From Ascidiella aspersa (Eukaryota), in NCBI GenBank assembly GCA_963924565.1, contig OZ004608.1, forward strand, positions 10,106,001-10,170,000: a DNA stretch of 64,000 bases, given 5' to 3'. Shown here piece after piece: positions 1 through 64,000 of the stretch. Position 1 is the first letter of the stretch. Each line of letters begins with the position of its first letter. The notes under the pieces were generated by a model that saw only the letters and a program-made list of their open reading frames with translations, made no database searches and was not told where the DNA came from. A program made the position numbers and the translations under genes.

Positions 1-679
1 CCCCCCTCCTCCCAGGTTAAGATCCATTGGCCGCTATTATGAAATTACACGCCGAACACTAAAATGTGGTGGGCCTAGGTTGATCATGTTTGATATACAA
101 AAGCCTCTACGAGCACCTGTTTCACACCTATTATATTTTAAAGAAACAAAGTATTGTCTAGATCAAAAGTCATTGTCTTTTAACTAGGATAAATTCGGTG
201 GATAATAAGAACGAAATTAGAACCAGCAACGAGTTTGTTGGAGCTTTTATTCTAGAGTCATACATTTCCAAAACAAGCTAACATCGAACAAAGAATAAAT
301 TAAAATATCCTTACAAGCAGGTAACACATCTTGTTTTAAACAAAATTGTGTTCCGCGTTTAAATAGGTGGGTAAAGCTTATGACTAGAAATATGCGGAAT
401 AAAAATGAACATTTTTTTCCTAAAAAATACCAACCTCTGTACGTACAACTGATACATTCATGCACACAATAAGTATTCTGTGATCAAGCCCGTTTGGAGT
501 CGTACTGGCCAACGATAACGGAACTTATATATAGTACAGATTATGACTTTGAAAAGACCGAAATAAGCCTGATCAGGATTAAATTCTGTCCGGACTTTCA
601 AAACGTACGTTGAAAATTATGTTTAAAATCGAGTTAAATCCAAACTTAACCCAACCTCTCTTAACTATACACAACCCAC

Positions 680-894
680 CTGATCTTCTCCCATGTAATC
701 GACACTGTCCTCCAGAGACATCACTTCTACCCTTTCCTCTTTGTTGATCTTCCAACCGGAGACGCGTGCTTGATCCTCGCATCCTTTATCCTCCTTAATC
801 TCGCCTCCTCCTCCCATTAGGAGGATTTGTTCTTCGCAGTGATCCCAGCTCTCGGCGCTGGACGACAGGTGCATGTTGATGGTGGATTGTCGAT
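680..894 (-). CDS. VEZT: VEZT exon (DRQSTINMHLSSSAESWDH...GEDQ)
   Basis: gacag|AT, CAG|gtgggt; open frame, conserved HxxxSxxxW. Confidence 0.8.
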
Positions 895-3800
895 CTGTCA
901 TGTTTACAAATATGCAACATAGAGTTTGCTACATTAAAAGGCATTTTTTTGAATATTGCATAAAAATTAAAGATAAATAATTAAATAGGCTCAATAATGC
1001 AAAAGCAAACTTCGGCTTAATATCCTGAAAATCATTACCATTGCACTTTTTTCCAATTGAAGTAGATTAAAATGTTCCGTACATATAAACCGTCACTTAG
1101 TGGTTTACGTTTATAATACGGCATTACGGAGCGCGTTTCAGTCCTGAACGTATAAAAAGCAACAAAATTATCTATATTCCAGGGCAGAGTTGTTCGTGTG
1201 CTAGTGTCAAACAGAAAACCATCACTCTGCGGGATTAAGTGTTTTTTTCAACTGTTTAAAAACCCACAGCGAAGTCCTTAGGTAAATTTTAGTTTGCATG
1301 AATCAAAGTTTTCACTCTTCTCTTCGTAAAAGTCGACTATCTGATATTAATGACTTTTAGTCATGATGCCTGAAATTGTTTCCTTTAAAATTAAAATACA
1401 CGCATGGTCTTTTTTCGGCAATCATTATAAGAGACCTGGATGGTATCAATGCTTTCAAGATGAATGTATAAGCAGGCATTGAAATGTCCGTTTATAACCG
1501 TAAACCAGTCTTACCTGGAGGTATTTTCTTGTGTTGGGCAACGTCATTCTCTAATCGCATCACCCTGGCAAAAAATATTTGGTGAGATGGTAATAGAACT
1601 ATAAACTAGAAACTTGTTTTGTAGTTGCAGAAAATAGCCAAGCTAAAAGCAATAGGCAATCGCAAAACAAATATATAATTTTTATTGATTGAAGTTCCTT
1701 TTGAGGAAACTCAAGGTATTTCGTCGAATTTTATCAATCCGTGTTTCCGGAAGTATTTCGGCCGATTTAGTTACAAATTTATGACATTTAGACTCTGGGT
1801 GTCACTTACTCGTGCATAGCGGCCCTCAGGTAGACTTGCAGGCTGTGGAGATTGATTGACAGCGCTGTCGGTTTGCCGCTTCCGCCTGAACAAACAAAAA
1901 GAGATTTTGATCCATTCGAATATAGGTAAAGATAAGCCGATTGGTTTGACGCCATTGGTGGACCTAGCATTTTGACTGAAGATAACCGTCCTGCTTATTT
2001 AAAACAGGGTGTCACCCTAAAATTAATTGAGCCCAGGTGTGTGTGTGGCACGTTAATTTTTTTAAGCCAAATTATGTGATTTTACATATTAAGGTTTATC
2101 TTAAATTTAAATTTAACGCATCAATTAAAGTTTGACGCTGATATCTTCCAAGTTGCGAATGAATGCCTAATTTTACTTTAAATTTTTTTACAACGTAGTG
2201 ACATAGTATGTGGCCGATAATTCTGCCTGATGCTGCCACCAGCTTAATCAGGAAATCGATTTCAGGAGTCTGGTCTTTCGGCCAATGCGCCCCAGGGTGG
2301 CAAATTAATTATCGTTAATGTATACCGGTGGTTGTAGCAACGGTTAGCTTGCAGTGAAATCATGACTTGCAAATGGTCGCAGAGACATTGCCTGACGTAT
2401 TTAGGATACGGAATTTCGCGAATCTGTAGGTTTTCCTTAGACATAGCGCAATGAAGGAATTCAGCAATAAATCTACGCGGACTTACTAAAATAAATGCAA
2501 TTGTACAAAGCGTTGAATTCATTGAAGCTTAAAAGCACTTGTAATTATTTTATAACTGCAGCCAGACAGCTTTTTTATGGGTCACAAAGCTTTAAATATA
2601 CTCTCCATATCCTCAATAAAACGAAAACACAGGCTAATAGACAAGAATCTCTTGTCGTGTTTTCTTTCTGCAATACAAGGTAGATTGTGGCAGCTTGCCC
2701 GTGCAATGTAAAGATTTGTCATCTTTGTTAAAACTCAGGTGTTTCGCGAGTTAAATTTAGCGAAACCGATCTCTTTTCGATGCCCGATATTTTGGCAAAA
2801 AGGTCAGGCGTCCGATACGATCTTAAATGACTTATTTACTGCAAAAAGTTCCCAAGTTAAAGAAAAGAAAAAGTGCAAATGCAATTCAAAGTAATTTGGT
2901 CAAAATTTGCTTCAGCGTTTAAAAGATAAGTTACCTTATATAACTCTTAAGGTAGAAAATTTTGCGTAGGTTTGCAAACCCGACTGAAATGCACATATAA
3001 AGTCAGACGCCAACTCCTATTCGATGTTATTGGACTGTGCTATTAACAGTATTGAAACGACTTTAACTCAATACTTGACGTAAGTGCACTAAGTCACTGC
3101 TTTTAAATGGCTTGACTTAAATTAAGTATTTTGGCCAAATGGCTTGGCTTGGACTTAATTTTTGAGTCAAGTGACTTAGGTTGAAATGAAATGTTTTTTA
3201 TAAAACATTTTATTATAAACTTGTGGTATTTATCGCGTTTTTCGCACGTAAAACAATTTGCTTGCTATGTGTTGATTTTTTGGTTATTTTTTTGGTTAAG
3301 TTATTGCTTATAATTAAATCGGACGATTATAACAATTTATTAGTTTATAGCTTTATTTTTATAACAGTGATTTGACTTTAACTTGTTCGATGGATGACTG
3401 GTTAATTTGTTCTAAGAATGACTTGATTGGGACTTGACTTGGTCAATTTATGACGTAGACTGGGACACTTGTTATTTTTATAAAATACTTTACCTCCACT
3501 TGAATTATTTCACAAATGACTTGAATGGGACTTTGTTGTTTTCAAAATGACTTGTGTACAACAACACTGTCTATTAATCAATATACCTTTGCTGGGTCGC
3601 TTCGTCTTGTTTTGATTGCTTGCTGTGAAGTATTTGTGCATTTCAAAGGAGCAACGCAAAGTGTTGTGGCTGGAGATCGTTTCTTGAGTCGGGAAAGAAA
3701 TTATCCCGGGTAGGTTGCAAAGGAAGCCTGTGAAAATGTCTATAAGCTTGCTATGTATTTCTGCAGTTTGGGAGCATGTTTTCCGTTTTAAAAGTCCGTT

Positions 3801-6800
3801 TAAATGACATATGTTCGTTTTTTTTTTAAATTTATTATTTTTAGATCGACAGAGTTAATCTTACTTTTTATAAATCATTTGATTGGAAAAACAAAAATAG
3901 CTCGCGCACTGTTAAAATAGGCTCTTTAAGTGACCCAGGGTGCCAAAACCATTGTAAATCAGTTACCAGTCATCTACATTGTATGTTTTATCGGACACAA
4001 TGCAAACTGGCAAACACACTGCACAACGCGGGTGCCTAACAGTCAATCATTTTCTAATTTTTAACCGCAAAACCTATAAGCAATAACTATCAAAATAGGT
4101 TGGAAGATTAGGGTGAGATTGGTTAATCTACTAACCATAAAATATTTGTCACTAAAATGCATTTTTAATTTTGCTGAACAGACGTTCGGTGCATGCTGCA
4201 GAAAACTGATTGACTAAAATAATATATTAAAGTGAAAATATGTCTGCAGGGAAAATATGCAAACATGTGGTAGAATTCTACAAACAATTAGAAGTTTTAA
4301 ATAAAATTTCGGCACACAGCATGTTTGCCTGCACGCGTATTGAGGCAATCAGTAATGCAAATCACAAAGTTTTTGAAAACCACTAGACTTGGTCTTTGCT
4401 CTTTCCCAGCTTCAAGGTTTTTTTTAGCAAAAGCTGGTTCATGTACCAAACAGCACTTGTACAAAGCCTTAACTTGACATCTGATCGCAATCAACGTTGT
4501 CATACCTTTCTCGGTAAAGTCCCACGTGGCCTTGGATAGGGTTAGCGAAAGGTGGGTGAGCATCTCGGATCGCTGCTTGCTCATCAGTTCGTTGAGTCGC
4601 TTTAGTGAGGCGAGGGAATAACCGTCAGTGGCGGTGTAGGCCTCGATAGGCGACGAGTCCAGGTTCTGCGTGAAATAGGCTTAAGTGGCGCATTAACTCA
4701 TCTCTGCGTTTTCAGGAGTCGACAAGCTAATGGCCGCTGCACGCCTCGTCGGGCGTAATTGCATGCGCCGAACCTTCGAGAAACCTACGTATGTAGGAAG
4801 ACTTTATACCAGGTGAAAGTGTTGGTACGGGTCGGGCAGCATTAACGGTAATGGATGAATGGGATTGAAGTTCAATGTCATACACGTTAGCAGTGAGTTA
4901 AAGTCAGGAAACATAATTGTCGCATCGGATAATGACAACTTTAACTTAGCAGACGTCAGTAAGACAGCCAAGCTAACAGTTTTACATAAACAACCCCCCA
5001 AAAAAAATAATTGCAACAAAAAATGTTTAACAATAATTAAAAGGCAATGTTTAATCCCAATAATGCATTAAAGATTCGAATCACCATTCGTCTATACTGG
5101 AGACAGCTTAAATATAACTGTGACTACTGCAATGAACATAGGAAAGCTGAATTAAACATTAAGGTGGAGGCCCCTTAAAAAATTCGACTCCAGTTGAAAA
5201 TAGACCGAAGGAGGTCCGGAAAATGTGATCCTTTTTTAGTAATTTGAAAAAAAAGATTCAGCACCCTAAATTAAAGCTCGCCAATTAGAAGTACACAAAC
5301 CAACATACGATGTATACTGAAACCACGATAACCGACCTCCAAAAACGCCAGTCCCAGTTCGCCAAGGGGCGCCCGACACAGGAGGCGCTGTTCGACACCT
5401 ACGTCATCGGCCCGGGGGTCAAGGGTCGGCGAGTAGGCGACCAATCTCCGGGTGGAGTCACGGCAGGCTAGGAAGCAACGGGTAGAAGCCCGAAGAACCG
5501 CGATGCGAAGTTTTCTGAGCGTTCGCTTACGGTCGTTGGCTTGAGCTTCGAGACGATCGATCGGCGTTCGTCCGTTGAGTCTGCGCGAAAAAACGATCGT
5601 GATTTGACGTTTATTTATTCGATCGGGCCAAGCTCGCGTGCCACTTTTTGCTGAACGTCACCGAGATCAGATTGCCGATAGCGCTCGATTCCTCCTTTAG
5701 GAAAACAAGATTATATGCTCATATCACGATACTTAAGATACTAAAACGGGGGTAAACATTTTGTTTACATTAATTTGCTTTTACATTATTTTAAAGTTGT
5801 TAACCGATTTTCGGTTAAAGCGAAAGACTTTCTGAGCTACATTTACACCAATTTTTCAAATTTAATTTGCATGAGGTATATAACCAAAGAGTTCGTTTTT
5901 GAGCATCTTATCTAACGATATCCATCTGTAAACCTCGTTACATTACAAATGACACATCGATATTGTAATAACCATTCTGTTAAATTTCATTTTTTGAGGT
6001 ATTACCATAACCTAAACATAATGGACGATAAAAATAAAAAGACTGCTATTTTTTTTAAATAAAAAAGACTGCTGTAAAAGTGTCGTAAATGAACCTACAC
6101 ATATGCTCTATTCAGTTAGGTGCAACAATTTGGTTTTGTTCAGATCACTATTATGCTAATTGGGTTATAGGAATATGAATAAACAAATGAACTAATTTAC
6201 TAAAAAAAACTAAATTGCAAGTGCAGCTTAACGAGAAAACATGTTGAAAGCAAAAGTAAACCGGAGGTTTCAAACTCTGTTTTGTTTATTTATCCACACG
6301 AAAAATATTAACCTAACACTGAGCTTACAGTTTATAGCCTCGGGACACCACTTCAATTTCTTGAATCAGTCTGATGCTTTTTCTCGTTAAACGATCGAAA
6401 TGCTTGCTTGATGACAAAAAGTTTCTCAGGGCTTTTAGGTTCAGTTCATGTTGTCTCTTCCACATTTCAAAAACAATCTGAAAAAATATTATATAGTGAT
6501 AATACATACATAATGCACACGGTTTTGATCAGGGTATAAACAAAATTGAACAACTACAAAGCAACAAACAATAAGAGTTTAGAAATCAATGAACAATACA
6601 GGTAGTGTAGCATAAATAAAACAAGGATTTACACTCGCTTAAGGGGCGATTAACACTTGTAAATCTTAACTGACAGACAGCATTAACATTTATGTGCTCA
6701 GCTGCAACATAGTAAACAGGACTATACATTACTTTGCCTTATGTTATACCCAATGGCTTTGTATGGTAAACATTTAGCACAAAACAGTATTCTACAAATT

Positions 6801-8321
6801 TACACCTTTAAAAAATAACATTTAAAACTTTATGAATTGCAATTAATAAACAGCAAAAAAAAATTTAATCAACAGCAAAATACAAAATTTAATCAACAGC
6901 AATTGCTTTGAAACTCACTTCTAATCTTATGTTGAAGCATAGCACAAAGAAGGCTGACAAAAGAACACAAGTTTGCATAAAGGAAGGGAGTACTGGTGAA
7001 CACAAAATTGACAAAACACAACCAGTAAATGCAGCCACTAACATTGAGTACCTAAAAATAAAAAAAACGGACTTGTTCCTAATAATAAAATAACTAAAAG
7101 TTAGCATAACAACTAACAACTATCTAAATAAAGGTAAAGATAGTATAATTACTTATTTATCTTGTGGTTTTTAAAAGACTGTAAAAAAGGTAAACTTTGT
7201 ATTTATTTGTTTATATTATTCATTACCAAAAGTTACCTGGCTGAATTCACTGTGTCAGCAACTTTGTGTTTGATTGAATTGTTTTGAAAGGCATTTAAAA
7301 ACTGCTGTGGTGTTTCTACACACAAATAGTCAAGATCCTCTTCCAGTATAACAACACTCTCCAGTATTTCTTTGCCATATTCAGTGTAATAGTTTTTACT
7401 CTAGCACCATAAAAATAATAAAAAATGGGTAAATGATGATTGAAGACAACCGTGGAACATATATGCTAGAGAATACCAAGCACAACAAGTGTGATGTTAA
7501 CGAGTACCATAGTAAGTGAGATGTAGTTTTACTAAACATATATTTTGCAAAAATAAACTAAAAAAATTGCCAAACCCAACTTTAAAACAAAAATCGTTCA
7601 GACACTCAAATCAAAGCGAGACAAATATTTTGACTTGTCCTATTTTGTTTCATATAGAGTATGTAACATTTTTTAAATCTCACCAATTGAATTAAAATAT
7701 CTTGTGAAATTGGAAAGAAGGATGAAAGCCTGCTTCGCAAATCATTCCATTTTGCACAAATATAACCCTGAAAAACAATATTGTATTGGTAACAGTATGC
7801 ACCAATAACCTGTGTTTCTATACATCTAGAATGTAAAATAAACACCCTAAAGTTATTATCCTTCATTACAATCAAAACTGCTATTTAAACCCTCACCTTT
7901 AGCGTTATGCCATAGAAGAAATTCTTTTCACAGTTTTCAAGTTTTTTATTTGGTTCTCCAATTTTATCATCAACATATAATAGTTCAGTGTTACTCAACT
8001 CACCAAGATACTCATGGAGTGGTGTTCCCTAAAAATTGGAATGAAACAAAGTTGTGTCATTAAATAGTTTAGTAATGATGTAAATTTAAATAAACATTTT
8101 TATTTTAACCTGATTTAAGAAAACAAGATTTTGAGGTGTTTAATAGAAATCTTTAATTGCTTCTTTTTAACAAGCAAATTATATAAAATTTTAAGTACAG
8201 GTAATGCGGAAACCCCATATTAACATTTACAGGTAAATATTGCGTTTCAAATCAATTCACACGGAACCTCCGCTACCTCTAGCGTCACTTCTTCATCCAG
8301 GTCCGTAGCTGTATCATACAT
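680..8321 (-). CDS. VEZT: Vezatin (adherens junction/dynein-related transmembrane protein); spliced gene, 12 coding exons in window (531 codons), 3' end beyond window start
   Basis: Manual splicing gives a continuous frame with GT-AG junctions. Motifs match vertebrate vezatin: DEEVTLE|GTPLHEYL (FDEEVVFENSPLYQYL), ILEEDL, two TM segments, IRLIQEIEVVSRGYKL (LRLIQETEVISRGFTL), PLGELGL, TDGYSLASLK (TDGFSLPALK), HSLQVYLRA (RSLQLHLKA). Confidence 0.93.
1515..1564 (-). CDS. VEZT: VEZT exon (VMRLENDVAQHKKIPP)
   Basis: gccag|G, G|gtaaga; resembles EVIILEDEL. Confidence 0.8.
1810..1885 (-). CDS. VEZT: VEZT exon (GSGKP...HSLQVYLRAAMH)
   Basis: gttcag|GC, GA|gtaagt; SLQxxL motif. Confidence 0.87.
3047..3569. 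mobile_element. hAT-type MITE in a VEZT intron
   Basis: Termini CAGTATTG...CAACACTG, 8-bp TSD GCTATTAA/TCTATTAA (7/8), many internal GACTTG subrepeats; related remnant near 62540-62630. Confidence 0.75.
3587..3727 (-). CDS. VEZT: VEZT exon (FLCNLPG...LRCSFEMHKYF...PSK)
   Basis: tcacag|GC, G|gtatat; resembles LKRSYEFYRYF. Confidence 0.82.
4506..4665 (-). CDS. VEZT: VEZT exon (NLDSS...TDGYSLASLK...FTEK)
   Basis: cacgcag|AAC, G|gtatga; conserved TDGxSL motif. Confidence 0.92.
5337..5580 (-). CDS. VEZT: VEZT exon (LNGRTPIDRL...PLGELGLAFLE)
   Basis: 244 nt open, phases fit neighbouring exons. Confidence 0.88.
6329..6477 (-). CDS. VEZT: VEZT exon (IVFEMWK...RLIQEIEVVSRGYK)
   Basis: Hallmark vezatin motif; tttcag| and |gtaagc. 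Confidence 0.93.
6919..7051 (-). CDS. VEZT: VEZT exon encoding two hydrophobic TM segments
   Basis: ttttag|G, GAA|gtgagt; YSMLVAAFTGCVLSILC...VLLSAFFVLCF. Confidence 0.87.
7237..7400 (-). CDS. VEZT: VEZT exon (SKNYY...ILEEDLDYL...NSA)
   Basis: Open frame, AG|gtaact donor, conserved ILEED. Confidence 0.85.
7684..7767 (-). CDS. VEZT: VEZT exon (GYICAKWNDL...ILIQL)
   Basis: tttcag|GGT, TTG|gtgaga, 84 nt, phase 0-0. Confidence 0.75.
7897..8028 (-). CDS. VEZT: VEZT exon (GTPLHEYLGEL...GITLK)
   Basis: ttttag|GGA, AAG|gtgagg, 132 nt open. Confidence 0.88.
8277..8321 (-). CDS. VEZT: VEZT coding exon 1 (MYDTATDLDEEVTLE)
   Basis: ATG at 8321, donor GTAGCG, phase 0; DEEV motif. Confidence 0.85.
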
Positions 8322-8975
8322 GTTACAATTCACAGGTCAAAACAAACTACAGTACACACTATTCTACCGTCGTCCGATTCTTTTCGTACTCTGTTAATGA
8401 AGTGAAAAACTCTCACGGTGGATTCCCACAACTGTAACTGTACCATTGTCAACAAATAGTATTGAAAGTTTGAACGTCATGTTGTATCGGATTAGAACAG
8501 CAGTTTTACCTTGAAAACTTGTTTTAAAGTTAAATTTTTTTACCGTTAAACGTTACACAAAATGCATAAGGTTTACAAAACATTTTTTTTCTTTAAACAT
8601 TTGCGGTTTTGGTGCCTCTTTGGACGTCTTTCCTATTATATTAATAGAACCACTGTTTTGTAGCCTTTCGTTTTTACAGAAATAAGTAACTAAATTAAAT
8701 TTAAATCAAATGAAATTTATAAAAAACAACAATAATCAGAGTTGAGAACTTTATCGAATAATAAAAACTAAACATTTTCAGAATTTTAACAGTCGTTAAT
8801 ATGTGATTAATCTGGTTTCTAGGTGGCGCTACGGAGCGTGATTTGGAGGTTGATTGTTCCTCAGCAAAAAGTTATAAGGTGACTGGCTGACTGTGCAATT
8901 TCCGACCAAACCCGAACGGGCAAGAAAAACTGCTGCGCCCACGGCTATTTAATGAGAGCAAATAACACGGAAAGA
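8322..8975. promoter_or_regulatory. Divergent (head-to-head) promoter region of VEZT and ALAS
   Basis: VEZT ATG at 8321 (-); TATTTAA at 8946-8952 about 25-30 nt upstream of the ALAS IRE exon; CTCF-like AGGTGGCGCTA 8821-8831; ARE-like TGACTGTGCA 8888-8897. Confidence 0.7.
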
Positions 8976-9057
8976 CTTATTTTGTTCGTTCTCAGTGAAG
9001 AGCAACAGAATAACGTCCGAAGCTAATCAAAACTACAATTACCGTTTGATTTTCAAG
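8975..9057 (+). other. ALAS: ALAS non-coding exon 1 (start approximate), spliced to exon 2 acceptor at 10444
   Basis: Strong donor CAAG|GTGAGT at 9057/9058; acceptor ttttcag|A at 10443/10444; no upstream ATG in the joined UTR. Confidence 0.8.
8977..9013 (+). promoter_or_regulatory. Iron-responsive element (IRE) in ALAS 5' UTR
   Basis: TTATTTTGTT-C-GTTCT-CAGTGA-AGAGC-AACAGAATAA: CAGUGN loop, 5-bp upper stem, unpaired C, 10-bp lower stem; nearly identical to the vertebrate ALAS2 IRE core (GUUCGUCCUCAGUGCAGGGCAAC). Confidence 0.95.
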
Positions 9058-9331
9058 GTGAGTTTTGGGTTAAATTAAAATTGTGCTAAATAACTTTCTG
9101 TGTATAGCTAAAAACGCCTAAATTATTCTGTTTATATAACGTTAGATAGTTTTCATTAGTCCGTATTGGATTTCATTGTATTTTTTTTTCATTTTGAATG
9201 AAAACAGTTCACAATAATAAATAAAGCATCTGTTTCCTGTCTTATTCTTATATATAGTTTTGTTTTTCAGAAAATTTAATAGTTTTGTAGAATCCTTTAC
9301 CAGTTGTTTATGTTTTTTTAGCAAAAATATG

Positions 9332-9533
9332 GGTGCTGCTCTAGAATCCTACCACAATGCACATTATTTGGGTAAGGATGCGGTTAGCGTTTTGGGTTAG
9401 GGTGGGTCAAGTATTATTTAAAAATAATAAATATAATAATACTTGACCCACCCACACCCAAACACTAACTCGCACCCTAACCCAAATATTGTGCGTTGAT
9501 TTAATAATTATGGTATGATTCTAGACCAGCGCC
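9332..9533. mobile_element. Foldback MITE (Merlin-like) in ALAS intron 1
   Basis: Near whole-length inverted repeat (GGTGCTGCTCTAGAATCCTACCA...TGGTATGATTCTAGACCAGCGCC), perfect 8-bp TSD AAAATATG (9324-9331, 9534-9541), GGGTTAGGG-like internal motifs. Confidence 0.85.
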
Positions 9534-10537
9534 AAAATATGTTAAAATATGATTATAATGTGAAGACCACTATGTCAGTTGTTTGTTTTACAAATTATAT
9601 TTAAACTATTTTAGCCTGAAAACCTAGGTTTGATAAGTTCATAACTACCAAATAGCAGTTTCTAGAGAAAAAGAAAACTGCTTCATAGATTTTCTTTCTC
9701 TGTTATGTAATTTCCATTTGTTATTGAAAAATTGCTTTAAATTGGAGCTTGCCTTTTTCAGTCATCACCAACTTTGCAGGCTTAAATAAGCATACATAGT
9801 TCTTAGTAACGCCTCATACTTCCAACCTATTCTGAATATGTCACAGGTTTTATACTAGAGAGCAAAGATTTTGTTCTTGAAACAGACTTTTAGTTTTGTG
9901 TGAATCTGATAATCTTTTATTGATTAAATTAATACTCATATCAAGTCACATTGATTGCAATGACAGCCCTTAAACTACAGTGCCATAAGCAGCTGTTTTT
10001 GTACTATATATATTCCCTTAAAATCACACATGGTTCATACTGAGACAACTCATTAAATTATGTATTCTGTAATGTTCAAGATTATCACTGTTGAATCTTT
10101 AGCGTTTAGTCAGGTTCGAAATGTTGAAAGCTTAGTAAGCAAAGAAACCTATTTGAACATGGTGTTACTGTCCAGTTCTCGCCATTCCTGGAATTTAATG
10201 TTGAACAATGCATGTCAGATTGAAAACAGTTTACAACGGTTAGAATTTATTTTAATTTTTGTTACTATTTTTTTGACAAAATAAGTTGTTTTGGGCTAAT
10301 TTGTTTGTTCTTAAGTAAAGCCAAATTCGACAGTCAGTAAAGATTTTTGTAATATGTATGCTTTGCTTCGGCTTTATGACTTGGAGAATAAAGATTTTAA
10401 AAGTGCCAGTGTCATAATTAGTAGTATTGCCACTTGTTTTCAGACAAAAACTACTCGCCACCTCACGTCTTTGCACAGAAAAGAGCAGCAAGTTTTCACA
10501 GTTCAACAACTTCTCAATTCAAAAGCATCGAACCAGC

Positions 10538-10692
10538 ATGGAATCCATTGTCAGCAAATGTCCGTTTCTGACCAGAGTGCCAAGCCAGTTTCTGCGAAAG
10601 GCCGGCCAGTCGATCATGTCCTATGCCAGCAGATGCCCGATCATGAGCGAATACATGACCAGCTATGCTGCCATGGTTAACCTGCAGACCAG
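10538..10692 (+). CDS. ALAS: ALAS coding exon 1 (presequence, HRM1 KCPFL, HRM2 RCPIM)
   Basis: AGCATGG start context; AG|gtgcga donor, phase 2. Confidence 0.92.
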
Positions 10693-13600
10693 GTGCGATT
10701 CTTTACAATGTTTTGTTATTCTGTTAAAGTACAGGCACTAACACAACAAAAGTTGATAACAAAAATCTTAAAGAGAAACGATTTATTTCTTAGATTCTTG
10801 TTATCTAGAACTTATTAGCAAATAAGGTGCATTTTACAGTCTATTTTTAATGATAATTAAAGTAAATGTTTGAACTGTAATTATTTGATATATGTATTCC
10901 AAACTGCATGGTTTAACACCTGGGTTTAACCAAAACCGAAGGCACTATTATGGACATAAAACTCCTAACTAACTAAATCCCAATTAACATATTTAGTACC
11001 AAGTCAAGATTTCTTCTGCTAGTAAAAGGATGACAAAACAAAACGCTATAATTTTTTAAGCGGCTTAGCGCTATTGTGACAAATTTACAGCCGTTTTTGA
11101 TCGCCTTGTGTAAGGCCGTAGCATCTACGTTTGGCGTGATCGAAACTCTTTATTTCTTCCAGGTCTCATTCCACCTTGGTCAGCGCTGGAACCTGTGAGC
11201 AACTGGCACCGAAGGGAAGCGGTGAGTGTTCCTTGTCGGTTGTGCCGCTCTAACATCGTTAATTACCCAGCTCATGACAGGAAACCTTAGTCGCATTGTG
11301 TTATTGCTCCTCGCAATATCATCCACTATCCAGTCACCGAAACGACGCACCGAGCCGCGAGCGCGATTAGCCCAGCTGTAAACATGGATGTTTCACAATT
11401 AATTTACTCTCATTTATTGAGGGCCTATGTTTCAAATTTGCTGATACCAAAAAAAAAGCATAGCGAATAACCTTCTGAGGAAACTTGTAAAACAGTAAGG
11501 TGTAATAAGTAACGTGTCAAACTTGCGAAACAGTAACGTGTAATGTTTCTTTGTTCAAGAGTTGAACTTCAATCAAAAACGCTTTTTGACCCGATCAAAA
11601 GACAGATTAGTCGAACCCAGGCCACGGCATATTGTCCCCATTCAACAGAACAGTAGCTGCGGAAATGTACGGTTTCTCCGAAAAATGGCAACAAAATCGC
11701 TTTTCATTGTGTCTAAATGCGACTTTCTATAGTGAATAGATAGTGTTCCAAGTTTACCGCGAAGTTGTGTCGTTCGTACCCGATTGAAAGCTGGGCGCGG
11801 AGCAGTTTTGATGTTTAAATATAATTCGAGCAACTGTCATTATATAACGCTGAAAATTAACTCGCGTTTTGAACCGAGATCGGGTATATTTGTATAATTG
11901 TGGCAGTTGCAGCTTTCACGATTTAGTCTCGGCATTCTTACTCTTATTTGACGCAAATTGTCTACATTAGGACTAGCTATATATTTCGCGTTTACGCGTT
12001 TAATCTCTTCCCCTCATAACGTTTTATTTCACCGACAAAAATATATATGCAATATCAATTGTTATTGATTTAGCTCTGCCGCCTTAAGCGTTTGAAAAAT
12101 GAGGCCTTCACCAGTGTTATTGACCGTTTTTGGTAAACCAGCCACTTGGTTTCAGCCATTAAGTCGTTTCTAAACCCTCTCTGTTTTCCACTTTAATGCT
12201 AGCTTTATGGTGTGCTGTGTTCTCCGTCTTAGTCGAAAGGCAGTTATGGAAACTCCCGAGTGCTACCATGACAAGCAAAAATCATAGCAAGAAAGTTAAC
12301 AATTTATTCACGCCATAAAAAGGTTGACCACCCGAGCTATTTCGCCGTATGCCTCACGATTTCCTCGAACCAAATTTCACCACCTAACCGCTGAAAAAAG
12401 TTTTCTAAACATTGATTCTTGCTTTACTTCACTTTGAATTGAAGTTCATACCTTTTGTCAGTGTGTTTTTATTTGGGTCTTAAAGTGTGTTTTTACCCCA
12501 ATCCGCAATTGACACGCCATTAGCATATTAGCGTACAGCTTTATTCTTATGGCTTTATTTAAAAAACCTGAACGCTCGATAAAAATGTGCTTTATGCATG
12601 GAACGAAAACTGGCGGGTGCTGCCATTCCCAGTTGTACCCTTGCCTCCTATTCCAATAAAAAGCGACTTATCGATTTGCGAAAGTCGCGCACAGCGCTGT
12701 AATATTCGACGCCTCTGGTCGGTTACATAACAGTCACTGACAGGCCGGGTCATCTGTCAGCAACAAATGCCGTCGGTCGACATTGCGGATTCGCCGCGTC
12801 GATTATAAGGATTTAACACCGAGATTTCGGAATTTCCGTGGCCAATCTGCAAAGTTTAGCGCCCGAAGGCGCTTTGCGAAGTCAAACTATACAGAATCAA
12901 AGATCGCTAATGAGATGCAGTCTCTAGCTCGCACAACCGCGCAATTAATCAGCGGGCTTATCTTTATACACTACTGACGTGTATTTTTTGGCACGAAAAT
13001 AGTGTGGAAAAAGACGCTAGAAAATGAGTAAGTAGCACTGAAACACTGTAAATCTAGAAAATCATGCTTTTTAAGCTTCCACGATCAATGTTGTCGGGAA
13101 GTAAGATCGTAAAATACTTTGTAAATGAATGCTTGAAGATGCGATGCATAGCTGTAACTGTACCATTGAAACACAGGGTTGTTAAGACACTCTAATAGTG
13201 CGCAGCTCTCTCATAAAGTATATTAGAAAAATACCCGTGCTATTGTGCACACAACGTTATCAATGTTTGTCGATCAACCTTGTTGACAAAAGGAAAGCGG
13301 TTCCAGGCATAAAGCAGTCAATATCTCCCCGGTCAAACTACAGTAAAAGCTTGTAATTGTGCAAAACTAAATTGGAAAAGTAATCGTGCTATTGTGCGCA
13401 TACTGTCGTTTTAACTCGTATCTCACGACGTTAGCAATGTTCGTCATTCAACCTTGTTGACAAAAGGAAAGCAATTCCAGGAATAAGGCAGTTTAATATC
13501 TCCATTGTCAAACTGCAGTAAAAGTAAATTAACCGGTCTGATCAAACTGGTTATGGCGCCCGATAAAAATATTGCTGGCGTTTCAAACGCTTTTGAGATG

Positions 13601-16600
13601 TTTGCCAAATAAAAAGCAGGAAAGTGCAAAAGCGTTTACTTTGTTTGATTGGCAATGTAGCATCGGTAGGCTTGCCTGTTTTTAAAATTATGAAACTAAG
13701 AAAATCAATAATGCAAAGGAATATTCGTGTTAAGGATTAGCCTAGTTAAAATTTTAGCTCACAATAAACATCAGAATAAAATCATCTGTTGCCACACAAT
13801 TTTTTTCCAAATCAGTTTAAAAATGACATCCTTTTCTTACGTGAATCCTTTGAATGCAAGCGAAAAACTATAATCAGAGTTTTGCCAACTTAACAGTAAA
13901 GTCAGAATTTTCCTTTTTTACCACTTTTTTACCATAAAAAGCAATGTTATTTATCATATTTTTCCGTACGCAATCCATTCCTGGAAATTTTGGGCCTGGA
14001 TGTTACCTACGAAAAAGTATAGAAAAATAATAATTGGCTAGATTTGCAATTCCAGTACATTCCGTTTCCGACCACAAGTTATCAGAGTTTCACCAAAAAA
14101 TATCATATCAGAGTTTCACCAAAAATAAAAAATAAAAATCAACTTCAATCAATGTTTTAAACGTGAAAAAAAATACTTTAACCAGAGTTTCGCCAACTTC
14201 AAAAATAACCAAAGTTCAAATTATTTAACCCCTTTACTGCAGCCGCTTTGGACGTGGCCCGCGTCCACCGCCCCACCCCAGACCACTCTTCCCCCAACTT
14301 CGTGTGCCCCTTTCTTAACTGCTCGGTGGGCAAGAACATGTCGCATGCCGCCAGCCTTGACGTACAAGAGGACGCCTTCGAGGACGCGCTGGAACGTCAG
14401 GACGGCATGGTGGCCGGCGAAGACTTGGATGGGCTGGATGAGACCTTCGTGCAGGCCTCAGAGGGTTAGTCTTAACTTGCTTTTGTGTAAAACATTTTTT
14501 TTGGATTTCTGCATTTCAAAACTTGTCGCCTTTAGTTTTGTTATATATTGTTTTTTACAGTGTTATATGTTTTAAATTTTTGGTTTTCAGATAACTTAAT
14601 GAATTCTCACCTTATCTGCAGTACATCACAATATTTAATTATAAAAATCGAAGTTAATTTAGTGCAAACTATTGTAGTTACTCCGCTTCTTGCTATAACG
14701 CTTTTTATTTGGTTTCCTTAAAAATCTAACTGGCGTTTTTTTTGCATAACAACATATTCTTTGGAGGTAAAATTTCCGATAATTCGCCCTAAGTGCAATA
14801 TTTTTTATTTGTTTATTTCCAGACGCTTTTGACGGCACCAACTTTTCGAACCAGATCATGGATACAATCAAGGAGGGCATTGTGACGTCATCTGGCGAGG
14901 TGGTAACCCACACCGGACTCAACAAGACTCCCCCGGGTGAGTTTAAAATAATAAATCTTTGCTGTTGTCCCTCAGTACAATGGACCTTCTGCAATTTCAA
15001 AAAGTGTTTGCAGTTTGTCTTGGCACAAATCTAAAATCTCAACATTGACCAGTAATTAACATGACAATTTAGGAAAGTTACAGCATCAGAACATTTTGTG
15101 TTGGCCCGCAAGTTTTATACTTGAATTTAAACTCGAAAGGTTCAGTTTTAATTGTAGACTAAAACAGATCTTTGATTTAACAGCAATTGCCGTAAACAGT
15201 TTTACATTATTTACGGCTAAAATATATACATTGATTTTAGAATCGTTCGACTACGACCAGTTTCTTGAGGCCAAGATCTATGAGAAGAAGCAGGATCACA
15301 CTTACCGCGTCTTCAAGAAGGTCAGTTATGAATATTTAAAGCGTAAATAAACGGTCTGTGCGTTAACCATAAACTAGCGACAATAGTTCCCCTGGTTCGT
15401 GTTTCGTTTTTAACACCAAGGTACCTTTTGGAACCCTTCCATTTGTTTGTCGCAGAACATTCGAGAAATAACGTAACATTGCTTATATGCGGTAAACCAA
15501 TAACCCGTATGTCGTTTTGTCGTATTTTTTACCTGAAGAAATTTTAACAGTCAATAAAATAATTTGCAAGCAATCTTATGTTCGTCGTACATTCCTATAA
15601 CATCTTACAAACGTCAAAGGTACCTTTTGGAATACTTCTACCATTTTTTTCTGTCGCAGAACGTTCGAGAAATTACGTAACATTGCTTATAGGCAAAAAG
15701 AAATACGCTTAATGTCGCTTTTTTGTCCTGAGAAATCTTAAGAGTCATTAAAATAATTTACAAGCAACAATCCTATCTTTATCGTATCTACCTATAAACC
15801 CTAACTTCAAATGTACTTTTTGGATTGCTTCTACCATTTTTCCCGTCGCAAAACATTCGAAAGATAACGTTACATTGCTTATAGGCGAAAACAAATCGAT
15901 CAAAATCACATTTTTTAAAGAAAAAAAATTAACGAACAATAAAATATTTTGCAAGCAATTTTATGTTTATCGTATCTACCTAACATCTCGTACACCTCAA
16001 AGTCACCTTTTGGAATACTCTAACCATTTTTTCTATCGCAGAACATTTGAGAAATAACGTTACACTGCTTTTAAAGCCGAAAACAAATACGCCTTTAGAA
16101 ATGTTTAACAGTCGGTAAATTAATTTGCATGCAATCTTGTTTAACGTATCCACTTAACATCTCCCAAACCTTAAACGTTCGAAATACCGGTTTTACCTGT
16201 TTTTCGATTCCCATTATCGCCAAGCGTATTTGACGCGCAAACAAGGCTTTGAAAAAGAAACCATATAACTTAACCCAAACCTGGAAAAACTACGCCCCGC
16301 GGGCGAAAATATAAACTGGCCCGCGGTCTGTTTTTAAAAATGTTTTGAAACCCTTACCAGCTTGTACTCTTACCAGCAACAAGGATATTAGAAGGATATT
16401 TACAGACTCTTTTTTAAAGGAATCACACTTTATATTATGTGTATTTTATGTTCGGTTCCGAGCGGCAAAGACATTTTCTGTGTCGCATGCGACCCGCTTT
16501 TAAACACAATTGTCCACCCCTGGCTTAAACGCACCTCGACTGTTGTCCAGGTGAACCGTCGTGCCGACACCTTCCCGTACGCCGAGGATTACTCGCAAGC

Positions 16601-19600
16601 GAACGGCGACTCGCCCCAAAAAATCTCGGTCTGGTGCAGCAACGACTACCTGGGCATGAGCCGCCACCCCAAGGTGCTCGGCGCGATCAGGTGCGTGGAT
16701 GCGGTTGATTTTATTTTTGGTTGTGTGGTTGAAGCGAGGTGCACTTTTTGTTTAGGAAAGTGGCTTTTTTTCGTTAAACGTTCTATTTTTTGTATGTTTT
16801 GCTAATTTTTTAACCATATTTCAAAACATCTGTTGAAGTTTTAGTTTTTGCTTAAAAATTGAATATTTTGCGTTTTTCATACTAATTTTTTTTTGCAATT
16901 TTACAAACAAAGTATCATTTTAGTACATTTATTCATTTTTTTTAACTGAGTTAAAAGTATTACTATTTTTGCGTCAATTATGTATATTTACTTTTTTTGC
17001 ACCCTTTTTACCAAATTTGTCGCTGTATTTTCAATCCGTAAATCTTAACCTTTGTGACTAACTTATAGTAGCCATTCAATTCCAAAATAAAGTTTGTACG
17101 ATTTATTTCCATTGCGATTTTTCTAACAACCATTTTTTTCAAACAAAATCTAAATATTCGTTTCTCTCCAGGTCGACGATTGAGCGTTACGGCGCCGGAG
17201 CGGGCGGCACCAGGAACATCTCGGGAACCTCTTCCCTCCATGAGCAACTGGAGGCGGAGCTTGCGGACCTCCACCGGAAGCAGGGAGCTCTCCTCTTCTC
17301 ATCTTGCTTCGTAGCCAACGACTCGACGCTCTTCACTCTCGCCAAGATGCTACCAGGTAATTGACAAACTAGTTCGGTAAATTTGGTTTAGCGATTTCCT
17401 TTTGAAAGCTTTTAAAAAAAAACGGTTTCAGCTGTTTTTTTTACGAAAAAAGAAAGGTTTTCTAAGCCTTTATTTTATTTGTGTTTCTAAAAGCTGAAAT
17501 AAAAATTTAAGAGAAGTTGGTTTCGAGTTTAAGCGATTTTCTTTCAACAAAATGTTCCCAGCTGTTTTTGTGCTACAAAAGTACTTGTTTTTTGTTTTGG
17601 TCTCTACCAGTTGAAATAAAAATCGAATATAATGTAAATTGGATTGTAGAAAAAAGTCGTGATTTTGTCTTATTATTTTCTTTTCTCTGTCCAAAAGTCG
17701 AAAGCCAGATTTTACACCCGATTAACCTGACCAAAAATAATACAAGAGACACATCGACCTATACCTTAATATATACGCAACATTTACCAAGGGTGTTGGA
17801 CTCGACAAGCAATTACGCTACAACCCTGCATACTTTGCAAACGAGATCTGATAGGCCTGCCGAAAAATGAGTCATTTTCGTGTTATCTGCCCAGGGGCCG
17901 GCTTTACCATGGTAATCGGTGCAGCCTTACAGCAAACCACCAGCAAACGTGCGTGACGTTTGAACGATGACGCGTCCCGCTTCCGTTTAGCTTCTGCACG
18001 GCGGAATCGTCGTTTTAGTACTGTTTGTTTAGAAATAGACAAAATCATTACTTTTCGTGAATATCGTTGGTAGTTACCATCCCCTTGAAGGAATGGGGAT
18101 TTACACTTATAAATGGATGTAAATAAACCAATGTTGGAAAGGTTACCGCTATTATGGACCAATTTAACATGACTGCCTCTAGGTGCTATCTGTTTTTATA
18201 ATGCTTTTGCTTTTTTTACCCGCCATTTGGTACGAGTTTCCCCGAAAAAACTCGTTTGGATTTACAGACGTTCCACATTCATGCCTAACATTTGTGTGGC
18301 CGTACTCGCCTAATCTCTGGTTGCATAACACACCACTAAGGCTCCAGATTTTTTAAAGGCCAAATTTTAGCGTGCCTGTCAATCAGGCTAAGAATAATGC
18401 GTCGTCCGCTTGAAATATTCTCGTAGTTTTGGCCTCAGGGCGAGTCAGTTTGTTGTCAAACTGGCGCTGGATATTTTGAAAAATCTACGCTAATATTTTT
18501 GAAACGGCGATTTAAGAGATTCCCGGTCCTTACCTGGAAAAATTGTTACCAAATTGCTGCAGTAAAATGTTCGCCTGTTTATAGACTTTGACCATGATTG
18601 ACACCTTAATCCTTACCAAAATTGCCTACCGCAAAAAAACGTTCAGGATTGCAGATATTCATCAATTTTGGGTTGATATTCATGGCTGCTATTTTGGTTC
18701 TCCTAACGGCTTCAATATGTTTGCAATTTCACAGTTGAAAAATATTTGTTTAAGCTCTTAATGAAGCGGAACTTTGGTTAAACATTTGCCTTAAGGAAGC
18801 AAAGGAGGCCATTTTTGTCCCAAATTCCTTTTGTGCATAAAATGAAAATCTGTGCACAAAGCTTACATTGGATTTGTTACAACTTTTGAAATTAGAATCT
18901 TTTTAACTGAGTCTAGCTTGGTGACTAGTTTCAGCATCCACACTATATAGTTTATCATTTGTTAGTTCAATCTCAAATTTCGCCCTTCGAGAAACCCGAT
19001 TTCACTCGCGACTTTTAGTGTTGTCATTTATTTCCGACCCCAGCATAACTTCTCTCCAAATGCCCGTGAAATAGAGCGGAAGTGACCAAGCACTTCGAGC
19101 AAAAAACGCCACTAATACGAGAATAGGAAGCAAACTAATGCCCTCAAGTCGTGTTCTGCCATTCGTCTGCTGGTCATTTTCCAGCGATCGGCGTTCGTGC
19201 TAGCAGCTAGCAGCCAGCGCCCACGGCATTACTACCTCCCTAGAGTGACTTGGCGAAAAAAATCGCGAACGCTTGGGCTCACCGCAGCCGTTTCAACAAC
19301 TGAAATGCGCCGTTGCGTTGCATTTTTAATGCTCGGTCGACCGCGCGCTGCGCTAATTATGTTGCGAGTCATTTAAACGGGTTTACGTTATTGTGGCTGT
19401 TTGAAACAGCTTGACAAACGAGCGACTACGCTGTTTTGTAGATTAAGTTCCCCTTACTGGCGACACCGGTAGATGAAATACGTTGTAGGAATATGGAGTA
19501 TTGATTTGTTCTAGGTAATTGGTAATCTGACACGTAATCCTTGACGGGTAATGTTAATAAACCTCTGTTAATTGTCTGTTTCTGTTGTTTGAAAAAACAC

Positions 19601-22600
19601 TTTTGATCAGACGCAAATTGTAAATTGGTCAAAGCTTTTCATAACAGCTTTACACCAGTATTCGAACTACGTTATAAAAATTTGGAATCTTGCTTTGTTC
19701 TGGGTAACTGTTAATCTGACACTTTAGCGTTGACGGGTAATGTTAACAAACCGCTGTGAATCGACTGTTTCTGTTGTTCAAAAAAATCACTTTTAGTCAG
19801 ACGTAAAATTGGAATGTGTTCTTAAGCTGTCGATAGAAATTTGAACTCAGCACTTGGCGTGCCCTAAAACAATTTTCTCGACTATCAGTTGAAAATGACG
19901 TTTTTTTACGCTTGGCCGGTCGTCTTTAAACCGCTGCTTTTGTTCGTGTTCTTTTGACGCAAGTTTTTCACGCGAAAATTGCTCCTGGCTTCTTCGCAGG
20001 AAATCTGTACACCGCCGTTAAACCATGATTTAAAGAAAATGAATTCGAAAATTACGTTCGCCTTTGTCTGTTTTATAAGCGAAGCGCGGAAAAATGATAT
20101 TCTATCTGCACAAATTTTAGAAGTTTATAGAAATTCCCGCCCGCAGTCGCTTCATTTGCATACAGCCGTCGAATTTGTGTAAATTTATTTTTGTTTCCCA
20201 TGGCCGATTCACGCACTTATAAGTCTAATTTCGCCAAACTTCAAACCCAAATTGGGCCAAAATTTGACGCGGTAGTTTCACCCTTGACACGCAACACTGG
20301 TAACAAGCGTGTTACCACGACGGTAAACTTAAACTGCGCCTAGAAGTACAAGTCCGCACTTACTAGTTCAGTCACCTCAAACTGGTTAACGCCGATCTTG
20401 TGTTTGCCCAAACGTCACCGATTGGTTTTTGTGTACTTCGGTCATGTTAAATCATGCACACGTGTCGCGAATTGCATCATACCACCCAATAATCCCGATG
20501 TGTATTTTACTACGCAACAAAGTCGTCCATTCATTTCTGTTTGGTCGTTAGTTGTATTGCGTATATTGCGCGTGATGAGCGTCGGTTAGAAGACGATGCT
20601 GTCCTAACACTTAGGTACATTTTGTTTTGTTGTGTATTGATTTGTCAGCGTTTTTTTCGAAATTCTACGTAACATGCGTAAAATGTCGGTTTGTGAGGGT
20701 TCTTAAATCCGTATTTTCCTTCGTATTTTTAATCACCAAGGACTGCGAAACAACTAAAACCAATGGTTCGTGTTGCGAGGAACTTAAACACGTCACGTAT
20801 TTTACAATGCAAACATCATTTCTCAGGGTTTTTCCGATGTTTAAACAAGAGGATGTTGTAGGGAATTTCATATTTCCATAATAAAGATTACCCATCGGTA
20901 TCACAATATTCAAATGTTTTACACACAGGCACACAAAACAAAACATATTCACATCGCATACCAACCAGTTTTATGTGAAACATCGATTTATTTTCCAATG
21001 AAAAAATTTATGCGGAACAACTACGAATGCGATTTATATTAAACTGCTTTGATAATTAGAAGCCCTTTGTCAGCTGTGAAATTTTTGCCATTACACGTTT
21101 TCAAATATCTTGAACGTTACTTAAGCGTGAAACAACAGATTACAGTTTTGTAAAACTGCAGATAAAATGATTTAGATACAAAAGCTCAGGGTAAAAAAAT
21201 ATTGTAGTTTTAAAACATTAACAAAATAAAAACAAAGCTTTAGGCAATAAGAAATTATGTTAACAAAAAAAAATGTTTTCTAGGTTGCGAGATCTACTCA
21301 GACGCGGGCAACCACGCTTCGATGATCCAGGGCATCCGGAACAGCAGCGTTCCCAAGTTTGTCTTCCGCCACAACGATCCTGAACATCTGGAGGAGCTTC
21401 TCGCCAAGTCCGACCCTTCCAAGCCAAAGATCGTGGCTTTCGAGACTGTTCACTCCATGGACGGTGAGTTGTGCTGACATTACTGTTTTGTAAACTTCGG
21501 ACGCATTTTTTGCATTTTAACAATGCTCTGCCAAATTGGAATCTCAGGCCGATATTCTGCTTGTCAGGCTTCCATTGTCTTCCTGTTATATTTCTGGTGT
21601 GAACTGATAAATTGATTTTTCCACTCGTGTTTAGAACACTCTTGAAACAGTTATCTGTTCGTTTTTTTATAGATAACTTTACATTTTTGCTCCAATAAGC
21701 CTCTTTTTGTTTTTAACCTGTTTTTGTGCTATTTTTACACAACTAAAAAATTAGCCTGGCTGAATTAAAAGTCGTCACGTATTTTTTTTTTAATTTTAGA
21801 AAATAAATAAAGCATTGATCTGACGACACTGAACTAAATTAGATCCGTTTTTTTGTCGTCGGTGTAAAATGTTCTAACCACATTGTGAAAAAAAAATCTA
21901 CGAGCACCCTGGCCAATAGGTGTGCCACAAACCCACTGGCAAAGGTTGCCGAAAAAACAAAAATTGACCAAAAATAAACTTGTTCTTGTCGACAGGCGCG
22001 GTTTGCCCTCTGAAGGAGCTGTGTGACGTTTCGCACAAGTACGGAGCCATTACTTTCGTGGACGAGGTTCACGCGGTTGGACTTTACGGCGAGCGAGGTG
22101 CCGGCATCGGTGAGAGGGACGGACTGCTGGATGACATCGACATCGTCTCTGGCACTTTGGGTAAGCTAAATGTCTGGACGTGATTTTTAAAGTGTAACCG
22201 CACGTTTCGCAGGATTTTAAAAGCGTCGATTCGCTAGGTTTTTATTGTATGCCATTAGTTGCTGCTAGTAACGCACCAGGTCAAATTGTGGCGTCGGTAA
22301 AGTTGTCACATTTTTTTTGCAATATATTGACTGCAGTGCATGTGCTGCATGTTGAAAAAAAGTGTTGAATGGTTGTTTAAGTAGCACTTACGGGCCCGTT
22401 CTGTTCTCAAAGGTTCATCCAGTTTACACAAGATTCATATTCCAGGTTTCCAGGTGAGATGCGCTGCGAAGTGCTTATTGTGCCATGAGTATATAGATAT
22501 AAGTCGAGGAATGGGTCTGGTTAAAGTTTAACTCTAACACAGTTCGAAGAAATTACGCTTTACGACCTTATGCTGTATGATAAGCGGAAATGGTAAAGCT

Positions 22601-25600
22601 GAAAAGTTTTCCCGATGTCGAATTCTTTATAAACGAAATTTAAAAATGATCACGAGACCCCGCAAACGCCATATGTAAATAATTGTAAACAAACCAAGGG
22701 TAAAAATTAAAACAAGTTTTGCGTATATATCAAACGATCAACAGACTATTTTATATCTGTTTTTTTTATAAACAGTCTCAGGATCTGATACGAAAGAAAG
22801 AATCGTTCTTTTAAATTTTATTGTCTGCGGGAGAGTCCTTACTTCCTGGAGTGTTTCAGCTTATATCAAACTATGTTTAATTTGTAACCAAAAAAATTTT
22901 CACGTTGGTACACACATACTTTGCTACGATTTCTGTTGTTGCACTTGTGCCCACAGTATATCCCAATATAGTTCAAATTCCACTGCTATTTCCTATTTTG
23001 AATTCTAGTTCCACAAACCTAACACCGCATCTCGTGATTTTGTCCTTCCTGTGCACATTTAAAGCAAAGTCACTTGAAATCACAAAGAGCCCGAGCCCTG
23101 GACAAACAGTTGTCTCGCGCTGTCACGAGTTAAGAAAGAAGCCTTTGTCCCCGTGACGCGTTTGCGTGATCAAGCACGACCCTAAATTGGGGCACGGACT
23201 ATCTGTCGTTATGCTGGTTCGTGCTCCTACGATAAAATAGCCTTTTTCGTGCCGGACAAGAATTTTCTAGAAATTTGCTCAATTCCGCCTCTTGTGTTCC
23301 AATTTTTTTGGGGCGTTGGCCAATAAAACGCTTTGTATTTACTATACTTCGAATTTAGGAAGTCCATAACTTAACCAACGGTTAATATATCCGATAGAGT
23401 TTTCGAAAATTTGTACAAGTGTACGAAATATTTCAAATAAATTGATACGAAAATAAATGCAAGCAGAATTTACCATTCCGTGTAAATGCTTTACGTTTCT
23501 ATGTTGGAACATTGGCTAAATGACACTGACCCACGATGAACTGTCGCCACGTCATACTCACCAGCGAAGCAATGGAAAGGCTATCAGCCGTGACTTAACA
23601 TATCACAACTTATATCAATACGAGTGTACGACTTACGTAATGCGTGTAGCTCTACCTAAAGGGCGATAACCCCGACATGACTCATCAAATGTGTTATAAA
23701 GTTCATTTAGAATGTTTACACACTGCTTGCTTGCTTACTTATGCTTGGACTTAAAACTGCAACTTTAAACCATGGTATCCGAATGGAGTTGCTCGTTGAA
23801 AGAAGTATTTTCGTGCATTTTTCCTGAGTGGACCTCCTTAACCTAAATTTTCCCGTTTTCACGCCACCCTGTGCTGTGAAAGCAAAATATTAGAGATAGA
23901 CCGATATGTCGGTTTACCGATAATATCGTCCGATATTTAGCTTTTACTGATATATTACGATCGCTAAATATCGGCCGAAATTTAACTACGAAAATATGAC
24001 ATGGTTGTACTTAAAAGTCAAACAAAATTTCTTTATTTTGGCAAGCATTGTTTACTTTAACATCATGCAAAGTTCATGTGCAAAATAAGAGATCAATAAA
24101 CATAGGCAGATTAACAGAAATGTTATTTGGATTTAATTCAAATTTATGAAATTTTACCACATTTCAGGTATAGAAAAAAAATCGTTATCGGTTGGCAATA
24201 CGTAAAAAGATATCGGTATCAATAAAAAAAAAGTGAAATCGGTCGATCTCTAAACAGTATATTCACCTATTATTCACACATGTAAGCTTGCAACACCTTT
24301 TTATCAAATCGCATAATCACTTTTCCAGGCAAGGCCTTCGGTAACGTGGGCGGTTACATCGCCAGCTCGGCTGCGTTGATCGACACGGTTCGGAGTTACG
24401 CTGCTGGCTTCATCTTTACCACTGCTCTGCCCCCAATGAACCTGGCTGGTGCCTTGGCCGCTGTGTGCGTGCTCAAGTCGAACGAGGGTCGGGCCCTTCG
24501 CGCTCGTCACCAACGCATGGTGTCCGCTATGCGCAAGATGCTGATGGCCGCCAATCTTCCCGTGGTACACTGCCCCAGTCACATCATTCCAATTAAGGTA
24601 AGGTGGCCGTTTTAAGTTGGCTGTTTTTGTGTGTTTGTCGATGGACGGCTATTTTTTTAAGGCGTTTTTTAATAGACAAGACAAATCAAAACGCCCAAGT
24701 CATCATTCCTATTAACGTACGGTCGGTGAAAGCTGGTTGTTTTTTGTGTGACTTTTTGACCGACAGTTAATTGTCTTTTTGTAAGGCGGTTCTAAATAGC
24801 CCACACGTATTAAATTATTTTTCGGGTTATTTTTTAAAGTTGTTTTTCGCTTTGAAGAATTTAGCGCAATTCAGCTGAACTTTAACAATAAAAACGTATT
24901 TTTTTTGTTGGTGTTTTTTTATCCTAAATTTAGTTTACGCCGAAGTACACCGCTTTTATGTTTGTACGAATCCCTTATATTATACCTTTGAGAAAAGACA
25001 TGTTTCGTTATTTTAGTATTGACAACGAAACACGCCAAAATATGTTGACATGCCAATTAACCACGACTCTCCAGCTAATTATATACTAATTAGTCGTCAG
25101 TTTGTCCAGCCGACGCAATTTTTCCATCGCTATAGCAGTAATTACTGTCATTTCGATCAGCCCCGCATTTAGGCTCGCAATTCGAACCAAAACAGAACGT
25201 AACGCCCCTTGTCCACGTCATAATCACCGCATTGTGACGTCACGCAGGTCGGCGACCCGGAGAAGTGCACGGCGCTGAGCGACCTGCTTATGAACAAGTA
25301 CGGCATCTACGTGCAGGCGATCAACTACCCGACGGTGCCGCGCGGCGAAGAGATGCTCAGGGTGGCGGCAACACCTGGTCACACACTGCCGCTTATGAGG
25401 TGGGTAGCTGACGTTATACACACGCGTAGGACGGTTTTAGGGTTCGATTTGGCGGCCATTTTGTGTCAACGCTTGGGGTTTTCTTGCCTAACTACTTTTA
25501 GCTTAACGACTAACGTTGTTTTCTGATCTGATCTTTTTAATACAATTAATAATCCCCAAAGAAAAAAATTATAAAATTAAAAAGAAGAATTATACGAAAA

Positions 25601-25812
25601 CCTTCTTACACTATCAATTGTTAACCTCGCTTATTTTATCCTTTCTTTTTTTTTCTTTCAGGCACTTTGTGAACAGTGTGCGTCAGGCCTGGAGCGAGGT
25701 CGGTCTGCCCACCGAGGCCGGCCACAAGATGGAGCAGTGTGAGTTCTGCCGCAAGCCGGTTCAGTTCGAGCTGCTCTCTTCTCGAGTTCGACTCGCGGCT
25801 GCCTCGCAGTGA
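10538..25812 (+). CDS. ALAS: 5-aminolevulinate synthase, mitochondrial (623 aa, 12 coding exons)
   Basis: Spliced frame 1872 nt incl. stop. Motifs: [11 protein letters not shown] presequence, [75 protein letters not shown](PLP)[28 protein letters not shown]. Confidence 0.98.
11163..11221 (+). CDS. ALAS: ALAS small exon ([19 protein letters not shown])
   Basis: ttcttccag| and G|gtgagt; needed to bridge phase 2 to phase 1. Confidence 0.8.
13236..13524. repeat. Two-copy diverged tandem duplication (offset about 150-175 bp)
   Basis: TCAACCTTGTTGACAAAAGGAAAGC at 13274 and 13448; CGTGCTATTGTGC at 13236 and 13385. Confidence 0.85.
14243..14464 (+). CDS. ALAS: ALAS exon with HRM3 (VCPFL) and DVQED
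   Basis: actgcag|CC, G|gttagt, phase 1-1. Confidence 0.9.
14823..14936 (+). CDS. ALAS: ALAS linker exon (114 nt, phase 1-1)
   Basis: atttccag|AC, G|gtgagt; open frame. Confidence 0.85.
15241..15320 (+). CDS. ALAS: ALAS exon (SFDYDQF...DHTYRVFKK)
   Basis: Start of catalytic core; GT-AG. Confidence 0.96.
15418..16175. repeat. About 4-copy tandem repeat, 190-199 bp unit, in an ALAS intron
   Basis: Units start (AAGGTACCTTTTGG-like) at 15418, 15617, 15810, 16000; shared TCGCAGAACATTCGAGAAATAACGT-like and TTGCAAGCAAT-like blocks. Confidence 0.9.
16551..16690 (+). CDS. ALAS: ALAS exon (VNRRA...[14 protein letters not shown])
   Basis: Conserved motif; GT-AG. Confidence 0.96.
17172..17356 (+). CDS. 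ALAS: ALAS exon ([12 protein letters not shown]...LAKMLP)
   Basis: Glycine loop; GT-AG. Confidence 0.97.
19505..19812. repeat. Two-copy tandem duplication, about 189 bp offset
   Basis: TAATCTGACAC...TTGACGGGTAATGTTAA...CTGTTTCTGTTGTT repeated. Confidence 0.85.
21284..21463 (+). CDS. ALAS: ALAS exon ([18 protein letters not shown]...VHSMD)
   Basis: Conserved motifs; GT-AG. Confidence 0.97.
21996..22160 (+). CDS. ALAS: ALAS exon (AVCPL...[12 protein letters not shown]...SGTL)
   Basis: Conserved motifs; GT-AG. Confidence 0.97.
23891..24252. mobile_element. MITE with TAGAGAT...ATCTCTA termini (hAT-like) in an ALAS intron
   Basis: TIR TAGAGATAGACCGAT / ATCGGTCGATCTCTA; internal CCGATA/TATCGG repeats; TSD degenerate. 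Related TAGGGATG-type relics near 46402-46810, 61340-61426 and 33330-33376. Confidence 0.75.
24329..24597 (+). CDS. ALAS: ALAS exon (KAFG PLP lysine...CPSHIIPIK)
   Basis: Conserved motifs; GT-AG. Confidence 0.97.
25248..25399 (+). CDS. ALAS: ALAS exon (VGDP...[14 protein letters not shown])
   Basis: Conserved active-site loop; GT-AG. Confidence 0.96.
25662..25812 (+). CDS. ALAS: ALAS terminal coding exon (HFVNS...[14 protein letters not shown]...SQ*)
   Basis: Long pyrimidine tract acceptor; CXXC; TGA at 25810-25812. Confidence 0.94.
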
Positions 25813-26865
25813 CCGTCGCGCCCTTTGCCTGTATACAAACCCAACCCAGATCTGTTTTGAAACCTGTTAGTGTATAATTAATTAATCCCCCCTCATCCAA
25901 TATATGTTCCCCGCTCTTGTGTTTGTATATTTTTCGCTGTCATGTTTAACTATCTGTTTTTGCCTCGGAAACTTTTTAAATTAATCAGTGGTATTTAGAA
26001 GTTTTAAAATAATTTCTATGGCGGATCACTTGCAACAGTTAAGTGTTTTATTACCACATACCGAAGGGAACCCCAGTTTTAAAATTGTCCTAGACACGCT
26101 TGTACCGCCTGCAGTTTGAAAACATCACTTTTGCGGTACTTTTAAACCGGTCTTGTCCTGGTTTCGCGACCGGTCTAGTTAAGGTAGCCATCGAGGCAAT
26201 AAGGCCTTTTCTGTTCGACTAACATATCCTTTTCGTGTAAAGCTTTTATTAACGGCCGTTGAGGTGTTGTATAATGTATACTGCTCGCTTGGAACCTAAT
26301 CCCTTGCGCAATTATTACCGAAGACGCCATTTACGCGGTATAGTACACAGATTTTAAAGAGATTCGTACAGACCCTTTCTCGCGCATTGCCAGAACACCA
26401 CAGTTACTTTTTCGTCCGACAAAAAATATTTTTTCGTAAATTTGATCGAAAAACAAAGATTTTTATAACCCCCCTTTTTCGATGTTTAGATATGCAACCA
26501 CAAAGATTTTACGTTTGTTCCTGCAATGTGTGTACTTCTGCACTTTTGGGGCGTTTAAATTAAAATTTCTGGCAATCTTAAGGCGTGTTGTGTGGTTTCC
26601 GAATTCGACTTGATCAGGCAGCACTTGTGCGTTGCGATATATTGAATATTCAAAGAGCTATTTACTTAAATTGTTTTAGCTATTGACAACTATTGTTTAA
26701 CTTAATTTTTTTGTAAACATTTGCAAATATTGAGTAATATACGCGACAGAAACCCACAGAAGTCGAAAACCTGCGAATGGAGTCTAGACGTTTACAAAGA
26801 AAAACTGCTTACGTAAAGTTGCATGTAGTAGCAACTTTCAAGGTAGCTATTTGGCTCTCTGTAAG

Positions 26866-27300
26866 GCAGACTTGGACAACTAGTCAATTCTAGTTTTCTA
26901 ATTCAATGAATTAGAGCAAAATGTGGCTAATTCTAATCTAATTCGTGAATTGCTTGTGTGCTATAATTCTAGTTCTAATTTAATTCAGATTTTATCAAAA
27001 ATGCTACTTTGTCCAACGGCATTGTTAGTCTCTTAGTCAAAACAAAGAACTTGAATTCAAACTCTTTGGTTGGAACAGAATTTTCACAGTCTAAAAAGCA
27101 TATGCTATGTTAAAAGGCTTAAAAATTAGCACACATATAATTATCATTCACATTCTTATTAAAATACTTCTCGATTTGAATGTTATTGTTTGTGAATAAT
27201 CAAATGTAATTCTAGTTCAATTTCCTTTTGTTACGAATTCGGTAATTCTAATTCTAATCTAATTTGGAAAAACTTGAATGCTCTAATTTCTGAATTTTAT
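26866..27300. mobile_element. MITE family copy 1 (AATTCTA-rich)
   Basis: Left TIR GCAGACTTGGACAACT 26866-26881; about 210 bp homologous to 38317-38533. Confidence 0.75.
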
Positions 27301-29655
27301 AGTGTAAAAACATGAATCGCTGAACTGCAGATATCAAAATAGTTAAAACAAAGTCGGCAAATCTAAATTTTGCACCCTAAAAAAAATTGTTTTGAAAAGA
27401 AATATAAGTGTGGTATATTGATATTGACATGTTTGCTAAAAAGGATACGAATTAAATTAATCAGTGGTTAAAGTATCAATTAATTTTACCAGAGCGCCAT
27501 TTCGGCTTACTTTCACCACTAGAATAATAAAAGTTGGAGCAATTCTGCTTTCGAAAAATAGTCGTCGATAGGTGACGCAAAAGAGTAAATGCTTCTTGTT
27601 GCTTTCTAAGTTAGTAAACATGGATCTTGTTTGCGTCAGGGATCTGCTATCACAACTCGAGATAACAAGCCGCAACTAAATGAACAACATGAACATATTT
27701 AATCGTTTAATAACGAAACGTGGTCCGTAGGCATTACGCCAAAAAAGTCAATAAATCGCAAACAAATATTTGCTCAACTGTCCGGTGCTTCAGTGCTTTA
27801 TTGACGCCACAATAGGCTTTGTGATCGAAAAATGCTTCAATGGGATAGAAAGACACGTGCGTTACCTCAAGATGTAAACTTTCAAGTTAAGTTTTAGCCC
27901 AAAGTTTACTGCGAACAACGTTAAAATACAAGATGAGAGTGATAGATATAGTTCAAGCGGCGTGTTAGTTCAGATGTAGCATGCCGGACTGACTTTAGTG
28001 TCGAACAGTGCACCACTTTTCCTATTAAAAAAACAGACTGAGACTTGAACGATCCAGTCTGCATTTTATTTTGCTCTGGGTACACGGCTTTAAATTTTAA
28101 CATGTTCAGGTGTGCAATATTTTGAAGTTTAGAATCTTATCACAATTTATCCTGAAATTGGGGTTTCCCTTTTTAATAATTTGAGTGTACACCCCAATAG
28201 TTTTAAAACAATCTCTTGTGTGCATCTGCTACAGAATGCAGATTTGTTAAGGGTTAGATTGAGCCCCTTGGATCAACCTATGACCCATGCAGATGATTTA
28301 ATATTTGTTTATAACGTTCTTAAAGATTACTCTTTAAAACATATTGGGTTAGTTTGTTTTGGCCAGTTGTGTTGAAAAAGTGCTTTGTTTTTGACAATTT
28401 AGTCAGAATCTTTACTTTGTTGAACGCGATGCCCAAACGTAAACATTTTACAGCTAGACTACTGCCAAGTGCCTATGTTCTTTAAACTTCATAAAGTTGC
28501 AGGAGTTCATGCTGTAAAACAGTTACACAGAAGTTGTGAAAGTGTAGCAAATGCTTGGGCTTATGATGTCATTTTTTTAGTCTCGCCTCGTTATCATGTT
28601 TAATTTTGCCGCAATACGGCGCTGTGGAGTCGTCAGTTTCGGGGGTGAATCCCCTATTTCTATTGGCTGGAAACCTTTTTCTCCTAGCGGTCCGAACCAC
28701 AGTTTTGCGACATGCTTGACGTTTGCGAAAACGGCCGTAGACAGGCGCAGGCAGCCAGTAGTAGGCGTGTGTAACACAATAGCCTCGCCCTAATGTTTCG
28801 ACTTTAGAGCGTCTCGCAATCCGATAGCAGGTACATGTAAACAGCAAGCCCGGTCGCTATCAAACGATTAAGGGCCGTTGTCACATCCAGGTAGGCAGGC
28901 TGCCGGAGACAGGGCCAGATCTGGTATTGACTCTGAGGCGCAGCCGAGATAAGAAATGTGCTGTACGTTAATCGCGCCTTTATGGATTTAGCCTACATTG
29001 TCGTCCGCTTATCTTGTGACGTCACACTATAGACGAGCGCGATGTTTTATGGATTACAATGCGTTGCTTTTTAGTGGCGCCCGCAGAAATGTTGGGAGAG
29101 GATTACTGATTTTTATTGTCCGTCAAAGTGCCAGTTTATAAGTGGACAGCTCCTAAATAAAATTACTGTATAGGATGAGTTTGCAATCGCACTTGAAATG
29201 AATTGTGCATATTCAAACACAGCGGTGTGCCTCTAATATCGATCTGAAAGTTACTAAACGCAGCAATAAAAACGTTGTTTGGCAGTTTCGATCGGTGCTA
29301 GGCGTGTCAAAACCTCGCGACCGGCAATTCATATACGCGCATGCGGCTATATGACCGAATTGAAGTCCGGATAATTGGTTTGGGACGGCTCTGGCCCCGT
29401 AGCCATCGCAGGCTGCAACGATATAAGGCCGTAACTTCGGCCTGGCATTTCTAATGGCGCAATCAATAGCAGGGGATCGACTGACAAGCCTTGCACCGCG
29501 CGGCACGTCTTTAAACTTCGCCGTCGCTGCCCGGTTGATTGAAATTAGCCCGACACTTTTCGCTTAAGGGTGGTTGCAAGTCGGCCACAGCCAGGCTGGC
29601 ATTGGATGACTCGCTACAACGGAGACAGGTGACCGAAAGCCGAAGATTTTTACTC

Positions 29656-30057
29656 AATCGGTTTAGGATTGCATTTAAATTCTGTTTGCTAGGGATGTGT
29701 GATCGAAAAGTGACGACTTTACCACAATCGGTTTAGGATTTCATAAAAATTCTGTTGGTCACGGATAGGTGTGTAAAAGCCACCAAATTGGCCTCAATGA
29801 GTTTAGAATTGTAAGTAAATTCTGTTAACCAGGGATAGGTGGTCAAAAGGTGAAGATTAAGCCCGATATTGGTTTAGGATTGCATGAAAATTCTGTTGGT
29901 TAGGGGTAGATGTTAAAAAGCCATCAAATTGGCTCTAATGAGTTTAGAATTGTGAGTAAATTATGTTGGCAAGAGATTGGTTTAGTATTGCATGGGAATT
30001 CTGACGGCTAGGGATAGGTGATCAAATTTCGACTACCAGGCCACAAACGGGTTTAGG
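29656..30057. repeat. 70-bp minisatellite with partial dimeric higher-order structure
   Basis: Units at 29656, 29726, 29796, 29867, 29937, 29975 (after a truncated unit), 30046; core GGTTTAGGATTGCATxxAAATTCTGTT; solo unit near 31115. Confidence 0.9.
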
Positions 30058-33000
30058 GGGTTGTTCGTAAATTCAAGTAGTTTTCTTTAGTAAGCGGGCG
30101 GCACTTCGTACAGAACGACGCAGCGCGTATGCCGTATGTAGTCGAATAATCCTGTGGATTGCCGACGCCATTAGTGCGTGCTGTGTGTGGAATGCAGGGC
30201 ACAACACGCTGTGAAGTGTTGTAGCCGCAACCACGGCGGCTGCGCGGCGCTAATGGCCACTTAAACGACAGTCGCCGTCTTCTAGCGAAAACGATGCCCA
30301 CTCATTTAAAATGTAGCGTTTAGGCTGCGTCAAGTGTCCCGCACGTAAACACATTCTGATTTGGGCGTACGACTCTTCGCAAGCCGCTTCGGAATACGTT
30401 ATTCCACCGTTATACGATCATTGTTTCTATCGTGTTTTTTATTGTGTAGTTAATTTGCCAGACAATTTTCCATCTAGTTTATTTGCCAACCAATTTTTTT
30501 TTTCAGTTAATTTTCTAACCATTTTTCCACTAAACTTTCGAGCCATTTTAGAATCTTAGCAGGGTGCGTAATTAGCAGAAGACAGCCTTTAAAGTGGTTA
30601 CGTAACCTGATATTGTTTGAAGATTTGATTCACTTGTTGCTATATGTGAATGTCGCTAGCCTTGCCTCCAAGTGCCGATCATGGTTGAAGTGGCCGTGTT
30701 TTCTTTGGCAAATATGTGCTCCATCGTTAATGAGCCGTGTATGTCGTTTAAGTACTTTTCAAATTGTTGGAAGTAGGCGCCCCTACTTGCGGCACCACCC
30801 TTCAAACTTTATCATGTCGAAATAATATTTATATCCATATGCAAAATATAGAGATTTTTGTCGTGTCACGTAACAGCTTGGTTTAGTGACACTTTCAAAC
30901 CTTTTTTTTGGTTTGAAAAAATCGGTTGTAAATAAGGCCCTTAGTCTATTAAGAGCGAAATATTGGATCGTAGCATGATTGTCGCAATAACTGTTCATGA
31001 AGGTAATCGAATAGCATTCCATTAGAAAGCCGCTAACTTCAACAGTACCGTAGACTTAAAAAAGTTATACGTCGTTTCGTATATCGGTAATCTAAAACCA
31101 ACTACTTGGCCTTCAATTGGTTTGAGATTGCATGTAAATTCTATTGGTCAGAAATAGGTTTTTAAAAAGCGCTGACTTAAACAGATTTAACTTCCAAGCT
31201 AAAGTCGTTGCATCTGTCCCCTTCTGGCATAACAACTGCCACGGACGTGCAAGCTGCAAGGGTATTGGCCGAAATAAGCTTTCAAACTCGGCCGAGCTGA
31301 TCAACAGCCACGTCACTCTGTTTTTCGGTGCTCGGCTGTTCGCAGTAATTGCTGCTTCTCCAATTGACCCAGCTCCGAAGCGCGTGCGACGTAGTAAATC
31401 ATCTCAAGGTGAAGTGTGTTAGGAGAGGACAGGCTGTCTTAACCCATCATTACCCTTCTCGTACAGTGTGTTTGTGTCCTGCGGTTAAACACATTAACGA
31501 CGGCAACTAGTTTTCTTTTTTCGTGAAACACGACAACGAGTTGCTCTCTGTTCGCGTGCCAAGTTTTTGCCATCGTTTTGAGAATATCTGAGTTGTTTTT
31601 GCGCTGTGCGACGATGTTCACCTAAATATAGACCTTCATGTTTTAGGATTGGGGCCTGCGTTGTTCACCTGTTGGAGTTTGGTTAAAGCGGAGCAATAAT
31701 GTTAAATACCTAATTTGATTATATTATAATCGTATGCGCGTCACGCAAGTGTGTTATATATAGCGATATTACACATGGATGCATCACGATGCTATAGTTC
31801 TTTATATCCCACCTTGTTACCGACGTACAGGCCCCATCTTGCAGTCATAGACTTGATCAAGCATCATGCTCTGCGTTTGAGTAATCTTTAGGCTGTAGCC
31901 CATCAGTACTTTTCGTTATCTCAGTTTGGCTTCGAACCAGGGGCACTAAGATAGCTTATACCTGGCTTAACTGCTACAATTGGTTTAAATTTAATGGACC
32001 GATAGATGGGACAGCTGTTTTCAACGTATTATATATGTTTGATTCAATTTTCATGCTACTTTGTTTACATTTTTGACATGCGCATTTATGCTCTTTTTTA
32101 AAGTGGCCGCGGGCTTAGGAAAACATTTGGAAAAGCAATAACCAATCACGCCAAACCCCCCATAATTGTGAGCCCATAGAAACGAAATTAATCAAAAACG
32201 CAGAAGGCGACGTTCCGGAACGTGTATTGTGTGACATGACGCCATTTCGAAACAGGAATGAAAAAGCTCCGGTCTGACCTGTGTCATTAGGTTAGGTTCG
32301 CCGCGATTTCACTTGTGTGATTGTTGAGTTTGCTTGCATGGTCTTGACGCTTTATTGACGCAGTGATTTCTATGGCACCAAAAAGTAAAACTATAGGCGC
32401 TCGTGCCTATCCTGAGATCGCAAGCCCTAAGATAAAGAGATTTGTCGCAATAAAACATGCTTAATCGTTTAGTTACAGAATCACGAACTCCCAGTTACAG
32501 AATTCCGAAAATTTAACAAATTGCACCACGGAGTGACATCCCATGTTGCTTGAATTCATTCTATGCAAGTTATCTTTATCTTGGGCTACTTTATCGACCC
32601 AAACTTGACTTTCGCTTTGCGATTTCTCTTAAGTTATAATTAGATAGGAAAAGGGGTGAAAAACACCCGCCTCCTAATGTATTTTTCAATCAACAATGTA
32701 ACGTGGCCAGACGGTGTTCCGGTTACAAAAAAAACCTTACCTTTCGCATATTTTTCTCTGTAGGTGCTTTGTGAGTGGCGGACGCTCTCGGGGGGCGATA
32801 GCAGCTAACAATGACAATAAAATAATCGCGACGAACAATCAACAGCATGGGGGGGGGGGGGAGATACGCGACGCGCTTGATAGCGGCATGAATTATTGAC
32901 GAGGCGAAATTACGCTAACTACCCCGGGCACGGCGCCGGCACGGTTCCAGGCGCCAGTTTATTCGGCATTGACCGCTCCGGATTTAAAAACTCTCCAACG

Positions 33001-33391
33001 CCTTGGCTCTGTAGATTCTGGATAACACAACGATATGTTCGTTTAAGATACCCCAAACTAAATTTATATGCCGATTTCAGCCAAGGTTTGCGGTTCAGCA
33101 TACCGAGTTTTACCTAGAACTGAATTTTCTACAATTTTGTGTAAATTTCGTAGAAAATGATGATTCAATATTCCAAAGTAAATAAGGTTTTTTTAACGCC
33201 AAAGCAAACCGTGGCTTAACAACCTGCAAAAATATGCCGATTTTCACGTTCTGATTTTATCTATTTGGTTATATCGCCACAGTAGTGACGTAATGAGATC
33301 GGAACGGACTGACGTACACTTCGCCCAAAATATCGGGTAACGCTATCGGAATAAAAAATAAGTATCAGACAACCCTAGAGTAGTTCGAACC

Positions 33392-34289
33392 CAGTGGTTC
33401 CCAACCGGGGAGGAATTTTATGAGTTCAGGGGAGGAATTTCATAAATACAGTAAAAAAAAATTACATTGGACATGTGTTTAGAATATTTTTGTATATACG
33501 TTAGGGATGTCCATTATGTTGGCCACAGATAACTTCCTATCATGTAAAATATAGGCATGTCGATATTTATTTGCCTCATGGGCTAGGCCAGTGTTTTTTC
33601 AACTATTTTTGTTTTCTATTTCACATATCCTTATTAGGAATGAAAACGGGGCAATAACTGACCTATTTAAATTACATTTTTTGGTCTAATCAGTGGTTCT
33701 CACATTGTTCACGATGACACACATGAGCAATCGAAATCAATCAACAGTTTGAGTTTATAAATTCCTCATTGTAGGTTGGCTATCTATGGAGCACCTTTAA
33801 ATTACAAAATTAGCATGTTGCCCTTAAAATAACCTGGTAGATTTAAGCCTATTGTCATACAATTGTAGACGCATTTAGTTTAGACTGTAGGTACAAATTA
33901 GCACATTATATGGTAAATAGTTAGTTATACTTTATAATAAGCACATTATATGGTAAATAGTTAGTTATACTTTATAAAACTAAACTGCAATATAACCAAG
34001 ATGAACACCGTCCATTGTAATTTAGAGTCGGTTCACATTTGGAACAGATTAAGAGCAAACCAAATATAAACTTGGTGTTAGAGGATGACTTGCGTTGCCG
34101 CGTATACAACTACTTTCAGGGCGCAAACAAGAGCAAATTTCCCATTGAGTTGTAATGTGAAATAAATTGATATTTCAAATTGCCACAATTTTTTGCGTTA
34201 TATTTGTTTTTCGTCTTATGGGGAGGAACGAATAGTTCAAAAATGAGCAAAAAAGGGAGGAATGTAGCAAAAAAGGTTGGGAACCACTG
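33392..34289 (+). mobile_element. Non-autonomous hAT (Charlie/Buster) element with transposase 3' relic
   Basis: 15-bp perfect TIR CAGTGGTTCCCAACC/GGTTGGGAACCACTG; TSD TTCGAACC/TTCTAACC; frameshifted relic about 34025-34148 (QIKSK...EDDLRC...KQEQISH*); internal 40-bp tandem duplication 33900-33977. Confidence 0.88.
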
Positions 34290-36916
34290 TTCTAACCTAT
34301 TCGTATATGTTTAATATAGTGAACAGTGTTTTTTTGAAAGTTTGTCGGTTGTCTATTGAAACATTCAATTGGCCGAAAATCAATTCTAAATTGCTAGCCC
34401 TTTGTCTGACAAAATGCCCCATTGTCTAAAGTGCAATTAGCCTTAAATCAGGTGACATGTTTGCTTAGCATGTATGCTTCATGCAATATGCATGCAAATT
34501 ACACCCGTGACGTATAAACAGAGTGCAGGGGCCGCGGGTTTGTCTGGCCGATCTTCCTAGAACTTTATTTTAGCATATGAGGCTGAACGGGTGTCCTCTA
34601 ATTAGGCCAAACAGTTTCGTGCTTCACCGAGAACATCATAGACCCCTTGTGGTACGTGAAAGTGGGCACATGAAGACTTAATTGAAATATTAGTATATAA
34701 TTTAAAAAAATGGAATCCAGTTTTCATTAGAAACTAATTTAATGGAAAAATGCTTTGGCGCCTTTTTCTTAAATTAATTTGGACCTAATTTCATTATTAC
34801 ATTTGATGAAATGAAAACACAAGATTTCTTCAGTCTACTTGTTTAATGACTTGAGATGTCATGTATAAAAATGTCATGCCGACTCTGGTCTACGCGAACT
34901 AAAAATAATTTTTGGACGGTCCGCGTTAAAAAAAAGAACCTCTGGTCAGCGGCGGCAATCCCATCAGCCATCATGTGTTATTGCTTTGCCTATAGTGAAA
35001 CGTCAGCCTAACGACGTATTCGATAATCGCTGCAACTAGCGCAGTGTCGACGAGGCGTGGCGAAGTCGGTAGTCGCATTACCACCAGCAGCATCAGTAGC
35101 ACTTCAAGTCCAACCGACCGTCAAGCGATTGCCGCTGAGAGTTGACAGACAGGCAGTTATCTGTACGATTTAACCGGCTGAGCGTTGCCGGTTCAGCGTT
35201 CCTCGTGACCTGGCCGAGTCCTGACAGATACTGCTGTGTAGTTGTCATAAACACTTGAACAGATGAATGGCGACCCGGGGCGCCTAGGAAAGTGCTGATT
35301 CCATTCAGCGCGTTAGGGCTAAACGACTGGATCGCTTGTATCAAAGTGTCCGGTTTCCAGATTAAACGTGGGTGGCTCGCTCGTTTTAATGGGATTTTAT
35401 TGCCGATGGGCTTTGCCGACGAGCAGCCAACGCAAATTAAAAGTGCATGGAGGCGTCGGTGCTTGAAGCCGTTTTTCACAAAATTGCCTAAATCGCCTAT
35501 TAAAATTGTATTACAAACGACCGAGCAGCACGCCCGGTAGTTTCCGACCGTGAAATTTCCGCGCACAAAACGTAAATCACTTGCGGAGTCACAAGACCGT
35601 GAGATGATGTTTAAATAATTTTGGGCCTGCCTCACGTCCGAAGATTTGCACATGTTAATCGGGAAAATATGATTTTTGGGGTACACTATGCACGGATCTG
35701 TAATGTAGCTCTACAGGACCTTTTTGGCTTTGCCATTCATTATCAAGCTATAAAATTCTTTTTTTGGGAAAACTTTTGACTTGAGAAAAGATAAATATAT
35801 TACGACATCGCACTAGCGTTTCGATCCAGCGGTTGTGTTATGATATTAAGGAAACTAAAGTATATTTTTTTATAGTTTAATCGTACACACAAAATTGTAT
35901 CAATAGGTGTATGAAAAATTTAAAAAAAGTAAAAATTGAAATGCAACAGAATCTAAAGTATATTTTGGCACCCCTTCACTTCAGAATTTGCACCAGTGTG
36001 CCGTGGTAACCCTTTTGTAAATCACTATTCTAAACCTTTGTCATTCAATCGCAAATAAAAAAGTGAAAGGGAGTTGTAGGGGTTGAGTTACTAGCTTTAC
36101 AAGTTAAGGGTAAGCAAGGTTTCTGCGAACTGAAAAGTTTTTCAGCTCACATATTTTTACCATATTCCATTTCTAAATCTTCACCTGCAATTGCTGCAAA
36201 CCATGCGTCATATCAGGCGGTCAGTCGTCATGGGGGCCACAACCACAGACTGGCATTTCCGTTGGCACCCAAAAAGCGTTTAGACTAAACTTACTAACGC
36301 CACAGTTTAAATGCCAGTTTCGAATTCACACGTCATCGGCAAAATCCAATTTCGATAGGCACGTATAAGAGGCCGGAACCCTTTTTTGCAAATAAGGTTC
36401 TTGGTGCCAGTTTTGTGCCGTTGGCCAGTTTGCCTGTCCAGGTTTTTTTACCGTGCTGATCGTTTTGTCAACAGCACTAGTCGAAAACGGGAGCTGGCCT
36501 CTTTGGAAAGTAACCTCGTAAAACTGTCAAATAAGCCGGCCGCGTGTGGCTACATGTGCCAGCGTGCCTGTAATAACTTGTGTTGGCCTACGACGCTTGC
36601 AACCCAATACAGCTATGTTGTATTTGCTTTATAACTCGCAGGGTTTCGCATGTGGTAGGCGAATAAGGGTCGGAAAACCCAACGTGAAACGCGCCAGCTA
36701 TCAAATTCTTATTCTCATTAATCTTTGTAAGAAGGGTGTTTGATTGAAAACATGCTAAAGCCTTTTTTCAGGGTGTTTACCAAATTGTGACATTCAGGCC
36801 TGTCAGCGTTGCATCAGCGCAATTTGACAGTAACACGTATTCCTCGGTCAGCAGAGTATTTTTTTGTATTTTATGTCTTTGTTTCAAACTCCTTCTTTTC
36901 CCCGTAATGAAAGAAA

Positions 36917-36948
36917 ATATATATATATAGAGAGAGAGAGATATATAT
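36917..36948. repeat. Compound (AT)n(AG)n(AT)n microsatellite
   Basis: Seen directly. Confidence 0.9.
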
Positions 36949-38290
36949 GTACTTAAATACGTTTTTAGTTATACCCGAATTTTGAAGACTCTGCCTTGTT
37001 TTATGTGCTTGCAGCACCTGAACAAATGCAGGTGTCTGAGCTTTAAAACGTTACCCTTTAAAGTAGCTTTCGTCGCCGAATTTCGATTTGCTTTGCTATA
37101 AATCTACATATTACGTGTCAGTGTGTGATCCGTCTAAATGCGTTGTTTCCGTTCGTCTGCCAAGTTCATCACTATATGGTCGCAGTTGGAATGTAGTAAA
37201 GCAGCCTGTGAGTGTCATTTCTAAAAAACAATAAAACCTTACGACGGTACAAGAAAACAAGGAAACTGTCACGTTTTTAGCGCATTGTTTTTGCAAGGCT
37301 CTTGCTTTTTCTGAGCAAAAACATAAAGCGTTCGTTTGATAGCAAATTATGTTGGAGTGGCAAAAAATTGTTCGTTTTTCAAACGTCTTGTTCTGCAATG
37401 TCCAAACTAAACTGTACCCGCCCTTTTTACGTAATTTGACTTTAACGCACCTATGTAGTCGTGACATAACTCCAAGAGCATTTGACAGGAACTGCATTGA
37501 TGTAAACTTGTGTGTATTTGGTTGTAGTGTAGCACCTCAAAAATACAGCAACGTTGTTTACATAAGATTCACGTTAATCGGATTTGGAATGTTTGTTTGT
37601 GTGACTGATGTGTGCGCCGTGTATTCTGACTGACAATCGTGATGTGGGACAACTTGTACACTGAATCGTAGTTGTTCGTACTGTTAAATACTGAAATGAT
37701 TTAATACTGAAAATCATCCTGCACATCTCAGTGACATTGCTGCCTAATTTTTTTTGGCTGTTTTAGGACTGTGTTCGCAATTTGTGCCTCAGCTTTGTAC
37801 TACGGCGACTTTTTCTTTATGAAATGGCGACTTTTCTGTCACTTGGTTTTACGTTATAGTGTTCAACCAGGTTTTCTATGGTTACAAATGCCGAACAGTG
37901 TAATGTTTAAAGAAAGAATATTCTCAGAAATAAAATTGCCCAGTGTTTGCATTTCAGCAACACCACATTTGCATATTTATGCTTTCTGTCAAATACTTAA
38001 GTTACTTCTGTTTCTAGTTAAGTTGTGGAATTATGGATGTTGGCAAATAAAATGACGCAAAAAAGATTTCGAAAAATCTGCAATGCTTTCATGCCTTACT
38101 TGGCATTGTTTGCTATGAAATCCTGCTAAGATAAGTAGGGTGTCAATATATACAATTTTTAACTATGTGTAGATTGGTTGGAAAGAATAGTTTTGTGGTG
38201 ACGTGGTTTATTTGCTCTTAAAGGTTTTATACGGGCTAAAATATGTTTGTTTATTTTTAGGAAATCGTAGTTTTTCCAGTCGTACTTATT

Positions 38291-38602
38291 TGCACTTTGG
38301 ACACTAGATAATAATAGTTTTCTAATTCAATGAATTAGAGCAAAATGAGGCTAATTCTAAATCTAATCTAATTTGTGAATTGCTTGTGCGTTCTAATTCT
38401 AGTTCTGATCTAATTCAGATTTTATCAAAAATGCTTTTTAGTTCAACGGGACTTTTTAGTCTCTTAGTCAAAACAAAGAATTTGAATTCAAGCTCTTTGG
38501 TTGGAACGTAATTTTCACTGTCTGAAAAGCATACTGAAATGCTCTAATTTTAATTCTAATCTAATTTTAAAAAGCTATAATAAATCAGTTGTCCAAGTCT
38601 GC
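38291..38602. mobile_element. MITE family copy 2 (AATTCTA-rich)
   Basis: Homologous to 26892-27102; right TIR AGTTGTCCAAGTCTGC 38587-38602 is the exact reverse complement of the copy 1 left TIR. Confidence 0.75.
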
Positions 38603-41600
38603 TTATTTGGGATGGCATGTTGCTGGTAACCCAGTCTATATATCTCCAATTGAAAAAAGAAGCCTTTTTGGTCGTTTGTCGGCGCTGTTTTCACAGTTAA
38701 ACAACAGGCTGTCAGTCTTTCGCCTTGGAATTCGAGCGTCCTCACTCCCACCACAGGGACAACTCATAAAGGCGACGCATGAAAAAAGGCGCCCCCCCCA
38801 TTGTTGTGCAACCGGCTGTGACTTTCACCCAAACTCGCGTAACGTCAACATTGATGATCGCCTCAGACCTAATGGTATAGTTAAAGCCGGGGCGGGTTGG
38901 ACAAATAACGGCAAACTGCCGGTCCAATTACCAGCCACACAATCCGTTGTCTGTATACCCGCGGTATGCGCATCCTTTCTGAGGACTCTATGGCACTATT
39001 GACCCTGAGTTAAGTGAACGAATTCCACCGCTTTTCGATTGAGAGGAATATGACCTGTGTTGTGTGGCTTTTTGGGAACGCTTTTTTTTATAACAGACTG
39101 TTCCTTTTACCTAGCTGCTGCTGCTCTGCCTTGTCAGCCGATTAAAACAAACCCAGTTTTATGAACCCTCTGTAAATTTCAGGTAGACTTGCAAAAAATA
39201 TATGCTCATCCCGTAAACATAATCTTTAATTCCAATGTGTTACTTTCGCGATACATTTTTTTACATTTATTAGTTATTTTCATTCTTTCACCCGTTGCCT
39301 TGGCTTTTGTAACAAATTAACCTTAATCCCAGTTTGAGGCTGTATGATCTACGAACAATACATATAGTTTTTTTTATAAAATAAAAAAAATATAAAATTC
39401 TAAATAATCCTAATAAAATAAAATTCTAATAATCCTGCCTATTGGGCTTTTCGGAAATTGACCGTGTGGGCTGTAAAGTGCACATTAACGAATTTCGCCA
39501 CAGCACTTTAGGGATTCACGTTTGGTATACAAGGTGGGTACATCATTCGCCTATAACGGGGTATGGGGATTTATCCATCTGACAGTTAAATGCTCATTGC
39601 TTTCGCTATGTCGCCGTTTTCCCCCAATTGACCAAACTCACCCCTTGGGAGGTTGCTGTGACGTAAAGACAGTTATCCTCCGACGATAGCAATTTGCTGC
39701 AGTGACTGCATTTGAATATAAGAGTTTACCAAGTCAAATGAAAGTCGCGATGTAAATACAAGCTGTTTAGTATGGCCGAGAGATATGTACCTTTCCTAAA
39801 TGTTATTAGGTCAGTTAATGCACCATGCAGCTTAGCTTTGTTAGCTATAAGTAAGTAACACATTTTATTTTTCGAACTGTGATCTGTCGTGTCAATTAAA
39901 AATATATTTGAAGTGGATTAACTTTTTTGGAGTACCACTTGGCGATATTGGACTACTTGAAAATCTCGTTCCCACCGCTAAAACGGAATTAAAGTTATTC
40001 ATTTAAACAAGGGCGATATATTGACTTTCTTGGATTTTTTAGGCAATCGCTCCTAACATAAAATTTTAAGGCTTCTTGCATTCACTGCAGCAAATACGTT
40101 TGTCCCAGCAAAGTCCTTTTAGACTGCGTATATATTTTCTTCCCACCTTCGGTTATTCGGCAATTCGGCATGTCTTTATCTGTTCAACACATTCCCGATC
40201 GCGGCGTAGGCAAAACGTATTTCTTCGTACATGCAAAAACACAATCGAGTCGGCGCCCTTTGAATGCTTTCCCTTTGAAGAGTACAAAGACCCATCTCGC
40301 TTATAATCCGATTCCCCGGGCAGTCGGCAAGTTTTAGCGAACGCTATTGCACAGCGTGGCCACTGGGCCCGATTCTGTGTAAGTGATATAAGTCAATATG
40401 TAGAAGGTATTAGACTGTTCGCGCGCCTGACGCCAAAGAAAGTATCGCAGTTGCAGTGTATAGCGCTATTGCGGATTCCAGGCAAAACCGCCATAGACAC
40501 TTGTTGGTGAGAAAACAACAGCGAACTGATTCTTGGCCGTGTTTGACTTGACCCCGTGAAAATATACCAAGTTATGAAGAAAAGGAAATCATATTTAAAA
40601 ATATGTGAGAATAATTGTTGGAGGTTTTTGTAAGACTTAGTAAGAATATCAAAGCCCATATTAGAAGTAGGTAGCATTTTAAACGTTTTAAATATAACGT
40701 TATTCATTTTCAACATAGTGACCATGGTGACTTAAAATGTGTTTAAAATTGTTTTAAATTCTACCTACCTCTATATGGGCTTTAATATTATTACTTCGTC
40801 TAAGTTAAAAAATAAAAAAAATAAATACTTTCATCCAAGAAAGTTAATTGCCCTTTTAATGCTAGCTCACAATGATCTCCCCGCTGTCAATGCAATGACT
40901 GACTCACTAGAGAAAGTTCAGGTTAATTTTGCAACTGTGCGAGGTTCACGCCAGAATAAAGCTTTTATCTCGCCAGCTAGTCGAGCTTTCCCACCCCATA
41001 AAAGGGCTTTGGCGATGAATCACGTAGGAATGCGCGGGTTATTATTCACCGCAACCCCGACATAATGATTGCATCGTAAAAGGGCGTAGCGGCCCCCGCT
41101 TTTTTCCCCGGGTCGCGCCAATCGAAATCGATACAGTTCCGTATTCTGTCTCAGCGCGCGATCTCGGGCACGCGCGGGCGGCCGAAGCGATGCCTTACAG
41201 TGGCAACTGGCGGAAAAAGGGAATCGACGCAAATCATCAAGGCCAAATGGCGCTGGCCAGTCACACTTAGTCGGTCGTGACTTGATAGTCAGGCGAGTAC
41301 AGCTGCTGTGCTACAGGGCTGCATTGTGTCCGATCCTTAATTGTATCAAGCCGCGCTTACAGACTCCGCGGCCCGCTTCGGAGCTCGGCAGGGAGTTGCG
41401 GACCTTCTTTACTGAGAGGCAAGGCAGGGGATGGGCCGTTCAGACGCTGCTTATTGGATTTCTTCGCGCACGCTGTGTTTTGAAATTGGCTCTAAAGTGT
41501 GCAGGAGAAACAGTATAGGTTACAGCTTCCAAGAGAAAGGGTATAGGTTACTGTCGGATAGGGCCTTTAGCGTTTTAAAGCCTTTGTTGCAAATTTTTAC

Positions 41601-42087
41601 TAATGTTGTGGAGAAAAATTATATTGGTTACTAATCAATAGGTTTGCTAGATAGATTAGTACTCATGGTGAAAGTTAAGTTACCGGTTGTTAGAAGAAAT
41701 TTACAGAAATTAAAAACTCATGACTAAATCAAAGGGTTGGTCACGCTAAAGTTGTTTTTAGAACTCACTTTACGCCAAAGGAAACGGCTCTTGAGAAAAA
41801 GTACCCCGTTTTAAAGGTAAATTCTTGCGTGGACACTATCCTTCGTGCCTTGTCGAATTTCAATTAGAATCTTTGTGACCGCGTAAGTCGGTGAGCTGAC
41901 CGTTGCAACTCGAGTAGAAAAGGAAGCTTCGGCTAAAACTTGTGTAAATAATTTAGTCGCCTCCGCCTCACTTTTGTTATTCTAAGGATTAACAACGTTT
42001 TCGGCACCCGCGTCGCTGCCCTGGACAAGCCACAGCCGCCCGCGGCGTTTTGGTGTTAATATTCCCGCAGAATATATTTTTACAAGC

Positions 42088-42450
42088 AATATTCGGAATG
42101 TTACCCAACGCATCGCTCTTACAGTTGTTTGTCAACTATAATGCATTTAAAAAAAGTTTCTGATGTTGTTAAGCAAGGTTGTCCAAAATTATAACACTAA
42201 ATACGAACAACGTTGATCGCATTACCGTCATTTATCTGCTGTAGGAAGTTAACATGCCGAAAAATTTTTGCATGAAATATTCGGCATATTACCCAGCACA
42301 TCGCTCTTACACTTGATCGTTTCTCTGCCGATGCATTTAAAGACCATTACTGACCTTGTTAAGCAAGACTAAAAAAGCGTCGAAATTTATTGTATTTAAT
42401 ATGAAAACAACGTTGATTGCATCAACGCCATTCATCTGCTGTAGGAAGTT
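42088..42450. repeat. Two-copy tandem duplication, 188-200 bp offset
   Basis: AATATTCGG...CATCGCTCTTACA...TTGTTAAGCAAG...ACAACGTTGAT...ATCTGCTGTAGGAAGTT repeated. Confidence 0.85.
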
Positions 42451-43616
42451 TGAATCTACGAGGAAAATATACTCTGTTGTTTCGATTTGCTGCGATAAAA
42501 ATTCCCAACCGTCCATTACATCGTAGATTTTGGTTGTTCAGTGCGCCCATTGCATTCCAGTTTAGCAATTTCAAACGGACCAGGATTGCTTGGCCGGGAT
42601 TTTTATCGCCGCCGCTCACGAATGCACCTCGTTTACCGCTCCGCAAATTGCCCCGGCCCGCTTTTTGATGGCTTTGCCTCGACAGCGTTATACGACCTAT
42701 TTGCTTTAGGCTTACCAGGTTCAGCGAACTTTCGATGGCTTAGCGCTAGCCCAGTCGCGCAACCTGCCTTGGTCGTAAAGCCCTATTTCAGGTCGTAGAG
42801 CGGCTGGCTTCTCTGAGCTTTTGATGGCGGCGTGTTTGCCTTTACCTTTTCAGCAGGTGTTGCGCGAGTCGTATAAAAAGTGGTAAAATATCGGGTTCGA
42901 CGCCCTGTTAAGGACCTGACGAAAATCCCGTAAATTGCATTCAGGTTTTGGGAAAATTCCAGAGGGAAAAAATGGGAATTTCGCGTACTCATTCTTTGCT
43001 TTGAGAGTTTACCATAAGTTAAGGATGTGTTATGTGCAACAATGGTTTTAAATACAGACGATTTATTACGAATTTTCGGTTAGCAGTAAAGCGCCCCTTT
43101 GGGTTTAGTATTGTTGTTTATAAGGTCTGATTGTTTATGATCACGTTGGCGCAGATAAATAACGTTCTCGAAAGGAACAAGGCTTTTATAGTAGGGTAAA
43201 TAAATAAGGATCTTTCCCCTTTTATTGTCCCACCTGAGCCTATAGTTTATCAGGATGCGCGACCTTAACCGTCGCAAATAAATGTCAGACCCTACACTCT
43301 GGCGACAGATATATCAGGTACGTTTTCCTGCGCACCGTATGTGAGTTACGGGCTTCGTTTCATCAGCGAATAAGGTTTTTTGCAGAACCACATTCCAACA
43401 GCAGCCCGTGTATGTTTAAACAGCACTTTTCACAAGCCAGTAAAAAATTTAACAGGCCTGAACGGCTGGCACAAATCTCACTAGCTTCTCGGTATTGGCA
43501 GCCAGCAGCAATCGTTTAGCAACGTAATGTTGGGCGTACAGTACGTGACCCCGCTGTGCAGTTATTTATGCATGCGTCAGAGTAGGTTAATCTCCGTTCG
43601 GCTTAGCGGAGCGCGA

Positions 43617-43837
43617 TATAAATACACGCCAACCTCCTCTCGAACAGGAGCCGAGGTCGCTGGTATTTTCGGCCAGTCCCTACATTCGAAACTTCGCCTT
43701 ATATTTGTGACAAGCCATATAGTGTGGAGCGTTTTTTTAATAGTATATTGGCACGTTTGGTAAAGTCTTGAAGCAAAGCGTCAGAAAAAGGAAGTTAAAC
43801 AGAATCTGCCGACATTGCTGGGTCAGGTTGCCGTTTA
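43617..43837 (+). promoter_or_regulatory. Probable TATA promoter and non-coding first exon of the secreted-protein gene
   Basis: TATAAATA 43617-43624 in GC-rich context; GTAAGT donor at 43838; candidate acceptors at 45208 and 45247. Confidence 0.5.
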
Positions 43838-44122
43838 GTAAGTGTTAAAAAAGTGGAAAGCGAAAGTGTGGACGTAGAGAGCTTGAGTTCTTTACAGTTG
43901 CTTATATAGTGTCGGCCAATGTTTGACAGCCGTCATGTATTTCCGTGATTTCCAATGCTAAATTTGTGTTTCTAAAACCAGAAAACGCCAGTTTTACTTT
44001 TGGTGTCCTTCCTTAAATTTTGTGATGTTTTAAGTTCATGAGATTTATTTGCCATCCGCTACTTATTACGCTTAAAACAGACGTGACTATGTAGATAGCG
44101 CTACGCAAACAAGCATTTAACA

Positions 44123-44350
44123 CAGTGGTTCCAACCAGGGTTCCGTATTTAATGCTCGGTGCTGATAAATTTGTTAAGTTCTTTAAGATTGTTAAGTTTA
44201 ACGTAATTCATAAAAGGAGATGGTACAATGTACACAGTCAATGTGTGTCGTTTCAATGTTGTTTATTGAGACATTTCAGTAAACCACAGACCAGTAAAAG
44301 AAATCGCAATATATAGTGCCAGTGAGGTAACCGCAATATATGTACCATTG
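44123..44350. mobile_element. Degenerate hAT-type MITE
   Basis: Left end CAGTGGTTCCAACCAGGG resembles the 33392 TIR; right end GTACCATTG is degenerate. Confidence 0.4.
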
Positions 44351-45357
44351 CAGCAGGGTGCTGTATGCCAAAAGAGAACCACTCCGTTACAATTGCGCTA
44401 ATGAGTCGATACCGTGTTTTGCACAAAAACTACAAAATCGTCGGCGGGCGAAGTTTTTCGGCACTGATTTTTCCGGTTATGTGTCAGCTTCCCCGAAACG
44501 CGTCACCCGATATTTCCCCGTTTACGCCTGGCGGATTCGCAAGTGCGAGTTCGGAAGGGAAGACGGAAGGTTTGTGAACAAAACTCTGTCCGGCCGCGCG
44601 GAAAATTGCCTGGCCGCGCAATACGACAGGCGGGTGCTTTTTCGCTGCGCGATAGATATGATTGACCGCAGAGGAATTCGGCGGAAGGCGGCGTGTATCC
44701 ATCTGGGAGGCTGTAGCTGTCGGATTTGAAGTTATATCGCATATTGCAAGTATTGCTTCTGTTCCGTTCTTGGAAGGCTATGATACCACTGTTGGGTCTT
44801 TAGTATGCTTTGGTATGATAAATTGTCGTGCCCTATCATTTGGAAAAAAGGGCCCTATCATTGGAAATGTCACATTTTTGGGGTTACCATATTCTGTCGT
44901 CGTATAAGCTTTAAATTGACAATATTTTTGTGGGATAAAATCCACGTTAAATTTTAATGGGAGTTGCGTTAATCTGTATGTACTGTCCATTGCGATGTGC
45001 AGTTTTTTTAGGGTTTAGCATTGTTAACCGCTAAAAAAAACAGACGCCACAATGTGTTTTTTTTTAAATGGAACATAACCAGAAAAACATTTATTAAAGT
45101 AGACTATATTTTTTAAAAGACAGAAGGAGAAACTTAAGCGACCGTTTTGGTTCTTCAAAACTGTCTAAAAACCTTCACTATGTTGATATTTTACTTGTTT
45201 TTTAACAGTTTTCATTTATAATTTGAACTACCATTCTGTCTTTTCAGATATACTAAAGCGCAAAAACAACAACATAAAATACAACATTTGATTTCAAAAG
45301 CGCTATAGGGCATGCAAAGGTGAAAGCAGTGTGCGCTGAAACTGTTCCCAAACCAAA

Positions 45358-45678
45358 ATGACTCGCCAAGGACAAAGAAGAGAAGTCCAAAACAGGTCGT
45401 CACACAAACAATGTCGACTTTGGACGACCAACGTCACTTTGCTCTGCCTCTTATTGTTCCTTGCAAATCCTTCGGAGTCCTTTCAGCTTCACAGGAGCAT
45501 CATGAACATATTTTCCTCCTTCGGAGTCGCCGAAGAGGGCCCTGATCTTCCAGATGTCTCAGGAACGCCGGAGGACCTTTGCGCGATCGCCGCTCCTGTC
45601 GGAGGATACTTTAATCACTCGATGGGCGAGGAGTTTGTGCGGAGGAATTTCACGCTGACCGAAGAGCACTCCATAAAG
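45358..45678 (+). CDS. First coding exon of a secreted protein (signal peptide; possibly a Wnt ligand with a long N-terminus)
   Basis: AAAATG start, 107 codons, hydrophobic VTLLCLLLFLANPSES signal-like segment, N-glycosylation sequons NHS/NFT, GC-rich codons as in ALAS exons, strong donor AAG|GTAAGC phase 0. Confidence 0.75.
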
Positions 45679-48600
45679 GTAAGCAGAAATAGGAGTGTAT
45701 CGCCTTGTTGTTAATAATGATCATTGGCCGCAAGAAACTAGCGTGCGGTGGGATTTTATTAGTTTTTTTTAATAGACATTTTTGAAAGTAAAATAATCTG
45801 GCAGTGAAATAGCCAAAAAGATATTTTTTCTGTTGCAGTACACTAGCGATTAGTAACTGTTTTATTGTTGTTTCCACTGAAATAACCTGACGGATTTCAA
45901 ATATTTCTATTTTAAAGTTCTTTTCCGCAATAAATTATTAAATGAACAACAAACAATTGATTGAGATAAACATATAAACATTACGTAACTGGTTAGGAGA
46001 GCATCACACTGTCACAGTTAAGCCCATTAAGTTGCCAAATTACTTCTATTGGTAACCCGCAAGTTAACAAACCACTGTAGAGAGCGATACTTTGCGTTGG
46101 CGCTTGTAGGCGACTCTTACAGATTACGTCACCCAAGTTAAAACGCTTGATCCGAAAGCCAATTTGGGTTTTCCAATCTTGTTTCTTCTTCGGTCGGGTA
46201 CAGCCCGGCGGTAATTCCCGCTTATCCCCTAAATTACTCCAAATAGGCGGCCGCCCGGGCCAAGCAACGCAACTAGATTTGGGACCTCGGATCGATTGGG
46301 CAACATTAGAAAATCCAGCGGTTGTAGAACCGAATTTGCTTTTTACTGATGTGGACTTTAAAAGCTACACAACTAACGCTGCCAGGGTCTTGCTGCAGCT
46401 TTAGGGATGTTCCATACTTGAAATTTTATTCTGATTCTGATACCGAATATTGTAAACAAAGAGTTTCGTGATCTAAATAAAAATTGAATGACGTTATTAC
46501 AGGGGTCTAAAAAAACTCCTTTTTTTCTTCGAATGTCTTTAATGTTTTTTCATCATATTGTGAGGCAACTCTGTATTAATATAGTTAAATAGTTGAAACT
46601 GAGACGATATAAGGTATTTTTCCGGGTTTTAAGGTCAACATTTGGTTCGGCGTTTAGTTACCTCCAGTTTTTCGCCTACAATTTTTAGATTAATTTACCT
46701 CTCATTGTAGAATCGAGTTTGAATGCAAATCGTGGCTGAAATCATTTCATATCGGATCGGCACCGATGCCTACCACTTGGCATCAGGTATCGGCTTCTAT
46801 CCCATACTATCATACTTCCTCTTTTAAGGAAACGAAAATATAGTATAATATTTCTGTAATTTTTTTGTATTGTGATGTTTGTATTGGCTTAATACTATAT
46901 AGTATCGGAATCAGAAAAATACAACCGTTGGTGTTTTTTTAGTTACGATTTTGCTCCGCCGCAGTTAAATTTAATGAAAAATGGTTTAAAAACGTTTTGT
47001 CCCTAAACCAAGTATGCGTTTAATCTTAAATGCAAACTACCGGAACCAATCGGCGGTCGGTCAAACTTTTCGCGTTCATTCGATTTCAGAATCAATTTTG
47101 TCGCATAAACCCAAAAAATGTTGATCTGCCAGTCATCGGCTGGTTTGAGCGACGACCTCGGTTGTTTTTTAACGCCCAGAGCTCGCGCCGATGGTAAGAA
47201 TCAATCACTTGCGAGCAAACGATTTTGCGTAATTATCGAGCTTAGCTCAATCCGCCGGATTAACCAAGTAGTCTTCGATTGGGACCCTGGGAATTGCAGC
47301 GAGCCTGATTGAATTCCGGACTTGAACCTTTTGCCTTCTTGCAGCCCAACGGCCTTGATGAAGTGATTAGTTTCAATGCTGTGTGATTAAGAGAAAATAG
47401 GCGAGGTCGTGGCATTATTAATCCCAGGCGTAATCAAGCTTTGAAGGGTTTCTTTTTAACATATTTCTATTTTTAACTTGTTATAATTGTGGTTGGACTG
47501 AGACTAGGTTTTCACCAATGTTACATGGTTAGTTTTCTAAATATAGAAATCTTAGAAAAAATATAATGGTCTTTGAGTTTTGTTGATGTCAAGCTTAAGT
47601 TGTGTGTTTTTCAAAGTGCCGTTTATTGTATTGACTGTTGACCATGGCATTTATACGGTTTTGTGTTCGAATTGTATTTGAAAAACGTCGAGAGATCCAA
47701 TTTTAGGTCTTCGAACGGCTACACATTTTCTTTGAAATGCCTTCGAATGTTTTTGAATGAACTTTGTTTATAAAATTGTGTGGCAACACTGTTATAGTCG
47801 TTCTCCGGCTGATAGGGCAAACAGAACACAAAGGTTTTTGTTGGTCCACGAACGAGACTGTAGTGAAGACACAAACAATGCAACACGTTTAGTGTTTATA
47901 TTTCTAAGGAAAATGTTTCAGGAAACCAGCAATAAAAACTTATATTTTTTTTGCAAGCAAGCATATCCAAATTTCCCTTTAAAAAACTCAGTTAAGGGAA
48001 TTTGGTAACGCGAGAACACTCGACTTACAACGGCGCGGTTTTCTGTCTTTAATTCCCATCAGTTATGAGTCACTAAGTGCGGTCATAAGCGTCGGTTTAT
48101 GTCGCCAACCAAGGCCACCCTTGTCTTGTTCCGAAGCAGAAATATTAATATCGCTGTCACTGTTGGTCCCACGATGCATTGTGCGCGTCTGGAAAGAACC
48201 GAGACGCCGCCGTCGCAATTTCGCCGTCCGCGGCGCGCCTTAATTTAAATCGGCGACGCAATTTTGAGCCCCTTATTTTTTTCAATGCTGCTCGAAATTA
48301 CTCGTTTTAAAAAAATGATTTCCCCTTATACTACTATTCAATTTACTGCGTAGATTTAAATTTGAACACTTTACTCTGTGCATATACTTACCTTTGAAAC
48401 ACATCAGGCCCATTGTTACAAGCATTTTGGTCACCGGTTCGCATTGTGGGCCGTGCTTTTTGCGAATTCTTGCCTTGCCTGAACGGAAAACTGAAAAGAA
48501 AACCGTCAAGCCTATTTAAGTTTCAGTCCATTTTCGCTAAAGACGTATTTTTTTATTGTAGCCCTCATTTATTTTCTTCCTTTTAAAGCCACGTGAAACG

Positions 48601-50203
48601 CATTTTTCGGTCGTTAAGATCAATGCCATTCCGTTGTCGGTTATTCAACGAAGACCTAAAAGAGCGAATAATTCCTTGGCTGTTTGGAGCAATATCACGT
48701 TGTCTGAGGCAGTTTATCATCTGACACAAAATGAAAAATTGCGGCTCACAAACTAAATCGAACTGAACTAACATTACAGTTTTACAGCATTAGGACCTTA
48801 AAATTTAAAAAAAATAATAACAAACACTATAGAAAAAAAAACAAATTTCGGGGCTCATTTTTACGCGTTTCTGGCGTTTATTTTAAAGAATTTTTGCGTA
48901 TACAATATACAGGCACAAAAATCGGCGTAAAACCACAAATTATGGATTGCAGCAGTAGGGTCTCCGAGAGAGGCCGTCGCGAAAAAGTCGGCCTCCCGGT
49001 GCGTTTTGATTTCGCGGCACCGCCGGAATCTTTTCTGTGGGAACCGAGTCGGCGTCAGGAACCGCGCCCGGTGCCAGCGAATGCGGACCGCTGCCGAAAG
49101 AGACGCGGTCCCCGGGGGTCGACGGCGCGATTTAATTTCACGGTGCTCCCGGTCTGTCGAACCTCGTCTCGTCTCTTTTTCCCGACGCTTCGAAAGGCGG
49201 AAATTTCGACGTTGCCGCGTTATGCGACTTGCGTGTGTATTTCGTCTGCGTGGTTGGAGACATGAAGTAATTTGAAATTGGTACTGTAACTGTAGACGTC
49301 GTTTTTAAGGGCCTTGGAATTTTTTTTTTAGTTTTTACTTTTTAGCATACTGGTAACTATATTTTGTGCCTTCTTTAAGGTACCAACTCCAGTAGTTTAA
49401 TTCCACTATTCAATTACATATTTCTTGACTGAAACACAAGAATCATTGATATGAATGCCATAATTGCATGACGTAAATTTTGTTTGTCCAAAGACTAAAT
49501 TTGGCGAATTACCTGCCCTATAATGAAAAGTAGTTTTAAACGCAGGACAAAAACATCCACAGTAATCTGAATAAAATTCTTCATTTAATTGTTATTGAAA
49601 CGACCACTTTTAACTGATTTCCCAAATCGAGACATAAACAACGCGTAGAAAATAAATCAACGCGATTTGTATCCAATGAGTTGTGCAGAGAAACGGTATA
49701 AACATAAACTAGGGTTAACTTTCAAGTTAACTGAGTCTAAACGTCCCAGTACTTCTCCAACGAGTACTGGTTTCGTTACGCTCTTGTAATCGCTTTAGCC
49801 GAGGCCTTGTGTTACTTGCCAGTTCAAGTTGTTCCTGCGCAAATGGTATGATTTATCGGCGCCATAAAGCGACAGGGAGTGTGTTGTTTTGGTGCGCGCG
49901 CCGCCCGTGTTCTGCGACCACTGCAAGATCTTATCCTGGCAAAATACACACGACATGGACCAACTACGAATACATACGTTCGATCGCGCAGCGACCTTGA
50001 CAATGCTGTTCTTGCTGTGTTTTTGCCGCTAAGGCGTTTCATTAATTCAATTGTTACCTGCGAATAGGTTGTACGATGTGCCTTACACATTTAGACGTGT
50101 ATCGTGTACACTACTTTTTCGTGGCTGTGCAAAACCAACGTCAAAAGCTTCGTTTCTCCTACAAATTTCGAGATATTCGCTGCCTCTTGCGTTATTTGTA
50201 TGA

Positions 50204-50445
50204 AAAGCGCTATTTACCCGAGCAGCAAAGTGATGTCGAAGGATTAGTGGGGAATGAATCTGGAAAATACAAAAAAATTGACAAATTAAAATTGAGAATA
50301 CTCACCTTGACACCACCCGAACCCCAACCCTAACTTAAAAATAATGTAATGTATTTGAGATGTCCATAAACGCTGGGCGATTTTTTTAACTCAGTATACA
50401 ATCAACACTAGGTGTAAGCGTAACCCTCCGGTAAATAGCCGCTTT
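50204..50445. mobile_element. Merlin-like MITE relic
   Basis: Inverted ends AAAGCGCTATTTACC / GGTAAATAGCCGCTTT with internal CCCCAACCCTAA motifs like the 9332 element. Confidence 0.5.
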
Positions 50446-50915
50446 ATTCTTCAAATGCCAATCGGTTTTACTTTTTTGTTAGTGTTTTCTTTGCTTAAGT
50501 GCGAAGTGAAGTCCGTTTTATGTATGTCTCAATAGTTTCCAACAGCAATTTGTCCAAAGTAGTGCAATACGCAAAGTAGACATTTGCCCCTCACATCGTA
50601 GCTGTCAGACACGCCTGTACTTTCTCTCCAACTGCGCAACACACAAAATCCGAGAAATATTTCACTTGACGTATAAATATAGAAACAAACTTTTAGGTTC
50701 CAAGGCCCAGTATTTGAAACTACGTACTGCAATTGTTGGCAGCTTTGGTTTTTATGACAAATAATAATTATAAAGTATCGATTTTAATGCACACGTTACG
50801 AAACAACCAAAACATTGTACAGCGCAATAACATGCCTAATTAGCTTTGGCAACAAATGTGGTATAGCAAGGGCCTACATTGTTATATCTTTGTAAAAAAA
50901 CAAAGTTCACCATAA

Positions 50916-51217
50916 CAGGGTTCCCACAAAGTCTTTAAACGTCTTTGAATTGGTTTACGCATTGAAAAGTCTTTATAAAAACCTTTGTTTTTCCAGTCTT
51001 CGAAATAGTCTTTCAAATTATTTTATGTACAGCTTAAATTATGTGATTTGAAAATGTTTTTTAATTGTGTAGAGTCTGCAGACCATGGCATTACTACAGT
51101 TTTGTTTTCGAATTATTTAAAAAAAAGTTGTCCAGAGATCCAAGTTGAGTCTTTTTACCTACTATACTGTCTTCGAATGTCTTTGAATTTTTTTCAAAAA
51201 ATTGTGTGTCAACCCTC
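50916..51217. mobile_element. CAGGGTT-terminated MITE; second partial copy at about 47640-47790
   Basis: Termini CAGGGTTCCCACA / TGTGTCAACCCT; shared GACCATGGCATT...GAGATCCAA...CTTCGAATGT...AAAATTGTGTG. Confidence 0.6.
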
Positions 51218-54200
51218 AGAAATCCACCATTTCCATTTGTCGCCATAATTCCCTCGATTCCTTTACCTGTCGCCCTTCCATTGTGCGCCTAATTCGCCGG
51301 CTCGAAATTTTATTGAGAAACGACGAAGAAGCGCCTTTTCACGAGCCACAAAAACAGTTTCAATTGAGGCCGAATCCCGCTCGTATTTGTCCGGCTTAAA
51401 CACGCTCAGCGCCGGGTTAATATTCCACTGACCCGCCCCCGCCCAAGATTAATTTGTTTGCCCTCGTTTTCTAATGGTCGCCGATGCCGCGATATCTTGT
51501 AGGCTGCGTTGTTTTTCGTTTAGGATGCCCTTTCCTGGAATTTAGTGATGTAAAAATGGATGTTGTAGGCAAAATTATAGGGTTGTTTACCAATGGCATT
51601 TTCTGTGGTGGCCAATAATATGCGATTTATACTATTAAGTTTGTTATAAATTGTTCTTTTACTTGATTTACCTGCACCTTAAACTGCAGGAATTTTATTC
51701 TGCCATGACTTAAACACGTTTTACCGAACTGTGTGGGCCACATTTGATGCACACTAAACCTCTTTCAGTAAGTAGGGAAATTAAAAAATTGGTGCTGTGC
51801 AATCCAATGTGTTTTTCCTCAAGGTGTTTTTGGACCGAAATTGTTTGTCAAGCTATAGCCCACTACTTCTGCGACTACAGCATGGAATTAGCAGTTAGTC
51901 TTTGCAAGCGGTGGTCAACAAAGCCATACCAAAAAAAATATGATTGTAAACATTTTGAATTTTCCGTTGACCACATTGACAAATCTTGGCGCACAGGATT
52001 TGTTTATTTCGTGTGGTCAACGACGGTTCTTCAAAGTGCTAATAACATCATCTACATGGAATGCGCATCAGCGTTTTAAGGTTTGGGCGAAGCAGTCTTC
52101 AGGCCGGGCAGGCGGCCGTCTCACGTTTTCAACATCGCCAAAAGGGTCAAACTAACTGGGTCAAACAAATAGCCCCCCCGCAGCAGTTATAAGGGCTCTC
52201 TGGCCGTCGCGACCGCAGAACGCTTCACGATCAGCCCATTACACTGATCCGCGAGTATATTTGCTTTGAATATGCAGCGGCTGGCGAACAGCACTCGAAC
52301 GATTAGGCGACCACTTGCCCGGGTGTTGTAGGTAGGCTTAAGTGACTCGCGTCATGCCGTATGATGCTCGATTTTCCGCACTTTTCGAGTGGCACTCGGG
52401 CTATAGGTTTTTTTTATGACGTGCCAGGCTTTGAATTCCTTTAAATCAGAATTGAGTAACATGTTGGACACTTCCAAAGCATTCGGCTCTTTTGCTGTCG
52501 GTGTAGTATTTCTAGAAAATAATTCAACTTACTCTTGTTTATTGTGTTTTCGTTTTTCCAAAAACTGATTCCCCAAAAGCGAAAAACGTTCTTATATTTT
52601 ATGCCAATATTTTATTCTTATATTCTCTTGTGTTTTTGTTTGTCAAGAAGCTTTTTCCGTCAAGGCTAAAAACGTATTTATATTTTATGCCAAAGCACAA
52701 TATTTGCCGATATTATATAGCTATTACCAGACCACAGACCACCAATTATTTTAACTTAATGTTGTTTTTGCCTAGAAAACAAATGAAATAAGATAAAGTG
52801 GGAGCTGGAATATACAACCACAGTAACCGATTTTTCTACCAGGCAAATGTACAAACGTCCAAAGCAAAACTTCCAAGAACATCCATGAACGCCAATTGTG
52901 CATGGGCCAATTGGGTTAAGGTGCTTGACTATTCGGTACAAAATGCCTGAGGAGGTGAACTTGCTACGTCAGTAAGGGGGAGGACACTTTGCGAAAATAA
53001 ATGACGGTCATTTTGTCGAAATGACAAGCGGCGGTGTTTTCTTTATCGCCGCGATCGCAACGAGATAACGAGCCTTAAAAAAAGAAAAATTTCGTGGCAG
53101 TGTATGAAGTTTTGCGGAGCGAAGATGTGTGGGCATCGGTGGCAAATATCGAAAAAATGGCCTCGGAGTTATTTTTGAAAACTCAAGCCTCGTGAAATTG
53201 TAGTTATGTATTTAAGAGCAAGTTAACCCCAAGCACCCTTCATTCGTCCAAAATCATACTTAACTTTTTTAAGGATCGAAGTACATTCTTAAAATCTGCA
53301 TTTGAGATCGCACCAATCAGCTCCCATAGTGTCTAAACGCCATTTTTCACTTAACCGAGTCTTCAAATTACACAGTGTTCGTTCATTGGTAATCCCCGCA
53401 CAGATAACATTGTTTACCAGTTTAAGTGTATTCCAAAAAGTTCATATATGGGAACATGAATTGCAGTCAAAGTAATCAGCCGCAAATAGTGTACGAATCT
53501 TCATTGCTGTTCTTTAAACGTCTGTAAAACATCTCCGATTCTTGCAACACTTGACGCTTGAAAGCTGTATTCTTTTACAAAGAGGATGAACTAAGGCGCC
53601 GCCGCATTTCAATAACAAGCAGAACCTCGATTTTCGGATCAAAACCAATAGGCCTAATTTTACACTAGGGGCGTTGCCATATAGCAAGGAGCACGTTATA
53701 ATGGCCTGGAACCGAATGCGGTGCCTTCGGCCTTTGCAGCTACGATCTTAAAGTGGAGATTTCTCACTTCGGCCCGCTATCGGGTTTCAGCGATAACCAA
53801 ATTGCTTTGCGGCGAAATTGCGCCAATTGTCGACAGAAAATAGCGGTTTGTTTTCGGCTTTTGACTTGTTGTTGTTCTGTGTGTTTTTTGGGCTATGTAT
53901 CAACTATATACCATCCGCGGAATTTATAAGATGGCGCAGTGGCTGTACCTCGTCATTTTTATAATTTCGGCATTCCTAGGATTCCGGAAAAATTTCAAGC
54001 AAATCTTCTCGACAACTCGCAATTCATTGCCAAACTGAACCCGTAAATTTGGAAAAACGTGATATTTCGCCACTGTCTGAACTTTTGTGTTTAATAAATC
54101 TTGTGTCCAGTTAAAAATAGAATTTGCTCCAGCCGGCAAAATATTAATGTATAGAAATCGCTCTTCTGGTGTCAACGAAACGTCGGGTCATAATTTCGTT

Positions 54201-57200
54201 TACACCAGAAAAGCGATTTTCCATTTATTTATGTGTTCAGTAGTTCAAATATTTGAAAACGTAATATGTTTAAAATGTTTTTACGCGTTATTAATTTGCT
54301 AACACACAACTCTGGCGTATACACACACAATCACACATGTAAAGCAATTTTTTGATGCCTTTTGCCAAACCCTACAATAAACTATTAGCTTAAATTTAAA
54401 CAGTCCCTTGTTAAACCCGCAGACAAATATAAACGTTCCAAAACCGACTCGGTCCAGCCAGCTGTTTGTCCAATCGGGCACGCTGCCCGTTTGTGACGTG
54501 TCAACAAACGAACACAAAGCCCCTTTGATGACGAAACAAACGAACGAGCGGCGGGGGACCGGCTGCCGTCAACGCTTTCGCATCTCGGGCTTATTTATTC
54601 TTAACGCGCGCTACAAGGCGTTCAAGCGGCGCCGACGCTTTGATGACGACGTTTCTCGCCTTTCTGTTTGTCCGGCATTTGTACAGAGCGTTCCAGATTC
54701 GCCGACCATCGGACCCTTGTTGCCAGTTGTCGGCTTTTCGCCTTGTTTGTAAACACGGGGGGGGGGGGAGGGGCGACTGGTGTTTTGATTGCGACGGGTT
54801 TCGGTTGCAACACGCCGCCTTTCCTTTTCGTAATCTTACACCCGAGACGATGTTCAACAAGGGCTAAATGAAACGGTTTTGATTTCGATTATTTTGGGTA
54901 TAGTGTTTAACTTGGGCCCACAATGCACGAATCTGTAATGTTGCTTGACATTAACTGTAGAGGATACAAGTTCGTATCGAAAAGTCCTAATCAAGATGAT
55001 GTCGGTCTACTCGACATTTTTGGCCTTGCAATTCATTATTATCAAGTGTTCATTTGTATTCCAACCCTTGTACAGCTGCTGTCCATATAAACACGCGTAA
55101 CCAATGGAGTTTCTAAATTTGATGAATCAGTAAAAATATACGCTAACTTCCACGAAATGGACAGATTTTTGCAATACATCAATATAATTCTCAACAAATT
55201 TCTAGTATTATTTCCTATATGCCGCAAAATCAAGCCAAACTACCAGCAAGGGACGTTAATTATACCGGTTGTGAAAGGTATATAAAATTATGTTTGGCAA
55301 TAATAGAAAATATTAGAAACACAAAGTGTACACCTATCACTTCTTAATATACAGCGACAAGGCTGCCTTTGACTTTGTGTATTAGGGATGACAGCATTGG
55401 TACGGATTACGAACTTTTGCGCACACTCCCCGTCTAATCGGATCAGAGGTACGACGAACGTACGGCGACAAAACACGATCGAAAAAACGGAAAATCGGGA
55501 TTACAGGCATTAATGTAGGAAGCGGGGTTAGGGAGTGGCTCATGTCGCTTTGAGACTTCAAAAAACGAACGTCACTCGACCGAGTTATTACAAATCGAAC
55601 TTGTAGTTGCCAGCGTGGGCTGTGGGCTGCTATATCCCGCTCTGTCGACGGCTCGCAATTTCAACGGCCTTGAAGGCGTGTCGCCCAAATCCGCAACACG
55701 GCTTTTTGCCGCTGACGCATTGACTCCGGCACGCAGCCAATTTTGGAGGGACTCTATTGTGCGTCGTGCGCTCTGGCGCATTTGCCAACGCTGGTAATTT
55801 CGAGCCAGCCCGAAATCACATTCCGCCGCCTTTTCTGCTTGGAACGCGCGAAGAAAGTCGAACCGAAATGTTTCGTTTCGGCCTTTTCACGTGCTCTGTT
55901 GCGGGTCTGAGGTCTGCTTGCCTTGCTATGGGTTTTAAGGCCGATGGTTAATTACGGATCCTCGACAAGCATACTTTACTATTAGGGGTTGGGTTGTAAT
56001 GTTGCTGCTGAATAGCACTCTACGAAAGTTGCCGCAAAGTTACATTTGCGCAATGTCAGGCTAATTGGCCTAATTATACTGCAGTACTAAACTGAAAGCT
56101 TGTAAATAACGAAACACAGTTGCATATTGACTTTTGTTTTTTTCCTCCCTTATTTTCTTATTGAAAACCAACATTTCCTTCTTTGATTCTTTAAAATAGT
56201 AGTTTTTAGAGACGTGCAATTCGTGCGCTGCACTCTGTTTGGTTCATCGCATTTGCTTCTGTTAATTTCTCTAGAAAAACGCCATTTAACGGATTTAAAC
56301 TAAACATTTTGTGGATTATATTTTTGACCTAAAATTGGCATCCGTAGATAGAAATCCTTCGCTAATTTGTCCCCAAAAGCATTTGTTCGGTGCTTCAGAT
56401 TGCATTGAAAGGAGGTGCATACTTCAGTAAAGGTCACGCATAGACTCCAACAGTTTGCATTTATTTGTATGTAGGATAACTCAACCGCGTTAGAAAACAA
56501 ATTGATACATACTTTCTAGAAAATGTTTTAATTTATACCATGTGTGCCACAGCGATGTTGTTGGACAGAGCTATTTTCCGCGAAAATTGTTTTCTATTGT
56601 AGCCAGATTTGTGTTTTTAAAACGGGGCCGCGGTGCCAGAAATCCTTCGCCATGCCCATTCGACTACCTTCTATATACTATAGTATATGCGACCTTCAAA
56701 TGCGCAGGGCACGTTTTCCAGTGCCGCGTTTTTCTATGAATGGACTTCGTATTTACACAGCAAGCAGCCAGCTCCGTAAAGCCATTGTGTCGAACAGCGT
56801 TTTGTTACAAACCCTCTCAATTTTGTTATTGCTTGCCACCGGGTCTCCGTGTACGGGCAACCTGGATTTCCGATATGGGTTATTTTAATCCGTCAACGAT
56901 ACTTTGGACAAAAAGGCACACCCACCTATTAATGTTACGAACAGCGAAGATGTTTGTCATATAACTTTAAGACGAGTGTCACCGGTTTAAAGTTAGGCCA
57001 TATACGTAATCAATTGTTTAAGTTGTTTTTTTTTGAAGCATATTTCAAGGAAACAAAGTATTTAAAAAATAAATCTTGCCAGGCCCAAACGAAATACCTA
57101 ATTGATTTGGAAAAACAGGTGGCGCCGCTATTATCTTACAGTTTAGATATTTGGTATTTTCTACCTATAGATTTCTAGATTCCCAAAAAATTTCATAGAT

Positions 57201-57789
57201 TTCAAAAGGTCTAGATTCTCAAAAAAGTCATGGCTTTAAGAAATAAAACGGAAATCGCGTATGAAAATTACCATCCGTTGGTTTTAGGTTGGTGTTTCAT
57301 TGTCGTTGTAGTTTATCAAAATCGCTAATAATACCGTCGAAAAGACGATCAATCTAATTAGCTACATTAAGCTGTCAGGCGAAGTGAACTCCCTTTTGTT
57401 TTCCCAAATCGTACATGACGCCGCTGCCACCCCGTATCCCCTTTCTTGATAGTAACAAAAGTATTAATTGTGAGTATAATTTTTCACCCATTGCAGTTTA
57501 ACGTTACAAGACGGCAACAAGCCGAAGCCCCCAAACAACACAACATCTCCGCGGCTTGCCTTGTATTGGGCGGGCATTCCATAGTTCTCGCGTATAGTTT
57601 GCTATGCTTTTTTACAACGCCCAACACAATAGTCGTGTTTTCTTGGACCGCTGTTGCGTTGGTCAGCGCATAAAAGGAAGGATGGCCTTTCGCCAAAGGG
57701 CTAATGTTTCGCTTCTGGCGTGGCTTTTAACGAAGTCAGTTACACGGCGCAACCCTTTGTTGCAGAATCGAAAATTCCTGATTCATAAT

Positions 57790-58668
57790 GGAACTGATGT
57801 TTCGCCGGGCACGTATCGTTGTCTCAAGTGTCGCCAACAGTATCTTCTCATTTGGCAAGGATAAATTGTTTCACCACGTAGCGATACAATTTTCAAGATA
57901 TTTAACATCTTCCCCCTAAAAAACAGTTTCTCTGTGTAGCAAGCAGCAAAGTTTCCGAAGCCTTTACACTAATACGGCGTTTATATACAGTCTCAAGTCG
58001 ACAACAGTATCTCATTTGGCAAGGAGATATAGTTTCGTCACGGGGCGATAAACTTTGCGATATTTAAAATCTTTCCCTAGCAATTCTTCTGTTTAGCAAA
58101 CGGGAAATTTCCCGAAACGAACCCTACGAGGGATAAATACAGAGTTTCAACGTTGTTTAGAAATAGTCCTGATTTCGGTCAATGACTTTTCGAAGGTACC
58201 CGGTATATTGGTATTGGTATGCCGTGATCGTGGGTTAGCATTACTTGAACAGGGTAACAGTAGAGATACCCATAGTCGATAAAGATTCCAAGGCTAATAG
58301 TTGTTAATTTGTATTTTTTAAAGTGGGAACTGATGTTTCCCCGGGCATGTATCGTTGTCTCAAGTGTCGCCAACAGTATCTCATTTGGCAAGAATAGATT
58401 GTTTCACCACGTAGCGATACAATTTTCAAGATATTTAACATCTTCCCCCTATAAAACAGTTTCTCTGTGTAGCAAGCAGCAAAGTTTCCGAAGCCTTTTC
58501 ACCAATGCGGCGTTTATATACGGTCTCAAGTCGCCAACAGTATCTCATTTGGCAAGGAGATATTGTTTCACCATGGAGCGATATAATTTGCGTTTACGCG
58601 TGTTTCATATATTCGACATCTCCCCCTATAGCAATTATTCTGTGTAACAAACAGGAAAGTTCCCGAAA
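57790..58668. repeat. Nested duplication: dimer of about 168 bp units, duplicated at about 536 bp offset; spacer shared with about 61665-61820
   Basis: GTCTCAAGT...CAACAGTATC...CATTTGGCAAG at 57821, 57990, 58357, 58523. Confidence 0.9.
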
Positions 58669-59526
58669 TTATTCTAAGCAACACGACGTTTATATGCGGC
58701 TCTCAATTTGTAATGTATCAGTTAAAAAAACAACCAGGAGAGAAAAAACAAAATTGAAAGCGTTATGGATATTACTGTACAAGTTAACTTTTATTTGAAT
58801 ACTAATCCTTTAATCTCTCAGCGGCCGATATTAAAAACAGCAGTATTCCCCCATGGATAAATTTTTCAATTTGGCGTTGCTAAATCGAACAATAAGCACT
58901 ATGAGCTTGCTATTTCCTTTGCAAAGTAAAATTGGTTCGGCGAAGAGCCTTTCAATACAGCTACGCCTAGTCGTCGGTATAGGACCTTGTAAAGCAGACT
59001 CAGGACATCCCTAGGGAGCCCAATAAAGCTGATTAATTTCGGGTTCGCCGTAAGCGCACAGCCCTACGTTAGGCTGCCCTCAGAATACGCTTAAGACGCG
59101 AAAAGCTGTGCTGAAGATACGAATTCGATCGAACACTTCTTACCAGGGCAACGCGAACTTAGGCCGTTTCTGGAGTCAAAGACAAGCCTTTTTGATCCGT
59201 TCGAACTTTAGGTTTCAATTGAACGTCAAAAAGGGATTTTAATTAATGAATTGATGATGGGCTACAACGTCCTTAACTGACAAATCGCAAAACGATGAAT
59301 TGTCCCCTTAATTAATGAATTTAGCCCCGAATTTATTACATAACGGCAGCACCCGTAAAGCATCAATCCGTCATGAAAACAGTCATTAATAATAGTATCT
59401 GTAGCCTGGTGGGATCTAAGGTGACGTATAAGATGAATAACACGGAGAAAAACAACCAACGCCGTATCTCGTAAGTTCTTCAAATATCTAGCATTCGCGA
59501 ATTAGTCAATTCACATTATATTAGTC

Positions 59527-59775
59527 CAGGGGTGCCCACGCCTATTTAACATCAATAATGGAAACTCGCGCCCTCTCTCCACATAATATAATTTATGACA
59601 TTGTTACCTAAAAAGTTAGATGATCTGCACTATACAGCCAGGTTTGTTTCAGATTTACGAACAAAGAATACAAATAATGAAAACATAGGGCGCTTAAATT
59701 GCAAAAGGTTGTTAGTGGTCTACTCATTCCGCCTCCCTTACTAACACTTTACGCCTCCCAGTTTAAGAACCGCGG
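59527..59775. mobile_element. Degenerate hAT MITE
   Basis: CAGGGGTGCCCA...TAAGAACCGCGG; flanks TATTAGTC/TGTTGGTC (6/8). Confidence 0.55.
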
Positions 59776-62700
59776 TGTTGGTCCAAATCAGCCAATATAA
59801 ACTTAGGTTGATTTTCTCCCCTCCCCCCCGGCGATTAAATGACTGTCTTTTAACGTTCATCCGCATCGCGATTTTTTAACTGCGCTATTATGATTTTAAG
59901 GCCAGGAGGGATCCAAATACGTTAAACCGTAAAACGATCGTTCGTGTATCGATTGGTTTATGCCCCGAACCGACAGGGCCCTTATGCCGGTGTTTGCAGG
60001 GCGATATAAGGACCTCTATATTTAGATGGAACGCAATACAATGGCCCGGTAATTAATCGTTTTTATATCGCGGATCGAAATTGACAGTGGGCTTCATCGA
60101 GCACTTGAACGAATATAGTAACTTATCATTGAAAATAGCTAAAGGTTCTTTCGTTCCACATTTTGTTTTTTTCGTGCCACGCGATGCACTTACATAATAA
60201 AATAGTTGAATTCCCTATTTAGTTTGTAGAAGGTGGATTTTTCGACTAGTGTAATTTTGAGTCTGTCTAACAACGTTTTTTGTGTACGTTGACCCTATAA
60301 GTAAAATTTTGTCTAGCAATTAACCACACGTGCTTTTAAAATCTAATTTTTACAGATTGTTTAATATACAATAAAAAGGTTTATTTTAGACGTTTACACA
60401 ATGAACCTGTTACGTGTCTTTCAATTTTCTTCAAACCATTATAAACCGTAACGCCTTCATTGTGACCGTGTTCTTCCAATTAAGTTCATATAGCAGTAAT
60501 GTTTGTGTTGAATTCAACCAAGCCCTTTACTATGTGTTCCAAATCAAATAAATCAATCCGCATTATTTGCACAGCAGGGCGTTCACCGAATTCAACTAGC
60601 CTTTGGTTTCTCACTTGCGGGAAGCAGACGGAAGCTTACCAATATTTCTACTCAATAAGGTGCAATAGATAAAAAAGCAGCCGACACACACCAACTCCCA
60701 CAGAAGTAACCTAAACATTTTGAATTGCCAAGTTCCAACTTTCAATCCCTTATTTGGCATTTTTTATCCATATAGCCTATTTGGCGTGGGCGTTTTAAAA
60801 ACAGAAGGATATTTCTGCCATTTTCCGGTCCAAGTGAGCTGAACAGAACAGTCGCTTACAATTCGCAATAAAACGCTAAAAACATATCTGAGGATATGCG
60901 GCTGTTTGTCCACTTAAAAGTGAACACAAAAGTGGTTATAAATCTTTCATTGTGCCCGACCGCGGCTCTGTTAGCTTTTATAGCGGAATGGTTACAGAGC
61001 GTTCGCCATACGCCGTCCGTGACGTATGTGTACGTCACAAAAATACGAACGACGTCAGCTTTTTGAGAGAACCGCTTTTTGCGTTAGGGATTGTCATGTC
61101 CCAAGTCTTTTTGTTGCAATTTACCAAAGTGCGATATTTGGTGCGAAAAATTCTCTATCCGATTTGAGCTGAATTAATTCTTATAACAACCGTTATAGAT
61201 TTGTCTGTGTTTGTTTAATAATTATTAGGGACTAATTAATTTCAAGAAAGTTTTCAATACAATCGTATAAAACATCTACAATACTGGAAAAATGCTACAT
61301 TGGATTGCTTGCCATGGCTAACTTGCTTAACAATTTTGCGTATCGGACACCAGGCTATTATCGTAGCGCAAATACAACCACTTGGTATCGGGTATTGGTC
61401 CCAAAACGATATTATCGAACAACCCCTCGTAACCCTCGCGATTTAAGGAGAACATTGAACTTCGAAACTGCAGCTAAACTTGGCCCACAGACGTCGGTTG
61501 CAGCCACTTTTCGATGTATCGATTAAAAACAAGCGCAGGCGAATGTTGTTTGGTTCGATTTGCGTTGTGGCTGTCGGCCGACGTTCTATCGACTTCTGCT
61601 GACGTTTTGACGTGCAGAAGTGGCCAAATTGAACGCTATCGACAAAACTTTGTTTTTAAATGGTGTAGAAATATAGTCCTAATTTTTCGGTTAATGTCTT
61701 TTCGAAGGCACCCGGTATATTGTATATTATAGATATGATTACTTTAACAGGGTTACAGTACTATATACCCATGTCCAATGGAGAACCCGGGCTAATAGTT
61801 GTTAAGTTGTAATTTTTTAATGTTGATGCAAACGAACCACAAAGGTTAAAGAATATCTGAAATATTTTTGTTAAAAGACAGAATACTGCAGTTACGCCAA
61901 AAACGACGTCACTAGTTCTGCTTTAATCCCATCGGGCTACAGATATTAGTAAATAAAGCTTTGAGCTGTAACTTATGACATGGATATAAGTTATGTCAAC
62001 AACTGGCAGTGTTGGAACAAGCTCAGATCCGAATATAACCAATAAAATAATACCTTTACTATTTTTTTCACATTTTTGTAATGTTGTTTTAAAAGTTAAC
62101 AAGGGTCAAAGTGAAGTAAGTGTAATTATGGATGCTGAGTCACTTTTAGATAATTTGCCTTCATTTTCGCAATACTTCAAACACGTTGCCGCTTTTCCGT
62201 TATTTGATTGGTGATTCATTTCTAAGGTGACCTGACCGATCAAATTAAACAATGAAACTCGTGATTTGCCGTGCTGTTCACACACGGGACTTTTTTATTT
62301 CGAAGTTAAACATTGGCGTTCTCGTATTAGTCGAGTAAATAAATCACTGGTAATTGTGTCGCATTTTTATTTGTTCAAGATTGCGAAAGCAGCTCTAGGT
62401 TGTAGTAAGAAAATTAAGGCTTTTAACGTGATTTTATTCTATGTAATACCTATGTTTATGTTCTCAGTTGGCAATCGGAACCTGCTGGTTGACTAACGTA
62501 TAGTATGTACCCCGCAAAACAGGTCAATTTTAAATGACATAAGTCCCAGTCAAATTATTTAATAAATACCTTTAATCCAACTCCAGGTCGAGTCTTTTAC
62601 TAAAAATAAAGTCAAGTCCCAAGTCATGGTATAAGCAACCGTTTGGTTTGTGGGCAATGGGCATCCTTGCTCGTTTATCAGAACTCTAAGGAATACAATA

Positions 62701-63041
62701 TTGACTTGTACATGCAAATAATAATATGTGTAGCAAACACATAGATCGGCCGAAAGAATTTCTTTGTTGTGATTGAAAGGTCAAAAGCACCAATGGGTGT
62801 GTCGCCCGCCAGTGGAACCGCACGTCTTATTCCCATTATTGACCCAGCCGCGTTTGACATAAAGCCACTTTTTTCGTGTTTAGATGCGCTCGACCGCCCT
62901 CCACCGACCGCACTTGACCCGCGGCGAAACCACACGCGAAAGTTTTTGTGTTCGCTTGAAACTAATTGCTTAAGCCAGAGAGCCTGTGGCTTGTATGGGG
63001 ACGTAATGAACCGCAACATAAACATAGACACCCAGAAGCAT

Positions 63042-63125
63042 TAGCTCATTGCGTCATTTAGTTCGGCACGACACACGAGCAGTAAAAGCTTGGAGGTGCG
63101 CGTTCGAATCCCGGTCTTGCTGGTA
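63042..63125 (+). mobile_element. tRNA-derived SINE head / Pol III relic
   Basis: A-box-like TAGCTCATTGCG (63042) and B box GTTCGAATCCC (63102-63112); no cloverleaf. Confidence 0.4.
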
Positions 63126-63953
63126 GACAAAGGGCGAAGGCAATGGTCAAGTCGGAAGTGATTGTTTTACAGAGTTGGCAAGTGATTTGAAATTGTTTCA
63201 ATAAGGTGGAAAATTACATGCTGGAAAACGTAAATGCGTGATGAAAAGTATAAGTCTCTCGCATTCTGACGTAAGCTATATAGCTCAAACAAATTTACCT
63301 TTAGTTCTGGCAAACATTTAACACCAATCGCGAATACTTCGAGTCATTTATGACTAAATTAAACGGAAAAGGTAACGGAGTGCATTCCTGGTTTGAGTCC
63401 GGCTTTTTCAGTTTCACAAACTTTCGTTTTTGCGTAACGCCAAAATCGGCTAGATATGATCCCATTTTGCTTGGCGGCTTGTTTTAATTTTACATATTCG
63501 TTTCCATCACATCACTTCGAATATACGCAAACCAATTTTAACCCCGATCGCAAATTCACCTTCGCCAGCGCGAATCGGCCCCCAACACGCTCTTTACATC
63601 CGAAAGTGGAAGTCGCGAAACTCAGGCGACCCGTGACCAGGCAAAACAGCCCGCTGTAAAACTAGCAGCAGTCAAACTCCACCACAAAGTGTCCTTTTTC
63701 GTCGTGGAACCGTGTTTTTCCTGTTTCTGGGCGTAGTAGCGGGCCCTCCCCCCCAGGCCACCCGACACCGCAAATGATTTTCTTCAAAGCGCCCGATTTG
63801 CCGTTTTTCGATCGCCTCCCCTTTTTTCCCAACTCGGGTTTCCTCCTCTCGCATTTCTCCGATTGTGATCCGCCGCCAGTGTGACGTCACAGACGCGATG
63901 TGTCGTCTTGTTTTGGTTTGAAAGCTGAACAGGTGGAGGTTTTGTTTTTGTAG

Positions 63954-64000
63954 CTTCTTGGTGTCTCGTCGGTGTGCTTAAAGGTCCCAGGGCCAGACCA
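63954..64000 (+). CDS. Probable next exon of the secreted-protein gene (LLGVSSVCLKVPGPD..., Wnt7-like), truncated by window end
   Basis: Acceptor ttttgtttttgtag|; phase 0 matches the 45678 donor; resembles Wnt7 LGASIICNKIPG. Confidence 0.45.

Follow-up and report, generated by a model that had tools for sequence, protein, structure and literature searches.

The IRE of vertebrate ALAS2 represses translation through IRP, and it is carried by a non-coding first exon beside the cap site. Closeness to the cap is needed for translational repression by a 5'UTR IRE. A passage of PMC2896125 places ALAS2 among the well-characterised IREs, and a passage of bioRxiv 10.1101/524991 notes the C-bulge of the ALAS2 IRE. 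The sections of Tzou et al. 2014 (PMC3904948) on which we draw report that tunicate ALAS, sea-urchin ALAS and teleost ALAS1 have IREs of high quality in the 5'UTR, and credit the IRE of Ciona intestinalis ALAS to Piccinelli and Samuelsson 2007. The same sections find HRMs in all three (3/3) non-vertebrate chordate ALAS proteins, place tunicate ALAS outside both ALAS1 and ALAS2, and propose an ancestral ALAS with both an IRE and HRMs. An IRE on tunicate ALAS and the idea of a dual-control ancestor are already in print (2007, 2014; PMC3904948). A search of the newer literature for ascidian IRE/IRP experiments returned nothing.

A preliminary description of the locus studied here referred to ALAS IREs in some invertebrate deuterostomes, in agreement with the tunicate and sea-urchin reports in the cited sections of PMC3904948. 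It also held that the vertebrate paralogs had partitioned the two controls, with the IRE going to ALAS2 and strong haem feedback to ALAS1. So clean a partition is too simple, given that in the same source three of the four teleost ALAS1 5'UTRs have an IRE and four of the five mammalian ALAS2 proteins carry HRMs.

The ALAS gene and its transcript

The window, by which we mean the whole 64-kb stretch of DNA that was analysed, contains a 5-aminolevulinate synthase (ALAS) gene of 13 exons on the + strand. The features of the gene and of its 5' end are as follows.

8946-8952, + strand: TATA-like box TATTTAA, from sequence, with a presumed function; the hairpin begins 25 nt downstream
8977-9013, + strand: IRE hairpin of the simple C-bulge type, from sequence, fold and motif rules
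8977-9057, + strand: exon 1, non-coding; 3' end fixed at 9057 and followed by a GT donor, probable 5' end placed from the TATA-like box
9058-10443, + strand: intron 1 (GT..AG), from sequence and RNA depth
10444-10692, + strand: exon 2, with 94 nt of 5'UTR, the start codon (10538-10540) and the presequence, from RNA
11163-11221, + strand: exon 3, coding, 59 nt, with an AG acceptor and a GTGAGT donor; RNA depth about 26 beside 11221, where six molecules end
14243-14464, + strand: exon 4, carrying Cys-Pro motif 3; 16 reads continue past 14464 with the opening letters of exon 5
14823-14936, + strand: exon 5; start from the loose-end letters at 14464, end from a GTGAGT donor and phase
15241-15320, + strand: exon 6, in which the conserved ALAS core begins, from splice sites and phase arithmetic
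16551-16690, + strand: exon 7; TIGR01821 match at 16539-16691 (46.9 bits), boundaries by phase
17172-17356, + strand: exon 8; TIGR01821 (90.1 bits), Pfam Aminotran_1_2, phase
21284-21463, + strand: exon 9; TIGR01821 (100.8 bits), phase
21996-22160, + strand: exon 10; TIGR01821 (93.9 bits), phase
24329-24597, + strand: exon 11; TIGR01821 (107.6 bits), PLP-binding lysine codon at 24331-24333
25248-25399, + strand: exon 12; TIGR01821 (67.8 bits), phase
25662-25809, + strand: exon 13, ending with the stop codon, from phase arithmetic

Phase arithmetic, carried out exon by exon, gives a coding total of 1869 nt, or 622 codons and a stop. Without exon 3, exons 2 and 4 would be out of phase in this model. 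The six exon matches to TIGR01821 (46.9-107.6 bits) together cover model positions 22-391, and the whole-protein cut-off is inapplicable to such matches taken one exon at a time. The best PDB match of exon 11 is human ALAS2 at 119 bits, and the best non-ALAS relative reaches 33.7 bits. The lysine codon at 24331-24333 aligns with the lysine at chain position 273 of human ALAS2, which we take to be the PLP lysine. At the other end of the protein, the exon-2 peptide scores 50 bits with Pfam Preseq_ALAS (PF09029), for which the cut-off is 21. A word search for relatives with the same peptide yielded no candidate. The alignment of the presequence to that of human ALAS1 in the preliminary description is presumably about right.

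Two further observations concern this region. Exon 3 was absent from the exon list of the preliminary description, and within intron 1 a palindromic sequence at about 9291-9684 is highly repeated, with contig word depth reaching 237,699 in the repeat bins.

RNA-seq evidence was drawn from 263 reads of one run, of which about 6 in 100 was covered. RNA depth is 33.5 in the bin 8897-9093 and falls to 0 in the next bin, which belongs to intron 1; outside the repeat, the depth of intron 1 is 0. Eight reads depart from the genomic sequence at 9057 and continue with the letters of 10444-10459, the first 16 of exon 2, and every exon read is oriented as expected for + strand RNA. The exon 1-exon 2 joint is not among the 15 of 28 joints listed, and the evidence for the splice is that of loose ends and depth. 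There are 63 reads at 9044 in exon 1 and 34 at 10579 in exon 2, and RNA depth in the exon-2 bin is 48.1. In this one run, exon 1 with its IRE is cis-spliced to the ATG exon, and its depth equals or exceeds that of exon 2. No ATG occurs in exon 1 or in 10444-10537, leaving no upstream ATG before the start codon at 10538. Since the non-coding exon 1 is spliced to the ATG exon, the IRE is present in the mature mRNA; the preliminary description, which depended on this point, is borne out by the expression of exon 1 and its splicing.

A transcription start at about 8977 fits the TATA-like box 25 nt upstream, with 5 reads covering 8902 and 63 covering 9044. The five reads at 8902 lie upstream of the box, and some transcripts therefore begin farther from the hairpin. 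The cap-proximal position claimed earlier for the hairpin is supported in part: the placement of the box agrees with it, and the five reads at 8902 do not.

These reads bear on whether the IRE exon is optional. Spliced-leader trans-splicing is common in tunicates, and some ALAS mRNAs might receive a spliced leader at the exon-2 acceptor, or might start upstream or within the intron, with the result that iron control would act on part of the mRNA pool, as a switch between IRE-plus and IRE-minus messages. Such an arrangement, which would add to the main explanation developed below, is suggested by the position of the IRE alone on a non-coding exon, by the five reads that start upstream of the TATA-like box, by 2 intron reads at 10226, and by a depth of 9.5 in the bin 10276-10472, slightly above the share that 29 exonic nt would contribute at the depth seen in the exon-2 bin. 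However, the coverage of exon 1 at least equals that of exon 2, the depth of the intron outside the repeat is 0, and among the loose ends listed (179 more exist) there is none with other letters at 10444. We consider an optional IRE exon unlikely.

Structure and rarity of the hairpin

A canonical IRE was defined by the rules of SIREs motif 1 given in a passage of PMC2896125. In that passage the apical loop is a six-base CAGUGH; the upper stem has five pairs with no mismatch or 3' bulge and no more than two wobbles; n7 and n25 are paired, with n25 not G; and the lower stem is additional (PMC2896125). The loop of the ALAS hairpin is CAGTGA (CAGUGA in RNA), six bases at 8993-8998. Five bases 5' of the loop, the C at 8987 is unpaired in both the MFE and the centroid folds. 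All five pairs of the upper stem (5/5) are present, one of them U.G, and the lower stem consists of 10 contiguous pairs, 8977-8986 with 9004-9013, again with one U.G; the n7-n25 pair is T8986 with A9004. The element at 8977-9013 thus agrees with SIREs motif 1 in its loop, unpaired C, upper stem, lower stem and UTR location. The MFE structure is exactly the IRE hairpin, with a z of -2.69 and an energy of -16.7 kcal/mol that two of 200 shuffled sequences also reached. The preliminary description had seen here a textbook IRE about 25 nt after TATTTAA, and both the form of the hairpin and its distance from the box at 8946-8952 are upheld. It had also counted three differences from the core of the human ALAS2 IRE, a figure that is presumably about right.

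A rule-based scan of both strands of the 64 kb detected a single canonical IRE, that at 8977-9013, and none was detected in 300 shuffles. When the scan was relaxed to four of five upper pairs, two matches were obtained in the 64 kb, and the n7-n25 pair was found only in 8977-9013. Analytically, about 9e-4 canonical IREs are expected by chance in 64 kb, and about 6e-7 in an exon of 81 nt. At the stem length of the ALAS hairpin, the expectation for the whole genome is about 0.03.

Rfam searches detected no IRE family at gathering in the whole 64-kb window, nor at E up to 10 in 8900-9100 (201 bases, with 6 unrelated weak matches) or in 8968-9022 (55 bases, with 1 unrelated match). The gathering score of IRE_I (RF00037) is 34 bits. 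Because the Rfam IRE models gave no match, the ALAS hairpin was judged by the published motif rules; of the two checks that had been suggested, a scan by Rfam or by SIREs, it is the SIREs rules that identify the element.

The silence of the Rfam IRE families is compatible with a hairpin that is IRE-like without binding IRP in vivo, a stem-loop of the promoter or leader that arose by chance or has some other use. The failure to detect a canonical IRE near both ferritin genes (see below) points the same way. Yet every canonical rule holds for this hairpin, with a lower stem of 10 bp in addition; the chance expectations just given are low both for the exon and for the whole genome at that stem length; and ALAS is a gene in which such an element is known. 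We regard a non-binding hairpin as highly improbable. In form, the hairpin is a genuine IRE, canonical in sequence and structure.

Cys-Pro motifs and ALAS copy number

Three Cys-Pro motifs are encoded by the gene.

10556-10570, + strand: Cys-Pro motif 1, KCPFL, in exon 2 (Cys-Pro codons 10559-10564)
10631-10645, + strand: Cys-Pro motif 2, RCPIM, in exon 2 (Cys-Pro codons 10634-10639)
14302-14316, + strand: Cys-Pro motif 3, VCPFL, in exon 4 (Cys-Pro codons 14305-14310)

The HRM_t consensus, as stated in the cited portion of PMC3904948, is [N/K/R]-C-P-[K or hydrophobic]-[L/M]. Two of the three motifs (KCPFL and RCPIM) fit this consensus, and VCPFL fails at the first position only. By consensus, KCPFL and RCPIM are putative haem regulatory motifs. 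A presequence with CP motifs, and a third motif (VCPFL) downstream, had been noted earlier; the Preseq_ALAS match and the Cys-Pro positions at 10559, 10634 and 14305 confirm both.

A search of the 308.6-Mb assembly with Preseq_ALAS gave one match, at 47 bits, which is the ALAS gene described here. Other candidates for a second ALAS were rejected. Three intronless TIGR01821 matches appear to be SPTLC2-like (the one of the three that was checked scores 718 bits to human SPTLC2), and a gene at 19.67 Mb of contig C3 is KBL/GCAT-like, scoring 126.7 bits to KBL and 60.9 bits to ALAS2. Three further TIGR01821 matches, at 17.18-17.20 Mb of contig C2, are weak (27-30 bits). Within the 308.6-Mb assembly, no presequence-bearing ALAS other than the gene in the window was found, and the copy number that the preliminary description had asked for is accordingly one by the presequence match, the other TIGR01821 matches that were checked being SPTLC2- or KBL-like.

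A GH6 domain match makes the animal look tunicate-like, and so of a lineage outside the vertebrate ALAS1/ALAS2 split. The hairpin could be a working IRE that was gained independently in tunicates, and not one that goes back to a common ancestor with vertebrate ALAS2. IREs are short elements that have arisen repeatedly; the cited portions of PMC3904948 invoke convergent gain for other haem-pathway genes and record an IRE in 1 of 2 non-vertebrate chordate ALAS 5'UTRs (Table 4). Against convergence, the element here matches that of vertebrate ALAS2 in its simple C-bulge type, its gene family and its position, and IREs are reported also in sea-urchin ALAS and teleost ALAS1 (PMC3904948, same portions). 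Independent gain appears quite improbable to us.

IRP1 and the proposed control of ALAS

The genome includes an IRP1-type gene, a multi-exon aconitase_1 gene on contig C3. The exon that was tested scores 97.9 bits to human IRP1, compared with 32.7 bits to mitochondrial aconitase.

We think it likely that the 5'UTR IRE on the only ALAS of this animal brings IRP1-mediated iron control and haem feedback together on one gene. Under iron scarcity, the IRP1-type aconitase encoded on C3 would, in its apo form, bind the hairpin near the cap, and the bound protein would block recruitment of the small ribosomal subunit, with less ALAS being made. With enough iron and Fe-S clusters, IRP1 would leave the hairpin and translation would proceed. 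The Cys-Pro motifs of the presequence may add end-product feedback by haem on import or stability. A single gene would in this way read both iron and haem, as has been proposed already for the gene from which vertebrate ALAS1 and ALAS2 descend. The preliminary description had arrived at the same idea of one gene under iron and haem control. Its components are in place, in that the IRE, the Cys-Pro motifs and an IRP1-type gene are all present, but the idea is not a discovery, the proposal being found in the cited portion of PMC3904948.

A genome scan with RF00037, in which 82 of 126,116 candidates were scored, listed one site, a ferritin-type IRE at 3198403-3198430 of contig C9, at 30.5 bits. 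No ferritin exon was found within about 27 kb downstream of the C9 IRE, the ferroportin genes lie away from it, and two Cys-rich open frames near it gave no Pfam match. In the upstream stretches of the two animal ferritin genes, about 15 kb for one and about 20 kb for the other, no canonical IRE was found. A "ferritin" on contig C45 was rejected as an animal ferritin control; the contig is 37 kb long, transposase-like and transporter-like frames adjoin the gene, and it was read by eye as bacterial.

One speculative reading is that the IRP regulon has been rewired, such that ALAS keeps a perfect C-bulge IRE, the ferritins have no canonical IRE in the 15-20 kb or so upstream, and the C9 IRE sits on its own non-coding exon before a gene other than ferritin. 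We hold this to be rather unlikely. If it were true, translational iron control would have shifted from iron storage to haem synthesis and another target.

Comparison with known IREs

Ferritin-type IREs (IRE_I, RF00037) have in common with the ALAS hairpin their loop, the conserved unpaired C and an expected action in the 5'UTR. They have an internal loop around this C, unlike the ALAS hairpin, and IRE_I matches the C9 element but nothing at the ALAS hairpin.

The vertebrate ALAS2 element, likewise of the simple C-bulge type, has a CAGUGN loop and lies at the 5' end of its mRNA. The gene described here differs from ALAS2 in being the only ALAS, and although its Preseq_ALAS match is strong, the solved ALAS2 presequence peptide (1h7d) is matched weakly, at 13.3 bits (E 0.8). 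Haemoglobin-filled red cells are not known from this animal. Reporters can be electroporated into sea squirts, and the element offers a simple system for the role of an ALAS IRE where red cells make no haemoglobin.

Teleost ALAS1 and sea-urchin ALAS, as described in the cited sections of PMC3904948, resemble this gene in combining an IRE with N-terminal HRMs outside the erythroid paralogue. They belong to other lineages and, like the present case, are computational predictions. The ALAS gene of Ciona intestinalis is similar in being from a tunicate, in being a single ALAS and in having a high-quality 5'UTR IRE (PMC3904948, same sections). Compared with the Ciona case, RNA-seq support for the exon 1-exon 2 splice is added here. 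The ALAS IRE opens no new question; it provides a second, independently read tunicate case, with transcript evidence, for the published proposal that a single ancestral ALAS was under iron and haem control before the vertebrate split into housekeeping and erythroid genes.

Structure of the hairpin in the ALAS leader

The first, non-coding exon (8977-9057, with its 5' end placed from the TATA-like box) of the 5-aminolevulinate synthase (ALAS) gene carries a hairpin that qualifies as a canonical iron-responsive element (IRE). Its features are:

8946-8952, + strand: TATTTAA box, 25 nt upstream of the first paired base of the IRE
8977-9013, + strand: IRE hairpin, TTATTTTGTTCGTTCTCAGTGAAGAGCAACAGAATAA, read directly from the sequence
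8987, + strand: the single unpaired C
8993-8998, + strand: the six-base loop

Folding of the 66-nt surround gave one hairpin as both MFE and centroid structure (-16.7 kcal/mol, z -2.69), and 2 of 200 shuffles equalled it. Five pairs, including one U.G, form the upper stem, and another 10 contiguous pairs form the lower stem. By the SIREs rules, as quoted from PMC2896125, this is canonical motif 1, with no mismatch or 3' bulge, one wobble pair, n7 and n25 paired, and n25 not G. The preliminary description of a textbook IRE about 25 nt past TATTTAA is thus borne out, the spacing being read directly.

Both strands of the 64 kb were scanned for C, 5 bases, CAG[T/A]GH and 5 bases, all five upper-stem pairs being required. 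With at least 5 lower-stem pairs required, one canonical site was found, versus none in 300 shuffles; easing the rule to 4 of 5 upper pairs added one site, at 7376, which lacks the n7-n25 pair. Base composition predicts approximately 9e-4 sites per 64 kb and 6e-7 per 81-nt exon; per genome the expectation is about 4 with a 5-pair lower stem and about 0.03 with 10 pairs. Of the two motif checks proposed earlier, the SIREs rules recovered the element and Rfam did not: no Rfam IRE family matched the ALAS hairpin at gathering in the whole window, or at E up to 10 in 201 or 55 bases. The Rfam model IRE_I scores 30.5 bits on a ferritin-type element of contig C9 (gathering score 34), and we infer that its silence on the ALAS hairpin reflects a model tuned to ferritin-like IREs.

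Exon 1 in the mature mRNA

RNA evidence came from one run bearing the same species label, of which about 6/100 was sampled, yielding 263 reads on 8700-14600. All exon reads had the first mate on the - strand, the usual orientation for + strand RNA in most stranded libraries. Depth was 33.5 in 8897-9093, 0 in 9094-9290 and 48.1 in 10473-10669. Eight reads leave the genome at 9057 and continue as ACAAAAACTACTCGCC, which is 10444-10459; GTGAGT begins at 9058 and AG immediately precedes 10444. The joints among the 15 listed of 28 all came from DNA contigs within an intronic repeat, so the splice from exon 1 to exon 2 rests on these loose ends and on depth. On this evidence the hairpin is carried in the mature mRNA, as the preliminary description supposed. 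With 63 reads over 9044 and 34 over 10579, transcripts carrying exon 1 are no minor variant in this sample.

No pile-up of RNA starts was called at the 5' end of exon 1, and five reads over 8902, upstream of the TATA-like box, suggest a minor upstream start. The 5'UTR pieces (8977-9057 and 10444-10537) contain no ATG. Among the 40 sequence differences listed of 89, none falls inside 8977-9013; a G>C in the part of exon 1 beyond the hairpin, at 9044, appears in 31 of 63 RNA reads and in the contigs of both DNA runs. Intron 1 also holds a palindromic, MITE-like repeat (9291-9684), with peak contig word depths of 237,699 and 120,910 in the two DNA runs, versus approximately 100 and 60 in the flanks. 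Alternative joints are numerous in this repeat, and its RNA reads come from both strands.

The ALAS gene and its copy number

A six-frame search took in all 75 contigs of the assembly (308.6 Mb), in which the window corresponds to C2:10106001-10170000, and the ALAS gene was searched exon by exon. TIGR01821 matched six exons in the window (model positions 22-391). The sole genome match to Pfam Preseq_ALAS is the exon with ATG 10538, whose peptide scores 50 bits; its resemblance to the solved ALAS2 presequence peptide 1h7d is weak (13.3 bits, E 0.8). For exon 11 the scores are 119 bits against human ALAS2, 78.6 against Rhodobacter ALAS and at most 33.7 against other alpha-oxoamine synthases. Two coding features are:

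11163-11221, + strand: exon 3, 59 nt, coding, found through RNA depth and absent from the preliminary exon list
Exons 2 and 4, + strand: Cys-Pro motifs KCPFL and RCPIM (exon 2) and VCPFL (exon 4), from the sequence

With exon 3, splice sites and reading phases give a model of 13 exons, one non-coding and 12 coding, the phased exons summing to 1869 nt. All three Cys-Pro motifs of the preliminary description are present; two of the three, KCPFL and RCPIM, fit the haem regulatory motif consensus (HRM_t) of PMC3904948, and VCPFL fails at its first position.

Within the sensitivity of the scans, and apart from three weak matches at C2:17.18-17.20 Mb, the assembly holds a single ALAS gene, which addresses the copy-number check proposed earlier. 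Other TIGR01821 matches were rejected as a second ALAS: two on C4 and one on C9 are SPTLC2-like intronless ORFs (718 bits to human SPTLC2 for the one of three checked), and that at C3:19.67 Mb is a KBL/GCAT-like gene. The SPTLC2-like ORFs (514-530 aa, alpha-oxoamine synthase fold) lie at C4:34152890-34154056 (-), C4:34161279-34162442 (-) and C9:10409191-10410297 (-), the C4 pair in tandem 8 kb apart. Their lack of introns suggests retrocopies that stayed open, the parent gene normally being multi-exon.

A candidate IRE-binding partner

C3:38048093-38059930, - strand: multi-exon IRP1/AcnA-type gene, model positions 18-841

One exon of this aconitase-type gene scores 97.9 bits against human IRP1, 79.2 against IRP2 and 32.7 against mitochondrial aconitase. 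As judged from sequence, the leader of the sole ALAS mRNA carries a canonical IRE and a candidate IRP1-type gene is available. By analogy with the vertebrate mechanism, apo-IRP1 would bind the putatively cap-proximal hairpin at low iron and block initiation, and Fe-S cluster assembly would release it. Haem on the Cys-Pro motifs may limit ALAS import or stability; with both controls on one gene, haem synthesis could be matched to iron supply and haem level.

Other iron genes and a tunicate marker

The IRE_I genome scan listed a single site, the ferritin-type IRE at C9:3198403-3198430 (+), TATGCTTCAACAGTGTTTGAACAACTTA. A GT donor lies directly 3' of it, so it seems to stand on a non-coding first exon, as does the ALAS element. 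No ferritin exon was found within approximately 27 kb downstream, neither of two Cys-rich open frames lying some 15 kb downstream matched Pfam, and ferroportin was rejected as host since the ferroportin genes lie elsewhere. Only two animal ferritin loci were found:

C2:8462700-8464450, - strand: animal ferritin locus
C5:6064192-6064347, - strand: animal ferritin locus

No canonical IRE was found upstream of them (about 15.5 kb for C2 and 19.6 kb for C5, both strands, 4 of 5 upper pairs allowed), which does not prove absence because the 5' exons of both loci were not located. The assembly's best "ferritin" match (141.8 bits, intronless) is on C45, a contig of 37,318 bases, adjoining two long open frames that, judged by eye, look like a transposase and a membrane transporter; C45 looks bacterial (contaminant or symbiont) rather than animal. 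Two ferroportin (FPN1) genes, C4:12196933-12198429 (+) and C9:11187230-11188816 (-), each hold the entire Pfam model in one stop-free frame and are therefore apparently intronless.

A GH6 domain match at C5:19613851-19614090 (+), on a 34-Mb contig, scores 28.1 bits (cut-off 27). The match is compatible with tunicate cellulose synthase, the only GH6 known in animals, and gives weak support for a sea squirt.

Comparison with known ALAS genes

The IRE of this tunicate-like animal is real, expressed and canonical, and its host gene is a single-copy ALAS bearing HRMs. Our search of a literature collection found no IRE/IRP experiments in ascidians. Tzou et al. (2014; PMC3904948) applied SIREs across haem-pathway genes and reported high-quality 5'UTR IREs in the ALAS of "one chordate (tunicate)", one of two non-vertebrate chordate UTRs, in purple sea urchin ALAS, and in teleost ALAS1 (3 of 4). 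They credit the Ciona intestinalis ALAS IRE to Piccinelli and Samuelsson (2007), in a sentence that mislabels Ciona as an echinoderm. HRM_t was present in all three non-vertebrate chordate ALAS proteins (PMC3904948). The preliminary description had vertebrate ALAS1 and ALAS2 dividing haem and iron control between them; that division was incomplete, since teleost ALAS1 retains an IRE and HRM_t persists in 4 of 5 mammalian ALAS2 proteins (PMC3904948). Its broader reading, of one gene under iron and haem control that was later partitioned, is reasonable but not new: an ancestral ALAS with both IRE and HRMs had already been proposed in PMC3904948.
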